Assembly (NCBI GenBank): GCA_038064675.1
Contig: JBBTSM010000010.1
Location: forward strand, 2,977 to 66,976
From: Patescibacteria group bacterium
GTDB taxonomy: Bacteria > Patescibacteriota > Patescibacteriia > UBA9934
Direction of reading: 5' to 3'
Length of the DNA stretch: 64,000 nucleotides
Shown here: positions 1 through 64,000 of the stretch, piece by piece
Layout: each line of letters begins with the position of its first letter
Position numbering within the stretch: position 1 is the first letter of the stretch
Translations under genes and position numbers: made by a program
The notes under the pieces: generated by a model
What the model was told of the DNA's origin: nothing
Database searches by the model: none
Seen by the model: only the letters and a program-made list of their open reading frames with translations

Positions 1-1
1 T

Positions 2-424
2 CTTGCCACCGCTGGACTCGATTTTGCTCCGTCCTTCCTCGATGTTGACGGACTACTAAAGAATTTTGGCTACAAACGCACGGCATCACAGGAACAATAT
101 AGAGCATTCATTCTTGACGGCATTCATCGTGATTCCCCATTTATTGGAGCGCGACCAGGAATGATTCTTGGCTCACCACAGTTTGAAAGCGAAATCTCTA
201 AAATCACCGGTGACCCAGATATTGCAGTAGAAGTAACAAAAGATGAAAAGCTTATTGGGCGGTTAACGCTGGCCGAGCTTTTTGAGGTGTACGAGGGCAA
301 AAATGAGCGGAACGAGATCGTGAAACTTGCTGTTAACGGATATGGTTATTCAAATGCATCGGTCGCAAAGCACCTTGGCTTGAGCAATACAACGATAAGT
401 CTCATTGCAAGAGGCAAAAAGTAA
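2..424 (+). CDS. Partial CDS (N-terminus outside window): IS200-like/REP-associated (COG1943-type) protein with C-terminal DnaA-C-like helix-turn-helix
   Basis: Frame is open from position 2 with no stop before 424. C-terminal IVKLAVNGYGYSNASVAKHLGLSNTTISLIARG is a typical DnaA-C/HTH_17-like DNA-binding helix, as found at the C-terminus of IS200-like transposase-related proteins. Confidence 0.4.
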   Translation, partial: LATAGLDFAPSFLDVDGLLKNFGYKRTASQEQYRAFILDGIHRDSPFIGARPGMILGSPQFESEISKITGDPDIAVEVTKDEKLIGRLTLAELFEVYEGKNERNEIVKLAVNGYGYSNASVAKHLGLSNTTISLIARGKK

Positions 425-781
425 AAGGTAAAGACCTGACCCCGTTCCGTTCAGAAATTCCCTTTCTCTTTCTGCACTCTGGCAATGATCTTGGTAATGT
501 CCGCTTCCGGGATTTCTGATTGAATGCGTGCAAGAATCGTTGGGATCATTCCATCGATATCGAATGTTGCAGGCGCACTATCGCAGCCAAGGATAAGAAT
601 CCCAGCGGCGTAGCTCGAGACGCGAACGTCGTCGGCGAGCGGTGAACCCTCAAGCATTTCCGAGAGAATCTCCTTCGCGCGATCCACGATGATCGCCGCG
701 GTGACTTGTTTGGTGATGCCGTGGCGCTTCAACGTACCCTCGAGCATCTTGCTGATCTGTGTGAGCGAACTGCGCTTCCGC

Positions 782-3718
782 CTAGGCTGGTCTTGCATAC
801 GGGCAGATGTCTTTAAAGTCGCAGTATTGGCAGTGTGGGCCTGGCGTTGCTTGGAATGTGCTTGTGCGAATCTTCTCCATGCTATCGCGAATCTGGAGCT
901 TGAGCTTTTCCTTGTCTTTATCCGTTGGCTCGAAGCTGACGGCGGTGTTCGATTCCAAGTAGTAGTACGTGAGCTTTTTGACGACGAGGGGTGGCACGAA
1001 GCTTTCTTCTGCGGCGATGGCGTACAGCACAAGCTGACGGCGGTCGTCCCAATCGAGCTTCGCCTTTGGCGTGCCGGTCTTGTAGTCGATGATTTCGATT
1101 CCGCCCTCTACATCGTCAATTCGGTCGATACGACCTTTCACCAGAATGCCGTCGATTTTAAGCGTGAATCCTTTTTCGATGAATTTTGGTGATGGCGGAT
1201 TCTCCGTAACGACGCGATAGTATTCCTTCATGATCTCTGTGCCACGAGCGTGGTATTCGTCGCGTGTGTTGTCGTCCGGATACCACTCGTCGATCCATGA
1301 TCGATCATACATGTCGAGCAGATCCTTTATCGTCGGCAACGCGATTGATTCGGTAGCGCCACCAAAAAGCGTTGCTTGATGCGCGGCTTTCGCAGCAATG
1401 ATGCGCTCCATGAACGCCTGGAGCGCATTGTGCATGGACTTTCCAAAGCTCATCTGGTGCTTGCCATACGACGGCACACCGATGATATGCGCGTACTTGT
1501 ACTGCAACGGACAGGTACTGAACGCCGCGATCTGCGAGAAGCTGATTTTGTCGGGAATGTGAATGTTCGCGTCACCGGTTGGCTTCTTTCCTACCTCGAG
1601 CGCCAAACTATCGGCAATGTTCTCCGGTCGAGCCACGCTGATCGCGTTCGTGAAGCCGAGCTCATCCAAGAATCGCGAGATTTTTCGCTTTCGCGATCCG
1701 CCGTAATCTTCCGCGCTCATCAAGTACAAGCCCTCCTTTGCACGAGTCATCGCCACATAAAACAGTCGACGCTCTTCTGCGACGTGATCGTTCCCCTCAA
1801 CTTCTTCCTTCATCAATCCCAGCGGGAAATCGATCGCCTGGGATCGGCCAACTGATGGAAATCGCTGTTCTACCAGGTTGATGACGAATACGTAGCGGAA
1901 CTCGAGGCCTTTCGATCCATGCACAGTCATCACTGAAACAACGTCCGGCCCTTCCTCAGGGTCCTGCGCCACAGCGCCGTCCTCCCCTGCCGCGCGTTCA
2001 GCATCGAACTCTTCGATGAATCGTGGGAGTGTTGCGTCGTCGTTCATCGCGACGAATCGCTTTAGTCGGTTAAAGAATCGCTCGAGGAATCGATAGAGCT
2101 CTTGCTGCTCCATTTCTGATGCGTGCTGACAATCGCCGAGTAATCCCGTCTCCTTCATCATCGTCACGAACAATTCAGTAATCGGTAATCGCTTTGCCTT
2201 ATTTCGGAGCTCGGCGATTTTCTGTTGGAGGTCGATAATGGTGTTTCGACCATGCATCGAAATTCGTGCAGCATCGGCGTACGTCAAAAGATCGAACAAC
2301 GACATTCCTTTTCTGCGAGCGTAGAACATGAGCGCGGTGAGATCCTCCTGCGATAGCCCCAGCCGAGGATGCGAAAGAATGCGGTACAACGATGGCGAGT
2401 CGTGCGGCGCGTTGATGACGCGAAGGTAACACAGCGCATCAAGAATAATCGGCATGGTGTACAGGCCAGACAACGCCATGAATCGATATGGAATACCGGC
2501 GCGCTCGAGAGCCTCGAGGAACGGATCAACGTGGTCGTTTCCGCGCGCAAGGATCGCAAAATCCTTCCAACTTGCGCCAGATTCGTCGTGCAACTTCGTG
2601 ATCGTTTCAACGACTGTGGCGACCTCGTCTTCAAGCGTTGCAGCGTGAATATGATGCACGTTTCCGGCGTGTTCGATATTCGAGATCAGTTGTTTCGATA
2701 ATCCTTCCGAAATTTCGAGCCGATGTGGATTGTTCTTGGTGATCGACGAATACGCAACGTCGAGAATCCCTCGGCCGCTCCGATAGTTGTGCACGAGAAC
2801 GATCTTTTTCGTATCAGGAAAATCCGATCGGAACGTAAGAATGTTCGCGAGTGCTGCACCGCGGAATTTATAAATCGCTTGATCGTCGTCTCCCACGATT
2901 GTGAGGTTATTCCTTGGAGCCGCAAGAAGTTTTACGAGCTCGTACTGCACGCTGTTTGTATCTTGGAACTCGTCGACCACAATATACGTGAATCGCTTCC
3001 GGTACTCCGCGAGAATGTTTGGACGAGTCTTGAACAGCTCGACGGTGTATGCGAGCAGATCACCGAAGTCGAGTGCGTCTTCTGCGATAAGGATGTCTTG
3101 ATACGTTTTGTATGCTCGAGCAACTTCGCGGTGCTTTTCCCATTCGAGTCGTTCTTCTTCTGGCAGCGAATCAAACGCCTCTTCCGATCCCGAAGTAATC
3201 GTTGAGATCTGGTTCTCAACATTCGCAATGTATTGGTCCGGCGTAATCCCCTCGTCTTTTGCTCGTGAGAAATGCGAGAGGAGGAGTTTGAAGAATTTGG
3301 TTGGAGTACCCCGAGGCTTGTAGTAATCGAGCTTGAAATCAGCGAGATGACGGCGCATGAACAGCCAACCATCAACCTCAGACGCAACCGTGAAATCTTG
3401 CGGAATTCCAATGTCTACCCCGTGTTCTCGAAGAACCTTTTCGCAGAATGCGTGAAACGTAGAGATCGATAAATCAACGTATCCCATTGGCAACAACACA
3501 TCCACACGCTCTTCCATTTCATTCGCGGCCTTATCGGTAAACGTCAGGGCCAAGATATTCTCCGGCATCGCTTTCCCCTGCTCAATGAGCCATGCAATAC
3601 GTTTTGTAATCACCGTGGTCTTCCCCGTTCCCGCGCCAGCAATAATCATGAGCGGTCCATCGCCGTGCATTACCGCTTGTTGCTGTTCGGCGTTGAGACC
3701 TTCGAAAAGATTAGACAT
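782..3718 (-). CDS. UvrD/PcrA-family SF1 DNA helicase fused to a C-terminal PD-(D/E)XK Cas4/AddB-like nuclease domain with a 4-Cys cluster
   Basis: 978 aa. Walker A AGAGTGKT, motif II VVDEFQDTN, motif III TIVGDDDQAIYKFRGA, NYRS, and motif VI VAMTRAKEGLYL. C-terminus has GRIDRID...EIIDYKTG...QLVLYA plus Cys in FSTCPLQY and CQYCDFKDIC, a RecB/Cas4-type nuclease with an Fe-S cysteine set. Confidence 0.9.
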   Translation of the reverse strand: MSNLFEGLNAEQQQAVMHGDGPLMIIAGAGTGKTTVITKRIAWLIEQGKAMPENILALTFTDKAANEMEERVDVLLPMGYVDLSISTFHAFCEKVLREHGVDIGIPQDFTVASEVDGWLFMRRHLADFKLDYYKPRGTPTKFFKLLLSHFSRAKDEGITPDQYIANVENQISTITSGSEEAFDSLPEEERLEWEKHREVARAYKTYQDILIAEDALDFGDLLAYTVELFKTRPNILAEYRKRFTYIVVDEFQDTNSVQYELVKLLAAPRNNLTIVGDDDQAIYKFRGAALANILTFRSDFPDTKKIVLVHNYRSGRGILDVAYSSITKNNPHRLEISEGLSKQLISNIEHAGNVHHIHAATLEDEVATVVETITKLHDESGASWKDFAILARGNDHVDPFLEALERAGIPYRFMALSGLYTMPIILDALCYLRVINAPHDSPSLYRILSHPRLGLSQEDLTALMFYARRKGMSLFDLLTYADAARISMHGRNTIIDLQQKIAELRNKAKRLPITELFVTMMKETGLLGDCQHASEMEQQELYRFLERFFNRLKRFVAMNDDATLPRFIEEFDAERAAGEDGAVAQDPEEGPDVVSVMTVHGSKGLEFRYVFVINLVEQRFPSVGRSQAIDFPLGLMKEEVEGNDHVAEERRLFYVAMTRAKEGLYLMSAEDYGGSRKRKISRFLDELGFTNAISVARPENIADSLALEVGKKPTGDANIHIPDKISFSQIAAFSTCPLQYKYAHIIGVPSYGKHQMSFGKSMHNALQAFMERIIAAKAAHQATLFGGATESIALPTIKDLLDMYDRSWIDEWYPDDNTRDEYHARGTEIMKEYYRVVTENPPSPKFIEKGFTLKIDGILVKGRIDRIDDVEGGIEIIDYKTGTPKAKLDWDDRRQLVLYAIAAEESFVPPLVVKKLTYYYLESNTAVSFEPTDKDKEKLKLQIRDSMEKIRTSTFQATPGPHCQYCDFKDICPYARPA

Positions 3719-3761
3719 AGAGATGAAAAGTTGCTAATCTTAGCCAGCACATGGGTGTATT

Positions 3762-4163
3762 ATGCGTTTTCGTGCGACGGCCGTTCGTGAACTTTCGGAG
3801 ATGTTTCGCTTCAATTCTCCCGCGTTTGGAAATCTGGGCCCGCAGGATCGGGTTCTGTTCATGGATCTTTACACTGAGGGATCCGATTTCGCTTGTGCAG
3901 GAATGGTTCTTTTTACGCGTGGAGATCGGCGCGGCGCACTTCTTCTGGCCGACCGCTGGAGCGATGGAAGGATCCTGATCACTACGTGGATCGATGCTTC
4001 GTTTTTTTACACACTTACCGATCCGCGAGTGCGTTCTCTCGGAGCTGACGCTGTTGCGCAATACTGCACCATCGTCAATCCGCACAAGCTCAACGCGGAA
4101 GAAATCTTCTCGCATGTCATGCGAACCATGCTCGAACGTCCTGCCAAGAACATGGGAAGTTGA
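3762..4163 (+). CDS. hypothetical protein (133 aa)
   Basis: ORF divergent from the helicase gene, followed by a GC hairpin terminator. No recognisable motif. Confidence 0.35.
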   Translation: MRFRATAVRELSEMFRFNSPAFGNLGPQDRVLFMDLYTEGSDFACAGMVLFTRGDRRGALLLADRWSDGRILITTWIDASFFYTLTDPRVRSLGADAVAQYCTIVNPHKLNAEEIFSHVMRTMLERPAKNMGS

Positions 4164-4193
4164 ATCATCAGGCTTCCGTCCATCGTCGTGCTC

Positions 4194-4225
4194 GCGCCGC
4201 CCTACGCAGGGGCGGCGTTCTGTTT
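4194..4225. terminator. GC-rich hairpin (cgccgccc-tacgcag-gggcggcg) followed by ttctgttt, between convergent genes
   Basis: Inverted repeat read directly in the sequence; T-rich tail on the + strand. Confidence 0.5.
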
Positions 4226-5441
4226 AAAGCGACGCGACGCTCTGCGCAACAGAAACAGCGAACTGAATTCCTGGTTGAGTGAGAAGGTATCCACCGACGC
4301 CGAACATGATGAGGACGTGAACGGCAAGGACGGCGGCAAAGATCTTTTGATGCTTTGACATCGGGCCCGTCGCTTCTTCTGCGTGGTCTTGTGCGGTAAG
4401 TGTTATCACTGCACGAACGTAATATGCGCTCAGAATTGCGAGAATCGCAAAGACGCACAGTGCGAGAACGAGATAGGCTTGCAACGCGTAGCCAACGCCG
4501 ATCAGTTCGCTGACGAAGAGCATCGAGAATGGTGCGCCGAGGAGAGAGGCAAAGAGCGCGCCGCAGAGATATTTGATTACTGGTCGGGTGCGAACAGATG
4601 CAGAATCTTGTGCCGCATACCACAGTCCCGAATGCGCTACTGCCTGACCACCAAGGTGAATGAGCGCTGGGATTGTTCCTGCTGGACCTGCGCCAACCAT
4701 GAAGGCAACTAGTCCAATGTGTTCGATACTTGAAATGGAAAGGAGCTGACGGTTCTTTTTAAACACGAGTTTAATGACGGAGATAAGCAAGAGGAGAACG
4801 CCAAAGCCAAGGAAGATGTTGTCTGTCCATGTGCCGCCGTCTGCCATCGCAACGTCTGCAATCTGTTTTAAGCGAAGAAGCGCAATGAAAAATACTACTG
4901 GCGCCGCTGTGCCAACAAAGCTGGTAAATCGCGTCTTCATGAAGAACAACCCGAACGCGCCAAGAATACCCACGGCAACCGCGGCGAATGCAAACTGAAC
5001 CAGCTGAGCATTGAGTGTGCTGGTTGCAAGAGTTTCAGCAACGCCACCAAAGGAAAGCGCGCTCCATGAGGACACACCAGCGTCCATCTGCGCCTTGAGG
5101 AACAGCGCCGCTCCCACAACGAAAAGCCCAACGGAACCGATACACAGCGCGAGAATGGTCTTTCGTGCTTTTTCGTTTGCTGCACGTTCCGCATGAAGCG
5201 CAAGACACGTCGCACAGATGACGGCTAATGCAAATGCGAGTGCAAGCACGGCGAGATTGTCGGTGAATAGTGTGGCGATGACGGCGATGAATCCTGCAAT
5301 AGTCACTGAGAGTTCGGATCGATGTGCTCGTGTTCCTCCGATGGTGAGAATGAATGTGCCAACTCCGAGTACTCCTACCAACACCAATTGGCACCACACA
5401 AGAAGATCTACGTGCCAAAGAGAAAGAAAGGCATTCAACAT
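4224..5441 (-). CDS. proton-conducting antiporter-like membrane subunit (NuoN/MrpD/HyfF-like, Proton_antipo_M family)
   Basis: 405 aa polytopic membrane protein. SIEHIGLVAFMVGAG and ALIHLGGQAVAHSGLWYAA resemble the conserved core of complex I/Mrp antiporter subunits. Confidence 0.55.
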   Translation of the reverse strand: MLNAFLSLWHVDLLVWCQLVLVGVLGVGTFILTIGGTRAHRSELSVTIAGFIAVIATLFTDNLAVLALAFALAVICATCLALHAERAANEKARKTILALCIGSVGLFVVGAALFLKAQMDAGVSSWSALSFGGVAETLATSTLNAQLVQFAFAAVAVGILGAFGLFFMKTRFTSFVGTAAPVVFFIALLRLKQIADVAMADGGTWTDNIFLGFGVLLLLISVIKLVFKKNRQLLSISSIEHIGLVAFMVGAGPAGTIPALIHLGGQAVAHSGLWYAAQDSASVRTRPVIKYLCGALFASLLGAPFSMLFVSELIGVGYALQAYLVLALCVFAILAILSAYYVRAVITLTAQDHAEEATGPMSKHQKIFAAVLAVHVLIMFGVGGYLLTQPGIQFAVSVAQSVASL

Positions 5442-5450
5442 ATGAGGCGA

Positions 5451-7187
5451 TTAGCGGCGAAGTTTTTCAAGCGCACCGTTCCAAACCTTTCTGAGCCTGT
5501 TGCCGATCGTGAAGCGATTCATGATGTTTGTTCGGCACGTTTCGATTCCAGTGAACGTTGGAATGCGATCAATCCACGATGCGCGAAAATACCACTTCAT
5601 CAGCGCAATTGCGCCAACAACGATGCCGATAATTCCCATACGCAACGTTCCTGCAGCAGTGACGATACCTCCGTTGAATGTTCCTGCGGCGTCGGTGAGC
5701 GGATCGGCGCCAATGGCGACGAAAAGCTGCGGTAAAGCGAATCCACTCACGAGTGCAAGGAATGCAAGGAGAACGATTGGCGTGAGCTGAGAATCAGTAG
5801 CCTCGGTGACGACGGCGTCAGATTCTGATCGTGATGTGCCGAGGAACACGCCGATGATGACGCGACCAATACTCACGATCGATACCAGTAGGCAAAGGAT
5901 GAAGATGACGAGGATTGCGATGCAGACAATCGCCAATGGAAGCTCCACTGCACGGAACGTCGTTCCGAGCGTTGTCGCAAACATCCATGCACTCGTAAAT
6001 GTTGCGAATGGTGGAAAGCCGATCGCGCAGAACATCAAGATGAATGCTGCGAGCGTGAGCTTTGGCATTTTTGTGGCAAGACCGCCGCTCCGATCAATAT
6101 TCGATCCCACAACGTCGCCAACAAGGAATAGACCGGATCCTGCAATTGCGCTTACGACGATCTGGACGAATGCGGCGAACAGCATGACGTTCATTGCATC
6201 GTAGATTGCCACAGCCTGGAATGCCATGGCTCCAGCAACCATTGTTGCTGCAACACCCAAGCCTTGCAAAGTGATGTTACTGAATATGCGTTGAATATTT
6301 TTCTCGTTGAGCGCACATACTGCGCCACAAATGATGGTGAGCACACCAAGGAGCGCAACAGGAAGCGCGAACCAAATTGACAGTGGAGGAAGGATAAAGA
6401 GAATGCATCGAATAAATCCGTAGAACGCCACGCCAGAAAGTGTTCCGCGAAGCAGCACGGCGTTGTGCGCAGGAACGATGGTGAGAACGTTACGGAACCA
6501 ACGGTGCATTGGGAAAAGACCGATGGTTGTAGCGAATCCAAACAGCAACAATCCGTATCCCACGATGAGTTGCGTTGGCTCAATCTGGCCCGCAAGGTAT
6601 GCCAGTGTGCCGAAGTCGCTAAAGAGCGCACCGGACGACAGAATAAAGAGTCCAGCAGTAATTGATGCAACGCCAAGTTGAGACACGGTGAGAAATCGTA
6701 TCGCAACGGATTTGTGCTGTTCACTCATCGGTAACAACGTAAGAAAGAACACAGAAAGCGTCATTACTGCCCATGCCGCGATGAATCCAATACTGTTTCC
6801 AGAAATCAAAACCCATTGTGTGCCGATAACGATCAGTGCAGTAAGTATTCCGACAAGACGAAGATGCGTCGGACTCCCCTGATGCCTTACTCCGTACACT
6901 AAGGCGTACAGCCCCGCCGCCGCAATCACGATCGATATTGCAAGAAAAAAGATCGCACTGAAGCGATCCAACGCGATCGTCATCCCATAAAACATTGGCA
7001 CAGCCATGGTGAACGGTGCCTCGGCCACAGCACCGTATGCCCCAGCGATCACTCCACCGATTCCGGAAAGCGCGATCAAGAGAGAATTCCATCGGAACGA
7101 CATCGCTGGCTTGAGGAACGCTGACACTACAAGCGCAAGCACCGGGGCGACCATGGCGACGTAAAGTGTGTTCTCGAAAGGTGTCAT
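5451..7187 (-). CDS. proton-conducting antiporter-like membrane subunit (NuoL/MrpA/HyfB-like)
   Basis: 578 aa, at least 14 predicted TM helices. FPMHRWF...PAHNAVLLRGTLSGVAFYGFIRC and GGLATKMPKLTLAAFILMFCAIGFPPFATFTSAWM match PF00361-type signatures. Confidence 0.65.
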   Translation of the reverse strand: MTPFENTLYVAMVAPVLALVVSAFLKPAMSFRWNSLLIALSGIGGVIAGAYGAVAEAPFTMAVPMFYGMTIALDRFSAIFFLAISIVIAAAGLYALVYGVRHQGSPTHLRLVGILTALIVIGTQWVLISGNSIGFIAAWAVMTLSVFFLTLLPMSEQHKSVAIRFLTVSQLGVASITAGLFILSSGALFSDFGTLAYLAGQIEPTQLIVGYGLLLFGFATTIGLFPMHRWFRNVLTIVPAHNAVLLRGTLSGVAFYGFIRCILFILPPLSIWFALPVALLGVLTIICGAVCALNEKNIQRIFSNITLQGLGVAATMVAGAMAFQAVAIYDAMNVMLFAAFVQIVVSAIAGSGLFLVGDVVGSNIDRSGGLATKMPKLTLAAFILMFCAIGFPPFATFTSAWMFATTLGTTFRAVELPLAIVCIAILVIFILCLLVSIVSIGRVIIGVFLGTSRSESDAVVTEATDSQLTPIVLLAFLALVSGFALPQLFVAIGADPLTDAAGTFNGGIVTAAGTLRMGIIGIVVGAIALMKWYFRASWIDRIPTFTGIETCRTNIMNRFTIGNRLRKVWNGALEKLRR

Positions 7188-7333
7188 AGTCTGGAAATAT
7201 TACGGAATAAGTCCCTATACATCGGACGAAGTGTATGGTTTACAGAGCCTCCAATCAAGCAGGTTGTCCACCCCAAAACAAAAGGACCGCAGCTACCGGC
7301 GGCCCCTTTGTTGGGCGGCGCAGTGAGCTGCGG

Positions 7334-7693
7334 TCAGAGGTAGATCACCTGCATCACCCGGAGGCTCGGGTTGGAGATGTGGTCGCGCCTGCCCCCCGCG
7401 TTCGCCAAAGCCGAACTTGCCGCAATCCAACAGGAGCTCAGGGCCTCCTTGATGCTCGACGGAAGTCCGGGATCCTTCTGGCGGAGTTGTGACGCTCCGA
7501 GTTTCGCGATGAGCACCGCGACGAACCTGTATGACGCGGGGAAATCGGGATCGCAGTCGATGGGATCGGTGATCCCCTGGGCGACGAAGGTTTCTCCGTC
7601 GTAGACGTGGAAGAGAAGCTGGAATCGCACATGTACTCCAAGTGCCACATCATTTATAGCAGATTTTCGGCCTTTTGTCGAGTATTTACGCAA
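7334..7693 (-). CDS. hypothetical small protein (119 aa), doubtful
   Basis: ORF in a GC-rich gap between the atp terminator and the antiporter gene. No motif; could be non-coding. Confidence 0.2.
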   Translation of the reverse strand: MRKYSTKGRKSAINDVALGVHVRFQLLFHVYDGETFVAQGITDPIDCDPDFPASYRFVAVLIAKLGASQLRQKDPGLPSSIKEALSSCWIAASSALANAGGRRDHISNPSLRVMQVIYL

Positions 7694-7720
7694 AAAGACG
7701 AGTATTTACTCGTCTTTTTC
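7693..7720. terminator. Rho-independent terminator of the ATP synthase operon (aaagacgagta-ttt-actcgtcttt plus T-run), T-tracts on both strands
   Basis: Perfect 10-bp stem immediately downstream (minus strand) of the atpC stop. Confidence 0.7.
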
Positions 7721-7740
7721 GCCCAGGTTTTTCTTCCTTT

Positions 7741-8181
7741 TTACGCCTCGCTTCGGTGTTGGCGCGACTTCCCTTTCTTCATGGCTACACGATAGCGAGC
7801 CAGTTCGCGTTCCAGATGTGCTGCGGCGTCGACGAACCCGACGTCGTTGGCGTTACGCATGTTCTTGAGGTTGTCCTCCGCGAGCTTCTTTGCGGCCTCG
7901 ATCGCGGCGACTTCAAGCTCTTCGCTGCGCTCTGCCGTGTCGGCAAGTACAACGACCGATGATCCATCACGAACCTCGAAGAGCCCGGTCGAAGTCGCGA
8001 GAAGTGTTTCCTGTCCGCCGTTCATGATTCGCATCTCACCAGCCTTCATCAGCGCCAAGAGTGGAATGTGATGTGGGAGGACGGTAATTTCCCCCATGCT
8101 CGTCATAACCGAAATCGAATCCGCCTCGCCTTCTTGGACGATGCGTTTTGGGGTAACGATTTGGTAGTGGAGTTTTGGCAT
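7741..8181 (-). CDS. atpC: F0F1 ATP synthase subunit epsilon
   Basis: MPKLHYQIVTPKRIVQEGEADSISVMTSMGEITVLPHHIPLLALMKAGEMRI is a typical epsilon N-terminal beta-sandwich. The ORF's upstream ATG at 8214 lies inside the repeat element, so the start is taken at the second ATG. Confidence 0.85.
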   Translation of the reverse strand: MPKLHYQIVTPKRIVQEGEADSISVMTSMGEITVLPHHIPLLALMKAGEMRIMNGGQETLLATSTGLFEVRDGSSVVVLADTAERSEELEVAAIEAAKKLAEDNLKNMRNANDVGFVDAAAHLERELARYRVAMKKGKSRQHRSEA

Positions 8182-8209
8182 AGTGGTAGCACAAGCTAGT
8201 GATTTTTCC

Positions 8210-9754
<1,545 letters not shown>

Positions 9755-10624
9755 TTAAGCGAGTGCCGCGGCACCGCTGCTAATCTCTGCGATTTCCTGC
9801 GTAATCGCAGCCTGTCGAACTTGGTTATAGGTAAAGGTGAGTGATTCCATCATGTCTCTTGCCGAATCCGATGCGTTCTTCATGGCGAGCATTCGTGCCG
9901 CGTGTTCGGATGCACTCGACTCGAGCAGCGCCTGATAGAACGTAGTCATGACAAGGTTTGGAATGACGCGTGACAGGAGCTCCGAGGCATTTGGCTCAAT
10001 GGTGTAGTCCGAGGCCGCTTTTGCTGTTTCCTCCGTGCGTTTCTTCTCCCCTTCCCCATACGGCAACACCGTTTGCATGGTTGGGGTTTGTGTGACGCCG
10101 GAAATGTAATCCGTATAGAGCAGACGCACCCGTCGATATTTTCCTTGGAGGAATCCATCAAGCGCGAGTCGAGCCACGGGAACGATATCGCTGTACTTTG
10201 GAGCGTTGCCCAGACCAGCAAAGGATGCGACAACGCTGTACTTGAGGCGTTGCATGGCGTCCGATCCTCGCTTCCCAACCGCGATAACATCCACATCGCC
10301 GAGCGATTTCATCTGCTCGCGTGCGAACTTCACCATGTTCACGTTGTATCCGCCGGCGAGTCCACGATCAGACGTGAACAGAACGACGAGTTCGCGATCC
10401 CCAGAGCCTGGCGTGAGCATTGGGTGTTTTAGCGAATCTCCAGCTCGCTCCATGACCGCTTCAATGGTGGACTTTGCAAGCACAACATATGGCCGACCGC
10501 GGAAGGTTGCCGACACTGCTTTGCGCATTTTGCTTGCCGCCACCATTTCCATGGCTTTGGTAATTTTGCGCGTATTTTTGACCGACGAGATTCGGGATTT
10601 GATGAGCTTGCGGGACATGGCCAT
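9755..10624 (-). CDS. atpG: F0F1 ATP synthase subunit gamma
   Basis: MAMSRKLIKSRISSVKNTRKITKAMEMVAASKMRKA is the canonical gamma N-terminus. Start taken at MAMSRK rather than the longer ORF. Confidence 0.93.
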   Translation of the reverse strand: MAMSRKLIKSRISSVKNTRKITKAMEMVAASKMRKAVSATFRGRPYVVLAKSTIEAVMERAGDSLKHPMLTPGSGDRELVVLFTSDRGLAGGYNVNMVKFAREQMKSLGDVDVIAVGKRGSDAMQRLKYSVVASFAGLGNAPKYSDIVPVARLALDGFLQGKYRRVRLLYTDYISGVTQTPTMQTVLPYGEGEKKRTEETAKAASDYTIEPNASELLSRVIPNLVMTTFYQALLESSASEHAARMLAMKNASDSARDMMESLTFTYNQVRQAAITQEIAEISSGAAALA

Positions 10625-10657
10625 AGGGACGGGAGGGCAATGGACAAGGGGCAAGGG

Positions 10658-12166
10658 TTAAGCCGTGAACGTTGAAAGGAATTTCTTCAGTTCAGATTCG
10701 AGGCTTGCCTTTACGTCGCCAGAAACGTCGCGAGCTTCTACGATCGATTTCAGCACAGAAGCGCCGATCGATTCGAAGTAGCGCAAACATTCTTCTTCAA
10801 ACTTCTGCATCGCCGTTACTGGTAGCGCGTCGAGCATGCCGTTGTTTAGTGCGAAAATCACGATGGCTTGTTTTGCGAACGACATTGGCGAGTACTGCTT
10901 CTGCTTCATAAGCTCCATTGCGCGACGACCGCGTTCAATTTGCTTCTTGGTTGCTTCATCAAGATCAGATGCGAACTGCGCGAATGCTTCAAGCTCGCGG
11001 AACTGTGCGAGGTCGACCTTCAGTGTTTTTGCAACGTTCTTCATTGCCTTCGTCTGCGCCGACGATCCAACGCGTGAAACTGACAGACCAACGTTGAGCG
11101 CTGGGCGCTGACCGCGGTAGAAAAGATCGGACTCAAGGTAAATCTGTCCGTCGGTAATCGAAATAACGTTTGTTGGAATGTATGCGGAAACGTCGCCTCC
11201 CTGTGTTTCGATGATTGGAAGCGCCGTAATCGATCCCCCACCGTGCTCTTCGTTCAAGCGAGCAGAACGCTCGAGCAAACGGGAGTGCAAATAGAAAACG
11301 TCGCCAGGATATGCCTCGCGTCCTGGTGGACGGCGGAGCAACAAGGAAATTTCGCGATATGCCCAAGCGTGTTTGCTCAAATCATCGTACACGATAAGGA
11401 CATCTTCGCCCTTTGCCATGAAATATTCAGCAATCGCACAACCTGCGTATGGAGCGAGGTACTGCATCGCGGCAGGATCAGATGCGCCAGCAAGAACAAT
11501 CGTGGTGTAGTCCATTGCGCCAGCAGCCTCGAAACGCGCCATGATCTGCGCAACCTTCGACTCCTTCTGTCCGATGGCAACATAAATACACTTCACGTTC
11601 TCGCCCTTCTGGTTGAGAATCGTATCGATAGCGATAGCGGTCTTTCCCGTCTGACGGTCGCCAATGATGAGCTCTCGCTGACCACGGCCAACTGGAATAA
11701 GCGCATCGATTGCCTTGATACCCGTGTGCATTGGAACGGAAACGGACTTACGCGTCATGACGCCTGGAGCAACCTTCTCCACTGGAGCAAGCGTCTTTGT
11801 TGAAAGTGCACCCTTGCCATCGAGCGCATTTCCCAATGGATCAAGAATACGGCCAACGGTCTCTTCGCCAACAGGGATGGAAAGAATACGACCAGTGCTT
11901 CGTGCGGTGTCGCCGGCTTTCACACCGGTTGCGTCGCCAAGAATAATGACACCGATCGTCTCTTCCTCAAGGTTGAGTGCAACACCAAAGACGCCGTTGC
12001 CGAAGTCGATCATCTCTTGGCTCATCGCGTTACCGAGGCCGGACAAGCGTGCGACGCCGTCGGACACGCTCATGACGGTTCCCACACGCTCTTCGTGCGC
12101 TTCCACTTTAAACTCGTCGATGCGTTCTCGGAGGACTGCGATGATGTCTGCTTTTTTGGTTGCCAT
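10658..12166 (-). CDS. atpA: F0F1 ATP synthase subunit alpha
   Basis: GDRQTGKT Walker A; N-terminal beta-barrel [17 protein letters not shown]. Confidence 0.97.
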
Positions 12167-12176
12167 AGATTTGGGT

Positions 12177-12572
12177 TCAAGATGCTGCGCTATCAAGGGA
12201 CTGTTTCAGTCGCTGAAGGATTCCTGCCACGCTTGCGTCGATTCGCCGGTCGTCGATGCGGATTACTGCACCGCCCATCAATCGTTCATCGATACGTTCC
12301 GTGATGTCTGCGCCAGGAGCATTGGCCTCGATCGCTTTTCGCATTGCTACCGTGAGCGGATGTGCAGAAACGATCGTGACGTTTGCTGCGCCAAACTTTC
12401 GCTTCCAGGCACCGTGAATTTCTCGTTCAACGTCGCGCCATTTGTGCATCATGCCCCGTGCGGCAAGCTCGCCTACAAACGCGTCGATAATTTTCACCAA
12501 CTCTGCGCGAGTGACATCGACGCATTCGTCGACGAGCACCGTGGCAAGATGGCGTGGAGTAAGCTTTGGCAT
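12177..12572 (-). CDS. atpH: F0F1 ATP synthase subunit delta (OSCP), short form
   Basis: Position between atpF and atpA. C-terminal [27 protein letters not shown] is typical of delta. Confidence 0.75.
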
Positions 12573-12573
12573 A

Positions 12574-13125
12574 TTACGTCATCTTTCGCACAACTTCCTC
12601 AGCAAGTGATTGCGACTTCTTTTCCGTGAGGCCTTCGGTAACAATCTTTGCTGCAGCACGCACCGCGATGTCGACGACATCTTTGCGCAACGCCATTAAC
12701 GATGCTTCGCGTTCTGCCGCGAGCTGTTCTTTGCCTTTTGCGATGACACGTTCCACTTCCCGCTTCGCTGCCTCCAACATTTCGTTCTTGCGTGCATCGG
12801 TTTCTTTCATTGCACCTTCGATGATCGCTTGTGATTCCTTGTGAACCGCAACGAGCATTGCGTCGCGCTCGGCTTCAGATGCCTTCATACGCGCGGTAAT
12901 CTCTTCCACATCCTTCATGCTCTTTGCAATTGCCGCCTCACGCTTGTCGAGAATCGCAAGGATCGGCTTGTAGACAAAGCGCCACAGGACGACAAGAACC
13001 AGCAAGAAGTTGACGAGCTGCGCCGCGAATAAATCGCCGCGAATGCCGAACGTGCCAAGAACGCCAGTTGGCGCCTCAACCTGTTCGGATGCTGTTGCTG
13101 TCGTTGTTTCGTTTTCTGTTGCCAT
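12574..13125 (-). CDS. atpF: F0F1 ATP synthase subunit b
   Basis: Single N-terminal TM helix (LVNFLLVLVVLWRFVYKPIL) followed by a long charged coiled coil. Confidence 0.9.
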   Translation of the reverse strand: MATENETTTATASEQVEAPTGVLGTFGIRGDLFAAQLVNFLLVLVVLWRFVYKPILAILDKREAAIAKSMKDVEEITARMKASEAERDAMLVAVHKESQAIIEGAMKETDARKNEMLEAAKREVERVIAKGKEQLAAEREASLMALRKDVVDIAVRAAAKIVTEGLTEKKSQSLAEEVVRKMT

Positions 13126-13330
13126 AGAAGTTCATCAAATCGATCTCATGACTTGCAGAGGATTGAAGAATCAAATCCCCCGACAAGTAACGATATCTGA
13201 ATAGGACCTAAACTTTTGATTTTGGATGCAGTTTTGGTGTGCGACGAAGGCGGGAGCGTCAAGGCGTACGTAATTGTACGCCTTCGATCACGCCGAGGAA
13301 GCAAGCCAAAAATGCGCCAAAAGCGGAAGT

Positions 13331-13564
<234 letters not shown>

Positions 13565-13756
13565 TTAGGACTTTCTCATTTGAGCCTAGTTTCGACGAAG
13601 ATCGAGGAAAGCTTCTGAGGCGTACTTCTTGGTACGGTGAAGAAGTTTCCGATGATCTGAGTTGAAAATAGGCCAAAGGAGGAAGTCCTATGAATCATGA
13701 ATGAAGGTTGTTCGACGATCGAAATCGCCAAACGACATTCTCCCACGATGACGAGA

Positions 13757-14599
13757 TTATGCATGATGATCATCATGTCCGCCATGTGGTGTGGTGGCGA
13801 TGACGAGATACACCAACGTAAGCATTGCGAACACCGTGGCCTGAACAACGCCAACGAGAATCTCGAGGAACATGAAAGGAATCGGTACCACGTACGATAC
13901 CAAACCAAGCATGACGGTCATGAGAATTTCGCCCGCGAACACATTTCCGAACAATCGGAGGGAAAGTGAAAGGGTCTTTGCGAATTCACCGATGATTTCA
14001 ATGAATCCAACACCGAACTCGATGACCGCAGTAATAAATGCCATTGGGCCGTGTTTGATCGACTTGAAAATGCCTTTGACGTTCACGAACTTGCTGAAGT
14101 AGTCGATGAACCCGACGGCACGAACACCGGCAAAGTGCGAGAACAACACTGCGGTGACCGCAATGGCAAGTGTGAAGTTTAAGTCGCTTCCTGCCGAGCG
14201 AAGCAACGGAATGAGTTCAGTTTCTCCATGGACGAGTTCATAGAAACCGACGGTTCCTGTTCCTGGAAGCAATCCGAGCCAGTTGTTTGCAAGAACGACA
14301 AAGAAAATCGTTGCGATTAATGGAAAGAACTGGCGTGCAAGTTTACGTGTGCCGGCGATCTTTTCGATCTCCGTGGAAATGATTTCGACAATGGATTCAA
14401 TCACGTTGTGCACGCCGCGAGGAACCAGGCCCTGTCGACGTGTTGCAACAAACGCAACCACCACAAAAAAAACTGTCACAATCCATGCATTCACCATGGT
14501 ATTGGTGACTGGAAATGCGCCAATATGGGCGATTGGTTCCGCAGCAAGCGGAACAAGCGCGAAACTAAGGGGCGATGAGTTTTTGATACTCTTTTGCAT
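13757..14599 (-). CDS. atpB: F0F1 ATP synthase subunit a
   Basis: LSLRLFGNVFAGEILM contains the essential Arg; polytopic. Confidence 0.95.
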   Translation of the reverse strand: MQKSIKNSSPLSFALVPLAAEPIAHIGAFPVTNTMVNAWIVTVFFVVVAFVATRRQGLVPRGVHNVIESIVEIISTEIEKIAGTRKLARQFFPLIATIFFVVLANNWLGLLPGTGTVGFYELVHGETELIPLLRSAGSDLNFTLAIAVTAVLFSHFAGVRAVGFIDYFSKFVNVKGIFKSIKHGPMAFITAVIEFGVGFIEIIGEFAKTLSLSLRLFGNVFAGEILMTVMLGLVSYVVPIPFMFLEILVGVVQATVFAMLTLVYLVIATTPHGGHDDHHA

Positions 14600-14804
14600 A
14601 CTGCCGAACTTTTTTCACAAGAATGAACGCGGTGCCCAGGAATGTCAGCGTGAGCAGCACCACGAACAGGACTCGGCCCGTGCCATAGCGAGCATCCAAG
14701 AACTTTCCCGCAATCGCCGCAACGAATGCTGGCACAAGGATTGTTCCCGTAATGTCTGCCATCGCCCTCAATGCAAACCGCATCGATGACCGAAAATCGT
14801 CCAT
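14565..14804 (-). CDS. AtpZ/AtpI-like small membrane protein (putative ATP synthase protein I)
   Basis: 79-aa two-TM protein (start MDDFRSS) immediately upstream of and overlapping atpB, the usual position of atpZ/atpI. Confidence 0.4.
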   Translation of the reverse strand: MDDFRSSMRFALRAMADITGTILVPAFVAAIAGKFLDARYGTGRVLFVVLLTLTFLGTAFILVKKVRQYAKEYQKLIAP

Positions 14805-14874
14805 AAAGCGGCGTGAGTATACCGTACAAAAAGAACAATTGGAAGTTTGCTGTTGGGGAAAGAACACACAATGG

Positions 14875-15735
14875 CTAAGGTAAGCGAAAAAGTGTTCGAG
14901 CATTCGCCGATGTTACTTTCGCGACCTCCGAGAGCACGATCCCCTTTAAGTCCGCGATGGCCTGGGCAATGAGAGCGACGTTCGCCGGTTCGTTTCGCTT
15001 CCCTCTTAGGGGTACAGGGGAGAGATACGGACAGTCGGTTTCGATCATCATTTGCGCTAATGGGATCTCTTTCACCGCGGAGGCTACGGATTTTCCAAAC
15101 GTCACGATGCCGGTGATTGAGATCAAAAATCCAAGATCGGCATACTTTGCCGCGTCGTCGATCGTGCCAGTAAAACAGTGAATCACTCCCCTGCGCTCGA
15201 TTCCTCCACGCGCAATCTCCTCGACGATGAGAGAGCGCATATCGTCATGAGCGCCAGTGACATCGGCCGTTGTTCCACCGCGACAATGAATCACAACAGG
15301 CTTGTGGTGTTTGGTTGCGAACTGAAGCTGTTGACGTGCAACGTTGCGCTGATCGTTTTTAAATACTTCAATGTCCATCCCTTCTGGAATGCGGGAGTAG
15401 TCGAGACCGAACTCGCCGATCGCGACAACTTTTGGATGACGAACGAGTGATTCGTAGCGCTCGGAATCGAATTCCTTCTCTGGCGTCGGCTTACTGAGCG
15501 TCTCCTCATTCTCGTCCACGAAGTTATGGTCGTGCACGTGGCCTGGATGCAATCCAATCGTGCACCACACACCATCGTGTTGTTCGGCAAAATCGATTCC
15601 CGATGCGCTCGTCGCGAATTTTGTTCCAACCGTAATTAACGAGATCCCGTTGTCGCGAGCACGTTGCAATACTTCGGCACCATCGGCGCTAAAGGCTGGG
15701 AAATGGAGATGAGCGTGGGAGTCGATGAGTTCCAT
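14875..15735 (-). CDS. tatD: TatD-family metal-dependent hydrolase (DNase)
   Basis: MELIDSHAHLHFP, GLHPGHVHDH, AIGEFGLDY and the C-terminal ETDCPYL are TatD signatures. The upstream in-frame extension to 15990 is the repeat element, not coding. Confidence 0.9.
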   Translation of the reverse strand: MELIDSHAHLHFPAFSADGAEVLQRARDNGISLITVGTKFATSASGIDFAEQHDGVWCTIGLHPGHVHDHNFVDENEETLSKPTPEKEFDSERYESLVRHPKVVAIGEFGLDYSRIPEGMDIEVFKNDQRNVARQQLQFATKHHKPVVIHCRGGTTADVTGAHDDMRSLIVEEIARGGIERRGVIHCFTGTIDDAAKYADLGFLISITGIVTFGKSVASAVKEIPLAQMMIETDCPYLSPVPLRGKRNEPANVALIAQAIADLKGIVLSEVAKVTSANARTLFRLP

Positions 15736-15792
15736 AGTAGGAGATGAGCGATCGGGATTACCCTTGAGCGAGCGCTGCGCGCGAGCGAATTG

Positions 15793-15977
15793 AGCGAGTG
15801 AGGTGACATCGTGAGCGCTAGTGGCGAGGGTACATTCTTCCAACGAGCACGCGCCCCACAGCTGCAGTCGAACGAAGTGAGACTCTGCAGCGTAGGGGAT
15901 TCGCGCGGAGTGCAGAAGAATGTATCCAAGCCACCAGCTCACGATAGTCATTGGATCCCCGCCTGCGCGGGGATGAC
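15793..15977 (-). repeat. Copy B of the ~185-bp repeat element, inverted relative to copy A
   Basis: Reverse complement aligns to 8210..8397 at about 80% identity, including the identical 26-nt hairpin gtcatccccgcgcaggcggggatcca. Confidence 0.8.
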
Positions 15978-15999
15978 TGAAGAAGTCCACGATCTACAT

Positions 16000-16473
16000 T
16001 TACAGAAGTCCGGCGTTGCTTTCGATATCTACTGCGCGGCTGACGGCAGTTGATGAGAGGAGTGATGTTCGAACGTCTCCGATCGGAACGAGCGTGACGG
16101 CAACATAGGCGAGAACAAGAATCGCAACTGCGGATTGCAGTACGCCGAATGCGGCGCCAAGAACGTTGTTGATGAAATTCACGAATGGAATGATTGCGAT
16201 GATTTTGCGAACAAGATCAAGCGCGTCAACGATGTATTGTGCAAGACGACTTGCGATCAGCGAGAAGACGAGGAACGCGCCAATGGTAATCCACGGATGC
16301 TCGGCGAAGGTAAGGCCAAACGAGTCGTGCAACCAGCCCATTGCGTAGAACGACGCAACGACGCTTGCGATAAGCGCGAGCAAGCTTCCAAACGATCGCA
16401 CAAACCCGCTTTGCCACCCGGCGAGCGCCATGACGATAACGAAAACGAGGATGAGAATATCAACGATGCCCAT
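16000..16473 (-). CDS. cvpA: CvpA-family membrane protein
   Basis: MGIVDILILVFVIVMALAGWQSGFVRSFGSLLALIASVVAS matches the CvpA/colicin V production protein N-terminal pattern; 4 TM helices. Confidence 0.6.
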   Translation of the reverse strand: MGIVDILILVFVIVMALAGWQSGFVRSFGSLLALIASVVASFYAMGWLHDSFGLTFAEHPWITIGAFLVFSLIASRLAQYIVDALDLVRKIIAIIPFVNFINNVLGAAFGVLQSAVAILVLAYVAVTLVPIGDVRTSLLSSTAVSRAVDIESNAGLL

Positions 16474-16474
16474 A

Positions 16475-18037
16475 TTATCGATCTCTTCGAGGGAACAACG
16501 GTTCCCCAGCCACAAGAATATCACTTTCGTACCTACGAAGGATTTCCGCAGCTGTCGCTGGTATTACTGGTTCGAGTGCCGTTCCGATCCAACGGATCAT
16601 CGCAGCGAGTTCGGACAACGACTTCTTCGCAGCAGCAGGATCGACCTTCACGAGCTTAAATGGCTCCTCTGTTCCGATTTTCACATTCGCGATATCGACC
16701 ACGCGCCAGACGATGTCTACATATAATCGGAAATCGTACCGCGCGATCGCCCTTTCAAGAAGCGCATCGAATCCCGTGTCTTCTCCCACAAAGGTTTCGG
16801 CGGTAACATCTGTCTTATCGCCAAACATTCCAGCGATATCGTTCACGATTCCGGAAAATAATTCACCGATCTGCGTACGCTCTTCCGCTGTCGTTCCATG
16901 GCGCGCCTTGAAATCAACACGATCGATTCCCTCGGGGAAACTCTTTGCACACATTGCCGCAACACGGCTGACGAGGTTACCAAGGCCGTTCGCGAGTTTC
17001 GTGGCAAACAAGATTTCGAATTGCTCCTTGGAGTAATCACCATCTTGCCACGATGGCATTCCGCCAAGAAGATAAAGACGAGTCGCATCGGTTCCGTATT
17101 CTGCAACAAGATCGTACGGATTGATGACGTTGCCGATGGACTTACTCATCTTCTGTCCATCCGCAGTCACGTAGCCGTGAATGAACACCTGTTTCGACGG
17201 TTCAATGCCAACAGACATCAACATCGCTTGCCACATCGCAGTTTGCTGACGAAGGTTGTCCTTCCCCGCCACCTGCACACTTGGCCAAGCAGAATCGAAC
17301 AGCGATCCTTCCTTCGGCCAACCGAGAGTAGAGATGTAGTTTACGAGCGCGTCGAACCATACGTACATCACCTGAGTCTCATCGCCAGGTACGGAAACGC
17401 CCCATGGCATCTTCGTCTTCAATCGCGAGATACTGAAGTCGTTCAAACCACCTTCGACGAAAGTTCGAATCTCGTTCATGCGTGCCGACGGCATCACAAA
17501 ATCTGGACGATCGCGATATAGATCGAGAAGCCTTTGCTGGTACTTGGAGAATGCGAAGAAGTAGTTCTCTTCCTCGATAAGATCGAGATCGCGATTCGGA
17601 TGAATTGGACAACGTCCCTCGACGAGCTCGGAATCGGTCTTTTCCAGCTCGCAACCCACACAATACTTCACTGAGTATTGCTTCTTGTAGATATCGCCGT
17701 TTGCATTGCATCGCGTCCAAAATTCTTGCGCAGCAGCAATGTGATATTCATCCGTGGTGCGAACAAAATGCGTGTAGCTCAAATTCAATGTCGACTTCAA
17801 CCCGTCAAACTTCGCGGCGTATTCGTCGCAATACGCCTTCGGATCGATCCCAGCTTCAATCGCCTTCTGATAGATTTTCTGACCATGCTCATCGGTTCCG
17901 GTATTGAACACCACATCGAATCCTTTCGATCGATAATATCGAGCGAGCATGTCAGCCTGAACAATCTCCAACGCAAATCCAATATGCGGATCAGCGTTTA
18001 CGTACGGAAGTGTTGTAGTGATGGAATAGGTCGGCAT
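16475..18037 (-). CDS. metG: methionine--tRNA ligase
   Basis: Class I HIGH-type N-terminus (PYVNADPHIGFALE), KMSKS motif (KMSKSIGNVI), Zn-knuckle CVGCELEKTD...CPIH. Confidence 0.95.
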   Translation of the reverse strand: MPTYSITTTLPYVNADPHIGFALEIVQADMLARYYRSKGFDVVFNTGTDEHGQKIYQKAIEAGIDPKAYCDEYAAKFDGLKSTLNLSYTHFVRTTDEYHIAAAQEFWTRCNANGDIYKKQYSVKYCVGCELEKTDSELVEGRCPIHPNRDLDLIEEENYFFAFSKYQQRLLDLYRDRPDFVMPSARMNEIRTFVEGGLNDFSISRLKTKMPWGVSVPGDETQVMYVWFDALVNYISTLGWPKEGSLFDSAWPSVQVAGKDNLRQQTAMWQAMLMSVGIEPSKQVFIHGYVTADGQKMSKSIGNVINPYDLVAEYGTDATRLYLLGGMPSWQDGDYSKEQFEILFATKLANGLGNLVSRVAAMCAKSFPEGIDRVDFKARHGTTAEERTQIGELFSGIVNDIAGMFGDKTDVTAETFVGEDTGFDALLERAIARYDFRLYVDIVWRVVDIANVKIGTEEPFKLVKVDPAAAKKSLSELAAMIRWIGTALEPVIPATAAEILRRYESDILVAGEPLFPRRDR

Positions 18038-18042
18038 AGTGG

Positions 18043-18696
18043 TTATTCACGATCGACAACAATGACAAACTCCCCTCGCGTGCTCGTCTTCTCGAGATCG
18101 ATGAGAATCGATTCCGCGGTACCGCGGTATATTGTCTCATGAATCTTTGTCAGCTCGCGACAGACAATTAACTTTCGTTTTAGTCCCTTCATTGCCTCGA
18201 GCGTCTTTTCAATTCGATGCGTGGATTCGTACATCACTATCGCGTGATCAATCTCACCGAGCTCACGAAAGAACTTCTCGCGACCTTTCTTGTTCGGTGG
18301 AAAGCCGACGAAGGTGAATCGATCGAGCGCGATGCCAGCGATCGACAACGCAGCAATCGCCGCACTCGCGCCAGGAATCGGCGAAACCTTCACGCCAGCA
18401 GCAACCGCGTCGGCCACAAGGAATCCGCCAGGATCCGAAATACACGGCGTCCCAGCATCGGTAACGATCGCCATATCGATTCCCGAAACCAGCTGATCGA
18501 CGATCTTCTTCCGAGCGAGTTGGTCGGTATGTTCGTGGAACGCCATCAGCGTTGGCCTGACTTGAAGATGCGCCATCAGTTTGCTCGAGACGCGCGTGTC
18601 TTCGCACAGCACGATATCAACAGCCGCAAAAATTTCCTTTGCTCGTTCGGTAACATCGCCGAGATTCCCAATTGGTGTTGCGACGACGTACAACAT
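18043..18696 (-). CDS. rsmI: 16S rRNA (cytidine1402-2'-O)-methyltransferase RsmI (tetrapyrrole-methylase fold)
   Basis: MLYVVATPIGNLGDVTERA, DTRVSSKL, TDAGTPCISDPG; typical RsmI. Confidence 0.85.
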   Translation of the reverse strand: MLYVVATPIGNLGDVTERAKEIFAAVDIVLCEDTRVSSKLMAHLQVRPTLMAFHEHTDQLARKKIVDQLVSGIDMAIVTDAGTPCISDPGGFLVADAVAAGVKVSPIPGASAAIAALSIAGIALDRFTFVGFPPNKKGREKFFRELGEIDHAIVMYESTHRIEKTLEAMKGLKRKLIVCRELTKIHETIYRGTAESILIDLEKTSTRGEFVIVVDRE

Positions 18697-18701
18697 AGCA
18701 A

Positions 18702-19892
18702 CTATTCGTTGGTTGCGACCGCCTTCCATGTTGGATGCATTGCCGCCATACAGAACCAGAATCCGCGAACCGTTGGAAGCTCAACAAGCGCGTGCGCTTC
18801 ATCGTTATTTTTCACGCTCCAACCGTCGGCATACCACACACCACCGGTTTCATTATCGGTTAAGCGCTTCTTAGCAAAGTCAAAAGAAAACGTGTGTACG
18901 TCGCCATTGTTTGACTGTGTCTTAAATACTCGCACCGTATCCGTCTCAAAATTGTAGATAGCGATAATTGGCACGTCGCCAAGTTCTGCGGTCATCATTC
19001 CGGTTCCGGAAAGTGCGAGCGCAGAGAATGCTGAACCATTCGTTCCGTCGGTAACGCCATACGTCACCCATTTCGATGTGAAGTCTGGGCTGGTGTGGTT
19101 GATTGGAAAATAGACACCCTTGCTTGTGTCGTAATTGCCATATGGATGACGAGTGTAGTCGCGAGTAATGCCAGTGTTTGTGGAAAGCACCAAGCCAGAT
19201 GGGTACAAATTCTTCCACACCTTCCACGTCATCATCTGAGAAGGAATAACGGAAAGCGTTCGTCCGATTGCCGTACCCTGAATCGACTGACCCGTTGCTT
19301 GCAACCACAGTGATCCTGTTTCAGCATCCTTCATGACAGTATTGTTGTTGTACACCTTTCCTGTTGCTTCGAATGTATGTGTTCCGACGGAAGGAAAATT
19401 ATCAAAACTCAAATCAATATCTCGATCGTACACAACGCCCGTTCCACATAGTGGGCAGTATGTGATGGCAATATTCTTGCCATCGATCGTATCGTTCACG
19501 ACTTCGTGCCAGTTCATGATTTGTACTGGATAGAACCGGCGTGTTCCCCCGAGATCAAGATCGATGCCAAGAAGATCGTCGGCAATCACGGCGTCGGATG
19601 CAAGAACGGAATCGTATTTTGGATTCGTGAGGGCTGGAATTCCTCCTTCAACAACTCCACTGTCGTAGAGTTGATCATTCGGAACGAGCGACGCAACACC
19701 GTCGCGAGTAACCGCCGATGCGTATACACCACCATCGAGCGATGGCCATGCGGCGCCGTTTGCTTTGTTCGATTGATACGTATTGTATGCCCATGTCAGC
19801 CCAGCAATCACGACAATCGCCCCCACGAACAGCCCAAGATTTTGCTTTTGTGTTTGCGTCATAGATAGGTAGTCCTTCCCCATTTTGTCCAT
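18702..19892 (-). CDS. DUF3179-family secreted/anchored protein
   Basis: N-terminal signal anchor. WHEVVNDTIDGKNIAITYCPLCGTG matches the DUF3179 signature region. Confidence 0.55.
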   Translation of the reverse strand: MDKMGKDYLSMTQTQKQNLGLFVGAIVVIAGLTWAYNTYQSNKANGAAWPSLDGGVYASAVTRDGVASLVPNDQLYDSGVVEGGIPALTNPKYDSVLASDAVIADDLLGIDLDLGGTRRFYPVQIMNWHEVVNDTIDGKNIAITYCPLCGTGVVYDRDIDLSFDNFPSVGTHTFEATGKVYNNNTVMKDAETGSLWLQATGQSIQGTAIGRTLSVIPSQMMTWKVWKNLYPSGLVLSTNTGITRDYTRHPYGNYDTSKGVYFPINHTSPDFTSKWVTYGVTDGTNGSAFSALALSGTGMMTAELGDVPIIAIYNFETDTVRVFKTQSNNGDVHTFSFDFAKKRLTDNETGGVWYADGWSVKNNDEAHALVELPTVRGFWFCMAAMHPTWKAVATNE

Positions 19893-20105
19893 TTTCGACT
19901 CACGTCATCAAAAATTTCCTCAATGTACCATGAAGTACACCTCGGAAATTTTTTCGACGTTCATCGAAACTGGTCTAAAATGAGAAAGTCCTCATAGGCA
20001 GAAGTGTAGCGGATAACCAGTTGATTGTAAAAGATATTCACGGTATCTTTGAGTCTGATCAGGCCACGAAATGTAAAAAAATTTATCTTCAAGTGTCGTA
20101 AAACT

Positions 20106-20630
20106 ATGATCGCTATTAACAAGCCAGCACCAAGCTTTGAAAACATTACGTCGTACACCGAGGGAGAGTTCACCAAAACCAGTTTGAGCACCTACAAAGG
20201 TGGTTGGGTGGTGCTGTTCTTCTACCCTCGCGACTTCACGTTCATCTGCCCTACTGAAATTAAAGGTTTCCAAAAGCACGAAGCAGACTTTGCTGCACTC
20301 AACGCAAAAGTCGTCGGCGCATCCACCGACAGTGAATGGAGTCACAAAGCATGGTTTGAACGCGATCTTCCAGAAGTGGCCTACCCTATTCTTGCGGACA
20401 CCACGCAAAAAGTTTCCCGCGACTACGGCGTATTAAATGAAGACGACGGCAGCAGCGATCGCGGACTCTTCATCATCGACCCAGAAGGCGTGGTGAAATT
20501 CGCACTTGTCTCCGCAGGATCGGTCGGCCGATCGGTAAAGGAAGTAATTCGTGTACTGACAGCTCTGCAGTCTGGCGAGCTTTGTCCGGTGGAATGGGAA
20601 CCTGGCGAGAAGACATTAGGAAAGGCGTAA
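20106..20630 (+). CDS. peroxiredoxin (AhpC/TSA family, typical 2-Cys)
   Basis: FFYPRDFTFICPTEI holds the peroxidatic Cys; resolving Cys in GELCPVEW near the C-terminus. Confidence 0.92.
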   Translation: MIAINKPAPSFENITSYTEGEFTKTSLSTYKGGWVVLFFYPRDFTFICPTEIKGFQKHEADFAALNAKVVGASTDSEWSHKAWFERDLPEVAYPILADTTQKVSRDYGVLNEDDGSSDRGLFIIDPEGVVKFALVSAGSVGRSVKEVIRVLTALQSGELCPVEWEPGEKTLGKA

Positions 20631-20647
20631 ATTCTTCATCAAAAACA

Positions 20648-20683
20648 GTAGGTCAGAGCCGCGTGGCTCTGACCTACTTTTGA
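20648..20683 (+). terminator. hairpin gtaggtcagagccgcgtggctctgacctac plus tttt, terminator of the prx gene
   Basis: Perfect inverted repeat followed by a T-run. Confidence 0.7.
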
Positions 20684-21852
20684 ATACAAATCTGTCGTGA
20701 GTCTCGATTGTCCGAAAACGTCAGTCGCCAGTACGTATCGTCTTCCTGAACGCGCAGTTCCATTCCAATCTCCTTACAGATTCTGGAGAAGACTTCTCGA
20801 CAAAGCAGAAATCGACTTTCCAACGTATTTGTTAATGGAGTTGGCGGTGTAACCGTGAGCTTTTGTAAATAAAATTCAAACTCCTCTGCCGCACGTTTTG
20901 TGATGCTCGGCGCAACTCCCGTCTGTACAGCATTCCGAATGGATTTCAGGATCTCCTCTTCACTTTTATTTCGAATATCTGCGGTAAAAAAATCACTATA
21001 TGCTTGCACCGCACGAATGTTTTTAAGAAAACCATGTGCGATTCTTCGGCAGGAAGTAGTAATATACGGATGCGTTCGCAAAAAACTTTGCATTCCAAAC
21101 TTTCTTACAAAGAAATACGTAAGTACAAGCTCCTCTCCAACCCACGCCGAGGGATCGAATCCTCCGATGCGAACATATGAAGCAGCACTCAAAACAGTGT
21201 TCCCGCACCATGCGCTAACAAAAGCATCCTCCGGAGCGTCAGGACCGTATGCACTTTCCAAATTCTCTACCAATCTTACTAAATCACCAAAATACGGAAT
21301 TTCATATGCGGCGTCAATATAATGCTGCGACTGCGTACTCAACAGCGCCTTTCCACGGTGAAGAGCAACAAGACTCTCAAGATACTCTGGATCGATCTTC
21401 AGTGCATCGGCGTCATTATTCACGAGCAAGGTCTCCAAACCAGATCCACGCAAAAGCGCAAGGTCATTCAGAATCTTCCGAAGAAGTCCAATTGGCGCCT
21501 TCTGTGAAAATGTCCATTCAAAAAAACACACTCGAACCGTGTGTGATTTTTGAAATTCACGAACCTGATTTTTCAACCTATTCACTGATGAATCTTCTTC
21601 CCTCCGGTTCAGGAACAGAAGAACCTCGTAACGTTGTTTTTTAATTGTCTGTTTCTCGTACAGCGTCAAAAGCCGTTCGATATTCTGTTCGGATGAATGT
21701 ACGGGGATTAAAACAAAAATGGACGTCCCTGGCACAGCCGGTGGCAGCTGTGCCAGAACATCAGCGAGCGTCTGAACGTATTCAGGATGGTTCTTCTGCT
21801 CGTTCGCAAGATACTCTTGAATCTCATCGACCATACTCAGCTCCATTGCCAT
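20674..21852 (-). CDS. GT-A-like (DXD motif) glycosyltransferase-family-2-like protein; stand-alone paralog of the C-terminal domain of the giant protein at 22829..27748
   Basis: SIFVLIPVHSSEQNIERLL (GT2-like first strand), LLVNNDADALKIDPEYLESLV, SAASYVRIGGFD. These align with giant-protein segments FEILLYVNWPK, LVIANDADTVYGSPEYLVDVL, RGSSYAAIGGN. Confidence 0.55.
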   Translation of the reverse strand: MAMELSMVDEIQEYLANEQKNHPEYVQTLADVLAQLPPAVPGTSIFVLIPVHSSEQNIERLLTLYEKQTIKKQRYEVLLFLNRREEDSSVNRLKNQVREFQKSHTVRVCFFEWTFSQKAPIGLLRKILNDLALLRGSGLETLLVNNDADALKIDPEYLESLVALHRGKALLSTQSQHYIDAAYEIPYFGDLVRLVENLESAYGPDAPEDAFVSAWCGNTVLSAASYVRIGGFDPSAWVGEELVLTYFFVRKFGMQSFLRTHPYITTSCRRIAHGFLKNIRAVQAYSDFFTADIRNKSEEEILKSIRNAVQTGVAPSITKRAAEEFEFYLQKLTVTPPTPLTNTLESRFLLCREVFSRICKEIGMELRVQEDDTYWRLTFSDNRDSRQICIQK

Positions 21853-21855
21853 TTC

Positions 21856-22251
21856 TTATTCTTGCGACTCACCTTTCGTCGCTTTGTCCAAGGCAGAGTG
21901 ATATACGGTTAATGCATCCAAACGCGCCCGTTGCTCATCCAAGCCTTCCGTGCCCGCAAGAGGAGACCGCGCCTCTGCAGAACCCTCACGACTCATCCTA
22001 TTTGCCAAGGCTGCGTAATACGCGTCCCAATCCACTACTGATTGTGGCCCCGCTTGACGAAGTGCTTCTGCCTTAGCCATAGCCTCTTCCTTTGTCCCTG
22101 GATAAACAGCAACAGTGGCAGCATGTTCATGTGCTGCAAGTAACGTATCGAATGCCTTCTTCTGACCCGGCGTATACAAAATTTGGTCTGGTTCGTGAGT
22201 CCTATCCCCTTCCGGCACACGCTCAATAAACGGATCTTTTGGTTCTGGCAT
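21856..22251 (-). CDS. hypothetical protein (131 aa), co-transcribed upstream of the GT-A-like gene
   Basis: 4-bp gap to the downstream gene. No motif. Confidence 0.4.
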   Translation of the reverse strand: MPEPKDPFIERVPEGDRTHEPDQILYTPGQKKAFDTLLAAHEHAATVAVYPGTKEEAMAKAEALRQAGPQSVVDWDAYYAALANRMSREGSAEARSPLAGTEGLDEQRARLDALTVYHSALDKATKGESQE

Positions 22252-22316
22252 ACGATGGTATTAAGAATCTAAAGCAATTCTAACAGATACAGGAAATATT
22301 CTCTGTTGTTATTCAC

Positions 22317-22412
22317 AGAAAGAGGTGATCCGCGCTCTGACGGCATTACAATCTGGCGAGCTGTGTCCGGTGGAATGGGAACCGGGTGAGAAGACCTTAG
22401 GGAAGGTGTAGA
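22317..22412 (+). pseudogene. Remnant 3' fragment (last ~31 codons plus stop) of a second, diverged peroxiredoxin gene
   Basis: Encodes S-KEVIRALTALQSGELCPVEWEPGEKTLGKV*. The prx gene ends SVKEVIRVLTALQSGELCPVEWEPGEKTLGKA*. About 80% nucleotide identity, differences mostly synonymous. No upstream ORF. Confidence 0.7.
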
Positions 22413-22443
22413 ATAACGGTGAGGCAATTAATGCTGCATCAAT

Positions 22444-22785
22444 ATGAGCAATGAGCTCCCATCACAAAGAGAGGTTGTCGAGGCAGAAATTCAAAGAGTA
22501 ATCGCCGACTACCGCGAACAAGAAAAACTTGCAGCGAGCCCAGATTACAATATTCGATACGGACCAAAGTATTTTATTGGACTAAACAAAGGACGATTTG
22601 CTTTTGCGGCACTAGGCGTTCCGCAAACGCGCGATGGTGGCGCACCATTCTATCCAAACTGGACTGTTGAAGATTTTCGACATGTCTGCCGAGAACTCGG
22701 GATCGACTACGAAGCAGCAGATACATTTGCGAACCAAGAGGTTGCCCAAAGAACACAGCGAGGTGCAGGAAAAGAGAATAATTAG
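22444..22785 (+). CDS. hypothetical protein (113 aa)
   Basis: ORF followed by the hairpin terminator at 22797. No motif. Confidence 0.4.
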   Translation: MSNELPSQREVVEAEIQRVIADYREQEKLAASPDYNIRYGPKYFIGLNKGRFAFAALGVPQTRDGGAPFYPNWTVEDFRHVCRELGIDYEAADTFANQEVAQRTQRGAGKENN

Positions 22786-22796
22786 CGGGTACAAAA

Positions 22797-22822
22797 AATC
22801 AGAGCCGTGCGGCTCTGATTTG
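22797..22822. terminator. hairpin aaatcagagccgtgcggctctgattt, between convergent genes
   Basis: Core tcagagccgYgYggctctga nearly identical to the hairpin at 20655. Confidence 0.6.
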
Positions 22823-22828
22823 TTATTG

Positions 22829-25800
22829 CTAGAACACCGGAGGAACAAATGGCCCCAATGGGTTATTTTTTAACTTCGCACCCTTTCTGTTGCTTTCTCG
22901 ATACTCAAGAAGTCTCCTGCGGAGAACCGATGTATCAGTTGGGATTACCGTAATCCACTCAGGATGAGGTGAGATATCGGCCTTTATGCCAAGGAAATCC
23001 AATGTCTGCCTCAAATACTCTTCACCTTCAAGACCGATTTGTCCGCTTCCGTGATAGTAGAAGGTTTTTTGTGCAATATGCATGAACGCTTCAATTTCAT
23101 CACGGATTCTGGCATTGAATTGTTGAACAATTTCATCGCTCTCCGAAGCCTCGGCGAGCTTTCGGACATCGAGATTTTCAGGTTGCGCGTGTTCCGCCAT
23201 TCCACCTCCTCGAACATTTTTTCTGTCGTTAAAATCAGACCACGTGTACGCAACAAGCTCTCCACTTTTGAACTTATCGATTTCACGACGTGGGTCGACC
23301 ATGACCCAATCCTTGTTCGAATATCCAACCGTTCTCTTTCCACCACGAGCGACTGAGAAGAGACGACCGAATTCGATATCTGCCCAGAAATCCTTGGTAC
23401 GATTTCCACCGATTGCGGCATAACTTGATCCGCGCAAAATCGTATTTCGTCCCTGAGTCATAATGTTCCCAGTCTTTGAGCGTGAAATTGCTTCGATAAA
23501 CTGCGCAAACCTCATCGCAACATGGAAGGTTGGATTCTTTTCGTAAACCTCCGGATCGAGATCCTGCCTACCGACAAGAGCGTCCAAATCCGGTCTCTTC
23601 TTCATGTCATCAAGGACATCGACAAGATACTCTGGAGATCCATAGACTGTATCTGCATCGTTGGCGATGACGAGAATTTCCCGGTCTCCTGATCGTCGAA
23701 GGTTTCGTCGCAACGCGAGATCGAATACTTTTCTTTTAATCCAACCGACTTCAGGTTTTCCGACCTTAATTTCCTCAGAGTATACCTTCAGTGCAACTTT
23801 AGGGTGATCTTTTCTGAAACGCTCGATCTCCGAGAATGTTTTGTTTGCATCTGCGCCTTTTGGCCAGTTGACGTAAAGAAGTATCTCAAACTTCGCGGTT
23901 TTTCCGGCCCAAACTGAAGCACCTTTCCGGTCGCGGTTCACCGCATACGTCTCCAGAGTTCTGTAAATATTTGCATGCTCACCGGCACCAGCAGCCGCCA
24001 ACGCAACACAAGCTTCTACGCTATCACCCATCTTGTCTTTGTTTTGAGCGTCAAGCGTATCGAGTTCCTTTTTGTAGCCAGGATAGCGCCTTTCCATGTC
24101 TTCGAAATACCATTCCATCTCCTTTCGCGGATTGAGAGGCGCATTTGGATCCTCTTTCAATCGAGGAGACATATCTGCACGAAGTGCCTGTTCGCTCCCC
24201 TCGGTTGCATTTGGGTAATACGGATACAGCGCAATAGCAGAATCTCCACCTTCTAATTCTGGCGTCTGATTCCCCGCTTCTGGCCCTGCAAATTCACCGG
24301 GCGGCAAAGGTGGTGGTGCAACTGGAGGCATAAACGGACCCGCCTCACCTCGAGGCCCCTTCTTCATCGGCTCCATCGGTTGACGACCGCGAATTGGGAC
24401 GAACCAAGGGACGATGACTGGCGGAACTTCGTGGCCTGGGAGATCGATGTTCGTGACGTGGCGAGCGACGGATTCAGCGGTGTCGGTGGAGGTAATTCCG
24501 GAATGGACTCCAGCGCCCTGCGCTGTTGCAAGAATACTGAAGTGGTTCACGCCAGCGGCATCGAAGCCTTTAGAAACTCCAACCTCGGCAGTGTGATACA
24601 GCGGAATAACCTTTCCGTGATCAATGCGGAAGAACGTCTTGCCGATGTCCGATGTCGGATCGATATGAATCTGCCCGTGTTGATCCGGTAATACTTCAAT
24701 AACACTATTCTGCGCGTGATCGTTCATCGTGAGCAACACACGAATTTTGCCCTCAACAAGTTCTGCCGGAGCATTATCTGTTAATCCGCTATGGAATGAA
24801 CCGTCCTTCGCCATGTGACCCATGGTCATGACGATCTGGCCATCTGAATCCAAACCCATTGGGTGCACGCCATCGCCGGTCACTCCGCCCCATTCAAGTT
24901 TCAATTCGTTGTGATCTGCGCCAAGCCAACGCTTAAGCTCCTCTGAAAAATGCATCGGCGTGTCGTTGTCCATCCAGTGATCGCGATGGATTTTCTGCAT
25001 TGCATGATGACGCAACCATTCCCATGTGCTTTCTTTGGTACTGGTGGTGGCGCCTGAATTGATCCACTGATCTTTCTCCACAATATTCGCGCCTGCACCT
25101 CGCAACGTAGCCTCCGACGCAGCATCAAGATGACCCGATGCATCGATGTGCAGGCCAGATGCAATTGCATGATGATCCGCGGCAGACTCAAGAACAAAGC
25201 TTCCATCCGCCTGCGGCACAAGATCGGTTCCCGGAGGAGTCGTGAACGATCCCCCGCCAATCATTTCCATATTCGGTGAACCGACGGCAGCAAGCGGGGC
25301 ATGATTAAAGTACGCCATGAGCGCATGCCACGCACTGCCGATGGTGGTGTCTCCACCCGTACCAAGCGCCCACAGGTCGTGAGCGACGGTACCAACAACG
25401 GCACCGATCGCCATCGTAGAAAGTCCGCGCTTCAATGCGACACGGTTCGACCACTCTGCGAACTTCTTCTGCTGCACGCGCGCTTTGCTGGTCTCCTTGC
25501 CATATAAGGAAACTTCACTCAGCTTATAGATATAGTCAAAGTACTCCTGAAATCCGGCGACGGTCTTATTCTTTACTTTCTCTCCGTATGCATCTTCGTG
25601 TGCTTTCCGAAGGGCGGCTTTCAAACTTGCACGCGCAACATCGAGATTCAACCGTTCAACTTCAGCCTCCGCAACGCCTGTATATTTCAGCAAGTCGATC
25701 TTCTCGCGATCACTGATACGAATACGCGCCTCTATATTCGCAAGGACTTCAGTAGCATTTTCGATCGTGACATCACCACGCAACTCTTTGCTATCCGCAC

Positions 25801-27748
25801 TCAAGAATCCGCGAACACTTTCCGCGAGCCCCTTTGCACTTTCACGAGCAAGCGCAAACTTCTCCATCTCTGCGCGACGAGGCTGAACCTCGCGACCACT
25901 CCGCAGCGCTTGGATTTCCTTTTCTAACGAATACCGCTCCATCGGCTGCCACCATCCAAGCTTTCCCTGTCTCGCTAATAATTCTGCCTCAACCTTATTC
26001 GAATCGTCATTCTTCGTCTCCCCACCAAGCGCCATCTGGCGTTCGTGAAGAGCGCGCTCGCTGTTCAATCGGCCCTTTTCTTTCCATGCGCTGTACGCTC
26101 CAGTGACAACTGCGGAACCTCCAAACGTAAGTGCCTTTGCCGCCGTGTTTTTGAGACCGGCCATAATTCCAATTCCCCACATGGACGCTGCCGCGCCAAG
26201 CGCGATACCGATTTCGTTTCGAAACGCTATGGCAATGGCGCCTCCAGCCACAGGGTGACGACTACTCCATTGATCAAGCTTTTCAAGTGTTTTATCAATA
26301 AAATTCTTTTCTCGTTCCGTCCGAGCGCCAAGCTTCATTCGACCAACGACAATTTCAAGATCAATATCCAGATTCTCCATCCCATTCACTGCCGCGGCAG
26401 CCTGACGAACCTGTTCCGCAAGCTTGTCCAAGTTATCCGCATACAACATGCCACGCCCTTTTGCTTCTCCGCCCAATGCATTCGCACTCGCGAAAATTTT
26501 ATCCCGACGTAATTGCAATTCCTCCTTGCTCATTTCAACGTTCGAGGCATATTCCTTCACCAACTCCAACAGATCAACACGAACCGCCTCTTCTTCTGGC
26601 GAATACTTCGTGACGCCTTCTGCATCTTTCTTTCCAAACTCCGTTCTTCGTTCTCCGTGCGCACCTTCGTTGTGCAAAAATTCATCACTTCGTTGCACCA
26701 AGCGTTCAAGCATCGCGCCAGTTGCCTTTTCGTGGTCTGCACGACTCAGCCCCTTACCAACGAAAACGTTGCGCGTAGACAGCACCTGGTTGCGTAATTT
26801 TCCAATCCCACGCTGTCGATATTCCTCGTGCGCAAGATTATGCTTGAAAATCTTATCCCACGTTCCCGCATCTCGCTTTTCTGCGTGCAATGATTCATCT
26901 ACGTCGTCACTGATAATATCCTCGGCCGTATCAGAGATATCGCCTGCGCCGTACCGCAAATGCAAAGGAACGCCCTTTTTCGCGACGGGCTTTTCGCTTT
27001 CGTCATCCTCAAGCTCAACCATCACTGGCGTTGCTGGGGGTTTTGCACCCGTCTCAACAACTTTGCGCTCCATAGAATCCGCGGTCAATTTCTCGAGATT
27101 CACAGAAACTCCACTCCCGTCTACATCAGCTGGGAGTGCTTTGACGCCCTCAGACATCGCTACAACCTTAGCAACAGGTATCGCAAGAATTTCACCTTTC
27201 GGTCCTTTTAACAGCACCGGGCTACCATCATCTCCAGACACAACACCAAGAATTCTCCATCGCTCCACTGCGGCCCCGCGCAACAAAAAAACATCTTCAC
27301 CGGCACGCCGTGCATACGCAGCCTGAGCGCGGCGAGCCTCATCTTCTGTCCATGATTCTGCCGACCAACGATGTCGTGGGCGCCTGTACGTTTCACCACG
27401 AGATACAGCATTATCGTATCCGCTCCGCATTTCGTCATCAGACAAAATTCCGTACGCATCGGCGGCCTCCTTAAATCTCCGGCTCGCCTCAGCTCGAACA
27501 GCGGCCGATTCCTTGTCGTGTCTATCAGGATGAAATTTCATCGCAAGCTTAAGGAAAGCAGCCTTAATTTCATCTTTACTCGCATTAGCGCGAACGCCCA
27601 AAGCATCGTACAGGGTCTTCGGCGCAGATTCACTACTTGATTCCGCGGTATCCGTCGCCTCGTGCGAACCGCTGTTTTTTTTATAGCCCCCGGCAACTCC
27701 CAGTCCGAAGAACGTATCTTTTCCTAACGGCATTTTATACATCAACAT
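22829..27748 (-). CDS. giant multidomain protein (1639 aa): N-terminal DnaJ J-domain, coiled-coil region, Gly/Ala-rich TM segments, proline-rich linker, C-terminal GT-A-like (DXD) domain
   Basis: J-domain TLYDALGVRANASKDEIKAAFLKLAMKFHPDRH...YGILSDDEMRSGYD with HPD. Hydrophobic AGGAIAIAFRNEIGIALGAAASMWGIGIMAG and GLSTMAIGAVVGTVAHDLWALG. PFMPPVAPPPLPPGEF linker. C-terminal LVIANDADTVYGSPEYL. Confidence 0.8.
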   Translation of the reverse strand: MLMYKMPLGKDTFFGLGVAGGYKKNSGSHEATDTAESSSESAPKTLYDALGVRANASKDEIKAAFLKLAMKFHPDRHDKESAAVRAEASRRFKEAADAYGILSDDEMRSGYDNAVSRGETYRRPRHRWSAESWTEDEARRAQAAYARRAGEDVFLLRGAAVERWRILGVVSGDDGSPVLLKGPKGEILAIPVAKVVAMSEGVKALPADVDGSGVSVNLEKLTADSMERKVVETGAKPPATPVMVELEDDESEKPVAKKGVPLHLRYGAGDISDTAEDIISDDVDESLHAEKRDAGTWDKIFKHNLAHEEYRQRGIGKLRNQVLSTRNVFVGKGLSRADHEKATGAMLERLVQRSDEFLHNEGAHGERRTEFGKKDAEGVTKYSPEEEAVRVDLLELVKEYASNVEMSKEELQLRRDKIFASANALGGEAKGRGMLYADNLDKLAEQVRQAAAAVNGMENLDIDLEIVVGRMKLGARTEREKNFIDKTLEKLDQWSSRHPVAGGAIAIAFRNEIGIALGAAASMWGIGIMAGLKNTAAKALTFGGSAVVTGAYSAWKEKGRLNSERALHERQMALGGETKNDDSNKVEAELLARQGKLGWWQPMERYSLEKEIQALRSGREVQPRRAEMEKFALARESAKGLAESVRGFLSADSKELRGDVTIENATEVLANIEARIRISDREKIDLLKYTGVAEAEVERLNLDVARASLKAALRKAHEDAYGEKVKNKTVAGFQEYFDYIYKLSEVSLYGKETSKARVQQKKFAEWSNRVALKRGLSTMAIGAVVGTVAHDLWALGTGGDTTIGSAWHALMAYFNHAPLAAVGSPNMEMIGGGSFTTPPGTDLVPQADGSFVLESAADHHAIASGLHIDASGHLDAASEATLRGAGANIVEKDQWINSGATTSTKESTWEWLRHHAMQKIHRDHWMDNDTPMHFSEELKRWLGADHNELKLEWGGVTGDGVHPMGLDSDGQIVMTMGHMAKDGSFHSGLTDNAPAELVEGKIRVLLTMNDHAQNSVIEVLPDQHGQIHIDPTSDIGKTFFRIDHGKVIPLYHTAEVGVSKGFDAAGVNHFSILATAQGAGVHSGITSTDTAESVARHVTNIDLPGHEVPPVIVPWFVPIRGRQPMEPMKKGPRGEAGPFMPPVAPPPLPPGEFAGPEAGNQTPELEGGDSAIALYPYYPNATEGSEQALRADMSPRLKEDPNAPLNPRKEMEWYFEDMERRYPGYKKELDTLDAQNKDKMGDSVEACVALAAAGAGEHANIYRTLETYAVNRDRKGASVWAGKTAKFEILLYVNWPKGADANKTFSEIERFRKDHPKVALKVYSEEIKVGKPEVGWIKRKVFDLALRRNLRRSGDREILVIANDADTVYGSPEYLVDVLDDMKKRPDLDALVGRQDLDPEVYEKNPTFHVAMRFAQFIEAISRSKTGNIMTQGRNTILRGSSYAAIGGNRTKDFWADIEFGRLFSVARGGKRTVGYSNKDWVMVDPRREIDKFKSGELVAYTWSDFNDRKNVRGGGMAEHAQPENLDVRKLAEASESDEIVQQFNARIRDEIEAFMHIAQKTFYYHGSGQIGLEGEEYLRQTLDFLGIKADISPHPEWITVIPTDTSVLRRRLLEYRESNRKGAKLKNNPLGPFVPPVF

Positions 27749-27765
27749 ACTTTTACACTAACGCG

Positions 27766-28065
27766 TTAGCTAAGGTACGACGTACGGAAATCCATGAGCG
27801 TTCGCGCAAGCACTTCCTGATAGTTTGGCACGTTGCTCACGAAAAACTCGCGAACAACGTCTGGTTCGGCATCGGCGTCCATAAGGTCGTTGAGCTCCTC
27901 AACTTTGTCTGTCTCGAGTAAGGCGACCATCTCTGCATTCAAACGCTCGCCAATTCTCGTCATGAGGTCTGCGCGAAGCTCGGCAAGCACCGCTTCGTCT
28001 ACCGATGTAAGCCCTCGTTCCACGAGCAAATTCTCTACGAACTGTTCAAGCGTTGGAGCTGCCAT
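27766..28065 (-). CDS. small acidic hypothetical protein (~100 aa) immediately upstream of the giant gene
   Basis: Start MAAPTLEQF; 18-bp gap to the giant ORF; acidic helical composition. Confidence 0.45.
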   Translation of the reverse strand: MAAPTLEQFVENLLVERGLTSVDEAVLAELRADLMTRIGERLNAEMVALLETDKVEELNDLMDADAEPDVVREFFVSNVPNYQEVLARTLMDFRTSYLS

Positions 28066-28144
28066 AGCAAAAAGCAAAGAGTATTAGCTCAAGTATAACA
28101 AAATGCACACCCCATCGATCCGATGAGGTGTGCATGATTCCACA

Positions 28145-29653
28145 TTACATTCTCTCGACCAGCTCAACGAGCGTTCGCACGCCGTGACCGGTTCCGCCTT
28201 TGCCCAAGTAGCTTCCCATTGGCTTTTCGGCAAATGCTGGGCCGGCGATATCCAGGTGCACCCATGGCAAGCCGTCCACGAACTCTTCCAGGAAGAGGCC
28301 GGCGGTGAGCGATCCACCGTATCGCGACGTTGGGATGTTTCGCAGATCGGCGATATCGGATTCGATGAGCGATCGATATCGCTTCTCCAGTGGCATGCGC
28401 CACATCTTCTCACCGGCGTCTTCTGCGGAATCGAGAACCGACTGCGCGAGCTCGTCGTTATTACTCATCAATCCCGTAATCTCCTCGCCAAGCGCAACAA
28501 CACATGCTCCAGTCAACGTTGCAAGATCCACCATCGCCGTCGGCTCGAGCTTCTTGGCGTACGTCAGAGCATCGGCAAGCGTGAGGCGGCCTTCAGCATC
28601 GGTATTGAGAATTTCGATAGTCTTACCGTTGCTCGCCTTCACGACGTCGCCTGGGCGAATTGCTTTGCCCGACGGCATATTTTCGACTGCCGCGATAATG
28701 CCGTGCACCTCGCATCGAGGTTGCAGCTGACCAAGAACGGTGAAGAATCCAAGTACTGCCGCAGCGCCAGCCATGTCGCACTTCATCGTCATCATTCCGT
28801 CGCCAGGCTTTAATGATAATCCTCCGGAATCGAATGTAACGCCCTTGCCGATAACGGCGAGACGCTTCCGGCTCGATCGTTCTGGTGTGTACGTGAGATG
28901 CAAGAACTTCAGCGGCTCATCGGAGCCATTCCCCACCGCAACATACGAACCCATGCCAAGCTCTTCGCATTCAGCACGATCGAGAACCTTCAATGAGAAG
29001 TTCTTCCCCGCCTCCTTCACAATTCTCTCTGCAGCCTCAGCGAGCGCCGATGGCGTCATCACCTGCGCTGGCATATTGACGAGATCGCGAGCAACGGCAA
29101 CACCGCCAGCAATCGCACAGCCACGTTCCACTGCCTTGCGCACACGAAGCACGTCGCGACCGTCGCGAATCACCAACGTTATTTCCTTCATGCGCTTTGC
29201 ACCGTTCTTTTCCTTGTATGTATCGAATGCGTAGTCCGCAAGCTGCGCTGCGACCACCATGGCTTCTGCGACATCCGCAGCATCACCTTCTTCGGACACC
29301 GGAATTTCCACCGCGAGTGTCTTCGCACCAAATCGGCGAGTCAACGTGATTGCCGTTCCGATCATTTCGCGGGCGGATTCGAGCGTAGCATCTGTAGCCG
29401 ATCCCAAACCGATAACGAGGATGTGATGATGTGCCGCATCGTGAACATCAACGGCAAGAACCTCACCGGCCTTTCCGACAAATTCGGAAGCCTTCATCGA
29501 TCGTGCCGCGCTTTTCCGAACGGATTCTGGCATTCGTCCAACGATCGATTCTATCGAGAATCCTTCCCCACTAAACACCGGGAGCACGAGCACCTCGGCT
29601 TTTGCGGAAAACAGATCCATCTTTTCTCCAAGGATGTTCATAACGGTGTTCAT
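28145..29653 (-). CDS. pepA: leucyl aminopeptidase (M17 family)
   Basis: NTDAEGRLTLADAL is the M17 signature; also VGKGVTFDSGG and DMAGAAAV. Confidence 0.92.
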   Translation of the reverse strand: MNTVMNILGEKMDLFSAKAEVLVLPVFSGEGFSIESIVGRMPESVRKSAARSMKASEFVGKAGEVLAVDVHDAAHHHILVIGLGSATDATLESAREMIGTAITLTRRFGAKTLAVEIPVSEEGDAADVAEAMVVAAQLADYAFDTYKEKNGAKRMKEITLVIRDGRDVLRVRKAVERGCAIAGGVAVARDLVNMPAQVMTPSALAEAAERIVKEAGKNFSLKVLDRAECEELGMGSYVAVGNGSDEPLKFLHLTYTPERSSRKRLAVIGKGVTFDSGGLSLKPGDGMMTMKCDMAGAAAVLGFFTVLGQLQPRCEVHGIIAAVENMPSGKAIRPGDVVKASNGKTIEILNTDAEGRLTLADALTYAKKLEPTAMVDLATLTGACVVALGEEITGLMSNNDELAQSVLDSAEDAGEKMWRMPLEKRYRSLIESDIADLRNIPTSRYGGSLTAGLFLEEFVDGLPWVHLDIAGPAFAEKPMGSYLGKGGTGHGVRTLVELVERM

Positions 29654-29675
29654 AGCTCCTCCGAGTTAGAATGCA

Positions 29676-30017
29676 TTATTCCTGCAGGTACTGAGCCATC
29701 TTAGTCACAAGCGCTGGCACATCGTCAATGTGAACATCCCCAAGGAAGATGGGCGATCGCTGCGCTTGAGCGATCGACGGATTACCGTCTTGGGCAAATT
29801 GAGCGAGTGAAATGATGGCCACCGTCGGCCCTTCCTTGCAGTGATCCATACACGATGTGGAAAGAACCCGAACCGGCAAACCGGCAGCTTTCATTGCCTC
29901 CTTGATTGCTGCCCGAAGCCCTGGCTCGGTAACGCCGCAGGATTCCCTGCCATCGTCCCGGCGATTTTCACACACCAGAACCACGGATTTATACAGTTTT
30001 TGGCTAATCTCATGCAT
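29676..30017 (-). CDS. thioredoxin-like [2Fe-2S] ferredoxin family protein
   Basis: VLVCENRRDDGRESCGV ... VLSTSCMDHCKEGPTV: four-Cys pattern of the NuoE-like/2Fe-2S_thioredx fold. Confidence 0.65.
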   Translation of the reverse strand: MHEISQKLYKSVVLVCENRRDDGRESCGVTEPGLRAAIKEAMKAAGLPVRVLSTSCMDHCKEGPTVAIISLAQFAQDGNPSIAQAQRSPIFLGDVHIDDVPALVTKMAQYLQE

Positions 30018-30092
30018 ATTTGTGGGCGATTTGTTTGACGATTCATCGAACCTCAGGCATACTCTACTCCATCATTCGATTCCCTTTTCATT

Positions 30093-30239
30093 ATGCCAAG
30101 CCGCCATCACCTCTCACGAAAGTCTCAAAACGCTCTTTTCGCCATCAAGCGCGAGAAGGCTTTTGCCACCCACCGAAAGTCCAAGGCCATCCGTATGCGA
30201 AAGCTCGAGGCTAAGGAAGCTGCAAAGTCCGCAAAATAA
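30093..30239 (+). CDS. candidate small basic protein (48 aa), not in ORF track
   Basis: ATG-to-TAA frame MPSRHHLSRKSQNALFAIKREKAFATHRKSKAIRMRKLEAKEAAKSAK, ending 7 nt before a strong terminator. No clear RBS; family unassigned. Confidence 0.25.
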   Translation: MPSRHHLSRKSQNALFAIKREKAFATHRKSKAIRMRKLEAKEAAKSAK

Positions 30240-30245
30240 GGAATA

Positions 30246-30280
30246 CAAAAGACCCTCCGATTACTCGGAGGGTCTTTTGT
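30246..30280. terminator. bidirectional Rho-independent terminator (aaagaccctccg-atta-ctcggagggtcttt)
   Basis: 12-bp perfect stem with U-rich flanks on both strands. Sits directly downstream of proS (minus) and of the small + ORF. Confidence 0.8.
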
Positions 30281-30290
30281 ATCTGTCGGA

Positions 30291-31724
30291 CTAGTAGCTT
30301 CGAGCGAAGACGACACGCTGACTCGATGGCTTTCCGGAGAACACGCATGTTCCGGTGGATGGCGCTTCGGCAAACGGAATGCAGCGAATGGTGGCGTTCG
30401 TAACTTCTTTAATCTTCTTCTCATCGTCCGCGTCGCCAGACCAATACGCCGTTACAAACTTTCCGGCTTCGATTGCAGCAACGAATTCATCCCACGTTAC
30501 AACGCTCACTGAGTTCGCTTCACGGTGTGCCAAAGCACGATCGAAAAGATTCTTCTGGATTGTTTCCATCAGATCGGCGACTGTTGCAGCAGCGTCGGCA
30601 ATCGCCACGCGAGACTTCTCGCTCGTGTCGCGACGTGCAACAACCACCTCACCCGCGGCAATATCCTTCGGTCCAATTTCAACACGAACAGGAATTCCCT
30701 TCTTTTCCCAGTGGAAAATCTTTTCACCTGGGCGGCCGTCGCGAGTATCAATCTTGCCTCGCACACCAGCCGCCTGAAGTTCAGCGAGCAAGGCGCTCGC
30801 CTTCTCCATGACCGGACCACGCTCTCCGTCTTTAAACCAGAGTGGAATGATGATCGCCTGAACGGATGCAACCTTTGGTGGAAGAACAAGACCCTGATCA
30901 TCGGAATGCGTCATGATGAGCCCGCCAATCATGCGTGTTGAAACACCCCAGCTTGTTTGCCATGCCAGCTGTTCCTCGTTGTTCTCGTCGCTAAACTTTA
31001 CGTTGAATGCTTTTGCAAAATTCTGTCCAAGGTTATGCGACGTCCCAAACTGCAGCGCCTTGCCATCTTGCATCATGGCCTCAACACAATAGGTTCGCAG
31101 CGCACCGGCAAAGCGCTCACTATCCGACTTTTGTCCTGGAATGACTGGAACCGCCATCACATTTTCCGCAAAATCAACGTAGATATCGAGCATCTTTCGA
31201 GCAAAGGCATCAGCTTCGTCATGCGTAGAATGCACCGTGTGCCCTTCCTGCCACAAGAATTCTGTGGTTCGAAGAAACAGGCGCGTTCGCATTTCCCAGC
31301 GCACCACGTTTGCCCACTGGTTAATGAGCAGTGGAAGATCACGATAGGAATGAATCCATCCGCTGAACACTTCGTACATGATGGTTTCCGATGTTGGACG
31401 AACCACAAGTGGCTCGTCGAGCTTCTTTCCACCTGCATGCGTGACCGTTGCAACTTCTGGTGCGAACCCTTCAACATGATCTGCTTCACGGCTCAAAAAA
31501 CTCTGCGGAATGAATAATGGGAAATACGCGTTCTCAACACCAACAGCCTTGAAACGGGCATCAAGATCTTTCTGGATCATCTCCCAGATCGCGTATCCGT
31601 GCGGCTTGATGATCATGCAGCCCTTCACTGGCGAATGCTCCGCCATATCTGCTGCGGCGATAACATCCAAATACCACTGACTATAATCTTCGGCGCGAGG
31701 AGTAATGCGAGTATTCGATGCCAT
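30291..31724 (-). CDS. proS: proline--tRNA ligase, archaeal/eukaryote-like type
   Basis: Class II motifs; N-terminal AEDYSQWYLDVIAAADM and HGYAIWE; C-terminal Zn-binding ProRS-C (CIPFAEAPSTGTCVFSGK). Start taken at MASNTRIT. Confidence 0.93.
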   Translation of the reverse strand: MASNTRITPRAEDYSQWYLDVIAAADMAEHSPVKGCMIIKPHGYAIWEMIQKDLDARFKAVGVENAYFPLFIPQSFLSREADHVEGFAPEVATVTHAGGKKLDEPLVVRPTSETIMYEVFSGWIHSYRDLPLLINQWANVVRWEMRTRLFLRTTEFLWQEGHTVHSTHDEADAFARKMLDIYVDFAENVMAVPVIPGQKSDSERFAGALRTYCVEAMMQDGKALQFGTSHNLGQNFAKAFNVKFSDENNEEQLAWQTSWGVSTRMIGGLIMTHSDDQGLVLPPKVASVQAIIIPLWFKDGERGPVMEKASALLAELQAAGVRGKIDTRDGRPGEKIFHWEKKGIPVRVEIGPKDIAAGEVVVARRDTSEKSRVAIADAAATVADLMETIQKNLFDRALAHREANSVSVVTWDEFVAAIEAGKFVTAYWSGDADDEKKIKEVTNATIRCIPFAEAPSTGTCVFSGKPSSQRVVFARSY

Positions 31725-31899
31725 AAAAATGTTGCTTCGTTTGAATGCGTCGATGGTACCGGAAAAAGGAAATCGTCGCAAAATCGAAACCGGGCACTTC
31801 TCTTCGAAGATGCCCGGTGCGTTGTGATGACCTCTAGCTGTCACATGTATCGTTCGTCTTGACGACACTTACTAGATTCATCGTTCGCGCTTCTCCAGC

Positions 31900-32470
31900 G
31901 CTAGCGATGAACGGGCCTGTGATTGCAAGCCACTTTCAGACAGAATCCACCGCGAACTCGATCGCTACCTGGACGCGTAAGGGCAGTTCCCCTCACGCCG
32001 AACTGCACAGTTTTTGTCAATTTGGCTGACGGCCGGTCGCTGACGGAGGATTTACTCCACCCGGTGGGGGATGAACCCCTCCTAGAGGCAAAGGTGAACT
32101 CCGCCAGACGACCGACCGGGCCAAAGATGCTCCGTTGCACCCAGTGTGCGGCTTCAGCGAAGCGGCACTCGCTCAGTTCAGCCCCATGAAGGCTGAACGT
32201 TGCACGGAATCTCATCCCCCGATGCGTCGACGACATCCAGACGACGTCCGCAGGCTTCGGGTGGCTGAGGAGGCAGGCCTCGTCAACTGTTTACCGGTTC
32301 TTGCTGCCGGCATTCACGATGATTTTGGGACTGCCGATGGTGAAATCATCGTTCCTTTCGAAGCCCTTGGCAGGCTACGAAGGTGTACGAGTGTCATATT
32401 CACCAACTCCGGGAGACAACCCGGTTTGCGTAGTCGGCCATTGCACCGATCCACACGAGACCCAGCACTC
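31900..32470 (+). ncRNA. candidate structured non-coding RNA of unknown class in a ~950-bp GC-rich gene-free region
   Basis: No credible ORF on either strand; GC well above flanks; many stems. actccacccgg and acaacccggtttg loosely resemble RNase P P15/P4 elements, but the 5' P4 and CR-II motifs could not be found. Strand and boundaries uncertain. Confidence 0.2.
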
Positions 32471-32820
32471 CAAGCGGCCGAGATCGGCCGCCGTACGTAT
32501 TAGGAGTAGGAACACTCTCCGTCTCCGCCGTCAATATACCGGCGTAAGAAAGACGTGACGCGGAAGGAACCCAATGGCGGTTCACGCGGCTGAGAAAGCT
32601 CCTTTCAGACGTTGGCCGGGCCTATTCAGCCTCGCACCACCAGTAGCCTCTACCACCTTTCGGCGATCAGGTTACAAAAACGAGAATACCACAAATTTCC
32701 GCTTTCGTCAAGCGGAATTCAATATAAAACACAAGAAAACCCAATAAAGTCTTCAGTTCTATACAAGGGAAATACTCGGTATACTTGGCGCATCCGAAAT
32801 GAAACCACCCTCTTTAATAA

Positions 32821-33216
32821 GTGTCGCAAAACACATCTATGACCGAACAACTCAATCCAAATCTTTCAGAAGAACAGAAGAACGTGTGCTTCTTAAAAGG
32901 CACTGAGCCACCGTTTAGTGGAAAGTATTACAAAGCCACGGACGCTGGAACGTATGTTTGTGCCAACTGTGGGCACGAGTTGTTCGGTTCGGATACGAAA
33001 TTCGACTCTGGTACGGGATGGCCGAGTTTTTGGGACGCAACAAACTCAGCGAACGTCGCCACCGAACCGGATCGCGAGCTTGGTATGGCACGAACCGAAA
33101 TTCTTTGTGCCAACTGTCGTGCCCACCTTGGTCACGTCTTCCCCGACGGCCCAGCGCCAACTGGCATGCGGTATTGCGTAAATTCGTTGTCACTCGATTT
33201 TAAACCGAAAGCGTAA
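32821..33216 (+). CDS. msrB: peptide-methionine (R)-S-oxide reductase
   Basis: CANCGHELF ... CANCRAHLGHVF: two CxxC Zn motifs plus catalytic region, typical MsrB/SelR. Confidence 0.93.
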   Translation: MSQNTSMTEQLNPNLSEEQKNVCFLKGTEPPFSGKYYKATDAGTYVCANCGHELFGSDTKFDSGTGWPSFWDATNSANVATEPDRELGMARTEILCANCRAHLGHVFPDGPAPTGMRYCVNSLSLDFKPKA

Positions 33217-33226
33217 TCACTCTTCT

Positions 33227-33634
33227 ATGCAGTCCTCAACGCCACAACAGATGCAGATTCGAAAGATTCTTTGGTTCGCATTCATCAACGCAATCGTTAT
33301 TTACAATATCGTCGGTTTTATCACTTTCGGCAACAACTCAAACGCGGGCCGCGTTGTGCGCAATCTTTCATTCAACGATCCTGTTGTTGTCGGAATCGGA
33401 GCCTTTGCAGTGCTCGCAGCTGTTGGGTCGATCCTTCTCGCAAGAACTCCGCTTACATCCTCCGTGCAGGATTACCCAAAATTCCTTATTCGATTAGCTG
33501 TTGCAGAAGTTCCCTCAATTCTCGGCCTCGTTCTTTCGTTCACGACACTCCAACCAGAACCGCTTTGGATTGCGTCGGTTGTCTCAATTATTCTGCTCAT
33601 CGTGCACCGTCCACAATTCACACAAACACTCTAA
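33227..33634 (+). CDS. hypothetical small membrane protein (135 aa, 4 TM)
   Basis: Hydrophobic segments; no motif. Confidence 0.5.
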   Translation: MQSSTPQQMQIRKILWFAFINAIVIYNIVGFITFGNNSNAGRVVRNLSFNDPVVVGIGAFAVLAAVGSILLARTPLTSSVQDYPKFLIRLAVAEVPSILGLVLSFTTLQPEPLWIASVVSIILLIVHRPQFTQTL

Positions 33635-33647
33635 AGAGCACCGAAGA

Positions 33648-35432
33648 TTACTTCGCCGCTTTCAGCATCTCAATCTCTTCGCACAACACAAGCCACTGAT
33701 GCTCAATTCGGCTCAGCTCGTCGTCCAGCTCGGAGAGGCGACGGTTCTTTTCTGGTGAGTAGTCGGTTGGGTTCTCAAAAAAGTACGCAAGAATTCCACT
33801 CTTTTCTTTATCGAGCTTTTCAATCTGCACCTGCATGCGCTCTGCGAGCCGTTGCTTCTCTTTGAGCATCTGTCGACGAAGCGATCGTGCCTCCGCGTCA
33901 TCGGACAACTCCTTCGGTAGCACCTCAACGTCGTCCGCGTCCATGATCAATTCCAAGTCACGCACGTAGTCCTCGTACGTCCCAACGTAGTGACGAACAG
34001 TTCCACCACGAATTTCATAGATTCGCTCAGCAAGGGCGTTGACGAATGTTCGGGCGTGGGAAACGAAGAGTACGGTTCCGCCGTATTCCTTAAGAGCCGA
34101 TGCAAGCGACTCCGCTGTCTCCACATCAAGGTGGTTCGTTGGCTCGTCGAGAATGAGTACGCTGTGTTCGTGCAGCAACATTCCCGCCAAACACAATCGG
34201 GCGCGCTCTCCCCCGGAAAGCACGCTCGTCGTTTTCTCCAGATCGTCACCACGGAAGAGGAAGTTGCCCGCCATCATCAAAATACGCTCCCCCGATGCCA
34301 TTGGCGGCGCTAAGCGAGTGAGATACTGCAAAATTGTTTCCGTTGGAATAAGCGTCGCATCCGTCTTCTGGTCGTAATACCCAATATCTGCCCGATGCCA
34401 CCATTTTGCTGATCCCTCAATCGGCTCGAGAATTCCCGCGAGCGTCTTCAAGAGTGTTGATTTTCCCTTTCCATTCTCCCCCGCAATAACAACCTTCTCT
34501 CCACGATTAAACGTAAACGAAATGTTCGATCCAATGACTTTGTCTCCGTAGCCGATCGACAACTTTTCTACGCGCACCGCAATACCCGGGATAATCACCG
34601 GTGTTGGAATGACGATACGCGTCGTCGACAAATCTTTCTTAATGGCGACGATTGAGCGGCGGAGCTTCTCAATGTGCTTCATTTTACTTTGTGCCCGCGA
34701 CGCCTGGCTGGCCTTGTACTGAAATCGATTCACGAATTCTTGATGGTGCGCCATCTCTCTAGCCACACGCTTGTTGCTCTTCCGCACAAACTCCAACTGC
34801 TCCGCCTTCCACACAAGATAGTCTTCAACGGTTCCTGGATACGACGTCATTGCCGCACGCTCAATCTCCATGGTTGACGTACACGTGTTCTGGAGGAATT
34901 CACGATCGTGCGCGGTCATGATAAAGCTCCCTTCATACTCGGCAAGGAAACGCTCGAGCAGCAACAACGTTGGAAGATCGAGGTAGTTCACTGGCTCATC
35001 GAGCAACAAGAGATTCGGATCACACAGCAACATCGCCACAATTTTCACACGCATCTGGTATCCGCCAGACAGCGCGGTTGGTGGCTTTTCGAGGTCGGTT
35101 CCGTGCAACCCAAACTTTGCTGCAAGCTTACGCACGTCCCACGTTGGCTTGCCCGAGATCGATGAACAGTATTCCTCCGTCGTCACATCGCCTGGCAGAA
35201 TGTCGTGTTGCGCAACCATGCCAAGCTTCGTCCACGGCATGAGTTTCACGGATCCAGCATCAGGCTCCTCGATTCCCATGAGCATGTTCAGAAGCGTCGA
35301 TTTCCCAGCACCATTGCGGCCAATCAGCGCGATATGCTCCCCCTCACCCACCACAAACGAAATATCGTCGCAGACAACTTGCTTGCCATACGACTTTCGG
35401 AGGTTTTTCACGTCGAGGAGTGGCTTAGACAT
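33648..35432 (-). CDS. ABC-F family ATPase (tandem ABC domains, no TMD)
   Basis: Two Walker A sites (GRNGAGKST, GENGKGKST), two signature motifs (LSGGYQMRV, LSGGERARL), charged inter-domain linker. Confidence 0.92.
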   Translation of the reverse strand: MSKPLLDVKNLRKSYGKQVVCDDISFVVGEGEHIALIGRNGAGKSTLLNMLMGIEEPDAGSVKLMPWTKLGMVAQHDILPGDVTTEEYCSSISGKPTWDVRKLAAKFGLHGTDLEKPPTALSGGYQMRVKIVAMLLCDPNLLLLDEPVNYLDLPTLLLLERFLAEYEGSFIMTAHDREFLQNTCTSTMEIERAAMTSYPGTVEDYLVWKAEQLEFVRKSNKRVAREMAHHQEFVNRFQYKASQASRAQSKMKHIEKLRRSIVAIKKDLSTTRIVIPTPVIIPGIAVRVEKLSIGYGDKVIGSNISFTFNRGEKVVIAGENGKGKSTLLKTLAGILEPIEGSAKWWHRADIGYYDQKTDATLIPTETILQYLTRLAPPMASGERILMMAGNFLFRGDDLEKTTSVLSGGERARLCLAGMLLHEHSVLILDEPTNHLDVETAESLASALKEYGGTVLFVSHARTFVNALAERIYEIRGGTVRHYVGTYEDYVRDLELIMDADDVEVLPKELSDDAEARSLRRQMLKEKQRLAERMQVQIEKLDKEKSGILAYFFENPTDYSPEKNRRLSELDDELSRIEHQWLVLCEEIEMLKAAK

Positions 35433-35455
35433 GGCAGGAAGGGTACACTAGAAAT

Positions 35456-35968
35456 ATGCGTCTTCCAACCAGAAAGAAAGAACTTGAGCGGCAGCAAACC
35501 GAGGAGCCTGATTTGCATTTCACGCCAGAAAAGATTGAAGCGATGAAACGGGAACTTCAACGGCTCATCGATGCGGAACGAGGTGTTGCCGCGGCAGAAG
35601 TAGTACGTACTGGTGAAATGGGCGATTTCTCAGAGAACGCGGGGTATCAGTGGGCAAAGCAGAATCTTCGGCGAATCAACGGAAGAATTCTTTCTCTCAC
35701 CGAAAAGATTAACCACGCGATTCCTATCGTCCACGAGGCGGGGTCGAGTCGAGTCCGAATTGGATCGACCGTAACAGTGAAACTCGAACCAGGATCGGCG
35801 ACGTACACGTACGAAATTCTCGGCTCACAAGAAAGCAACCCAATAAAAGGAAAGATCTCGCATCACTCCCCCATTGGCAAAGCACTTCTGGGTTGCATGG
35901 TCGGCGACGTCGCAGATGTTCAGGTCGGCGATCGAACAACGCACTACACTGTCGTCGCCATCGCATAA
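35456..35968 (+). CDS. greA: transcription elongation factor GreA family
   Basis: GDFSENAGYQWAKQ (acidic tip/coiled coil) and C-terminal FKBP-like SPIGKALLGCMVGDVADV. Confidence 0.85.
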   Translation: MRLPTRKKELERQQTEEPDLHFTPEKIEAMKRELQRLIDAERGVAAAEVVRTGEMGDFSENAGYQWAKQNLRRINGRILSLTEKINHAIPIVHEAGSSRVRIGSTVTVKLEPGSATYTYEILGSQESNPIKGKISHHSPIGKALLGCMVGDVADVQVGDRTTHYTVVAIA

Positions 35969-36014
35969 CCAAAAACACCCAGCCAATTCGGCCGGGTGTT
36001 TTGGTGTTTCGTTC

Positions 36015-36371
36015 TTACTTCGCGAGAAGCATGAGAAGTGCCGCAGCAATCGCGATGTTCTTTTGGAACATGATCATGTCGGTCATCTTCTGCTTCTCGT
36101 CGGTGGTTGCCCAGAAATTGTGAATCATCACTGCGAATACCACGAGCAATGCCGCAAGCGCACCGTATGCCCATACAAGGTCCATCTGGAAGAGAATACC
36201 TATTCCACCAAGGACCAAGATCAGTCCGCCGACGTACACGCCAACTTCTGGCATTGGCACCTTCTTGTACTTTGAGTACTCGATCAATCCCTTCGCTTTA
36301 GTGAAGTGTGGAATACCCGCAAGAATGAAGTACACGCCGAGCACGATCTTTCCCACAAGAAACAATGTTTC
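36015..36371 (-). CDS. DoxX-family membrane protein
   Basis: METLFLVGKIVLGVYFILAGIPHF... is a DoxX-like 4-TM pattern. Confidence 0.6.
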   Translation of the reverse strand, partial: ETLFLVGKIVLGVYFILAGIPHFTKAKGLIEYSKYKKVPMPEVGVYVGGLILVLGGIGILFQMDLVWAYGALAALLVVFAVMIHNFWATTDEKQKMTDMIMFQKNIAIAAALLMLLAK

Positions 36372-36417
36372 CATAATGATAGGTAATGATTCTTGCACGA
36401 AGCGTACAGGAAAGACG

Positions 36418-37290
36418 CTATGATTGAAAGAATTCACCCGGGAATTCTTTTGAGTGAGTTAGTGAGAGATCGGCGTAAACAATGGCGTATTCGAAATCGA
36501 AGTCCGGTTGTAACGCTTCTGGATGAACAAACATCAACGCCGTGGTGAGCCCGTCTGCAACCAACGTGGAATCGGCAACAACCCACACGGCGAGAATATG
36601 TTTTGGCGACGAGAGCGATCGCGGATCAAGAATGTGATTGAACGCGCCCCAGGCTCGCCGATTTCCCGCTGAGCCACAAATGCTCGTGTTCACGACGGAA
36701 GCCACGCCAATGACCTGTGACGCGCTCACAGGGCTCTCTAGCCCAACACGTAACACCGCATTCGCATCACTCCGATACCGCATGTCTCCGCCGGCATCAA
36801 CGCAATACGAACCAATCCCTTCACTTGCGATGAGATCGGACACAATGTCGATAAGATATCCCTTTCCAGCAGCTCCAAAATCAAGAAGCGCAGGCTCGAG
36901 GAGATCAATAACCGATCCTTCAACGCGCATCACATCGTCCCATCGCTTTGGCGCCATCATGGGTTTTGTCTTCAACGAATACGCGGCATCGTACCCAGCA
37001 TCGGACAACGCCTGGCCAATCAATGGCGTAACGAATCCTCCGGTGAGATCGTACAGTTTTCGATACAGCACGAGCATCGACACAGCATCAGTGGGCAGTT
37101 CATACCGACCCGCCTTCTTCGACATTGCGGTAACGATTGAATCCGCGCGAAAGCGCGAATAGGCCTTGTCGAAGATTTCGATCCGATTTCGAATCTTCCC
37201 CATCACAAACTCGACGCGCTGGGCGTCGAGGGTTGCGGGAAGATCGATGCACCAATGTGTGCCGATCGCATCGAACTCGTTCCGATACAT
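36418..37290 (-). CDS. apbE: FAD:protein FMN transferase (ApbE family)
   Basis: LDFGAAGKGYLID matches the ApbE FAD-binding motif (LDxGAIAKGY). Confidence 0.8.
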   Translation of the reverse strand: MYRNEFDAIGTHWCIDLPATLDAQRVEFVMGKIRNRIEIFDKAYSRFRADSIVTAMSKKAGRYELPTDAVSMLVLYRKLYDLTGGFVTPLIGQALSDAGYDAAYSLKTKPMMAPKRWDDVMRVEGSVIDLLEPALLDFGAAGKGYLIDIVSDLIASEGIGSYCVDAGGDMRYRSDANAVLRVGLESPVSASQVIGVASVVNTSICGSAGNRRAWGAFNHILDPRSLSSPKHILAVWVVADSTLVADGLTTALMFVHPEALQPDFDFEYAIVYADLSLTHSKEFPGEFFQS

Positions 37291-37291
37291 A

Positions 37292-37828
37292 TTATGCTTG
37301 AGCCTGAGTTTTAATGGCGTTCAATGCATCATTAAACCCTTTTGGTGTTAACGATGAACCAGAAACTTTGGTCAATTGCACATCGGCAATATTCTTTCCC
37401 ACAACGAATGTTTTGTATCCGGCAATAAATATATTCTGGTACATCATCGATGTACCGTCGGTGGCTTTCGCGGTCACAGTGGCTGCAGTAATTACATCAT
37501 TCACCAGCGTAAGCTCCACTCCCATACCCTGTGCAGGCGCTTCAGGAACACGGTAGGTTGTTGTGACGGAATATGTGCCATCTTTATACGTTGACGTGGA
37601 TGCTGGTGCTGGTGCTGGAGTTGTCGATGGCGTCGGTACTGGAGTGCTCGGCGTCGTCGTCGTGCCCGTTGTCGGCTTTACGGATGTCGTTGTTGCAGGA
37701 GTCGTCACAACTACACTCGACGTGACAGGCTGCGCCTGTTCCTTTGGCTTCATGACGAAAAATCCTAGAACAACCACGGGAAGCAGTGCCGCAACAAGAA
37801 TAGAAACGCGTTTCACTGTATTTTGCAT
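37292..37828 (-). CDS. FMN-binding domain protein (flavinylation target), signal anchor plus Thr/Pro-rich linker
   Basis: YKDGTYSVTTTY ... after a TTPAT-rich linker; directly downstream of apbE. Matches the FMN_bind domain organisation. Confidence 0.6.
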   Translation of the reverse strand: MQNTVKRVSILVAALLPVVVLGFFVMKPKEQAQPVTSSVVVTTPATTTSVKPTTGTTTTPSTPVPTPSTTPAPAPASTSTYKDGTYSVTTTYRVPEAPAQGMGVELTLVNDVITAATVTAKATDGTSMMYQNIFIAGYKTFVVGKNIADVQLTKVSGSSLTPKGFNDALNAIKTQAQA

Positions 37829-37916
37829 AGGAAATTTAAGTACGAAAAGTATACAGGTCGTGCGTGAACGGCGAAAGCCGCCACGTGTGGATGGCGGCTT
37901 TCAGACGCGCACATGT

Positions 37917-38465
37917 TTAGCCATTATCTTCTTGAACATCTCCCCCGTTCATCATTCCTTGACCGCGCATCATGCCACCAGATCCACGATGCATTCCTCC
38001 TGGACCACGACCGCGGAGGCCTTGGCCTGGAGCAAATTCCTTTGGAAGATCGTTTGACTCTGCCCACGCCTTCTGCGTTTCTGCATTTGCCTTGAGCGCA
38101 GCTTGGCGCTCTTCTGGCGTCTTATCCTTCAAACTCTCAAAGAATGTCTTCTGCGTTTCCATGTTCGCGGCAATCGCATCGGCCTGTGCTTGCGTTAACT
38201 TGCCGTCCGTTACCGCTTTCGTAAGATGATCAGCAATGTTCTCTTGTCGTTGCTCCTGCATCGTTGCGTGCTGTTCGTCGAACACCGCCTGAACATCCGC
38301 TTCTTTCACATTAAACTTTTTTGCAATCGCGGTCACAAGATTCTGCATTGGTTTGTGAACGATGGACGTGTCTGTTGCAGCGAATGCGGTTGCTGTACCG
38401 AACGCACCCATGCCGAGTGTCGCAACGATCGCCGCAGCAATCACGGATTTCTTTGTCGTCGTCAT
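37917..38465 (-). CDS. secreted hypothetical protein (signal peptide; helical, Gly/Met-rich C-terminus)
   Basis: MTTTKKSVIAAAIVATLGMGAFGTATAFA signal; no motif. Confidence 0.5.
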   Translation of the reverse strand: MTTTKKSVIAAAIVATLGMGAFGTATAFAATDTSIVHKPMQNLVTAIAKKFNVKEADVQAVFDEQHATMQEQRQENIADHLTKAVTDGKLTQAQADAIAANMETQKTFFESLKDKTPEERQAALKANAETQKAWAESNDLPKEFAPGQGLRGRGPGGMHRGSGGMMRGQGMMNGGDVQEDNG

Positions 38466-38520
38466 AGAACAATGATGTTAAGAGTAACGTCTAGACTATA
38501 GAAAACGTGCCATGAAGCAA

Positions 38521-39555
38521 TCATGAAGCCTTGTGGATAGGCAGAACAATGCTCACTGTTGTACCAATATCTACAGCACTTTTCATAGCAATTGTTCCCC
38601 CAGATGATTGGACGATGGATCTTGCAATAGACAATCCCAATCCGCTTCCACCGGTCCGTCGCGATCGGCTCTTATCTGCTCGATAAAATCGGTCAAAAAT
38701 CTTCTGTACATCGTGCTCGGCAATGCCAACGCCGGTATCAGCCACATCGATACGAACCGAGTCATCTTGTCGCGTCATTGAAACATTCACCGATCCATTG
38801 GTGCGGTTATACAGAATCGCATTCTCAATCACATTCGTGAGCACGCGGATTAATGGCTCTTCTGTGGCAAGAACAGTAAATGTTTCCGGCGCGTCCTCTA
38901 GCGTAAGTGTCACACGGTGTTTTGTTGCAATCGACGACAGCCGATCAACAACCGTTTGAAGAACGTCGTTCATCGTCAAAGAAACCCTCGTCACCTCCGT
39001 CCCAGTATGCTCAAGCTTCGATAATGAAAGAACATCGCTCACCAATGTACTCATACGCCGAACCTCCTCAAGATGACTCTCGGCAGATACTCGCACGTCG
39101 GCCGATCCGCCATCGCGTTCGTTTTCCAGGTTCGCCTGGAGAATCGCAAGCGGTGTTCGAAGTTCGTGCGATGCATCGCTCAAGAACTGACGCTGACGTT
39201 CATATGCTTCTTCGATTGGCCGCAGTGTACGCGTGGCAAGCCGATAACTAATAAACACCGAAAGAAACACAAGAATGCCATTCACCATGAGCAACGTGTC
39301 AGACAAATCTTCAGTAACGTCGTCAACGTTCACCGGGAATACCACCGGGTGAATGCGATCGTTTCGATCGATAACCAACGCAAATCGCTGACTAAGACGA
39401 TCCGAAAACACGGTGCGCGTTACTCCACTTGAAATGAACAAGAGAATAACAAGAATGCCGGTGTAAATTGCCGTCAGCGCAACGCGTGTTCGAAAATATT
39501 CTTCACGAAACGAGCCGGTATCCTTTTCCCCAAACCGTTTGAATACGTTTCGCAT
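38521..39555 (-). CDS. sensor histidine kinase (HisKA + HATPase_c)
   Basis: H-box SHELRTPL; N, G1 and G2 boxes (NAILYN, DTGVGI, GGSGLGLSI); two N-terminal TM helices. Confidence 0.9.
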   Translation of the reverse strand: MRNVFKRFGEKDTGSFREEYFRTRVALTAIYTGILVILLFISSGVTRTVFSDRLSQRFALVIDRNDRIHPVVFPVNVDDVTEDLSDTLLMVNGILVFLSVFISYRLATRTLRPIEEAYERQRQFLSDASHELRTPLAILQANLENERDGGSADVRVSAESHLEEVRRMSTLVSDVLSLSKLEHTGTEVTRVSLTMNDVLQTVVDRLSSIATKHRVTLTLEDAPETFTVLATEEPLIRVLTNVIENAILYNRTNGSVNVSMTRQDDSVRIDVADTGVGIAEHDVQKIFDRFYRADKSRSRRTGGSGLGLSIARSIVQSSGGTIAMKSAVDIGTTVSIVLPIHKAS

Positions 39556-40168
39556 ACTCCTTTGGCAATTTCTTTCGAAGATTTTTCAAGTGAACATCTA
39601 CAACATTGCTTAACGAGTCGAAGAACCGATCCCACACGTGCGACAAAATATCTTCTCGCGTTACCACAGCGCCTTGATTCCGCAGGAAGTACTCGAGCAA
39701 TGCATATTCTCGCAACGTCAGATCGATCGGTTTTCCGTTGATCGTAACAATTTGTGAACGCGTATCAAGGAGCAATCCGTCCAGTGTCAGCACATCGCCT
39801 TGCACGTTCGGTGCCCTGCGAGTAATCGCACGAATGCGTGCCACAAGCTCGTCGAACGAGAATGGCTTCACAACATAATCGTCTGCACCAACGTTGAATC
39901 CGGTAATCTTTTCGTGCACGTCGCTCTTTGCGGTAAGAAACAGCACCGGCGTTTGCACACCAGATGCCCGAAGCTTCTTACACATTTCAAAACCGTCCAT
40001 GATGGGCATCATCACATCGAGCACAATACAATCATACACATTGTCTTTCGCAATCCGTTCCCCCTCTGCACCGTCGAAAGCCGCATCAACCGTGTATCCA
40101 CGGCTGCGCAAGCCTTGAACGATAGCGGCATTCAATTTCTGTTCGTCTTCAACAACGAGGATTTTCAT
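39503..40168 (-). CDS. OmpR/PhoB-family response regulator
   Basis: MKILVVEDE, DVMMP, winged-helix C-terminus (TLREYALLEYF...VWGKGYRL). Confidence 0.93.
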   Translation of the reverse strand: MKILVVEDEQKLNAAIVQGLRSRGYTVDAAFDGAEGERIAKDNVYDCIVLDVMMPIMDGFEMCKKLRASGVQTPVLFLTAKSDVHEKITGFNVGADDYVVKPFSFDELVARIRAITRRAPNVQGDVLTLDGLLLDTRSQIVTINGKPIDLTLREYALLEYFLRNQGAVVTREDILSHVWDRFFDSLSNVVDVHLKNLRKKLPKEYAKRIQTVWGKGYRLVS

Positions 40169-40410
40169 ACGTAGATAGTATACAAACATCGCATGAAGGA
40201 ACCGTGAAGCCACAATATCCACAATTCTCTTGCAAAGCAAAGAATCTGTGGTATTCTCAATACATCCCTATGAACGCTCAGTCGTACGCAACCCAGATTC
40301 TCGTGGTCGCAATGCCAATTCATGGCCTTTGCGATTTTACGCGTTTCCTTCCTTGTGCCAACGACAGATCGATTCATTCTGTATAACGCAACGTCCAAAC
40401 GTGCGTGACT

Positions 40411-40455
40411 GAAGAAAAACGATCTGTCTCCCCGACAGGTCGTTTTTCTTCAGGC
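40411..40455. promoter_or_regulatory. 20-bp-stem near-perfect hairpin/palindrome ctgaagaaaaacgatctgtc-tcccc-gacaggtcgtttttcttcag upstream of the two-component operon
   Basis: 20 paired positions with one G.U, 5-nt loop; no T-run, so operator or RNA structure rather than a classic terminator. Confidence 0.4.
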
Positions 40456-40521
40456 GTTCACTCACTCCCCACGGCTTTGCCTGAGGCCAAACACCCCGTT
40501 CCCCGCAGAGGTTCCCGTTCC

Positions 40522-40845
40522 ATGGCACGTTTGAAGCCCCATCAGAAGAAGAATCGCGCCGCTCTCGCTGCGCTCGGCCATACCTCCGTCGCAAGCGCAA
40601 TCGCGGAGATCCGCCGGTCGATGCCCAGCTTCGACAAAAGGCACAACTACCCGAAGGTGAAGGGCATTTGCCCGTCCCTCGTGGATCTCGTGCTCTGGGC
40701 TCGTGGCCAAAAAGCGTTCGCGTTCGATCACGAGACCGGCGGATTCGTCTCCAACAACCAGCGCGATCGCGAAGCTCGCAGCCTCTCGCGTTCTCGCGAG
40801 GATCGATTCCCGAAGTCCGGACAGCCCTGGCACATCTGCGAGTAG
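40522..40845 (+). CDS. hypothetical protein (107 aa) in a GC-rich patch, doubtful
   Basis: ORF MARLKPHQKKNRAALAALGH...; alternative ORFs on the other strand are Arg-rich and random-looking. Confidence 0.2.
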   Translation: MARLKPHQKKNRAALAALGHTSVASAIAEIRRSMPSFDKRHNYPKVKGICPSLVDLVLWARGQKAFAFDHETGGFVSNNQRDREARSLSRSREDRFPKSGQPWHICE

Positions 40846-40940
40846 AAACGACATCCCACCATACGCGGTGGAAACAACAGATCGGCCACGCACCGATCAA
40901 CGAAACGGGACGAGCTTCGCAGCTCGTCCCGTTCACAGTT

Positions 40941-42395
40941 TTATGACAACGTGCTCATGTCGAGCGTTTGGGTGAAATGAATCTGCGATACAAATTCTGG
41001 CGCGTGGCTCACCATGATGACGCAGCCTTGATATTCATCGATCGCTTTTGCAATAACTGGAAGATGACGGAAGTTGATGTGGTTTGTTGGCTCGTCAAGA
41101 ATCAACAGCCCCGGGGCCTGCAGCACGAAACGGGCGAAGCAGAGCAAACCTTTCTGACCTTCGGACAGTGAACCCACCGTGTTCTGCAGCACAGCACTTG
41201 TAAGCAAGAATTGCGAGGCAACGGCGCGAAGCGTTTCGTTCGACTTCAGCTCCATCACCGATGCGAGCGAATCGTACGCGGTTTGTTCAAAATCGAGCCC
41301 GGAGAAATCTTGTTTGTAGTATCCAACCTTTACGCCTGGATCGATCGCGAGGCCTTCTGTTTTTCCCGACGCCAATGCGCGAAGCAGCGTACTCTTACCG
41401 ATGCCGTTTGTGCCGGAAACCAAAAGCTTCTGACGGCGACGCAACTTGATGTGCACCTTTGCATCACGAGGTTCGTGATTCTTAATAACTTTCACCGAGG
41501 TCATCGTCACCATTGTTTCAATAAAGTCCTGCGTTGGAATAGCAAAATCCTTGATGGTCCGATCATCACGACGCACCTCTACCATGTTCTCCTCTGCTTC
41601 TTCGGCTTGGTCTTTGAGCTTACTTGCCAACTTACGCATCTTTCCTCCCTTGTTTGCGAAGAAGTTCACCTTATCTTTGCGGTCTTGAATCTCCTTCAAG
41701 AGCTGCGCGTTCTTTGCGCGATCACGTTCAACACGAGCAGCAATCTCTTCAATCACGTCGGAATAGTTTCCAACATAGATATCCGTTTGATGACGGTACA
41801 CATCCAAGTGCAACACACCTTCGGTAAACGCGTTTAAGAAATCCGCATCGTGGGAAATGACGAGTACTGTTTTTGGATACATCATCAAGAAGCCGGTAAG
41901 GTGCTCGATGCCGTCGTGATCAAGGTTGTTCGTCGGCTCGTCGAGCAACAGGATATCTGGGTTCTGAATCAATGCGTACGCAAGAAGCAAACGTGCTTGT
42001 TGGCCACCGGAAAACTCGCCAATGATCTTTTCCAGCGGTGCAACAAGATTCACCGCCTCGAGCACTTCAGCGATACGTCTGTCCAGATCGTACGTGATCT
42101 CTGGAAATGCGTGTGCAAAGAAATCGCGAACGGATTCGGTGAGATGTTCGCGGCTCATCACCTGACGACCGATGGCAATCGTCGATCCCTTCTGAATGTG
42201 GATCTGTCCGCCGTCGGGTTTGATCTCCCCCAGAATCATTTTAAAAATTGTGCTCTTCCCCGCACCATTCTGGCCCATCACGGTAATTTTACTGTTCTCA
42301 CGAATCGAAAAGTTCGCATCGTCAAGAATTGGGTAATCCCCGTCATACGCATACGACACGTTTTCAAACCGGACGATGACATTGCCGTGGTCCAT
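40941..42395 (-). CDS. ABC-F family ATPase (second paralog)
   Basis: Two ABC domains (GQNGAGKST / GTNGIGKST; FSGGQQARL / LSEGQKGLL) with a basic linker. Confidence 0.9.
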   Translation of the reverse strand: MDHGNVIVRFENVSYAYDGDYPILDDANFSIRENSKITVMGQNGAGKSTIFKMILGEIKPDGGQIHIQKGSTIAIGRQVMSREHLTESVRDFFAHAFPEITYDLDRRIAEVLEAVNLVAPLEKIIGEFSGGQQARLLLAYALIQNPDILLLDEPTNNLDHDGIEHLTGFLMMYPKTVLVISHDADFLNAFTEGVLHLDVYRHQTDIYVGNYSDVIEEIAARVERDRAKNAQLLKEIQDRKDKVNFFANKGGKMRKLASKLKDQAEEAEENMVEVRRDDRTIKDFAIPTQDFIETMVTMTSVKVIKNHEPRDAKVHIKLRRRQKLLVSGTNGIGKSTLLRALASGKTEGLAIDPGVKVGYYKQDFSGLDFEQTAYDSLASVMELKSNETLRAVASQFLLTSAVLQNTVGSLSEGQKGLLCFARFVLQAPGLLILDEPTNHINFRHLPVIAKAIDEYQGCVIMVSHAPEFVSQIHFTQTLDMSTLS

Positions 42396-42403
42396 AGGAA
42401 AAA

Positions 42404-43300
42404 TTATCGAATGGGGACTCCTGATGCCGCGCCAACCATGCAGTCGTCGTTGCACCAAATTCCTTTCTCGTGTTTTGCACAGTTGAAACAGATCAACAAT
42501 TGCTTATGACACTCATGCCATGCGCAATTCCCAAACCGTTCTGTTTTGCTCGAGCACGCCGTACATTCACCAATCACCATATATTTATCTGTAAATTGTT
42601 CAGTCATTCGTCCGTCAAAAACGTACAACGATCCCAAGAAATCCTCCCCGGGAAACTGCCTCATGTACGTGCCAATTCCACCGTTCAGCTGGTAAACGTC
42701 TTCGAATCCCTGCTGCTTCAGGAAACCTGATGCTTTTTCACATCGTACGCCATACGTACACACCGTGAGCACTTTCTTCTTTTTCAGATCCTCGAACTTC
42801 GACGTAATCTTCGGCAAATCTCGAAAATTCGCCATTGTGCTGTTCTTAGAGTTGGCAAAGTGGCCTACAGCGTACTCGTAATTGTTGCGCATGTCGATGA
42901 TTTCGAACTCTTCACCATTTTCAATCCAGCGCTTCAGCTCCTCAGGATCGATGTGCTTTCCCGTCGTCACATTTGGATCGACATCCTGATCCTTTGATAA
43001 TCCTGTCGCGACAATTTCGGATCGGAGCTTTACGACGAGCTTCTTGAATGCCTCCCCTGTTCCTGGACTCGATTTAAACCAGAGACCCACAAATTCCGGT
43101 AACGAGTGCATCCAAGCCTCGTACTCCGCAATCGATTCCGCCGCCCCTTCAAGGGTGCCATTTATTCCTTCAGCTGCAACGAGGATTCGTCCAAAAAGAC
43201 CCAGCTTTTCGCACATCTCCCGTTGGAGAGCGACGAATACTTTTGGGTCTGAAATCCGAACGTATTTATAGAAGATGATGATCTCGGTTGGCGCGGACAT
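42404..43300 (-). CDS. trhO: rhodanese-domain tRNA U34 hydroxylase TrhO (YceA/UPF0176 family)
   Basis: N-terminal IIIFYKYVRISDP...LGLFGRILVAAEGINGT, rhodanese CxxGxR (CTYGVRCEKA), C-terminal Cys cluster CTACS...CAWHEC...CFNC. Start taken at MSAPTEI. Confidence 0.8.
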   Translation of the reverse strand: MSAPTEIIIFYKYVRISDPKVFVALQREMCEKLGLFGRILVAAEGINGTLEGAAESIAEYEAWMHSLPEFVGLWFKSSPGTGEAFKKLVVKLRSEIVATGLSKDQDVDPNVTTGKHIDPEELKRWIENGEEFEIIDMRNNYEYAVGHFANSKNSTMANFRDLPKITSKFEDLKKKKVLTVCTYGVRCEKASGFLKQQGFEDVYQLNGGIGTYMRQFPGEDFLGSLYVFDGRMTEQFTDKYMVIGECTACSSKTERFGNCAWHECHKQLLICFNCAKHEKGIWCNDDCMVGAASGVPIR

Positions 43301-43435
43301 ATTCGGCAAGAGTGTACGCGAAAAAAGTGAAAGAGACCAGACCCGAACCTGATCTTTGATGGATGTGAAGGGAGCGAATGGCGGTAACAGCGCATCATCG
43401 GCGAACTTGGCATGTGCGTTTTGCGAAATATTGTA

Positions 43436-43511
43436 TGTGCGGTCGACCGCACATTTTATCTGCAAAAATGCCAATACATCGATGAGCGAAATGTTCGGTG
43501 GACCGCACATG
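43436..43511. promoter_or_regulatory. operator module: 18-bp perfect palindrome tgtgcggtcgaccgcaca plus related site cggtggaccgcacatg exactly 60 bp downstream
   Basis: Module repeats at 54969..55044 with identical site sequences and spacing but different spacer. Lies upstream of trhO. Confidence 0.6.
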
Positions 43512-43580
43512 CATAGAATCGGGAATCGAGGATCTACGCTCGCGTAAAAAGCTAGCTCACCGTGGATTGCCGCATCGGAA

Positions 43581-45365
43581 TTACGATTCCCTCTTCCCAT
43601 GCATCACCATCTCAACCGCGTGTTCCAACGATCCTGCTGGCGTAACGGTTCCGGCATTCACGAAGTAGATTTCATCGGCAGTTTCGATGGTATTCAAACG
43701 GTGCGCGATGATCACACGCGTTGTGGTAGATGGAAGTTGGCGAAGAATGTCCTCAAGCAGTTGTTCGGTAACGGTATCGATGTTTGCAGTCGCTTCGTCC
43801 AAGATAAGAATATCCGGTTTTCGCAACACCGCTCGCATGAACGCAATCAACTGTCGCTGGCCAAGACTCATGGAATTTCCGTTCGATGTTACTGGTGTTT
43901 CCAATCCCTCCGCAAAGCGAGGGAGGAGCGCCGACAATCCGCTCGTCGTAATAATTTCAACGAGTCGCTCCGATGATACTGAAGCAAGCTCATCGTTACC
44001 GTACACGATATTGTCACGAATGGTTCCAGTAAATAGGAACGGCTCCTGCAAAATGAATCCAATGCGCTTGGCACGATCGGCCGCCACGTAATTCTTCATA
44101 TCAACGCCGTGAAGCAGCACCGATCCTTCCGACGGATCGTACAATCGCGCCATCAACGACGCTGTGGTGGTTTTTCCCCCACCAGTTGGACCAACCAACG
44201 CATACGTCTTCCCCGCTTCAAGCGAAAAGTTCACGTCGCGCAACACGGTCTTACCATTCGGATAGTGGAATTTCACGTTTTTGAATTCCAGAACTGGTGC
44301 GGATGTGTTCACCGCAGCGCCGGATCCCTCAATCATTTCCGACTCCATGCTGAGAATATCAGAAATACGGTCCCACGCCGCTAGCGCAAGCTGGAAAGAG
44401 CTCCAGAGGCTCGCAATTTGGCGCAACGGATCATAGAAACGTGTTACATACGTCAAGAAACTGATAAGCACACCAATGGTGAGCAACCCGAGGCCAATGA
44501 GATGCGCGCCGTACGCAATAACGACGAGAATCGCGATGTTGCTCGACAAACCGTAGATTGGGGCGAAGATGGTATTCGCGAGTCCGGCAGTGATCGATGC
44601 TTTGAAGTTTTTCTCATTCACCGTTGTAAACCGTTCGCGGAAGTAGTCCTGGCGGTGGAACGCTACGATAACGCTAAAGTTGTTCAGGCTTTCTTGAATA
44701 CTCGCGCTCATGTCGCCGATCGTTTCCAGGCTCTTTGCGTTCTTGCGTTTCATCCAGCCGGAGAGCAGACGAGTGATGACGAGGAGGAACAATGCCGGGG
44801 CAAGAGCCGCAGAACCAAGACGAGGGTTAATAACGAGTACGGAGATTCCAGCACCAATCACCATAAATACGCTTCCAACGAATTGCATCAATGCCTGAGA
44901 GAAGAACTGGTTGAGCTTGTCCGTATCGTTGTTGATACGAGAGATGAGATCACCAGCCTTGTTCTGGTTAAAGAACGCCACAGGAAGCGTTTGAAGCTTC
45001 GTAAAGATCGCATTACGCAAATTGAACAGCACGCGATTGCTCACAGCACCCATCACACGAGTTTGGGTGTACTGCGCTAATGCGGCAAGACCGAAGATAG
45101 CGAGCAGTAAGGATGAGAACGTGATAACACCATCAAACTGACGCGTGACGATGTACGTATCAACAACATGACCAACAATAATTGGCGCAGCAAGATTCAG
45201 GCCTGAGTTCAGGATGATCGCAATGAACGCGATGACCATTCCCTTCTTTTCACCCCCGATAAACGGCGCAAACTTCTTCGCCACGGCAAGGAGCGCGTTG
45301 GACGACGTTCCTTTGTTTTCGGCAAGACTATAGTTCATATGCGCTGGTGCTTTGCTGTGATTCAA
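43581..45365 (-). CDS. ABC exporter, fused permease/ATPase (MsbA-like)
   Basis: 6-TM N-terminal domain plus NBD (GPTGGGKTT, LSLGQRQL, ILILDEAT). Confidence 0.92.
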   Translation of the reverse strand: MNHSKAPAHMNYSLAENKGTSSNALLAVAKKFAPFIGGEKKGMVIAFIAIILNSGLNLAAPIIVGHVVDTYIVTRQFDGVITFSSLLLAIFGLAALAQYTQTRVMGAVSNRVLFNLRNAIFTKLQTLPVAFFNQNKAGDLISRINNDTDKLNQFFSQALMQFVGSVFMVIGAGISVLVINPRLGSAALAPALFLLVITRLLSGWMKRKNAKSLETIGDMSASIQESLNNFSVIVAFHRQDYFRERFTTVNEKNFKASITAGLANTIFAPIYGLSSNIAILVVIAYGAHLIGLGLLTIGVLISFLTYVTRFYDPLRQIASLWSSFQLALAAWDRISDILSMESEMIEGSGAAVNTSAPVLEFKNVKFHYPNGKTVLRDVNFSLEAGKTYALVGPTGGGKTTTASLMARLYDPSEGSVLLHGVDMKNYVAADRAKRIGFILQEPFLFTGTIRDNIVYGNDELASVSSERLVEIITTSGLSALLPRFAEGLETPVTSNGNSMSLGQRQLIAFMRAVLRKPDILILDEATANIDTVTEQLLEDILRQLPSTTTRVIIAHRLNTIETADEIYFVNAGTVTPAGSLEHAVEMVMHGKRES

Positions 45366-47061
45366 CCATCTGGACGTATTCTGGCGACGTTCGCATCAAT
45401 TCCTCATGCTTACCTTTTGCGAGAACTTCTCCTTCCATCAGAAGCACGATTTGATCGTAATGCTGAATTGGAGCAATCGTTTGCGTCACAGACACAATCG
45501 TTGTTCTTGGATAATTCGCGGCAATATTCGCCACAATCTTCTGCTCTGTTTTTGCATCAACGCGAGCTGTAAAGTCGTCCAGGAACAAAATCTTTGGATT
45601 CAGCGCCAAGGCACGAGCAAGCATGATCCGTTGCTTCTGCCCGCCGGAAAGACTCGTTCCACGCTCGGAAACGATCGAATCCAATCCTTGTGGCAAGGTG
45701 CTGATAAAATCACCAAGCTCCGCAGTCGCAATCGCTTTCGCAATATCTGCCTCCGTCGCAATTCCGGCAAAGGCGATGTTCTCGCGTACCGACACATTGA
45801 ACATGATGCTTTCCTGGAACACCAAACCAATCTGACGATAAAAGGAAACCTTTTCGTATTCCTTCATGGGAATACCGTCGTACGATACTGATCCTTCCTG
45901 TGGATCCACCAATCCGATGAGCGCGTAAAGCAGCTGCGTCTTTCCTGCAGCTGTTGGCCCAAGAATCGCGGTCTTTGTACCGGCCTTAATGGACAACGAC
46001 ACATCTTTGAGCGCGTACTTCTCTCCGAACATCATCGTGACGTTCTTCACATCAATATCTCCACGAATATCAATCACTCGCGTTCCCGTGTCCTTTGTAT
46101 CTGGAGAATTTAATACGTCAGTGATGCGTTCGTACGACGTGGTGGCACGAGCGATAACGTTGCTCATCATGCCGATCATCAGAATTGGGAAAATCATCAA
46201 TCCCACATAACTGTTGAACGCCGCAAAGTCGCCAAGTGAAAGCCCACCGCCAATAACCAAATGGCCACCGAGGAACAGAATGACGAGTGTTGCAAAACTC
46301 GCAACAAAAGTAATGATTGGAATGAGACCAGCAAAGAGATACAGGATGTTCATGCTCACGTCTTTTGCTTTTGCGTTCACCACCGTAAACTTCTGCTCTT
46401 CTGTATGGCGTGCGTTAACGACACGAATACATGCGGCACCAAGAATGCTTTCGTTAATCACCTTGTTCAGCCAGTCGATGACCTCTTGCGACGCCTTGAA
46501 CAGCGGGCGGACACGAGAGAGCGTCATTGCAAACGCGAATCCAATCGCCGGCAATACGCACAGCACAACAATCGCGAGTTCGTATTGAATGGACAGCAAC
46601 AACAGCGCAGACCCAACGATGATGATCATGGACGACACCATGGTTACGATGGCTTGCGACACGAAGAGCTTCACCGCATCGATGTCGGACGTGAGGTTCG
46701 TGAGCAACTGCGACGGGGTCTTTTCCTGGATGTATGCAAAGCTCTGATTTGAGATTTTCGCCGTCAGGGCATTACGCAAATCACGAGCCACACGTTCCGA
46801 CGCATACGTCTGAACAATTCCCTGCAGATACGTCAGCACTAAAATGCCAACCGCAACGGCAACGAACTCGATGGTGATCGTTGATTGATCCAATTGGTGC
46901 GTCAGAAATGCATCGATAGCGCGGGAAACAAGCTTTGGAATAACCAAACTCACCGAGTTCATCGCAACAGCCAAACCGATCAACACAATGACGAATCTTC
47001 GATACGGCGTAAGAACGCTGAAGATGCTCGGAGGAGATTTCTTTGGGATTTCTTGAGTCAT
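45328..47061 (-). CDS. ABC exporter, fused permease/ATPase, partner of the downstream gene (heterodimeric pair)
   Basis: 6-TM domain plus NBD (GPTAAGKTQ, LSGGQKQR, LFLDDFT). Overlaps the downstream gene by 38 bp. Confidence 0.92.
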   Translation of the reverse strand: MTQEIPKKSPPSIFSVLTPYRRFVIVLIGLAVAMNSVSLVIPKLVSRAIDAFLTHQLDQSTITIEFVAVAVGILVLTYLQGIVQTYASERVARDLRNALTAKISNQSFAYIQEKTPSQLLTNLTSDIDAVKLFVSQAIVTMVSSMIIIVGSALLLLSIQYELAIVVLCVLPAIGFAFAMTLSRVRPLFKASQEVIDWLNKVINESILGAACIRVVNARHTEEQKFTVVNAKAKDVSMNILYLFAGLIPIITFVASFATLVILFLGGHLVIGGGLSLGDFAAFNSYVGLMIFPILMIGMMSNVIARATTSYERITDVLNSPDTKDTGTRVIDIRGDIDVKNVTMMFGEKYALKDVSLSIKAGTKTAILGPTAAGKTQLLYALIGLVDPQEGSVSYDGIPMKEYEKVSFYRQIGLVFQESIMFNVSVRENIAFAGIATEADIAKAIATAELGDFISTLPQGLDSIVSERGTSLSGGQKQRIMLARALALNPKILFLDDFTARVDAKTEQKIVANIAANYPRTTIVSVTQTIAPIQHYDQIVLLMEGEVLAKGKHEELMRTSPEYVQMVESQQSTSAYEL

Positions 47062-47141
47062 AGGAAGTCGATAATACTAGCACGGTTTACTTGATTGTTC
47101 AAACTTTTTGTGTAATCATAGCGCAGAAATCTCTTCCTCCT

Positions 47142-47939
47142 ATGTTTATTTCCATCATCACTGACTGCCAAGACGGCAACGCGCAGGTTCGTCAGCAAAC
47201 GCGATACAGCGTGCTCTTCCCCGGAGTTCCATCGAGTTTTACTGGTGCGTTCTCCGATATTGAAGCCGCAGGCAACCTCATCGATGTGTTTGATGCGTCC
47301 GACGACCAGGAAGGCATCATTGCCGTGAATGTTGCGCCGCGTCATGGTGCTGCACGAAAATGGCCGAATGGCACACCGTTCGGGTATCTCTGGATTGGGA
47401 AGATTCTCGTCGTTTGTACCATCGACGGCGAGGTGCTCTCCCTTTTGAAAAAATTCGGCCTCGCGGACCACGTAAACGTCACCGACATTCGCACGGTTCT
47501 GGCGTTTGGCGGATATGATCAGGAGATTATCGATCGCGCAGCAACGTCGCAGTTCCGCAGCTTCGATTACCTTCCGCGCCTCGCTCGAATTGCGTGGGAC
47601 AAGAAAGACGTGCCATCGGAGAAGCTCATGTTCACCGACATTCCCGATGCAGCACTTGATGTGTGGCGCATTGATTCCTTTGGCAACTGCAAGACGACGC
47701 TTCTTCCTGAAGACATCGCCTTTGAAGAAGGCGCTGAACGCGAAATTATCTTGAACGGTCTTGCCATTAAAGCAACATGCTACAAGCAGCTTCGCACGGT
47801 TCCGAATTACCAAACCGGACTAACCATGGGAAGCTCTGGTTACGGAAACAAGCGATTCCTCGAACTTGTCGTTCAAGGATCGAGCGCGGCAAAGCATTAC
47901 AACATCACGCAGAAAGACACCTTTCAAATTGCGAAATAA
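47142..47939 (+). CDS. hypothetical protein, possibly divergent SAM hydroxide adenosyltransferase/DUF62-like
   Basis: ISIITDCQDGNA and VNVAPRHG...IDGEVLSLL loosely follow DUF62 patterns (ltDFG.D...VvDPgVG...PDNGlLs). Assignment tentative. Confidence 0.35.
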   Translation: MFISIITDCQDGNAQVRQQTRYSVLFPGVPSSFTGAFSDIEAAGNLIDVFDASDDQEGIIAVNVAPRHGAARKWPNGTPFGYLWIGKILVVCTIDGEVLSLLKKFGLADHVNVTDIRTVLAFGGYDQEIIDRAATSQFRSFDYLPRLARIAWDKKDVPSEKLMFTDIPDAALDVWRIDSFGNCKTTLLPEDIAFEEGAEREIILNGLAIKATCYKQLRTVPNYQTGLTMGSSGYGNKRFLELVVQGSSAAKHYNITQKDTFQIAK

Positions 47940-47940
47940 G

Positions 47941-48050
47941 CCCCCTCCGACTCCCCCATAAATGGGGGAGAGATTTCACCGAGCGGCTCCCCTCCATTTA
48001 TGGAGGGGTTGGGGGAGGCCAAAAACGCCTCGTCATTCCGACGAGGCGTT
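47941..48050. terminator. cluster of three hairpins between convergent genes (ctcccccataaatgggggag; cccctccatttatggagggg; aacgcctcgtcattccgacgaggcgtt plus ttttgtttt)
   Basis: Inverted repeats read directly; the last has a T-run. Confidence 0.6.
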
Positions 48051-48057
48051 TTGTTTT

Positions 48058-49026
48058 CTACTTCACTAATGGGTAAAGATCAGGATCGATGGTCCGGTCA
48101 AAACACACTCGACCAACTCCGTGTTTCCAACTCCCATAATAATCTGTTCCGTACGCTCGGTATGGCATCGAGACATCCGTCTGATCCCCAACAGAATCTG
48201 CCTCAAATGTTGCGCAGAGAGTGAAGTTCAGACCGTCTCCTGTTGAATATTCGTATGCGGCTCCAGTGCTTGGATCCACTGGAACAGAATATCCGCTCAG
48301 CGTATTCGTCAGATCGTTCAACGTTACCGGCAATACGCCTTTCTTTAACTGATAGAAGTTTGTTACTTCATTCTGAATTGTCGCTAAGTCAGACACGCGC
48401 TGATCATCGAATCGCACCTTTCGCTGTTGTGCCGGTGAGCCGACAAGGAGGAACCCGAGCACGATCATTGCCACGACAACAACCGATGCAGCGACTGCAG
48501 TTTTCTTTGGAACCGTCGACTTCGCGATCGATTCTGTACGGAGATCCCAAAGGTAATACGCAAACACCGCGACGGCTGTTGCGAGTACAACGAGAACCTT
48601 CAAGATGAATCGTGTCGTAATCTCGCCGTTCAAGAAGTAATTCACCAAGGTGATGAGGTCGACGACGATGGTGATTGCTGTCACGAAAAGGGTGAGATAG
48701 AGCAACCATTTGCGAATCGCAATTTCACGCTTCTCAGAATCTGCCTTCGCATCCTTGTACATGAACCAAGAAATTCCCACAAACGCTGGCCACATCACGA
48801 TGAGACTTGCCATGCCGGCACGAATTGCATCAAGCGCTCCGGTATAATAAAAACTCAATGCGTCGGGAAACGTCACGTCGATGTACTGAAACCCGAGAAT
48901 AATGAACGACACGACGGAAACATACAGCGTCACAATGGCGAACAAATGCGAGAACACATCTTTCGCCGTTGAGCGTGGGAGTGATTTCATACACATAGAA
49001 TTACGTTTCTGCTTTGAGCATACCAC
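48058..49026 (-). CDS. DUF5671-like integral membrane protein
   Basis: Multi-TM N-terminal half and a soluble C-terminal half; resembles the DUF5671 architecture common in Patescibacteria. Assignment from memory. Confidence 0.45.
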   Translation of the reverse strand: MVCSKQKRNSMCMKSLPRSTAKDVFSHLFAIVTLYVSVVSFIILGFQYIDVTFPDALSFYYTGALDAIRAGMASLIVMWPAFVGISWFMYKDAKADSEKREIAIRKWLLYLTLFVTAITIVVDLITLVNYFLNGEITTRFILKVLVVLATAVAVFAYYLWDLRTESIAKSTVPKKTAVAASVVVVAMIVLGFLLVGSPAQQRKVRFDDQRVSDLATIQNEVTNFYQLKKGVLPVTLNDLTNTLSGYSVPVDPSTGAAYEYSTGDGLNFTLCATFEADSVGDQTDVSMPYRAYGTDYYGSWKHGVGRVCFDRTIDPDLYPLVK

Positions 49027-49083
49027 TTTCGCTTTTCCCCATATCTCGCTGGGAAACGGTATACGAGTGGTATACTAAAATAT

Positions 49084-49284
49084 ATGATGGAAAATGAAAA
49101 TCATTTTATTATTCCGGAATCGTCGGCGCGTAAATATACCCCCGAGGAACTGGACATTATTCAACGAGCGAACATGGCCGCCAAGACTACGCCGGCACCG
49201 GAATCGCCGGATGCACTAAGACGAAGACGCCTTGGAGAAGGTGTCGTTGAAGAATGGACCGGGCCACATACAAAGCGGATATAG
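49084..49284 (+). CDS. hypothetical small protein (66 aa), doubtful
   Basis: Short ORF; no motif. Confidence 0.2.
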   Translation: MMENENHFIIPESSARKYTPEELDIIQRANMAAKTTPAPESPDALRRRRLGEGVVEEWTGPHTKRI

Positions 49285-49328
49285 CAAAAATACAAAAGCC
49301 GCCTCTCGCGAGGCGGCTTTTGTGCATT

Positions 49329-49733
49329 TTAGATTTCGTCTGCGTCCAAAAGTTCGAGGATCTGATCAAGTTTGCGTTCAATAGCGGCAAGACGTACGGA
49401 ATCGCTGCTTCCAGATGCGCGATCGTCACGCGGCGCGTAGGCTGGGCGCTCGGAACGATCCGAGTACGATGGCTTGCGGTCGAACGATGGGCGACGGTCG
49501 TCGCGATCGCTGAATGATGGGCCGTCGGTACGGAAACAATCGCGGCATTTTACTGCGCGTCCTTCGCTTGGGAAGAACGGCACTTGGCATGGCTTACGGC
49601 ACTCGCTACACACGGCATCGTGCAATTCACGAGGTGCTGGACGGCCCGCTCCAGCACGGTTCCAGGTGCCACGATTGCTGGGCTTTCGGTCCGTTGTGCC
49701 GCCAGAACGCTGACTTTGATATTTGTTGTACAT
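49329..49733 (-). CDS. zinc-ribbon protein with low-complexity R/D/S-rich tail
   Basis: CSECRKPCQVPFFPSEGRAVKCRDC forms a 4-Cys zinc ribbon. Tail has degenerate DR..PS(F/Y) repeats. Confidence 0.5.
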   Translation of the reverse strand: MYNKYQSQRSGGTTDRKPSNRGTWNRAGAGRPAPRELHDAVCSECRKPCQVPFFPSEGRAVKCRDCFRTDGPSFSDRDDRRPSFDRKPSYSDRSERPAYAPRDDRASGSSDSVRLAAIERKLDQILELLDADEI

Positions 49734-49993
49734 AGGATTTTGCGAATGTTAGCAGAAAAAGTTGTATAACGCAAGCTGGTGGCGAGGGTGCATCCGTTTG
49801 CACTCACTCCTCAACGGGTCCTGTCGCCTCGGACCCCGTTACGGTGCTCAGCTCGCGCGTGAATGTTTTGCGTAAGCATCGAATACGTACAGCGCTCGTT
49901 GCGCTCCGTACGGGGACCTCCCTCGGCGCCACCCGTTGAATCGCTCGATTAACCATGCATCCTCGCCGCTGGCGCTTGCGTGTAGGGGAAGGC

Positions 49994-50974
49994 TCAGTCT
50001 CCCGTCACTACTGTAAAAGTCATTCGTCCAAGAACTTGCCCTGTCGTCGTCTCAACGCTCACGCGCCACTTACCGGCGGCGATAGAAGACACCATCGAGT
50101 AGCCGCGATAGCCATCCGGCCTGCCACCGCTAATTTGGAATGGAAGTTCGTGTTCTGTTTCCCAGCTATGCGTGTCTGCATCGTATCGTTGCCATACGTG
50201 AACAATGGTCGTCGTTAATCCTTCTGGCGCATACACCGCAGTGTAGGCATACAGCGCATCACCGGGAGTGACAAGAATGGTTTCACCAAAAATATATCGA
50301 TCGAGCCACGATTCTTCCGGCGTCACCAGGACGTAGTCCGATGTAACACTGTAGGCCATCGTGGCATCGCGAAGCGCGAGAGGAATCGGTGGAATGATGT
50401 TCAAAAAGTAACAGGTGTTCATGAAGACGAACACGCCGGCAATCACAAGCCACATACGAACACGATCTTTGTAAAGATCGCCGAGGTTGATAAGGAGGAC
50501 AAGCAACAATGTCATCACAATCATGCTCGCCAAGCCTCCAGCCAAGAACACCGGCCAGCTTAACGACGCAAAGAGGTGGGCGAACCAAATCGCAAATAGC
50601 GAGAAAAGTGCGAAGTACAAAATGCCAATCTGCACCATCGGTCTGAGCACAATGTGTCGAAGAGTTTCGTTCGAGATCATCAAGATTGCCACAAGCGCGA
50701 TGAGCGGCCAGGTTACCGAGAGCGTTCCGCTGAACCAATAAAATAATAATGCCGTACTTAACAATCCTCCCATCGCAAACTGCTGCGCAAACGGTGCGGC
50801 GAGTCTGACGTATCGCAATCGTGGCGATTCTTCTGCACGCTGAAATGCAGTAAGTGCCATAGAGCCCATGACCACCGCAACGTATATGCTCATGACAATA
50901 AACTTCTCTCGCAAATCCAACACACGAAACTGCCACACGTCAAATGCGGTTCCCATCACCAACATCGTCGGCAT
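49994..50974 (-). CDS. integral membrane protein with C-terminal beta-rich extracytoplasmic domain (possibly DUF2914-like)
   Basis: About 8 TM helices, then YVLVTPEESW...WRVSVETTTGQVLGRMTFTVV. Confidence 0.45.
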   Translation of the reverse strand: MPTMLVMGTAFDVWQFRVLDLREKFIVMSIYVAVVMGSMALTAFQRAEESPRLRYVRLAAPFAQQFAMGGLLSTALLFYWFSGTLSVTWPLIALVAILMISNETLRHIVLRPMVQIGILYFALFSLFAIWFAHLFASLSWPVFLAGGLASMIVMTLLLVLLINLGDLYKDRVRMWLVIAGVFVFMNTCYFLNIIPPIPLALRDATMAYSVTSDYVLVTPEESWLDRYIFGETILVTPGDALYAYTAVYAPEGLTTTIVHVWQRYDADTHSWETEHELPFQISGGRPDGYRGYSMVSSIAAGKWRVSVETTTGQVLGRMTFTVVTGD

Positions 50975-51095
50975 GAACCATCGTTCATATCGACTCAAAA
51001 ATTCTCGAACGTGCTTGTATGTTTGGAGTGCTTGTCGCGATCCCGGAATCATAAATGTATGAGCCGAGCATACCACGCTCGAACAACGATTTGCG

Positions 51096-51500
51096 CTATA
51101 CCTTCAGTCCGTTTGCAATGAGAACCGTTGCAACAGAAACCGATGCGGCAAGCACAGTACCCCATGCGAGATCGACCGCAGTCACGAGCAACGGCCAGTC
51201 CTTTGTTGTCGCAAGACTCGTCAGGTCATACGTTGCGTATGTCACGAGCCCGAACAGCGCACCGTACATCAATGCCCGAATCCATGAATGTGATTCGTAT
51301 GCCGGCCCAATCACGAAAACAACAAGACCAATAATAAACACAACATAAAACGCAATCGCCGCAAGCCAGTTCACATTCGATGCCATAAGATACCCAATCT
51401 GACTTTTATACAATCCGCGCGCAGCAAATCCAATCCACGTCAGATCCAGCGCAAGAAACACAGGAAGCGCAATAACAAATAACGAAAGCGATGTTGGCAT
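51096..51500 (-). CDS. hypothetical 4-TM membrane protein (134 aa)
   Basis: Hydrophobicity pattern only. Confidence 0.45.
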   Translation of the reverse strand: MPTSLSLFVIALPVFLALDLTWIGFAARGLYKSQIGYLMASNVNWLAAIAFYVVFIIGLVVFVIGPAYESHSWIRALMYGALFGLVTYATYDLTSLATTKDWPLLVTAVDLAWGTVLAASVSVATVLIANGLKV

Positions 51501-51633
51501 ACAAAATCAATTACATGTTTAGCACTCTCATAGCATACCGCGGCTTGTCATACGAAAGTAGTTCGCAATCCAACGAAAGTTACTGGCGTTTCGTGTAAAG
51601 TTTTTGCGCTCTTCGATCACGAGACTACCAAAA

Positions 51634-51662
51634 CACCGACCACGCTGGTCGGTGTTTTGTTT
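51634..51662. terminator. hairpin caccgaccacgctggtcggtg plus ttttgttt
   Basis: Perfect 8-bp stem with T-run on + and T-rich on the minus strand; downstream of the small minus-strand genes. Confidence 0.55.
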
Positions 51663-51674
51663 GGTGGAACGGAG

Positions 51675-51839
51675 CTACTTCTTAGCTCCCTGACAGCTGA
51701 TAGACCACTGAAGCAGTATTCCCATACCTGCAATGAACATCATGATCGTTGCACCAGACCAATCGTTCGCACCAGAGCCCCGGTACACAATCGCGTACAA
51801 CACCATCAATATGCCAACACCATAGGTAATAAATGGCAT
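51675..51839 (-). CDS. candidate small membrane protein (54 aa), not in ORF track
   Basis: MPFITYGVGILMVLYAIVYRGSGANDWSGATIMMFIAGMGILLQWSISCQGAKK; two hydrophobic helices; 6 nt downstream of the lmo0937-like gene. Confidence 0.25.
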   Translation of the reverse strand: MPFITYGVGILMVLYAIVYRGSGANDWSGATIMMFIAGMGILLQWSISCQGAKK

Positions 51840-51845
51840 AGAATA

Positions 51846-51995
51846 TTAGATGACTTTCTCCCCACGAATCACGCGAAGCAGCACCACGACGATCGCAATG
51901 ACCAAGAGAACATGGATGAATCCCCCCATCGTGAACGACGTCACCAAACCCAGGAACCACAGGATGAGAAGAATCACTGCAATCGTCCACAACAT
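51846..51995 (-). CDS. lmo0937-family small membrane protein (49 aa), not in ORF track
   Basis: MLWTIAVILLILWFLGLVTSFTMGGFIHVLLVIAIVVVLLRVIRGEKVI closely follows the lmo0937 family consensus (MLWTI..IL..LW.LG......GG.IH.LLVIA). Confidence 0.5.
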   Translation of the reverse strand: MLWTIAVILLILWFLGLVTSFTMGGFIHVLLVIAIVVVLLRVIRGEKVI

Positions 51996-52111
51996 AGAAA
52001 AGCGTTACCTCGCAAGATTCCGCATAAACGATCGTTCCCTCCACCATGCGCTACAATGCATAAGAATGCAATGATGTTCATCGTTCTGCGACTGTGCTAC
52101 GATCACACCTC

Positions 52112-52787
52112 TATGATTCCTGCATCCTTCTTTACCGCAACCACAACACTCTCCGACCTCCCGGTGGACGCCAAACCACACATCGCGATGGTTGGGCGTT
52201 CCAACGTGGGAAAGTCGTCGATGATTAATCATCTCACCGGCCAAAAGAAGCTCGCTCGTGTCAGCTCCGATCCTGGCCGAACGCAAACCATCAACCTGTA
52301 CGATATTCATGACCGATTCTTTCTTGTGGATCTTCCCGGCTACGGCTATGCGCAAACGTCAAAAGAAAAGCGCGTTATGTTTGCCGAAATGATTCATGAA
52401 TATCTCTTGCAGACGCCACAGCTTCGGCTTGTACTTCTCATTATCGACGCACGCATTCCCCCAACCGAACTTGATGCCGACATGGCAGCGTGGTTGCAAG
52501 AAAACGGCATTCCGTTCGTCATCATCACGAATAAGATGGACAAACTCTCCGCATCGGAAGCCGCAAAACTTCATCGTACGCTCGAGGAAAAATATCCTGG
52601 TGTTCGCCGCATTGAACACTCCATCACTTCTGGACGCAATCGCAACGAAGTATGGGGCGCGATTGAGGCCGCCACACGAACGCCGGCCCGGGACATGACC
52701 GTTACTAGTGAGCTTTCCTGGACCGCACCGTCGTTCAATGTGGATCTTACTCCGCCACCTGAAGAAACGAACGAATATCTTGGGTAA
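52112..52787 (+). CDS. engB: ribosome biogenesis GTP-binding protein YsxC/EngB
   Basis: G1 GRSNVGKSS, G3 DLPGYGY, G4 TNKMDKL. The ORF-track N-terminal 150 aa (from 51657) are a spurious extension overlapping minus-strand genes. Confidence 0.85.
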
Positions 52788-52790
52788 CGA

Positions 52791-53300
52791 CTACTCGAGG
52801 ATTTCTGTGTTGGTGAGCGAGGCACGAATTCCATCAAGATCCTGTTTCGTTATTGTGTTCCCCCGAAGATCCAGGCGCTGCAAGTGTTTCAAATTCCCAA
52901 GCTCATTCGGCAAACCCGTCAATTGGTTGTTCGAGAGATCGAGCGTTTGTAAATTCACCAGCTGACCAATTTCTGCCGGCACCCCAGTCATCGCGTTATC
53001 GCTTGCATCAAGTGATTGTAAGTTCTGCAAGAACCGAATTTCACCCGGAAGCGCTCCGGTAAGTGCATTGTGAGAAACATCAAGGCTCGTGGTTGTTGTT
53101 TTTGTGAATACCGAAGACTGCAGGCTCGTGAGTCCGCGATTGCTGAGATCAATCACCGTTGAAGACGTTGCCGTTGAGGTGGATGACGGTGTTGTGGTCG
53201 ACGGCGAGGTCGTGGTTGTGACCGCTGTCGGCACCGATGCAGTACATCCGGCACCCATTATCACCATCCCGAAAACCAGTACGAAACCAAAAAGGATCTT
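52791..53300 (-). CDS. secreted leucine-rich-repeat (LRR) protein with Thr/Ser-rich linker
   Basis: Signal peptide MKILFGFVLVFGMVIMGAGC (lipobox-like). Repeats LxxLxxLDLSNNQLTGLP / LQSLDASDNAMTGVP. Confidence 0.75.
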   Translation of the reverse strand, partial: KILFGFVLVFGMVIMGAGCTASVPTAVTTTTSPSTTTPSSTSTATSSTVIDLSNRGLTSLQSSVFTKTTTTSLDVSHNALTGALPGEIRFLQNLQSLDASDNAMTGVPAEIGQLVNLQTLDLSNNQLTGLPNELGNLKHLQRLDLRGNTITKQDLDGIRASLTNTEILE

Positions 53301-53331
53301 CATAGAGTTCAACCATAACACGGTTCACCTC

Positions 53332-53643
53332 TTACCGCATTGGACACGTATTTTTCCCAAGCGCTGCGTACATGCCGCACCAAGAAAATGCCGCTTCGAA
53401 GAAGCAAAACCCAGAGAAGAACACCAGCCACCAGCTCCAGCCAGTCAGCATCGCCCAGAACAAAAGCGCAATACCGACGACAAGGCGAACCACGCGGTCG
53501 TTCATGCCGATGTTGCGCGTGGCACCATGTGGCTTCTTTGACGCAAACGTTTTCATGAACGCTCGATACGCAAAAGCAAATACTACGCCAGCAATCATTG
53601 CAGACGCCGCAGAAATGAGGGCCGAAGATGAAAAATCAATCAT
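53332..53643 (-). CDS. DUF2892-family small inner-membrane protein
   Basis: Two TM helices and C-terminal FCFFEAAFSWCGMYAALGKNTC, as in DUF2892/YgaP-like proteins. Confidence 0.5.
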   Translation of the reverse strand: MIDFSSSALISAASAMIAGVVFAFAYRAFMKTFASKKPHGATRNIGMNDRVVRLVVGIALLFWAMLTGWSWWLVFFSGFCFFEAAFSWCGMYAALGKNTCPMR

Positions 53644-54056
53644 AGAGACGTTGGGTATATTTTCGTAAGGCATTCGCTCCACTCGCTCTCAGCAACTGGC
53701 TGCACAGAGAGCCGGGAATTCTTCACAAGCACCATGTTCTTGAGCTCAGGAAGCTTCTTGATGTCGTCGAGCGACAACGGAACATCTGCTGCACGATCGG
53801 CTCGAATATCAACTGCGACCCAATCCCCTTCCCTTGCGGTTGGGTCTGGATACGCCGCTCGCGCAACAATCGCGAGCCCATGAATCGATCGCTCGTTCAC
53901 CGAATGATAGATGAACACAGAATCGCCAATGCGCATGGCGCGTAAATTGTTGCGCGCCTGAAAGTTTCGCACGCCCGTCCAGCTTGTGGTGCCTTCGCGA
54001 ACAAGATCGTCCCACGAGTATGTACTCGGTTCAGTTTTGAGAAGCCAATGCTGCAT
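53640..54056 (-). CDS. EVE-domain (PUA-like) protein
   Basis: MQHWLLKTEPSTYSWDDL...WTGVRNFQARNNLRAMRIGDSVFIYHS is the EVE signature. Confidence 0.85.
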   Translation of the reverse strand: MQHWLLKTEPSTYSWDDLVREGTTSWTGVRNFQARNNLRAMRIGDSVFIYHSVNERSIHGLAIVARAAYPDPTAREGDWVAVDIRADRAADVPLSLDDIKKLPELKNMVLVKNSRLSVQPVAESEWSECLTKIYPTSL

Positions 54057-54059
54057 AGA

Positions 54060-54824
54060 TTACACAGAGATCCACGTCGGTTCGGCAATGAGTCTGCCGC
54101 CGTCAATATCAAATCTACGAAACGCGCGAAGATCGGTAGAGGAACCGGCATTGTACATGGCAAGCGGCCGCTGGGTATATGGGAAAACAATTTCCGACGG
54201 CACGTGGCGATGACCGTGAAGTACAAGGTCGCAACGGCCTTTGATTTTTTCTAAAAGTTTCGAACCGTACGAAAGGTTTTCAGCGAACGGAAGAGAGAAC
54301 CAGGAGGAAATATATTCAATGAAAAGCTCCGCGGGAAGCGGCAACGGATGATGATGGAGCGCGACAATAACGAATGTTCCTTTAGGGACTTGCGATAATA
54401 ATCGATCAACGTCGCGAAGCATTGCCGAGGAAATATTTCCATGACTCGCAAACGTGATGCGATTGTACCAACGGGTCGTATCAATACGAAGCGTGATGAT
54501 GTCGCCCTGCCGTACAAGATTTACTGGTTCATCACCCATCATCTGGCGAGAAACGTTCGCACGAGATCGGTCGTGATTCCCCGGAAGAAGAATCATGTTT
54601 CGGTCTGCTCGAAGTTGTGTAGTGATCGCAAAGAACTCCTCGAACTCGGCGATGCTCCCGCGATTCGTAATATCACCCGTCACGATAACGGTTTGAATGT
54701 TGCTCGCGAGAATCGCATCACACATTCGCCTCAGCACAAACGAACGCTCAGGCGAAGAGCCGATGTGCAGATCCGAAATGTGAGCCACAGCGTGCAGATG
54801 AGAATATTCTATCACCATGATCAA
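54060..54824 (-). CDS. metallophosphoesterase (calcineurin-like)
   Basis: ISDLHIG, VTGDITNRG, LPGNHD, VALHHHP, GHRHV motifs. Confidence 0.85.
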   Translation of the reverse strand: MIMVIEYSHLHAVAHISDLHIGSSPERSFVLRRMCDAILASNIQTVIVTGDITNRGSIAEFEEFFAITTQLRADRNMILLPGNHDRSRANVSRQMMGDEPVNLVRQGDIITLRIDTTRWYNRITFASHGNISSAMLRDVDRLLSQVPKGTFVIVALHHHPLPLPAELFIEYISSWFSLPFAENLSYGSKLLEKIKGRCDLVLHGHRHVPSEIVFPYTQRPLAMYNAGSSTDLRAFRRFDIDGGRLIAEPTWISV

Positions 54825-54968
54825 AGAATCTGAACGGAAATGAAGGGAACTGCTATTGGATGGGTTGTGAGGGTTGAGAATCTGATCTTTTGAAGGGGTT
54901 GGGACGAGACAAACGATTACTCAACATCATCGGCGACCTCGGGGTGGTCGACTTCGTGATATTCTCTA

Positions 54969-55044
54969 TGTGCGGTCGACCGCACATTTCGCTCTTCGAT
55001 TCATTGGGCTTTTTGTAAATAAAATGTTCGGTGGACCGCACATG
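54969..55044. promoter_or_regulatory. second copy of the operator module (palindrome tgtgcggtcgaccgcaca; site cggtggaccgcacatg at +60) in a divergent promoter region
   Basis: Identical sites and spacing to 43436..43511. Lies between the metallophosphoesterase gene (minus) and the SET gene (plus). Confidence 0.6.
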
Positions 55045-55261
55045 CTCAGAATCTGAAATCGCGCACCCGGAATTGCCGATGATGCCTGTCGCTCGTCAGC
55101 TCATCCCTCACTTTTGCTCAAAGGATCAGTCTCCGTACATCACATTCTCTCAAAGACCACTTCAGATTATGCCGAAGAAAACCATGCGCAGCCGTCACTC
55201 CTCACCGCCTTTCGTCTCGCGGCATATTTCAAGGTCCCGGTTGAAAAGCTCTTTTCCTTCA

Positions 55262-55291
55262 AAGAACGCCCATAGCGTTCTAGACTTTTTT
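55262..55291 (+). terminator. hairpin agaacgc-ccata-gcgttct followed by agactttttt, inside the 500-bp region upstream of the SET gene
   Basis: Stem-loop plus T6 on the + strand with no annotated upstream + gene. Possible sRNA or attenuator terminator. Confidence 0.35.
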
Positions 55292-55328
55292 CCAAATTTC
55301 TGCTATTCTTCGCGGTTATTTTTCTTCT

Positions 55329-55730
55329 ATGACCTACGTCCCCCGCAAAACCGCATTCAATGTTGTGCCGCGCAAAAGCGCTGCGGGCTTGGGCGTGTTT
55401 ACGAACGTTGCCATTCCAAAGCGTCGGTTCATTATTGAATACTGGGGCGACATCGTCACCGAAGACGAAGCGAATCGCATTGGCGGAAAGTATCTTTTCG
55501 AAATCGGGAACGGCAAAACCATCAATGGCACCACCCGAAAGAATATTGCTCGGTATATCAACCATTCCTGCCGTCCAAACTGCGAAGTCGAAGTACAGGG
55601 CCGAAAAGTGCTCGTCTTTTCAAAGCGCGCAATCAAACCCGGCGAAGAGCTTTCGTACAACTACGGCAAAGACTACTTCAACCATTTCATCGGCAAGCAC
55701 TGCCGCTGCGCGAAGCACCGAGCTGTATAG
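55329..55730 (+). CDS. SET-domain protein lysine methyltransferase
   Basis: RFIIEYWGDIV, NHSCRPNC (SET motif III), ELSYNYG (motif IV), post-SET Cys GKHCRCAKH. Confidence 0.9.
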   Translation: MTYVPRKTAFNVVPRKSAAGLGVFTNVAIPKRRFIIEYWGDIVTEDEANRIGGKYLFEIGNGKTINGTTRKNIARYINHSCRPNCEVEVQGRKVLVFSKRAIKPGEELSYNYGKDYFNHFIGKHCRCAKHRAV

Positions 55731-55736
55731 CTCGCA

Positions 55737-56084
55737 CTACACGCGCAAGTTTCGATAAATCACAAACGCCACATCACGCACAAGATTCCCGCGGTCTTCG
55801 GATTCCATGGGATCGAAAAATCCCTGGCGGATTCCGCCACGATGACTGAGGTCGGACAACAGACGTTTCGCCATTGGCTGGGGTTTGTCGTCGATCATGT
55901 CGTCCGCAAGAACGGTTGTAACGATGTGTTCGAGAGACTTTTGAATCGCTACAATTTCCGATGGGCTAATTGCCGAGTACTCCTCGTGAAAATCTGGAAA
56001 GGCATTCAAACATTCCAACACGGCGGAAATGATGATCTGACTTCGCTCCTGCGGGGTGCGTTCAATAGGTTTTGGCATAGACAA
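55737..56084 (-). CDS. hypothetical protein (115 aa)
   Basis: ORF convergent with the SET gene; no motif. Confidence 0.4.
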   Translation of the reverse strand: MSMPKPIERTPQERSQIIISAVLECLNAFPDFHEEYSAISPSEIVAIQKSLEHIVTTVLADDMIDDKPQPMAKRLLSDLSHRGGIRQGFFDPMESEDRGNLVRDVAFVIYRNLRV

Positions 56085-56172
56085 CGTTTTGTCCGCATCG
56101 TAACACAGAACCAGATTTCTTTGACGTTTCTGGAAAATACTGTCTTACTGTGCCCACCACTTTTGAGGAAAC

Positions 56173-56709
56173 GTGACCATCACCGAACAGTTCATGCTCG
56201 ACCAGCTCGAGCGCGCCGACGGCATCCTCACGAAGTGCCTCGCAAATCCCACCACACGATGGTACTCGACGCTCATCGACGACGCGTTCCCGAATGTGGA
56301 ACGTATCTGGGTTCGGATGGACAACGGCTACCTTGCGGTTATCCATCGAATCCTCCCGGTGCCAAAGGGCGCTGAGCCGCTCTACTACTGGCACCGTCGT
56401 CCAACGGGGTTCCTCGTGATGGATGGTTCGTACCGAACGGGCATCGGCAACGGACCGCCAGGCGAATCGCCACCGCCGATCGTCCGAGAGACGATCTGTT
56501 ATCCCGGCGAACGTCGCACCATGATTCAACCGAACGACTGGCATTGGGTGAAGCCCGTACGCCATTCCGTGATCAGTGTGAACGTGGTGGGGCCGGCACA
56601 CCCGGGCATCCCCGAACGGGCAACACGGCACAGCCTCTTTGCCCTTCCACCGGATCGTCTCGCACGGCTCGTCCAGGATTCTCGTTTGCTCTATGGGGTC
56701 TTCGGCTAA
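56173..56709 (+). CDS. hypothetical protein in a GC-rich patch (possible cupin-like fold)
   Basis: Protein-like composition versus the Arg/Trp-rich opposite-strand ORF. GYLAVIHRI...YYWHRRPTGFLVMDG...PNDWHWV suggests a beta-barrel, but this is weak. Confidence 0.4.
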   Translation: MTITEQFMLDQLERADGILTKCLANPTTRWYSTLIDDAFPNVERIWVRMDNGYLAVIHRILPVPKGAEPLYYWHRRPTGFLVMDGSYRTGIGNGPPGESPPPIVRETICYPGERRTMIQPNDWHWVKPVRHSVISVNVVGPAHPGIPERATRHSLFALPPDRLARLVQDSRLLYGVFG

Positions 56710-56780
56710 CTAACGGGGCATGAGCGACGCAACACTCGTGCCCAACACAAAATGCAGCTCATCTCGAGCTGCATTTTGTG

Positions 56781-58574
56781 TTATTCCCCGTCCTCATTCC
56801 CACGAAGCTGGGTTTCTTGATACTTCTCCCACAACTCTTGAAACTTCTCTGACGTTTTCAGCAAATCATCCAACGATCCCGATGCCACAATGCGGCCGCG
56901 TTCGAAGTAGTAAATCGAATCGAATTCTTTCAACAGATGCAGTCGGTGCACCGAAGAGATAATCGTCTTTCCCTTAAACGACTTGAATACACTTTCGTAA
57001 ATATGCAGCTCGTTCCGCATATCCACACTGCTCGTAGGTTCGTCGAGGAGCACGATCGATTTATCGGCACAGGCAAGAAGTCCACGAGCAAGGGCAAGAC
57101 GCTGTTTTTCACCACCACTCAAGTTCACGCCCTTCTCCACAATTGATGATTCCCATCCGTGTGGCAAACGCTCTACCACGTTCGTAAAACGTGCCATGTC
57201 GGAATATTTCTTTACCACCGCCATCGGATACTCCACCCCCATCGTCACATTTTCGCGAATAGTTGTGGCAAAGATTTCTGGATCCTGCGGAATGAGCGCG
57301 ATTTGCGCGCTGAGCATCTCGATGCCGTTCTTCAGCGCCTTTCCATCCAATAGAATATTCGATTGCTTTGATGGGTATAGCCCACGAAGCAACTTCAGGA
57401 ACGTGGTCTTCCCGCTTCCGCTTTCGCCAATTAATGCAATGCGCTCGCCGCGAGCAATGCGCATCGATACGTCGTCAAGGTGAAGGTCCGCACCGTCATC
57501 GGCGTGATACGAGAATGAAAGGCTCTGAATATCAAGAACTTTCCACGGTGCACCGCGTCGAAAGCCGGGAACAGCTTTCGTATTCTGGAAGTCGTGCGCA
57601 ATACGTTCGGCATTCATCACCGCCGTTTTCTGCTGCACAAAGTCACCGTACTGATACGCAAAGTTAAAGAACACGTCGGTCACGCGCATCACATAGCTCC
57701 AGAGCAGATAGACGGTTCCAATAACCACAGCCGATCCTGTCGCGAGATTGGTATAAAAATATGTTCCAAGCACCAACGCAACCATCACGCCGCCGGAAAT
57801 AGACACCATCGCCCACTTAGATTCATTGATAACGTTATTGCGCACGAACACCTTAAACGGTTGATGAATCTTTTTCGCAATAGCCTTCGTGACGAGCTTT
57901 TCAATTCGAAGAATAATCACCGTGGTCACGTTGCTAATCACATCGAAGACTTTCGCCGCAATGGCGTTGTCGGCACGGTTAATTTCGTCGTACTGCCGAA
58001 TGAGCCGCTGATCAAACTTCAAAATCAGCACGATCGTTAATACCACCATCACGAGCACAATTGCACCAGACGTCAGACTAAAATATGAAAGAATCACAAA
58101 CGCGCTTCCAAGCTTCATGAAGCCTTGCAGCGCCTGGAATGTGTCCGTTCCGAACCGATACAGCCCACTGCTTCCTTTTTCGATTTTATCGATGGTATCG
58201 CCGGAATGATGATCCGTATGCCACGCCGCCGGCAGCGCCAACGTGCCTTCAAGCAAATACATTTTGTATTTCGCGCGAGCAAGAAATGCATTGGTAATTT
58301 CAATCACACGTGCCGGACCCCAAAACACCCAAAATGCTATCTGAGTTGCCACGAACAACGACGTCAGAAGCAATAGGAACGAAATATTCTCCTGCGTCAC
58401 TCCGCCAAACTGAATCACGTCAAGGATTTTCGCAATGACGAACGGTTCAAGCGTGCCGATGATGTTCGCGAACACGAACAGTACGATATACAAAACAACC
58501 TTCCGCCTATTACCGGCAGAAAATTCCCACAACTTTCCTGAAAGAAAAATAATCGGGTTATCCCGGAATGCCAT
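56781..58574 (-). CDS. ABC exporter, fused permease/ATPase
   Basis: 6 TM plus NBD (GESGSGKTT, LSGGEKQR, VLLDEPT). Confidence 0.9.
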   Translation of the reverse strand: MAFRDNPIIFLSGKLWEFSAGNRRKVVLYIVLFVFANIIGTLEPFVIAKILDVIQFGGVTQENISFLLLLTSLFVATQIAFWVFWGPARVIEITNAFLARAKYKMYLLEGTLALPAAWHTDHHSGDTIDKIEKGSSGLYRFGTDTFQALQGFMKLGSAFVILSYFSLTSGAIVLVMVVLTIVLILKFDQRLIRQYDEINRADNAIAAKVFDVISNVTTVIILRIEKLVTKAIAKKIHQPFKVFVRNNVINESKWAMVSISGGVMVALVLGTYFYTNLATGSAVVIGTVYLLWSYVMRVTDVFFNFAYQYGDFVQQKTAVMNAERIAHDFQNTKAVPGFRRGAPWKVLDIQSLSFSYHADDGADLHLDDVSMRIARGERIALIGESGSGKTTFLKLLRGLYPSKQSNILLDGKALKNGIEMLSAQIALIPQDPEIFATTIRENVTMGVEYPMAVVKKYSDMARFTNVVERLPHGWESSIVEKGVNLSGGEKQRLALARGLLACADKSIVLLDEPTSSVDMRNELHIYESVFKSFKGKTIISSVHRLHLLKEFDSIYYFERGRIVASGSLDDLLKTSEKFQELWEKYQETQLRGNEDGE

Positions 58575-58604
58575 ATGGATGAAAGTATAGCAGGAACGCA
58601 ACGC

Positions 58605-59846
58605 TCACGAGAGAAATGTTGTTTTCACCGCACCGCCAAAAAATATATCAATGTACTGTTTTGCGTTGGTAAGCACTAACGACACTGACTGTTTTCGCTT
58701 CGGATCATACAACGCTTTCCACACGTTTGGCTTTCCGAGAATGCTGTCGCAGAACATCGTCGCAGAAAGAGCGGCGTACGTCATGCCGTTTCCAGAAAAT
58801 GCTGTTGCAAGAAATTGTCGCGGAGCGAATTCGCCGATGTATGGCAAACCATCAATAGATTCCACGAGTGGCCCGCTCCATTTGTGCACAATGCGAGTTA
58901 GCTGGGTTGGAAGTAGTGTTTTCACAAAACGCTCCAACGTTGCGAAACTCTTTGTTTCACTTACCGGAATATCCTGACGATGGTCTGCACCACCAATTAT
59001 AAGCCGATCGAATGCTTTCCCGAAATCGACACGCCAATAGCGATACGGCGTTTGCGCGTCGATATACATTCCTTCCTTGAGCACACCCTTTGGAATTTCC
59101 ACGTCGATCACGTACCCTTTGTAATTCGCTTTTTTGAATGCGAGGACTTTTGGCTTGTTGAACGGCACCGAGGTCGCGACAATAATGTGCTTCGCCTTGA
59201 CGCTGCCCAATTCCGCGCGTGCAGTGAACATTTCTCCCTGAACAATCTCAACAATCGAAGTCTGTTCAAAGATCCGCACCCCGAGGAGCTCGGCCTTTCT
59301 TGCTAACGCCTGAACAAAACGAATCGGATGAAATTTTGCTTGGTTGGGAATTTCTAACGATCCAACGTTCGCAAATCCAAGATCGTTTACACGATGGAGA
59401 ACAAGATCAATCCCAAGTTCTTTCGCGGTGGAATATTCCATTTCCAAATTCGCAAAATCTTTTGCCTTCGTTGCATACAGGAATTCAGAGCATCGAAGGA
59501 AGTCACAGTCAATATTCTCAACCTGAATGATCCGCTCGATAATATCGATCGCCGATCTGCCAGCATGCCACAGCGCTTTCGTCTTTTCCAATCCGAACAG
59601 TTTCTTCATCTGCACGAGTGTCATGTCAGTGACCTGGGTGACGAATGCCGTCGTGCACACTGTCGCTCCATACCCGATCCGCTCAGATTCACACACTACG
59701 ACGCGTTTACCTTCTAACGCTAAAAGATATGCGCTCATGATTCCAGTAATGCCACCACCAATAATGACGACATCTGTTTCAAGATGCGCATTCAGTGCCG
59801 TGTACTGCTCGCTTGGCTCTGCTGACTCCCATGAAGTGACGTTCAT
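58605..59846 (-). CDS. FAD-dependent oxidoreductase (DAO family)
   Basis: N-terminal VVIIGGGITGIMSAYLLALEGKRVVVCE dinucleotide-binding motif; upstream of and co-directional with the ABC exporter. Confidence 0.8.
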   Translation of the reverse strand: MNVTSWESAEPSEQYTALNAHLETDVVIIGGGITGIMSAYLLALEGKRVVVCESERIGYGATVCTTAFVTQVTDMTLVQMKKLFGLEKTKALWHAGRSAIDIIERIIQVENIDCDFLRCSEFLYATKAKDFANLEMEYSTAKELGIDLVLHRVNDLGFANVGSLEIPNQAKFHPIRFVQALARKAELLGVRIFEQTSIVEIVQGEMFTARAELGSVKAKHIIVATSVPFNKPKVLAFKKANYKGYVIDVEIPKGVLKEGMYIDAQTPYRYWRVDFGKAFDRLIIGGADHRQDIPVSETKSFATLERFVKTLLPTQLTRIVHKWSGPLVESIDGLPYIGEFAPRQFLATAFSGNGMTYAALSATMFCDSILGKPNVWKALYDPKRKQSVSLVLTNAKQYIDIFFGGAVKTTFLS

Positions 59847-59865
59847 AGGGAAAGTATAGCAGTCT

Positions 59866-59923
59866 GGATCCCCGCCTTCCCCCTTCGCTAAAGCTATGGG
59901 GGACAGGTCGCGGGGATGACCAA
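59866..59923. repeat. partial or expanded copy of the repeat-element hairpin (ggatccccgcc ... gtcgcggggatgac, with a 33-nt insert containing ccccc...ggggg)
   Basis: Reverse complement reads gtcatccccgcg[acctgtcccccatagctttagcgaagggggaa]ggcggggatcc, the same arms as the gtcatccccgcg-cag-gcggggatcca hairpin of copies A and B. Confidence 0.55.
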
Positions 59924-59933
59924 AACATAAATA

Positions 59934-60740
59934 TTACTTTCGAATACCGATGTTTCCGTTGACCGGCAGAGATTTCATCAATGTGTCTGAAACAACTTTC
60001 ACTTCATGAAAATCCTTGTTCCACGACAGGAAGACCGCTTCAGTTGGGTACAGGTATCGTCCACCGTCGTGACCACAGAAGTACACGTTGGGATTGTCTT
60101 GTGTGCGAATCATATCTCCTGGCATGCATGTGGTGATTTCTACAACAGCTGTAGCGGTCGCAACAGCTGCCTGAGGCTTCACGGAAACATCGGTGGCACT
60201 CAGCGTGATTGCCGACTCCGCCCTTTGCGCAGCCTTCAACATTGGATACGGATCGATTGGAGCATTGTTGAGATTCAAGATCTCGAAATGGAGGTGCGAC
60301 CCGGTGCTCTCCGCATTTCCCGAATCGCCAACGTACCCAATCTGCTGACCGCGTTTCACATGGGCGCCCTTTTTAATCCCCTCGGCGTATGCGTATTCTG
60401 GACCACCCTTCCCGTCGTCGGTTCCCGGAGTGTCGTTGTTCAAATGGACGTAATTATATTGATACCCGTCGTCACCGCCCAGCATGATCATGTATCCGTA
60501 GCTCGGCTCCACCATTGGAGCAAAAAGGATCGTGCCGTCCACTGCCGCAAGGACTGGAAGCATCTTGGCCGCCATAATGTCTGTGGCGTGATGCACGCGG
60601 CCACCGCTTCGTGCCGCGGTGAAGGTGTCGGTGAACGAGACGTCGCCCACCACTGGGAACGTGATGTCGCGAACAGTTTCAGCGTGGGCGAACGCTGGCA
60701 CGCCCAAGAGCAAAAGCACGGAACATATCCAATACTTCAT
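59934..60740 (-). CDS. M23-family metallopeptidase (LytM domain) with signal peptide and C-terminal extra domain
   Basis: HHATDI ... GDSGNAESTGSHLHFEI: HxxxD and HxH zinc-ligand motifs. Confidence 0.88.
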   Translation of the reverse strand: MKYWICSVLLLLGVPAFAHAETVRDITFPVVGDVSFTDTFTAARSGGRVHHATDIMAAKMLPVLAAVDGTILFAPMVEPSYGYMIMLGGDDGYQYNYVHLNNDTPGTDDGKGGPEYAYAEGIKKGAHVKRGQQIGYVGDSGNAESTGSHLHFEILNLNNAPIDPYPMLKAAQRAESAITLSATDVSVKPQAAVATATAVVEITTCMPGDMIRTQDNPNVYFCGHDGGRYLYPTEAVFLSWNKDFHEVKVVSDTLMKSLPVNGNIGIRK

Positions 60741-60785
60741 AGGTTCCTATCGTATCAATTTCCCCAATATTTTAAAAGAATTGAT

Positions 60786-61652
60786 GTGGATACGGTGGTT
60801 GACAAATCCATAGACAGAATCCGCCGTATCGGCTACACTTCCCGGTCCGATTTCACCGCAGGAGGATCCCTGGCAACTCGCATCATTCCCCTCGATCTCA
60901 CCAACGAGAAAGTTCGACTGGACCTCGAAGCAATGCAGTACGCCTACACCCAAGGTTCGTGCATCGCCTTCGCCGCGGCCATGCATCGGGTCACCGGATG
61001 GCAGATGATCGCACTCGATGCGACGCTCACTCACGTCGGCGTTCGCACACCGGACGGGACCATCTGGGACGCCCGCGGGCCGGTGACGCCGGAAGAGTTC
61101 ATCGAACCGTTCACTGACACCGTGCCCGACGAGTTCCCGGTCGTCAGCTGGGAATATCTCCGAGGAGCGTGTCCGGCGATCGACTACCTTCTCGGAGCGC
61201 AACGACACGCATCGATGATGTTCCCGCAGCTCCCCCACCTGCCCACCAGCGATCGCTCACGGAACCTCGCGTTCATGGACGACGTGTGGGAGCTCGGCAT
61301 CCTGTGGAACTACTGGATTGCAGCTCAGCAACCCGATTCGCTCACCACGTGGCCGATCATCAGGGAGGCATTCGGGGACGAGGCCGGCTACCGCGCCACG
61401 AACAATCACGGCGCGCGAACCGTGGATCGAATGCTCACGTCACAACAGGGTCGCGGGCCGAGTCATCTCCCCCGCGGAATCGAGCAGTTCCTCACGAAGC
61501 TCGCTAGCCTCAGTCGGAAGCACGGCCTGTGGATCCACGCCGTAGGAACGTGGCCGCGGATCGTCCGACTCGATCGCGAAGAGAAGATGGCGGCCGTCTA
61601 CATGATGCGCCAGACCGACACCGCTTCGGGATTTCTCACGACACTCCTCTGA
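60786..61652 (+). CDS. hypothetical protein encoded in a markedly GC-rich segment (probable horizontal acquisition)
   Basis: Only the part of ORF 60006..61652 that does not overlap the M23 gene. In-frame GTG at 60786, or ATG about 60934. GC and GC3 far above the window average. Confidence 0.45.
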   Translation: MDTVVDKSIDRIRRIGYTSRSDFTAGGSLATRIIPLDLTNEKVRLDLEAMQYAYTQGSCIAFAAAMHRVTGWQMIALDATLTHVGVRTPDGTIWDARGPVTPEEFIEPFTDTVPDEFPVVSWEYLRGACPAIDYLLGAQRHASMMFPQLPHLPTSDRSRNLAFMDDVWELGILWNYWIAAQQPDSLTTWPIIREAFGDEAGYRATNNHGARTVDRMLTSQQGRGPSHLPRGIEQFLTKLASLSRKHGLWIHAVGTWPRIVRLDREEKMAAVYMMRQTDTASGFLTTLL

Positions 61653-61656
61653 AACG

Positions 61657-61700
61657 CGAAGGCCGCCCCTTATTCCACGGGGGCGGCCTTCATGCTTTTT
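61657..61700. terminator. hairpin aaggccgcccc-ttattccac-gggggcggcctt followed by catgcttttt
   Basis: 11-bp GC stem plus T-run between convergent genes. Confidence 0.7.
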
Positions 61701-62010
61701 ACAGTTTCATCATCGCGGCACCGAATTCCTCGTCCGTCGCCTGATCACCGTCGAGAAGCGCGAACGGATTCGCTTGCCAGTGTGGCAATGCGGCCATGTT
61801 CTTTCGCGTCAGTCGCTCCGCGAGAACACGATCGCCGTCGGTCACCGATCCCATAAAGAACTGTACTCCCCCTTCAAAAATATCTTCCGCGGGCTTCATC
61901 GCTCCATCGACAACGTCGAATTTGCACACAACACCTTCCGCGGTCTCGATTCCCACGTCTCCTGCATGGTCCCCTTCGAGTGGCATTCCGCACGCAATGC
62001 ATGATTTCAT
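61699..62010 (-). CDS. hypothetical protein with N-terminal zinc-ribbon-like motif
   Basis: Start MKSCIACGMPLEG (CxxC), then an acidic domain. Confidence 0.4.
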   Translation of the reverse strand: MKSCIACGMPLEGDHAGDVGIETAEGVVCKFDVVDGAMKPAEDIFEGGVQFFMGSVTDGDRVLAERLTRKNMAALPHWQANPFALLDGDQATDEEFGAAMMKL

Positions 62011-62111
62011 ATACAAAAGTGTATCACCATTCTCTTTTCCCACACCATTGACAGCTCCACAGAACAGGCATGAAATGAAGGGTAAGGCCTTATTTTTAAT
62101 CCTCCTGGCTT

Positions 62112-64000
62112 ATGACCTCTCTTTTTCTTCGGAGAACACTTGGAATAACAACGATCTTTGCCATGTTTTTGGGCTTTTTCCCAACAGCAGCTGGTGCAGC
62201 ATGGCTCGCCGCCCCAACCAACGTCACCCTTGATGGCGGCATCTACACCAACGACACCACGCCAACCGCCACCTGGACACGCCCTTCTGGAGCAACCTGG
62301 TATCAAATTTTAGTCGATAATGGCAACTGGATCGATATTTCCAATACCGACTCCTACACCATCTGGAGCCTAGCAAACGGCTGGCACACGTTCTACGTTC
62401 GTGCTCGCGACAATAGCAACACCGTAAGCGTTTCAGACTCCGTCACCTTCGAAATCGACACAGCTGGCCCAACCGTTCCTGCAGTTTCGCCATCAACGGC
62501 AACTGAGGATCGCGCAACAACCTTTAGCGTAACGCCTTCCGGCGAATCTACAATATCGTTCTGCGATCTGTACGTGAGCGGATCCTCTGTCGGATCGATG
62601 ACGAAAAACGGATCAACCTTTACCAAGTCCTACACGTTCACCAACGACGGCAGCTACACGGTGTACGCACGCTGCGCCGATGGTGATGGGAACTACACCA
62701 CTGGAACATCGCGCACGGTTACGGTAAGCAATGTGGATGTTTCAGACACCTTCTCCGTTCCATCAGTGTCTCCTTCAATCGCAGTAGAGGATCAATCAAC
62801 AACCTTCACCGTTACTCCATACGGCACACTCGATGCGATCGCCTGTAATCTGTACGTCAGTGGCGCGTACGCAGGATCGATGAGCAAGTCGTCAGCAACA
62901 TTCAGCAAGAGCTACACCTTCTCGAACGATGGCAGCTACACCGTGTACGCGTCTTGTGAAAACGAGAACGGCAGCTGGGTGAATGGCACATCACGAACCG
63001 TCAGCGTGAGCAACATCGACGTAAACGACACATTTTATGTGCCATCGGTTTCACCATCGTCAGCGAACGAGGACGAATCGACAACATTCACCGTGTCGCC
63101 ATACGGCACACTGGATGCCATCGCATGTAACCTCTACGTGAGCGGATCATCCGTTGGTTCCATGAGCAAATCCGGCAGCACATTTAGCCGCAACTACACC
63201 TTCAGCAACGACGGAAACTATACCGTCTACGCGTACTGCGAAAACGAGAACGGCACTTGGACATACGGAACGTCACGCACTGTTACCGTCAGTAACACCA
63301 ATACAAACGATACATTCACCGTCCCATCGGTTTCTCCTTCAACGGCAACCGAGGACCAGTCCACGACATTCTCTGTTACGCCATACGGCACACTCGACGC
63401 AGATGAATGCAAACTCTACGTCAGCGGATCATCTGTTGGATCGATGAGCCAGTCTGGCGACACCTTCTCCAAGAACTACACCTTCTCGAACGACGGGAGC
63501 TACACGGTGTACGCGTACTGTCAGGATGAGAATGGCGACTGGGAATACGGAACATCACGCACGGTTACCGTGTATCAGCAAAGCTCGAGCAACACATCGC
63601 TCGATGTTCCAACGGTTTCCCCATCAACGGCAGTGGAAGACGAACGAACCGAGTTCACCGTGTATCCAACAAGCAACTACAATGTTACTGATTGCTGGTT
63701 GTATGTGAACGGCTCACGCGTCGCAACAATGGACGAAGAATCCACGAACCGATTCGCTGCAGACTACACCTTCAGCAACGACGGCAGCTACAGCGTGTAC
63801 GCACGATGCACCGATAGCCACGGCACAACGGTGAACGGCGACGAACGCAGCGTGTACGTGAGCAACCAGTCGTATTCGTACGACGACGCAGACCGCGGAA
63901 CACTCATCAAAATTCCCTGTGGCGTGTATTCCAACACATCGGAAACGTGTAAGGCCGTGTATTACTACGGCAACGACGGCATGCGCCACGTGTTCCCAAA
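62112..64000 (+). CDS. secreted surface protein with an N-terminal Ig-like domain and at least 5 tandem ~95-aa Ig-like repeats (two Cys each); partial, continues beyond window
   Basis: Open frame from ATG 62112 (preceded by in-frame TAA) to the window end, missed by the ORF track. Signal peptide MTSLFLRRTLGITTIFAMFLGFFPTAAGAAW. Repeat unit VPSVSPSTATEDQSTTFTVTPYGTLDAIACNLYVSGSSVGSMSKSGSTFSKNYTFSNDGSYTVYAYCENENGTWTYGTSRTVTVSN. Confidence 0.8.
   Translation, partial: MTSLFLRRTLGITTIFAMFLGFFPTAAGAAWLAAPTNVTLDGGIYTNDTTPTATWTRPSGATWYQILVDNGNWIDISNTDSYTIWSLANGWHTFYVRARDNSNTVSVSDSVTFEIDTAGPTVPAVSPSTATEDRATTFSVTPSGESTISFCDLYVSGSSVGSMTKNGSTFTKSYTFTNDGSYTVYARCADGDGNYTTGTSRTVTVSNVDVSDTFSVPSVSPSIAVEDQSTTFTVTPYGTLDAIACNLYVSGAYAGSMSKSSATFSKSYTFSNDGSYTVYASCENENGSWVNGTSRTVSVSNIDVNDTFYVPSVSPSSANEDESTTFTVSPYGTLDAIACNLYVSGSSVGSMSKSGSTFSRNYTFSNDGNYTVYAYCENENGTWTYGTSRTVTVSNTNTNDTFTVPSVSPSTATEDQSTTFSVTPYGTLDADECKLYVSGSSVGSMSQSGDTFSKNYTFSNDGSYTVYAYCQDENGDWEYGTSRTVTVYQQSSSNTSLDVPTVSPSTAVEDERTEFTVYPTSNYNVTDCWLYVNGSRVATMDEESTNRFAADYTFSNDGSYSVYARCTDSHGTTVNGDERSVYVSNQSYSYDDADRGTLIKIPCGVYSNTSETCKAVYYYGNDGMRHVFP
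62476..63900 (+). repeat. tandem direct repeats, period 282-285 bp, 5 units, coding
   Basis: Unit starts at 62476, 62761, 63043, 63328, 63613; units diverged at about 75-85% nucleotide identity. Confidence 0.85.

Follow-up and report, generated by a model that had tools for sequence, protein, structure and literature searches.

An Ig-repeat exoprotein of a groundwater Patescibacterium and a widespread C-terminal domain proposed as its envelope anchor

Completion of an open frame that runs off the end of a 64,000-nucleotide stretch of Patescibacteria DNA (hereafter the window) yielded a 747-aa exoprotein that carries no standard anchor. At its C-terminus stands instead an unnamed, well-folded domain that recurs in thousands of exoproteins of CPR bacteria and in some phage contigs. 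On balance we favour a product with an N-terminal Ig-like free end, a stalk of five disulfide-stapled domains, and a C-terminal domain that holds it non-covalently on the envelope. An Ig-repeat stalk on its own is routine, a rod of Ig-like domains being ordinary in kind. The value lies in what came to light once the gene was complete, which bears on how proteins attach to the monoderm, S-layered Patescibacteria envelope.

The gene and its export signal

Translation of the window showed that the forward-strand frame from 62112 to 64000 is free of stop codons over 629 codons, with odds of ~1e-13 by chance at ~4.7% stop codons per position. This upheld the continuous frame to the window end described in an earlier note on this DNA, and the in-frame stop which that note feared it had misread is absent. 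The frame is indeed missing from the list of open reading frames supplied with the window, as the note remarked; frames that run off the source were not listed, and this one is absent only because it crosses the window edge. Its description as unannotated was thus an artefact of that edge, since GenBank holds the same protein as MEK7633207.1, a 747-aa hypothetical protein from a Patescibacteria MAG.

The frame covers the 5′ 84% of a 747-codon gene from a groundwater Patescibacterium (CPR). We recovered the full gene from three other assemblies (L001-L003; 99.98-100% identity to the window) and took the missing 3′ end from L001:11839-12193, where the two sequences share 99.98% identity across 11.8 kb. 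The gene extends 355 nt beyond the window end, to a stop codon at window-equivalent positions 64353-64355 that is directly followed by a hairpin and a T-run, and is probably monocistronic. Homolog N-termini and the GenBank 747-aa call support the start at 62112. Other gene callers chose an internal Met at 62163, giving 730 aa, and no Shine-Dalgarno sequence was found ahead of either candidate start. In the 68-bp divergent intergenic region, a tentative sigma-70-like promoter (TTGACA-17 nt-TGAAAT; 62048..62076, forward strand) was read from the sequence itself. A promoter scan whose rule demands A as the second base of the −10 hexamer reported nothing ahead of the gene, and this candidate was passed over because its hexamer lacks that base. 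Rfam and tRNA scans of the window gave no matches.

Residues 1-29 (62112..62198, forward strand), which read MTSLFLRRTLGITTIFAMFLGFFPTAAGA and are followed by AW, form a signal peptide. It consists of an n-region (MTSLFLRR, the arginine pair being residues 7-8), a hydrophobic core and a site at which cleavage is predicted after AGA, before AW. The core holds the KD19 maximum of the protein (1.68 at residues 12-33), the sole value above 1.6, and no second hydrophobic segment was found outside the signal peptide across the 747 residues. A lipobox Cys is lacking, the first Cys of the protein being residue 151. Of 62 homologs, 59 share the n-region K/R, the h-region and the AxA site, so the signal peptide claimed in the earlier note withstood re-analysis. 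Judged on these features, it is a Sec signal peptide of the signal peptidase I type. The mature protein has a pI of 4.1, and as part of the explanation favoured above we regard the product as a Sec-exported acidic surface protein of ~78 kDa. Neither LPXTG nor the looser sortase pattern LPx[TSA][GANS] occurs anywhere in the protein, which ends in YYSVDSIDDVL without a hydrophobic tail.

The Ig-like domains and the length of the stalk

Directly after the signal peptide, residues 30-118 (62199..62465, forward strand) form an Ig-like domain of Big_13 type, recognised by Pfam and in an AF2 model. Pfam Big_13 (PF19077) matches residues 45-117 at 34.7 bits (E 2.6e-8; gathering cut-off 27). Among the motifs of the domain (YTNDTTPTxTW, GWHTFYVRA and FEIDTxGP) is the TNDxTPT motif also seen in the Big_13 family. 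Its model is all-beta with pLDDT >92, and the domain was found in 81 of 94 family members.

Five Ig-like units follow in register on the forward strand. Repeat analysis delimited unit 1 (subtype A; residues 119-212; 62466..62747; Cys151/Cys188), with support from AF2, and, with support from TRF, the three subtype B units: unit 2 (residues 213-306; 62748..63029; Cys245/Cys282), unit 3 (residues 307-400; 63030..63311; Cys339/Cys376) and unit 4 (residues 401-495; 63312..63596; Cys433/Cys470). Unit 5 (subtype C; residues 496-590; 63597..63881; Cys528/Cys566) came from repeat analysis and contains a Pfam TcaA_3rd_4th match at residues 517-584. Five tandem Ig-like repeats had been proposed in the earlier note, which called for structure prediction of a unit, and Pfam, AF2 and Foldseek all agreed with it. 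Its repeat periods of 285, 282, 285 and 285 bp are corrected here to 282, 282, 282 and 285 bp. Measured at the VSPS anchor the units are spaced 94, 94, 94 and 95 residues apart; at the second-Cys block the DNA spacing is 282, 282, 282 and 288. TRF picks up the three middle units alone (period 282, 2.9 copies, 73% matches).

Pfam Y_Y_Y (PF07495) matches with 66.4 bits summed over five stretches, one per unit (gathering cut-off 26.6), each unit covering just the last ~40 positions (26-62) of the 65-position model. This match indicates fold class rather than function; the conserved Cys pair and the A, B and C subtypes mark a narrower, unnamed subfamily within the Big_13/Y_Y_Y-like domains. The AF2 model of the N-terminal domain plus unit 1 is all-beta with pLDDT 95.2. 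Its best structural matches in Foldseek were Salmonella SiiE (2yn3, 2yn5) and C. thermocellum CbhA (3pdd), with E 2.4e-8 to 1e-7, TMq 0.57-0.69 and 16-27% sequence identity; the Fn3-like modules of CbhA gave the E of 2.4e-8, and SiiE BIg domains gave TMq 0.64-0.69. The likeness lies in tandem beta-sandwich domains that make an extended extracellular rod, with domain number differing between homologs. SiiE is a 53-domain, Ca2+-stiffened, type-1-secreted protein of a diderm bacterium, whereas the present protein is Sec-exported, has six Ig-like domains with one conserved Cys pair per repeat unit, and ends in a different C-terminal domain.

The two Cys of each unit lie 37-38 residues apart in all five units. 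The ~55 residues given in the earlier note correspond to the gap between the second Cys of one unit and the first of the next, which is 57. The pairing that it described is real and conserved: of 270 family units, 265 contain exactly two Cys with a spacing of 35-44 residues, three lack Cys altogether and no unit has a single one. Each unit is thus putatively stapled by one disulfide.

Stalk length differs between relatives: between one and five units were counted in orthologs, and eight in distant relatives. The order of subtypes A, B and C is fixed across the family, in the architectures A, AC, ABC, ABBC, ABBBC (A-B-B-B-C here) and ABCCC. Unit number would change over evolution by internal duplication or deletion of units, and the family offers a clean view of stalk-length evolution through such duplication. 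A faster process could be imagined, in which slippage or recombination shifts unit number within a population and produces phase-like length variation, as in a contingency locus. In its favour, the array is tandem, keeps the reading frame with a 282-285 bp period, and differs in unit number among orthologs. We nevertheless consider it extremely unlikely. Near-identical DNA units would be expected there, but the units share 48-78% identity as protein and 54-71% as DNA, and the longest exact run common to them is 22 nt; rapid length switching is unlikely at this level of DNA identity. Nor did copy number differ among the assemblies compared: five units are present in the window and in each of the three others, which come from related samples and match it at 99.98-100% identity. 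The fixed subtype order fits rare, ancient duplications. The earlier note had rightly described the units as diverged rather than identical and had named the protein a candidate for length variation. That variation holds between lineages (1 to 8 units) but not as a switch, for which the units are too diverged to allow slippage or efficient recombination.

The C-terminal domain, its spread and its neighbours

The remaining residues, 591-747, make up the C-terminal domain. The window contains the first 39 of its 157 residues (63882..64000, forward strand; profile match and AF2), including the Cys603/Cys613 loop and the AVYYYGNDGMRHVFP strand pair, and the domain profile matches this fragment at E 2.7e-13. 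The AF2 model is confidently folded (pLDDT 93.5) and shows an alpha/beta domain of two tandem lobes of ~50 residues, with the putatively disulfide-stapled loop preceding the first lobe. Of the domains compared, 280 have the Cys pair, 15 lack it and one has a single Cys; the protein studied here has no Cys outside structured pairs. Sortase, S-layer homology and transmembrane anchors, suggested in the earlier note as possible C-termini, were all absent from the completed gene, which encodes this domain instead.

Searches with the domain returned no known family. Pfam gave none on residues 581-747 at E<=1 and NCBIfam none on residues 591-747, and neither collection gave a profile match on the C-terminus to SLH, LysM, SH3b, PG_binding, CW_binding, WxL or CWB2. 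A profile search against PDB sequences found no match at E<=10, and a PHROGs sequence search found nothing useful. Foldseek against the PDB gave no significant match to the domain, the best being 5cyu (EccB; E 0.15, TMq 0.33); one lobe superposed, again non-significantly, on EccB3 (6sgy_A) over 58 residues with an rmsd of 2.7. Against BFVD there were two significant matches, both to uncharacterised proteins, and all lysin-type matches had E>0.3. A description of the domain was not found in the literature searched. The EccB repeats of mycobacterial type VII secretion are likewise small beta/alpha units in the cell envelope, but TM-scores are 0.3, there is no sequence similarity to the domain, and the wall binding of EccB is itself putative. 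The EccB repeat was likened by its authors to the wall-binding phage protein PlyCB (PMC4769845), so that the link from the domain to PlyCB is a weak chain of two similarities.

A single-sequence word-index search gave only 10 proteins, and profile searches were needed to reveal the full spread. These recovered 4,932 50%-identity clusters at E<=1e-3 and 2,020 at E<=1e-30. The domain is C-terminal in 296 of 351 proteins, N-terminal in 46 (immediately behind the signal peptide), at both ends in 7 and internal in 2. It is the constant element in proteins with 1-8 units, and elsewhere is joined to S8 protease, GH5 and GH6 cellulase, BNR propeller, cupredoxin, SH3b and Big_1 domains.

One lobe also occurs in a nearby gene. 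On the reverse strand at 59934..60740 lies a secreted M23 peptidoglycan hydrolase of 268 aa (Pfam Peptidase_M23; NCBIfam peptidoglycan hydrolase and DD-endopeptidase), and its last 50 residues (window positions 59937-60086) are one lobe of the domain: profile positions 26-76 match M23 residues 219-269 at E 2.6e-13. At locus L004, a 55%-identical M23 ortholog, lobe included, adjoins the ortholog of the Ig-repeat gene. M23 is the sole recurring neighbour, adjacent in two of six distinct loci; beside orthologs, neither the 263-aa gene downstream, the 285-aa gene upstream nor a Zn-ribbon gene is conserved, and no conserved partner gene accompanied the domain in five loci. Some organism labels are odd, L004 being filed as a 'Gammaproteobacteria' MAG and L006 as 'Kapaibacterium'. 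Three viral contigs, one carrying a terminase, encode signal-peptide-plus-domain proteins one or two genes from lysozyme- or transglycosylase-like ORFs, with weak scores for these muralytic-like neighbours (E 4e-4 to 8e-5; the SLT_3 match lies below the Pfam cut-off). As a DGR target the gene was rejected: within L001:7000-14574 no repeat was found to pair with its 3′ end as a TR/VR pair would, nor was a reverse-transcriptase domain found in the neighbouring genes.

Anchoring and its alternatives

We infer an anchoring role for the C-terminal domain, together with its ligand and the orientation of the protein on the cell. The domain would hold the protein non-covalently on the cell's own envelope, through peptidoglycan, a wall polymer or the S-layer, in the manner of the SLH, LysM or WxL modules of other monoderm bacteria, and the stalk would set the distance of the N-terminal domain from the wall. 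Groundwater CPR cells carry an S-layer and lack an outer membrane (bioRxiv 10.1101/2020.05.14.094862). The proposed logic shared with SLH, LysM, WxL and CWB2 is that of a portable module, built of short tandem units and placed at either end of many unrelated exoproteins, among them S-layer-type proteins, glycoside hydrolases and proteases; the present domain differs in having neither a sequence match (Pfam, NCBIfam) nor a PDB fold match to them, its binding being putative. Its occurrence at either end suits a binding module rather than a terminal sorting signal. In favour of the anchor also count the single lobe at the end of the M23 enzyme, the usual place of wall-targeting domains, the exoprotein partners, the phage contigs with muralytic-like genes close by and the similarity running from EccB to PlyCB. 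Against it count the want of a significant fold or sequence tie to a known wall-binding domain and the adjacency of M23 in just two of the six loci.

More tentatively, the domain could be a new Patescibacteria-specific envelope-anchoring module, a CPR counterpart of SLH and LysM that marks the surfaceome and has been borrowed by phages. If it is an anchor, it provides a sequence handle for cataloguing CPR surface proteins, and a profile search alone would list those of any CPR genome. The displayed surfaceome of uncultured episymbionts would then be marked, with its Ig-like stalk proteins, proteases, cellulases and cupredoxins. An anchor of this kind would also be a candidate CPR-specific affinity probe for labelling or capturing uncultured cells, and an entry point to the wall component that it recognises.

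The opposite orientation would make the protein a released or N-terminally tethered adhesin, with the C-terminal domain as a distal head that binds a host wall or a polysaccharide substrate. As episymbionts, CPR bacteria attach to hosts (bioRxiv 10.1101/2020.05.14.094862), the protein has no known self-anchor, and fusions of the domain to cellulases and SH3b also fit a substrate-targeting carbohydrate-binding module. We think this arrangement unlikely. The conserved AxA cleavage site argues against a signal-anchor, and the domain shows the same degree of conservation as the rest of the protein (mean pairwise identity 56%, against 55% for the N-terminal domain). This comparison shows no hypervariable tip, and with that the simple view of a host-specific adhesin head under rapid evolution falls away. 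A common 'self' ligand fits a domain shared by cupredoxins and proteases better than diverse targets would, and both the lobe on an autolysin-type M23 enzyme and the phage contigs that carry the domain beside weakly muralytic-like genes tell against the reversal. Alternatively, the domain might be a sorting signal, read by a machine devoted to secretion or attachment and perhaps cut off, like the T9SS CTD or sortase signals, as its conservation at the C-terminus of thousands of otherwise unrelated exoproteins (296 of 351 by position) might suggest. This is very improbable, given the N-terminal, double and internal copies, the lone lobe on the M23 enzyme, the well-folded, disulfide-stapled two-lobe structure, the five loci without a conserved partner gene and the fact that CPR cells have no outer membrane to cross. 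T9SS-type signals are strictly C-terminal, depend on an outer-membrane translocon and match a TIGR04183-type profile; the domain conforms to none of these and has no NCBIfam match.

Instead of standing on the envelope as a stalk, the protein could itself be the S-layer protein, or one of several, with the Ig-like domains forming a two-dimensional lattice and the C-terminal domain its stalk or anchor. Groundwater CPR cells bear a periodic surface layer (bioRxiv 10.1101/2020.05.14.094862), and a survey that reports S-layer proteins in Patescibacteria describes multiple Ig-like domains with an anchoring segment as typical (bioRxiv 10.1101/2024.05.28.596244). The present protein has such domains, a signal peptide, an acidic composition and no Cys beyond its structured pairs. 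Two observations argue weakly against a lattice, which we judge distinctly unlikely: genome H41-bin101_1 encodes at least two paralogs, with three units (L005) and one unit (L008), and a range of 1 to 8 units among close relatives is hard to fit to a fixed lattice geometry.

The earlier note also saw an N-glycosylation-like, NxT/S-rich composition. The sequon counts lend N-glycosylation no support. Extended D/E-x-N-x-S/T sequons, the PglB type, occur just four times in the 747 residues. Of the short NxS/T kind there are 21, whereas composition-preserving shuffles give 13.7 ± 3.0 and reach 21 in 23 cases out of 2000, a modest excess for a protein rich in N, S and T.

The complete gene and its export signal

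Translation of the forward strand from 62112 to 64000 gave 629 codons free of stops, as the earlier note had claimed. The frame was indeed absent from the ORF track, the cause being only that this listing skips ORFs running off the source. Three assemblies carrying the locus (L001, GCA_964357295.1; L002, from ERR3858136 as assembled by Logan; L003, the ENA assembly Hain_H41_01um) matched the window tail at 99.98-100% identity across 4.4-11.8 kb. The complete gene (L001:9950-12193) has 747 codons, encodes a protein ending in ...YYSVDSIDDVL, and is followed directly after its stop codon by a hairpin with a T-run. The public collection contains a 100% identical protein, P0001. The gene looked unannotated only because of the window edge: GenBank lists its 747-aa product, encoded on a 143-kb contig, as MEK7633207.1, 'hypothetical protein AAB473_05495 [Patescibacteria group bacterium]'.

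Annotations differ in the start site, GenBank using 62112 (747 aa) and other gene calls an internal Met at 62163 (730 aa), with loss of the signal peptide n-region. The 62112 start agrees with the N-termini of homologs and with MEK7633207.1. No Shine-Dalgarno sequence was found 5′ of either start; the mRNA 5′ of 62112 carries CCUCC, which is complementary to such a sequence.

The signal peptide noticed earlier (residues 1-29; N-terminus MTSLFLRRTLGITTIFAMFLGFFPTAAGA/AW) combines a basic n-region and hydrophobic core with an AxA site, a layout kept in 59/62 homologs. Its core is the sole hydrophobic segment of the full protein. The C-terminal anchors suggested previously did not materialize in the completed gene: there was no LPXTG, no SLH match and no second hydrophobic segment, nor was a lipobox found anywhere in the 747 residues. 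The mature protein has a mass of ∼78 kDa and a pI of 4.1.

Ig-like units and their variation

The signal peptide is followed by a Big_13-type Ig-like domain (residues 30-118; Pfam Big_13, 34.7 bits, cut-off 27), five Ig-like units (residues 119-590; Y_Y_Y, 66.4 bits over five stretches) and a C-terminal domain (residues 591-747) with a further Cys pair at 603/613. Residues 30-212, modelled by AF2 from 42 homologs, formed an all-beta fold (pLDDT 95.2), in agreement with the proposed Ig-like character; both cysteines of the modelled unit fall in the long central strands. Among PDB entries the model best matched tandem Ig/Fn3 rods, namely the Fn3-like modules of CbhA (E 2.4e-8) and the BIg domains of Salmonella SiiE (TMq 0.64-0.69). 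By profile (Big_13, Y_Y_Y) and by fold (SiiE, CbhA), the stalk is a new addition to the well-known bacterial Ig-like repeat surface proteins.

The five repeats are in register, spaced by 94/94/94/95 residues. The periods are 282/282/282/285 and not 285/282/285/285 as first read; measured at the second-Cys block, DNA copies lie 282, 282, 282 and 288 nt apart, and TRF recognised just the middle three (73% matches at period 282). Within a unit, the two cysteines lie 37-38 residues apart instead of the ∼55 first given, 57 being the gap between units. NxS/T sequons are in modest excess (21 observed vs 13.7 ± 3.0 in shuffles); N-glycosylation is unsupported, D/E-x-N-x-S/T sites numbering only 4.

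An N-terminal domain, 1-8 units and a C-terminal domain make up a plan common to 92/94 homologs, the N-terminal domain being present in 81. Homologs with one (n=22), two (n=12), three (n=19), four (n=21) and five (n=7) units were found, and distant relatives without the N-terminal domain reached eight. Total Cys equals twice the unit number plus two in nearly all homologs. Among 270 family units, 265 had two Cys 35-44 residues apart, 3 had none and 0 had one; the C-terminal-domain pair was kept in 280 domains, missing in 15 and single in 1. Such loss in pairs only is the signature expected of disulfides. The three unit subtypes follow a fixed order, A first, B middle and C last, with ABBBC here and A, AC, ABC, ABBC, ABCC and ABCCC, among others, in relatives; length therefore changes through duplication or loss of internal units. 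Mean pairwise identity was 48-56% across all four domain classes, indicating about equal conservation, and this comparison revealed no hypervariable tip. The MAG H41-bin101_1 (Patescibacteria, same aquifer well) encodes two family paralogs (the L005/L008 pair), with three units and one unit.

The C-terminal domain and a possible role in anchoring

Searches of Pfam, NCBIfam, PHROG and PDB sequences gave the C-terminal domain neither a family nor a relative, even using a 59-sequence profile, and our literature search found no paper describing it. AF2 (pLDDT 93.5, pTM 0.86) modelled two lobes in tandem, their strands and helices arranged in the same order, and the two halves align in register (profile-profile, E 1e-3, 48 columns). 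Foldseek against the PDB returned nothing significant, the EccB1 soluble domain ranking first at E 0.15; a single lobe could be superposed on EccB3 (58 residues, 2.7 Å). EccB repeats have been likened to the wall-binding phage protein PlyCB by authors who stressed that the similarity is weak and wall binding untested (PMC4769845). In a viral structure library, the proteins matched significantly are uncharacterised, among them one from a Rhodococcus phage.

An exhaustive profile search over proteins clustered at 50% identity recovered 4,932 clusters at E<=1e-3, and 2,020 when the threshold was tightened to E<=1e-30. Wherever protein names stated an organism, it was Patescibacteria, Candidatus Uhrbacteria or plain 'bacterium'. 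Two contigs with orthologs at 54-57% identity carry odd record titles, 'uncultured Gammaproteobacteria bacterium' (L004, 105 kb) and 'Candidatus Kapaibacterium sp.' (L006, 509 kb), reflecting either mislabelled bins or a wider distribution. In 353 retrieved proteins the domain was C-terminal (296), N-terminal just after the leader (46), at both ends (7) or internal (2). Fusion partners included BNR, Sortilin and PSII_BNR propellers (17/48 sampled), subtilases, GH5 and GH6 cellulases, DUF3048, G8, NHL, Big_1/Invasin_D3, SH3_3/SH3_4 and cupredoxins.

The product of the adjoining gene (59934-60740, reverse strand) is a secreted M23 peptidoglycan hydrolase; its C-terminal 50 residues (59937-60086) correspond to lobe 1 of the domain (E 2.6e-13), showing that a lobe of ∼50 residues is separable as a unit. 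Peptidoglycan hydrolases of this kind usually carry a wall-targeting module at that terminal position. An M23 ortholog (55% identity, lobe included) adjoins the Ig-repeat ortholog in L004 and is missing from the other four loci compared. Three IMG/VR contigs encode leader-plus-domain proteins with an N-terminal, Cys-less variant (L009:584-2089, L010:3899-4789, L011:3896-4876). On L010, which also encodes a small terminase (E 1e-22), a 4-nt overlap links the gene to the stop of a lysozyme-like ORF (SLT_3 at E 7.7e-5, under the cut-off); on L009 and L011, the protein encoded two genes away has weak transglycosylase/endolysin matches. The leader-plus-domain proteins may be accessory proteins of CPR phages, acting in lysis or adsorption.

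We somewhat favour a model in which the protein would be exported by Sec and held non-covalently on the cell's own envelope by its C-terminal domain, while a disulfide-stapled Ig-like stalk would project the Big_13 domain outward, unit number setting its reach. To the observed export features, folds, cysteine pattern and modularity, this model adds an anchoring role, a ligand and an orientation, which we infer from domain distribution, position independence and the links to peptidoglycan hydrolases and to lysis or tail regions of phages. Groundwater CPR cells imaged by cryo-EM have an S-layer but lack an outer membrane (bioRxiv 10.1101/2020.05.14.094862). The domain matched none of the SLH, LysM, SH3b, WxL, CWB2, sortase or T9SS signals, although its behaviour is that of such a module; departure from known systems lies in this terminal module, the Ig-repeat stalk itself being ordinary.

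Cellulase and SH3b fusions would also suit a distal head binding host or substrate, an unlikely reading since the M23 lobe, like the fusions to cupredoxins and proteases, better suits a common 'self' ligand. That the protein is a putative S-layer lattice protein is less probable still, given paralogs in one genome and a variable unit number. A sorting signal is very improbable, being contradicted by the N-terminal and duplicated positions of the domain. As for length variation, which had been anticipated, unit number does differ between lineages (1-8); a fast switch is contradicted by five units in all four assemblies (the window and L001-L003) and by divergence between units, correctly noticed at the outset (54-71% DNA identity, longest exact shared run 22 bases), so that a length-switching contingency locus is scarcely credible. 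Under the favoured envelope-held model, the Ig-repeat protein with its C-terminal domain would offer an entry point to surface-protein display in CPR bacteria.

Other genes in and near the window

The remaining window is ordinary chromosome, with ATP synthase, aminoacyl-tRNA synthetases and a UvrD-type helicase. A 1,639-residue ORF (22829-27748, reverse strand) has a DnaJ (J) domain as its sole Pfam match (residues 46-112, E 7.5e-18); the other ∼1,500 residues are without family, making it an unusually large J-protein for a reduced genome. A 548-codon ORF (60006-61652, forward strand) runs antisense across the M23 gene. Gene callers keep only its last 285-288 codons (60795-61652), without family; the long stretch before them, in the most G+C-rich 2-kb block of the window (60001-62000, GC 0.577), has the look of a frame open by chance. 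The product of L001:13205-14269 (reverse strand), about 1 kb past the window end, has 354 residues and four putative metal-binding motifs of the MopE type (PF11617, E 3.6e-31). Its coding DNA is internally repeated in 96-nt units of 60-78% identity, and L007 has a weak relative close to the ortholog.
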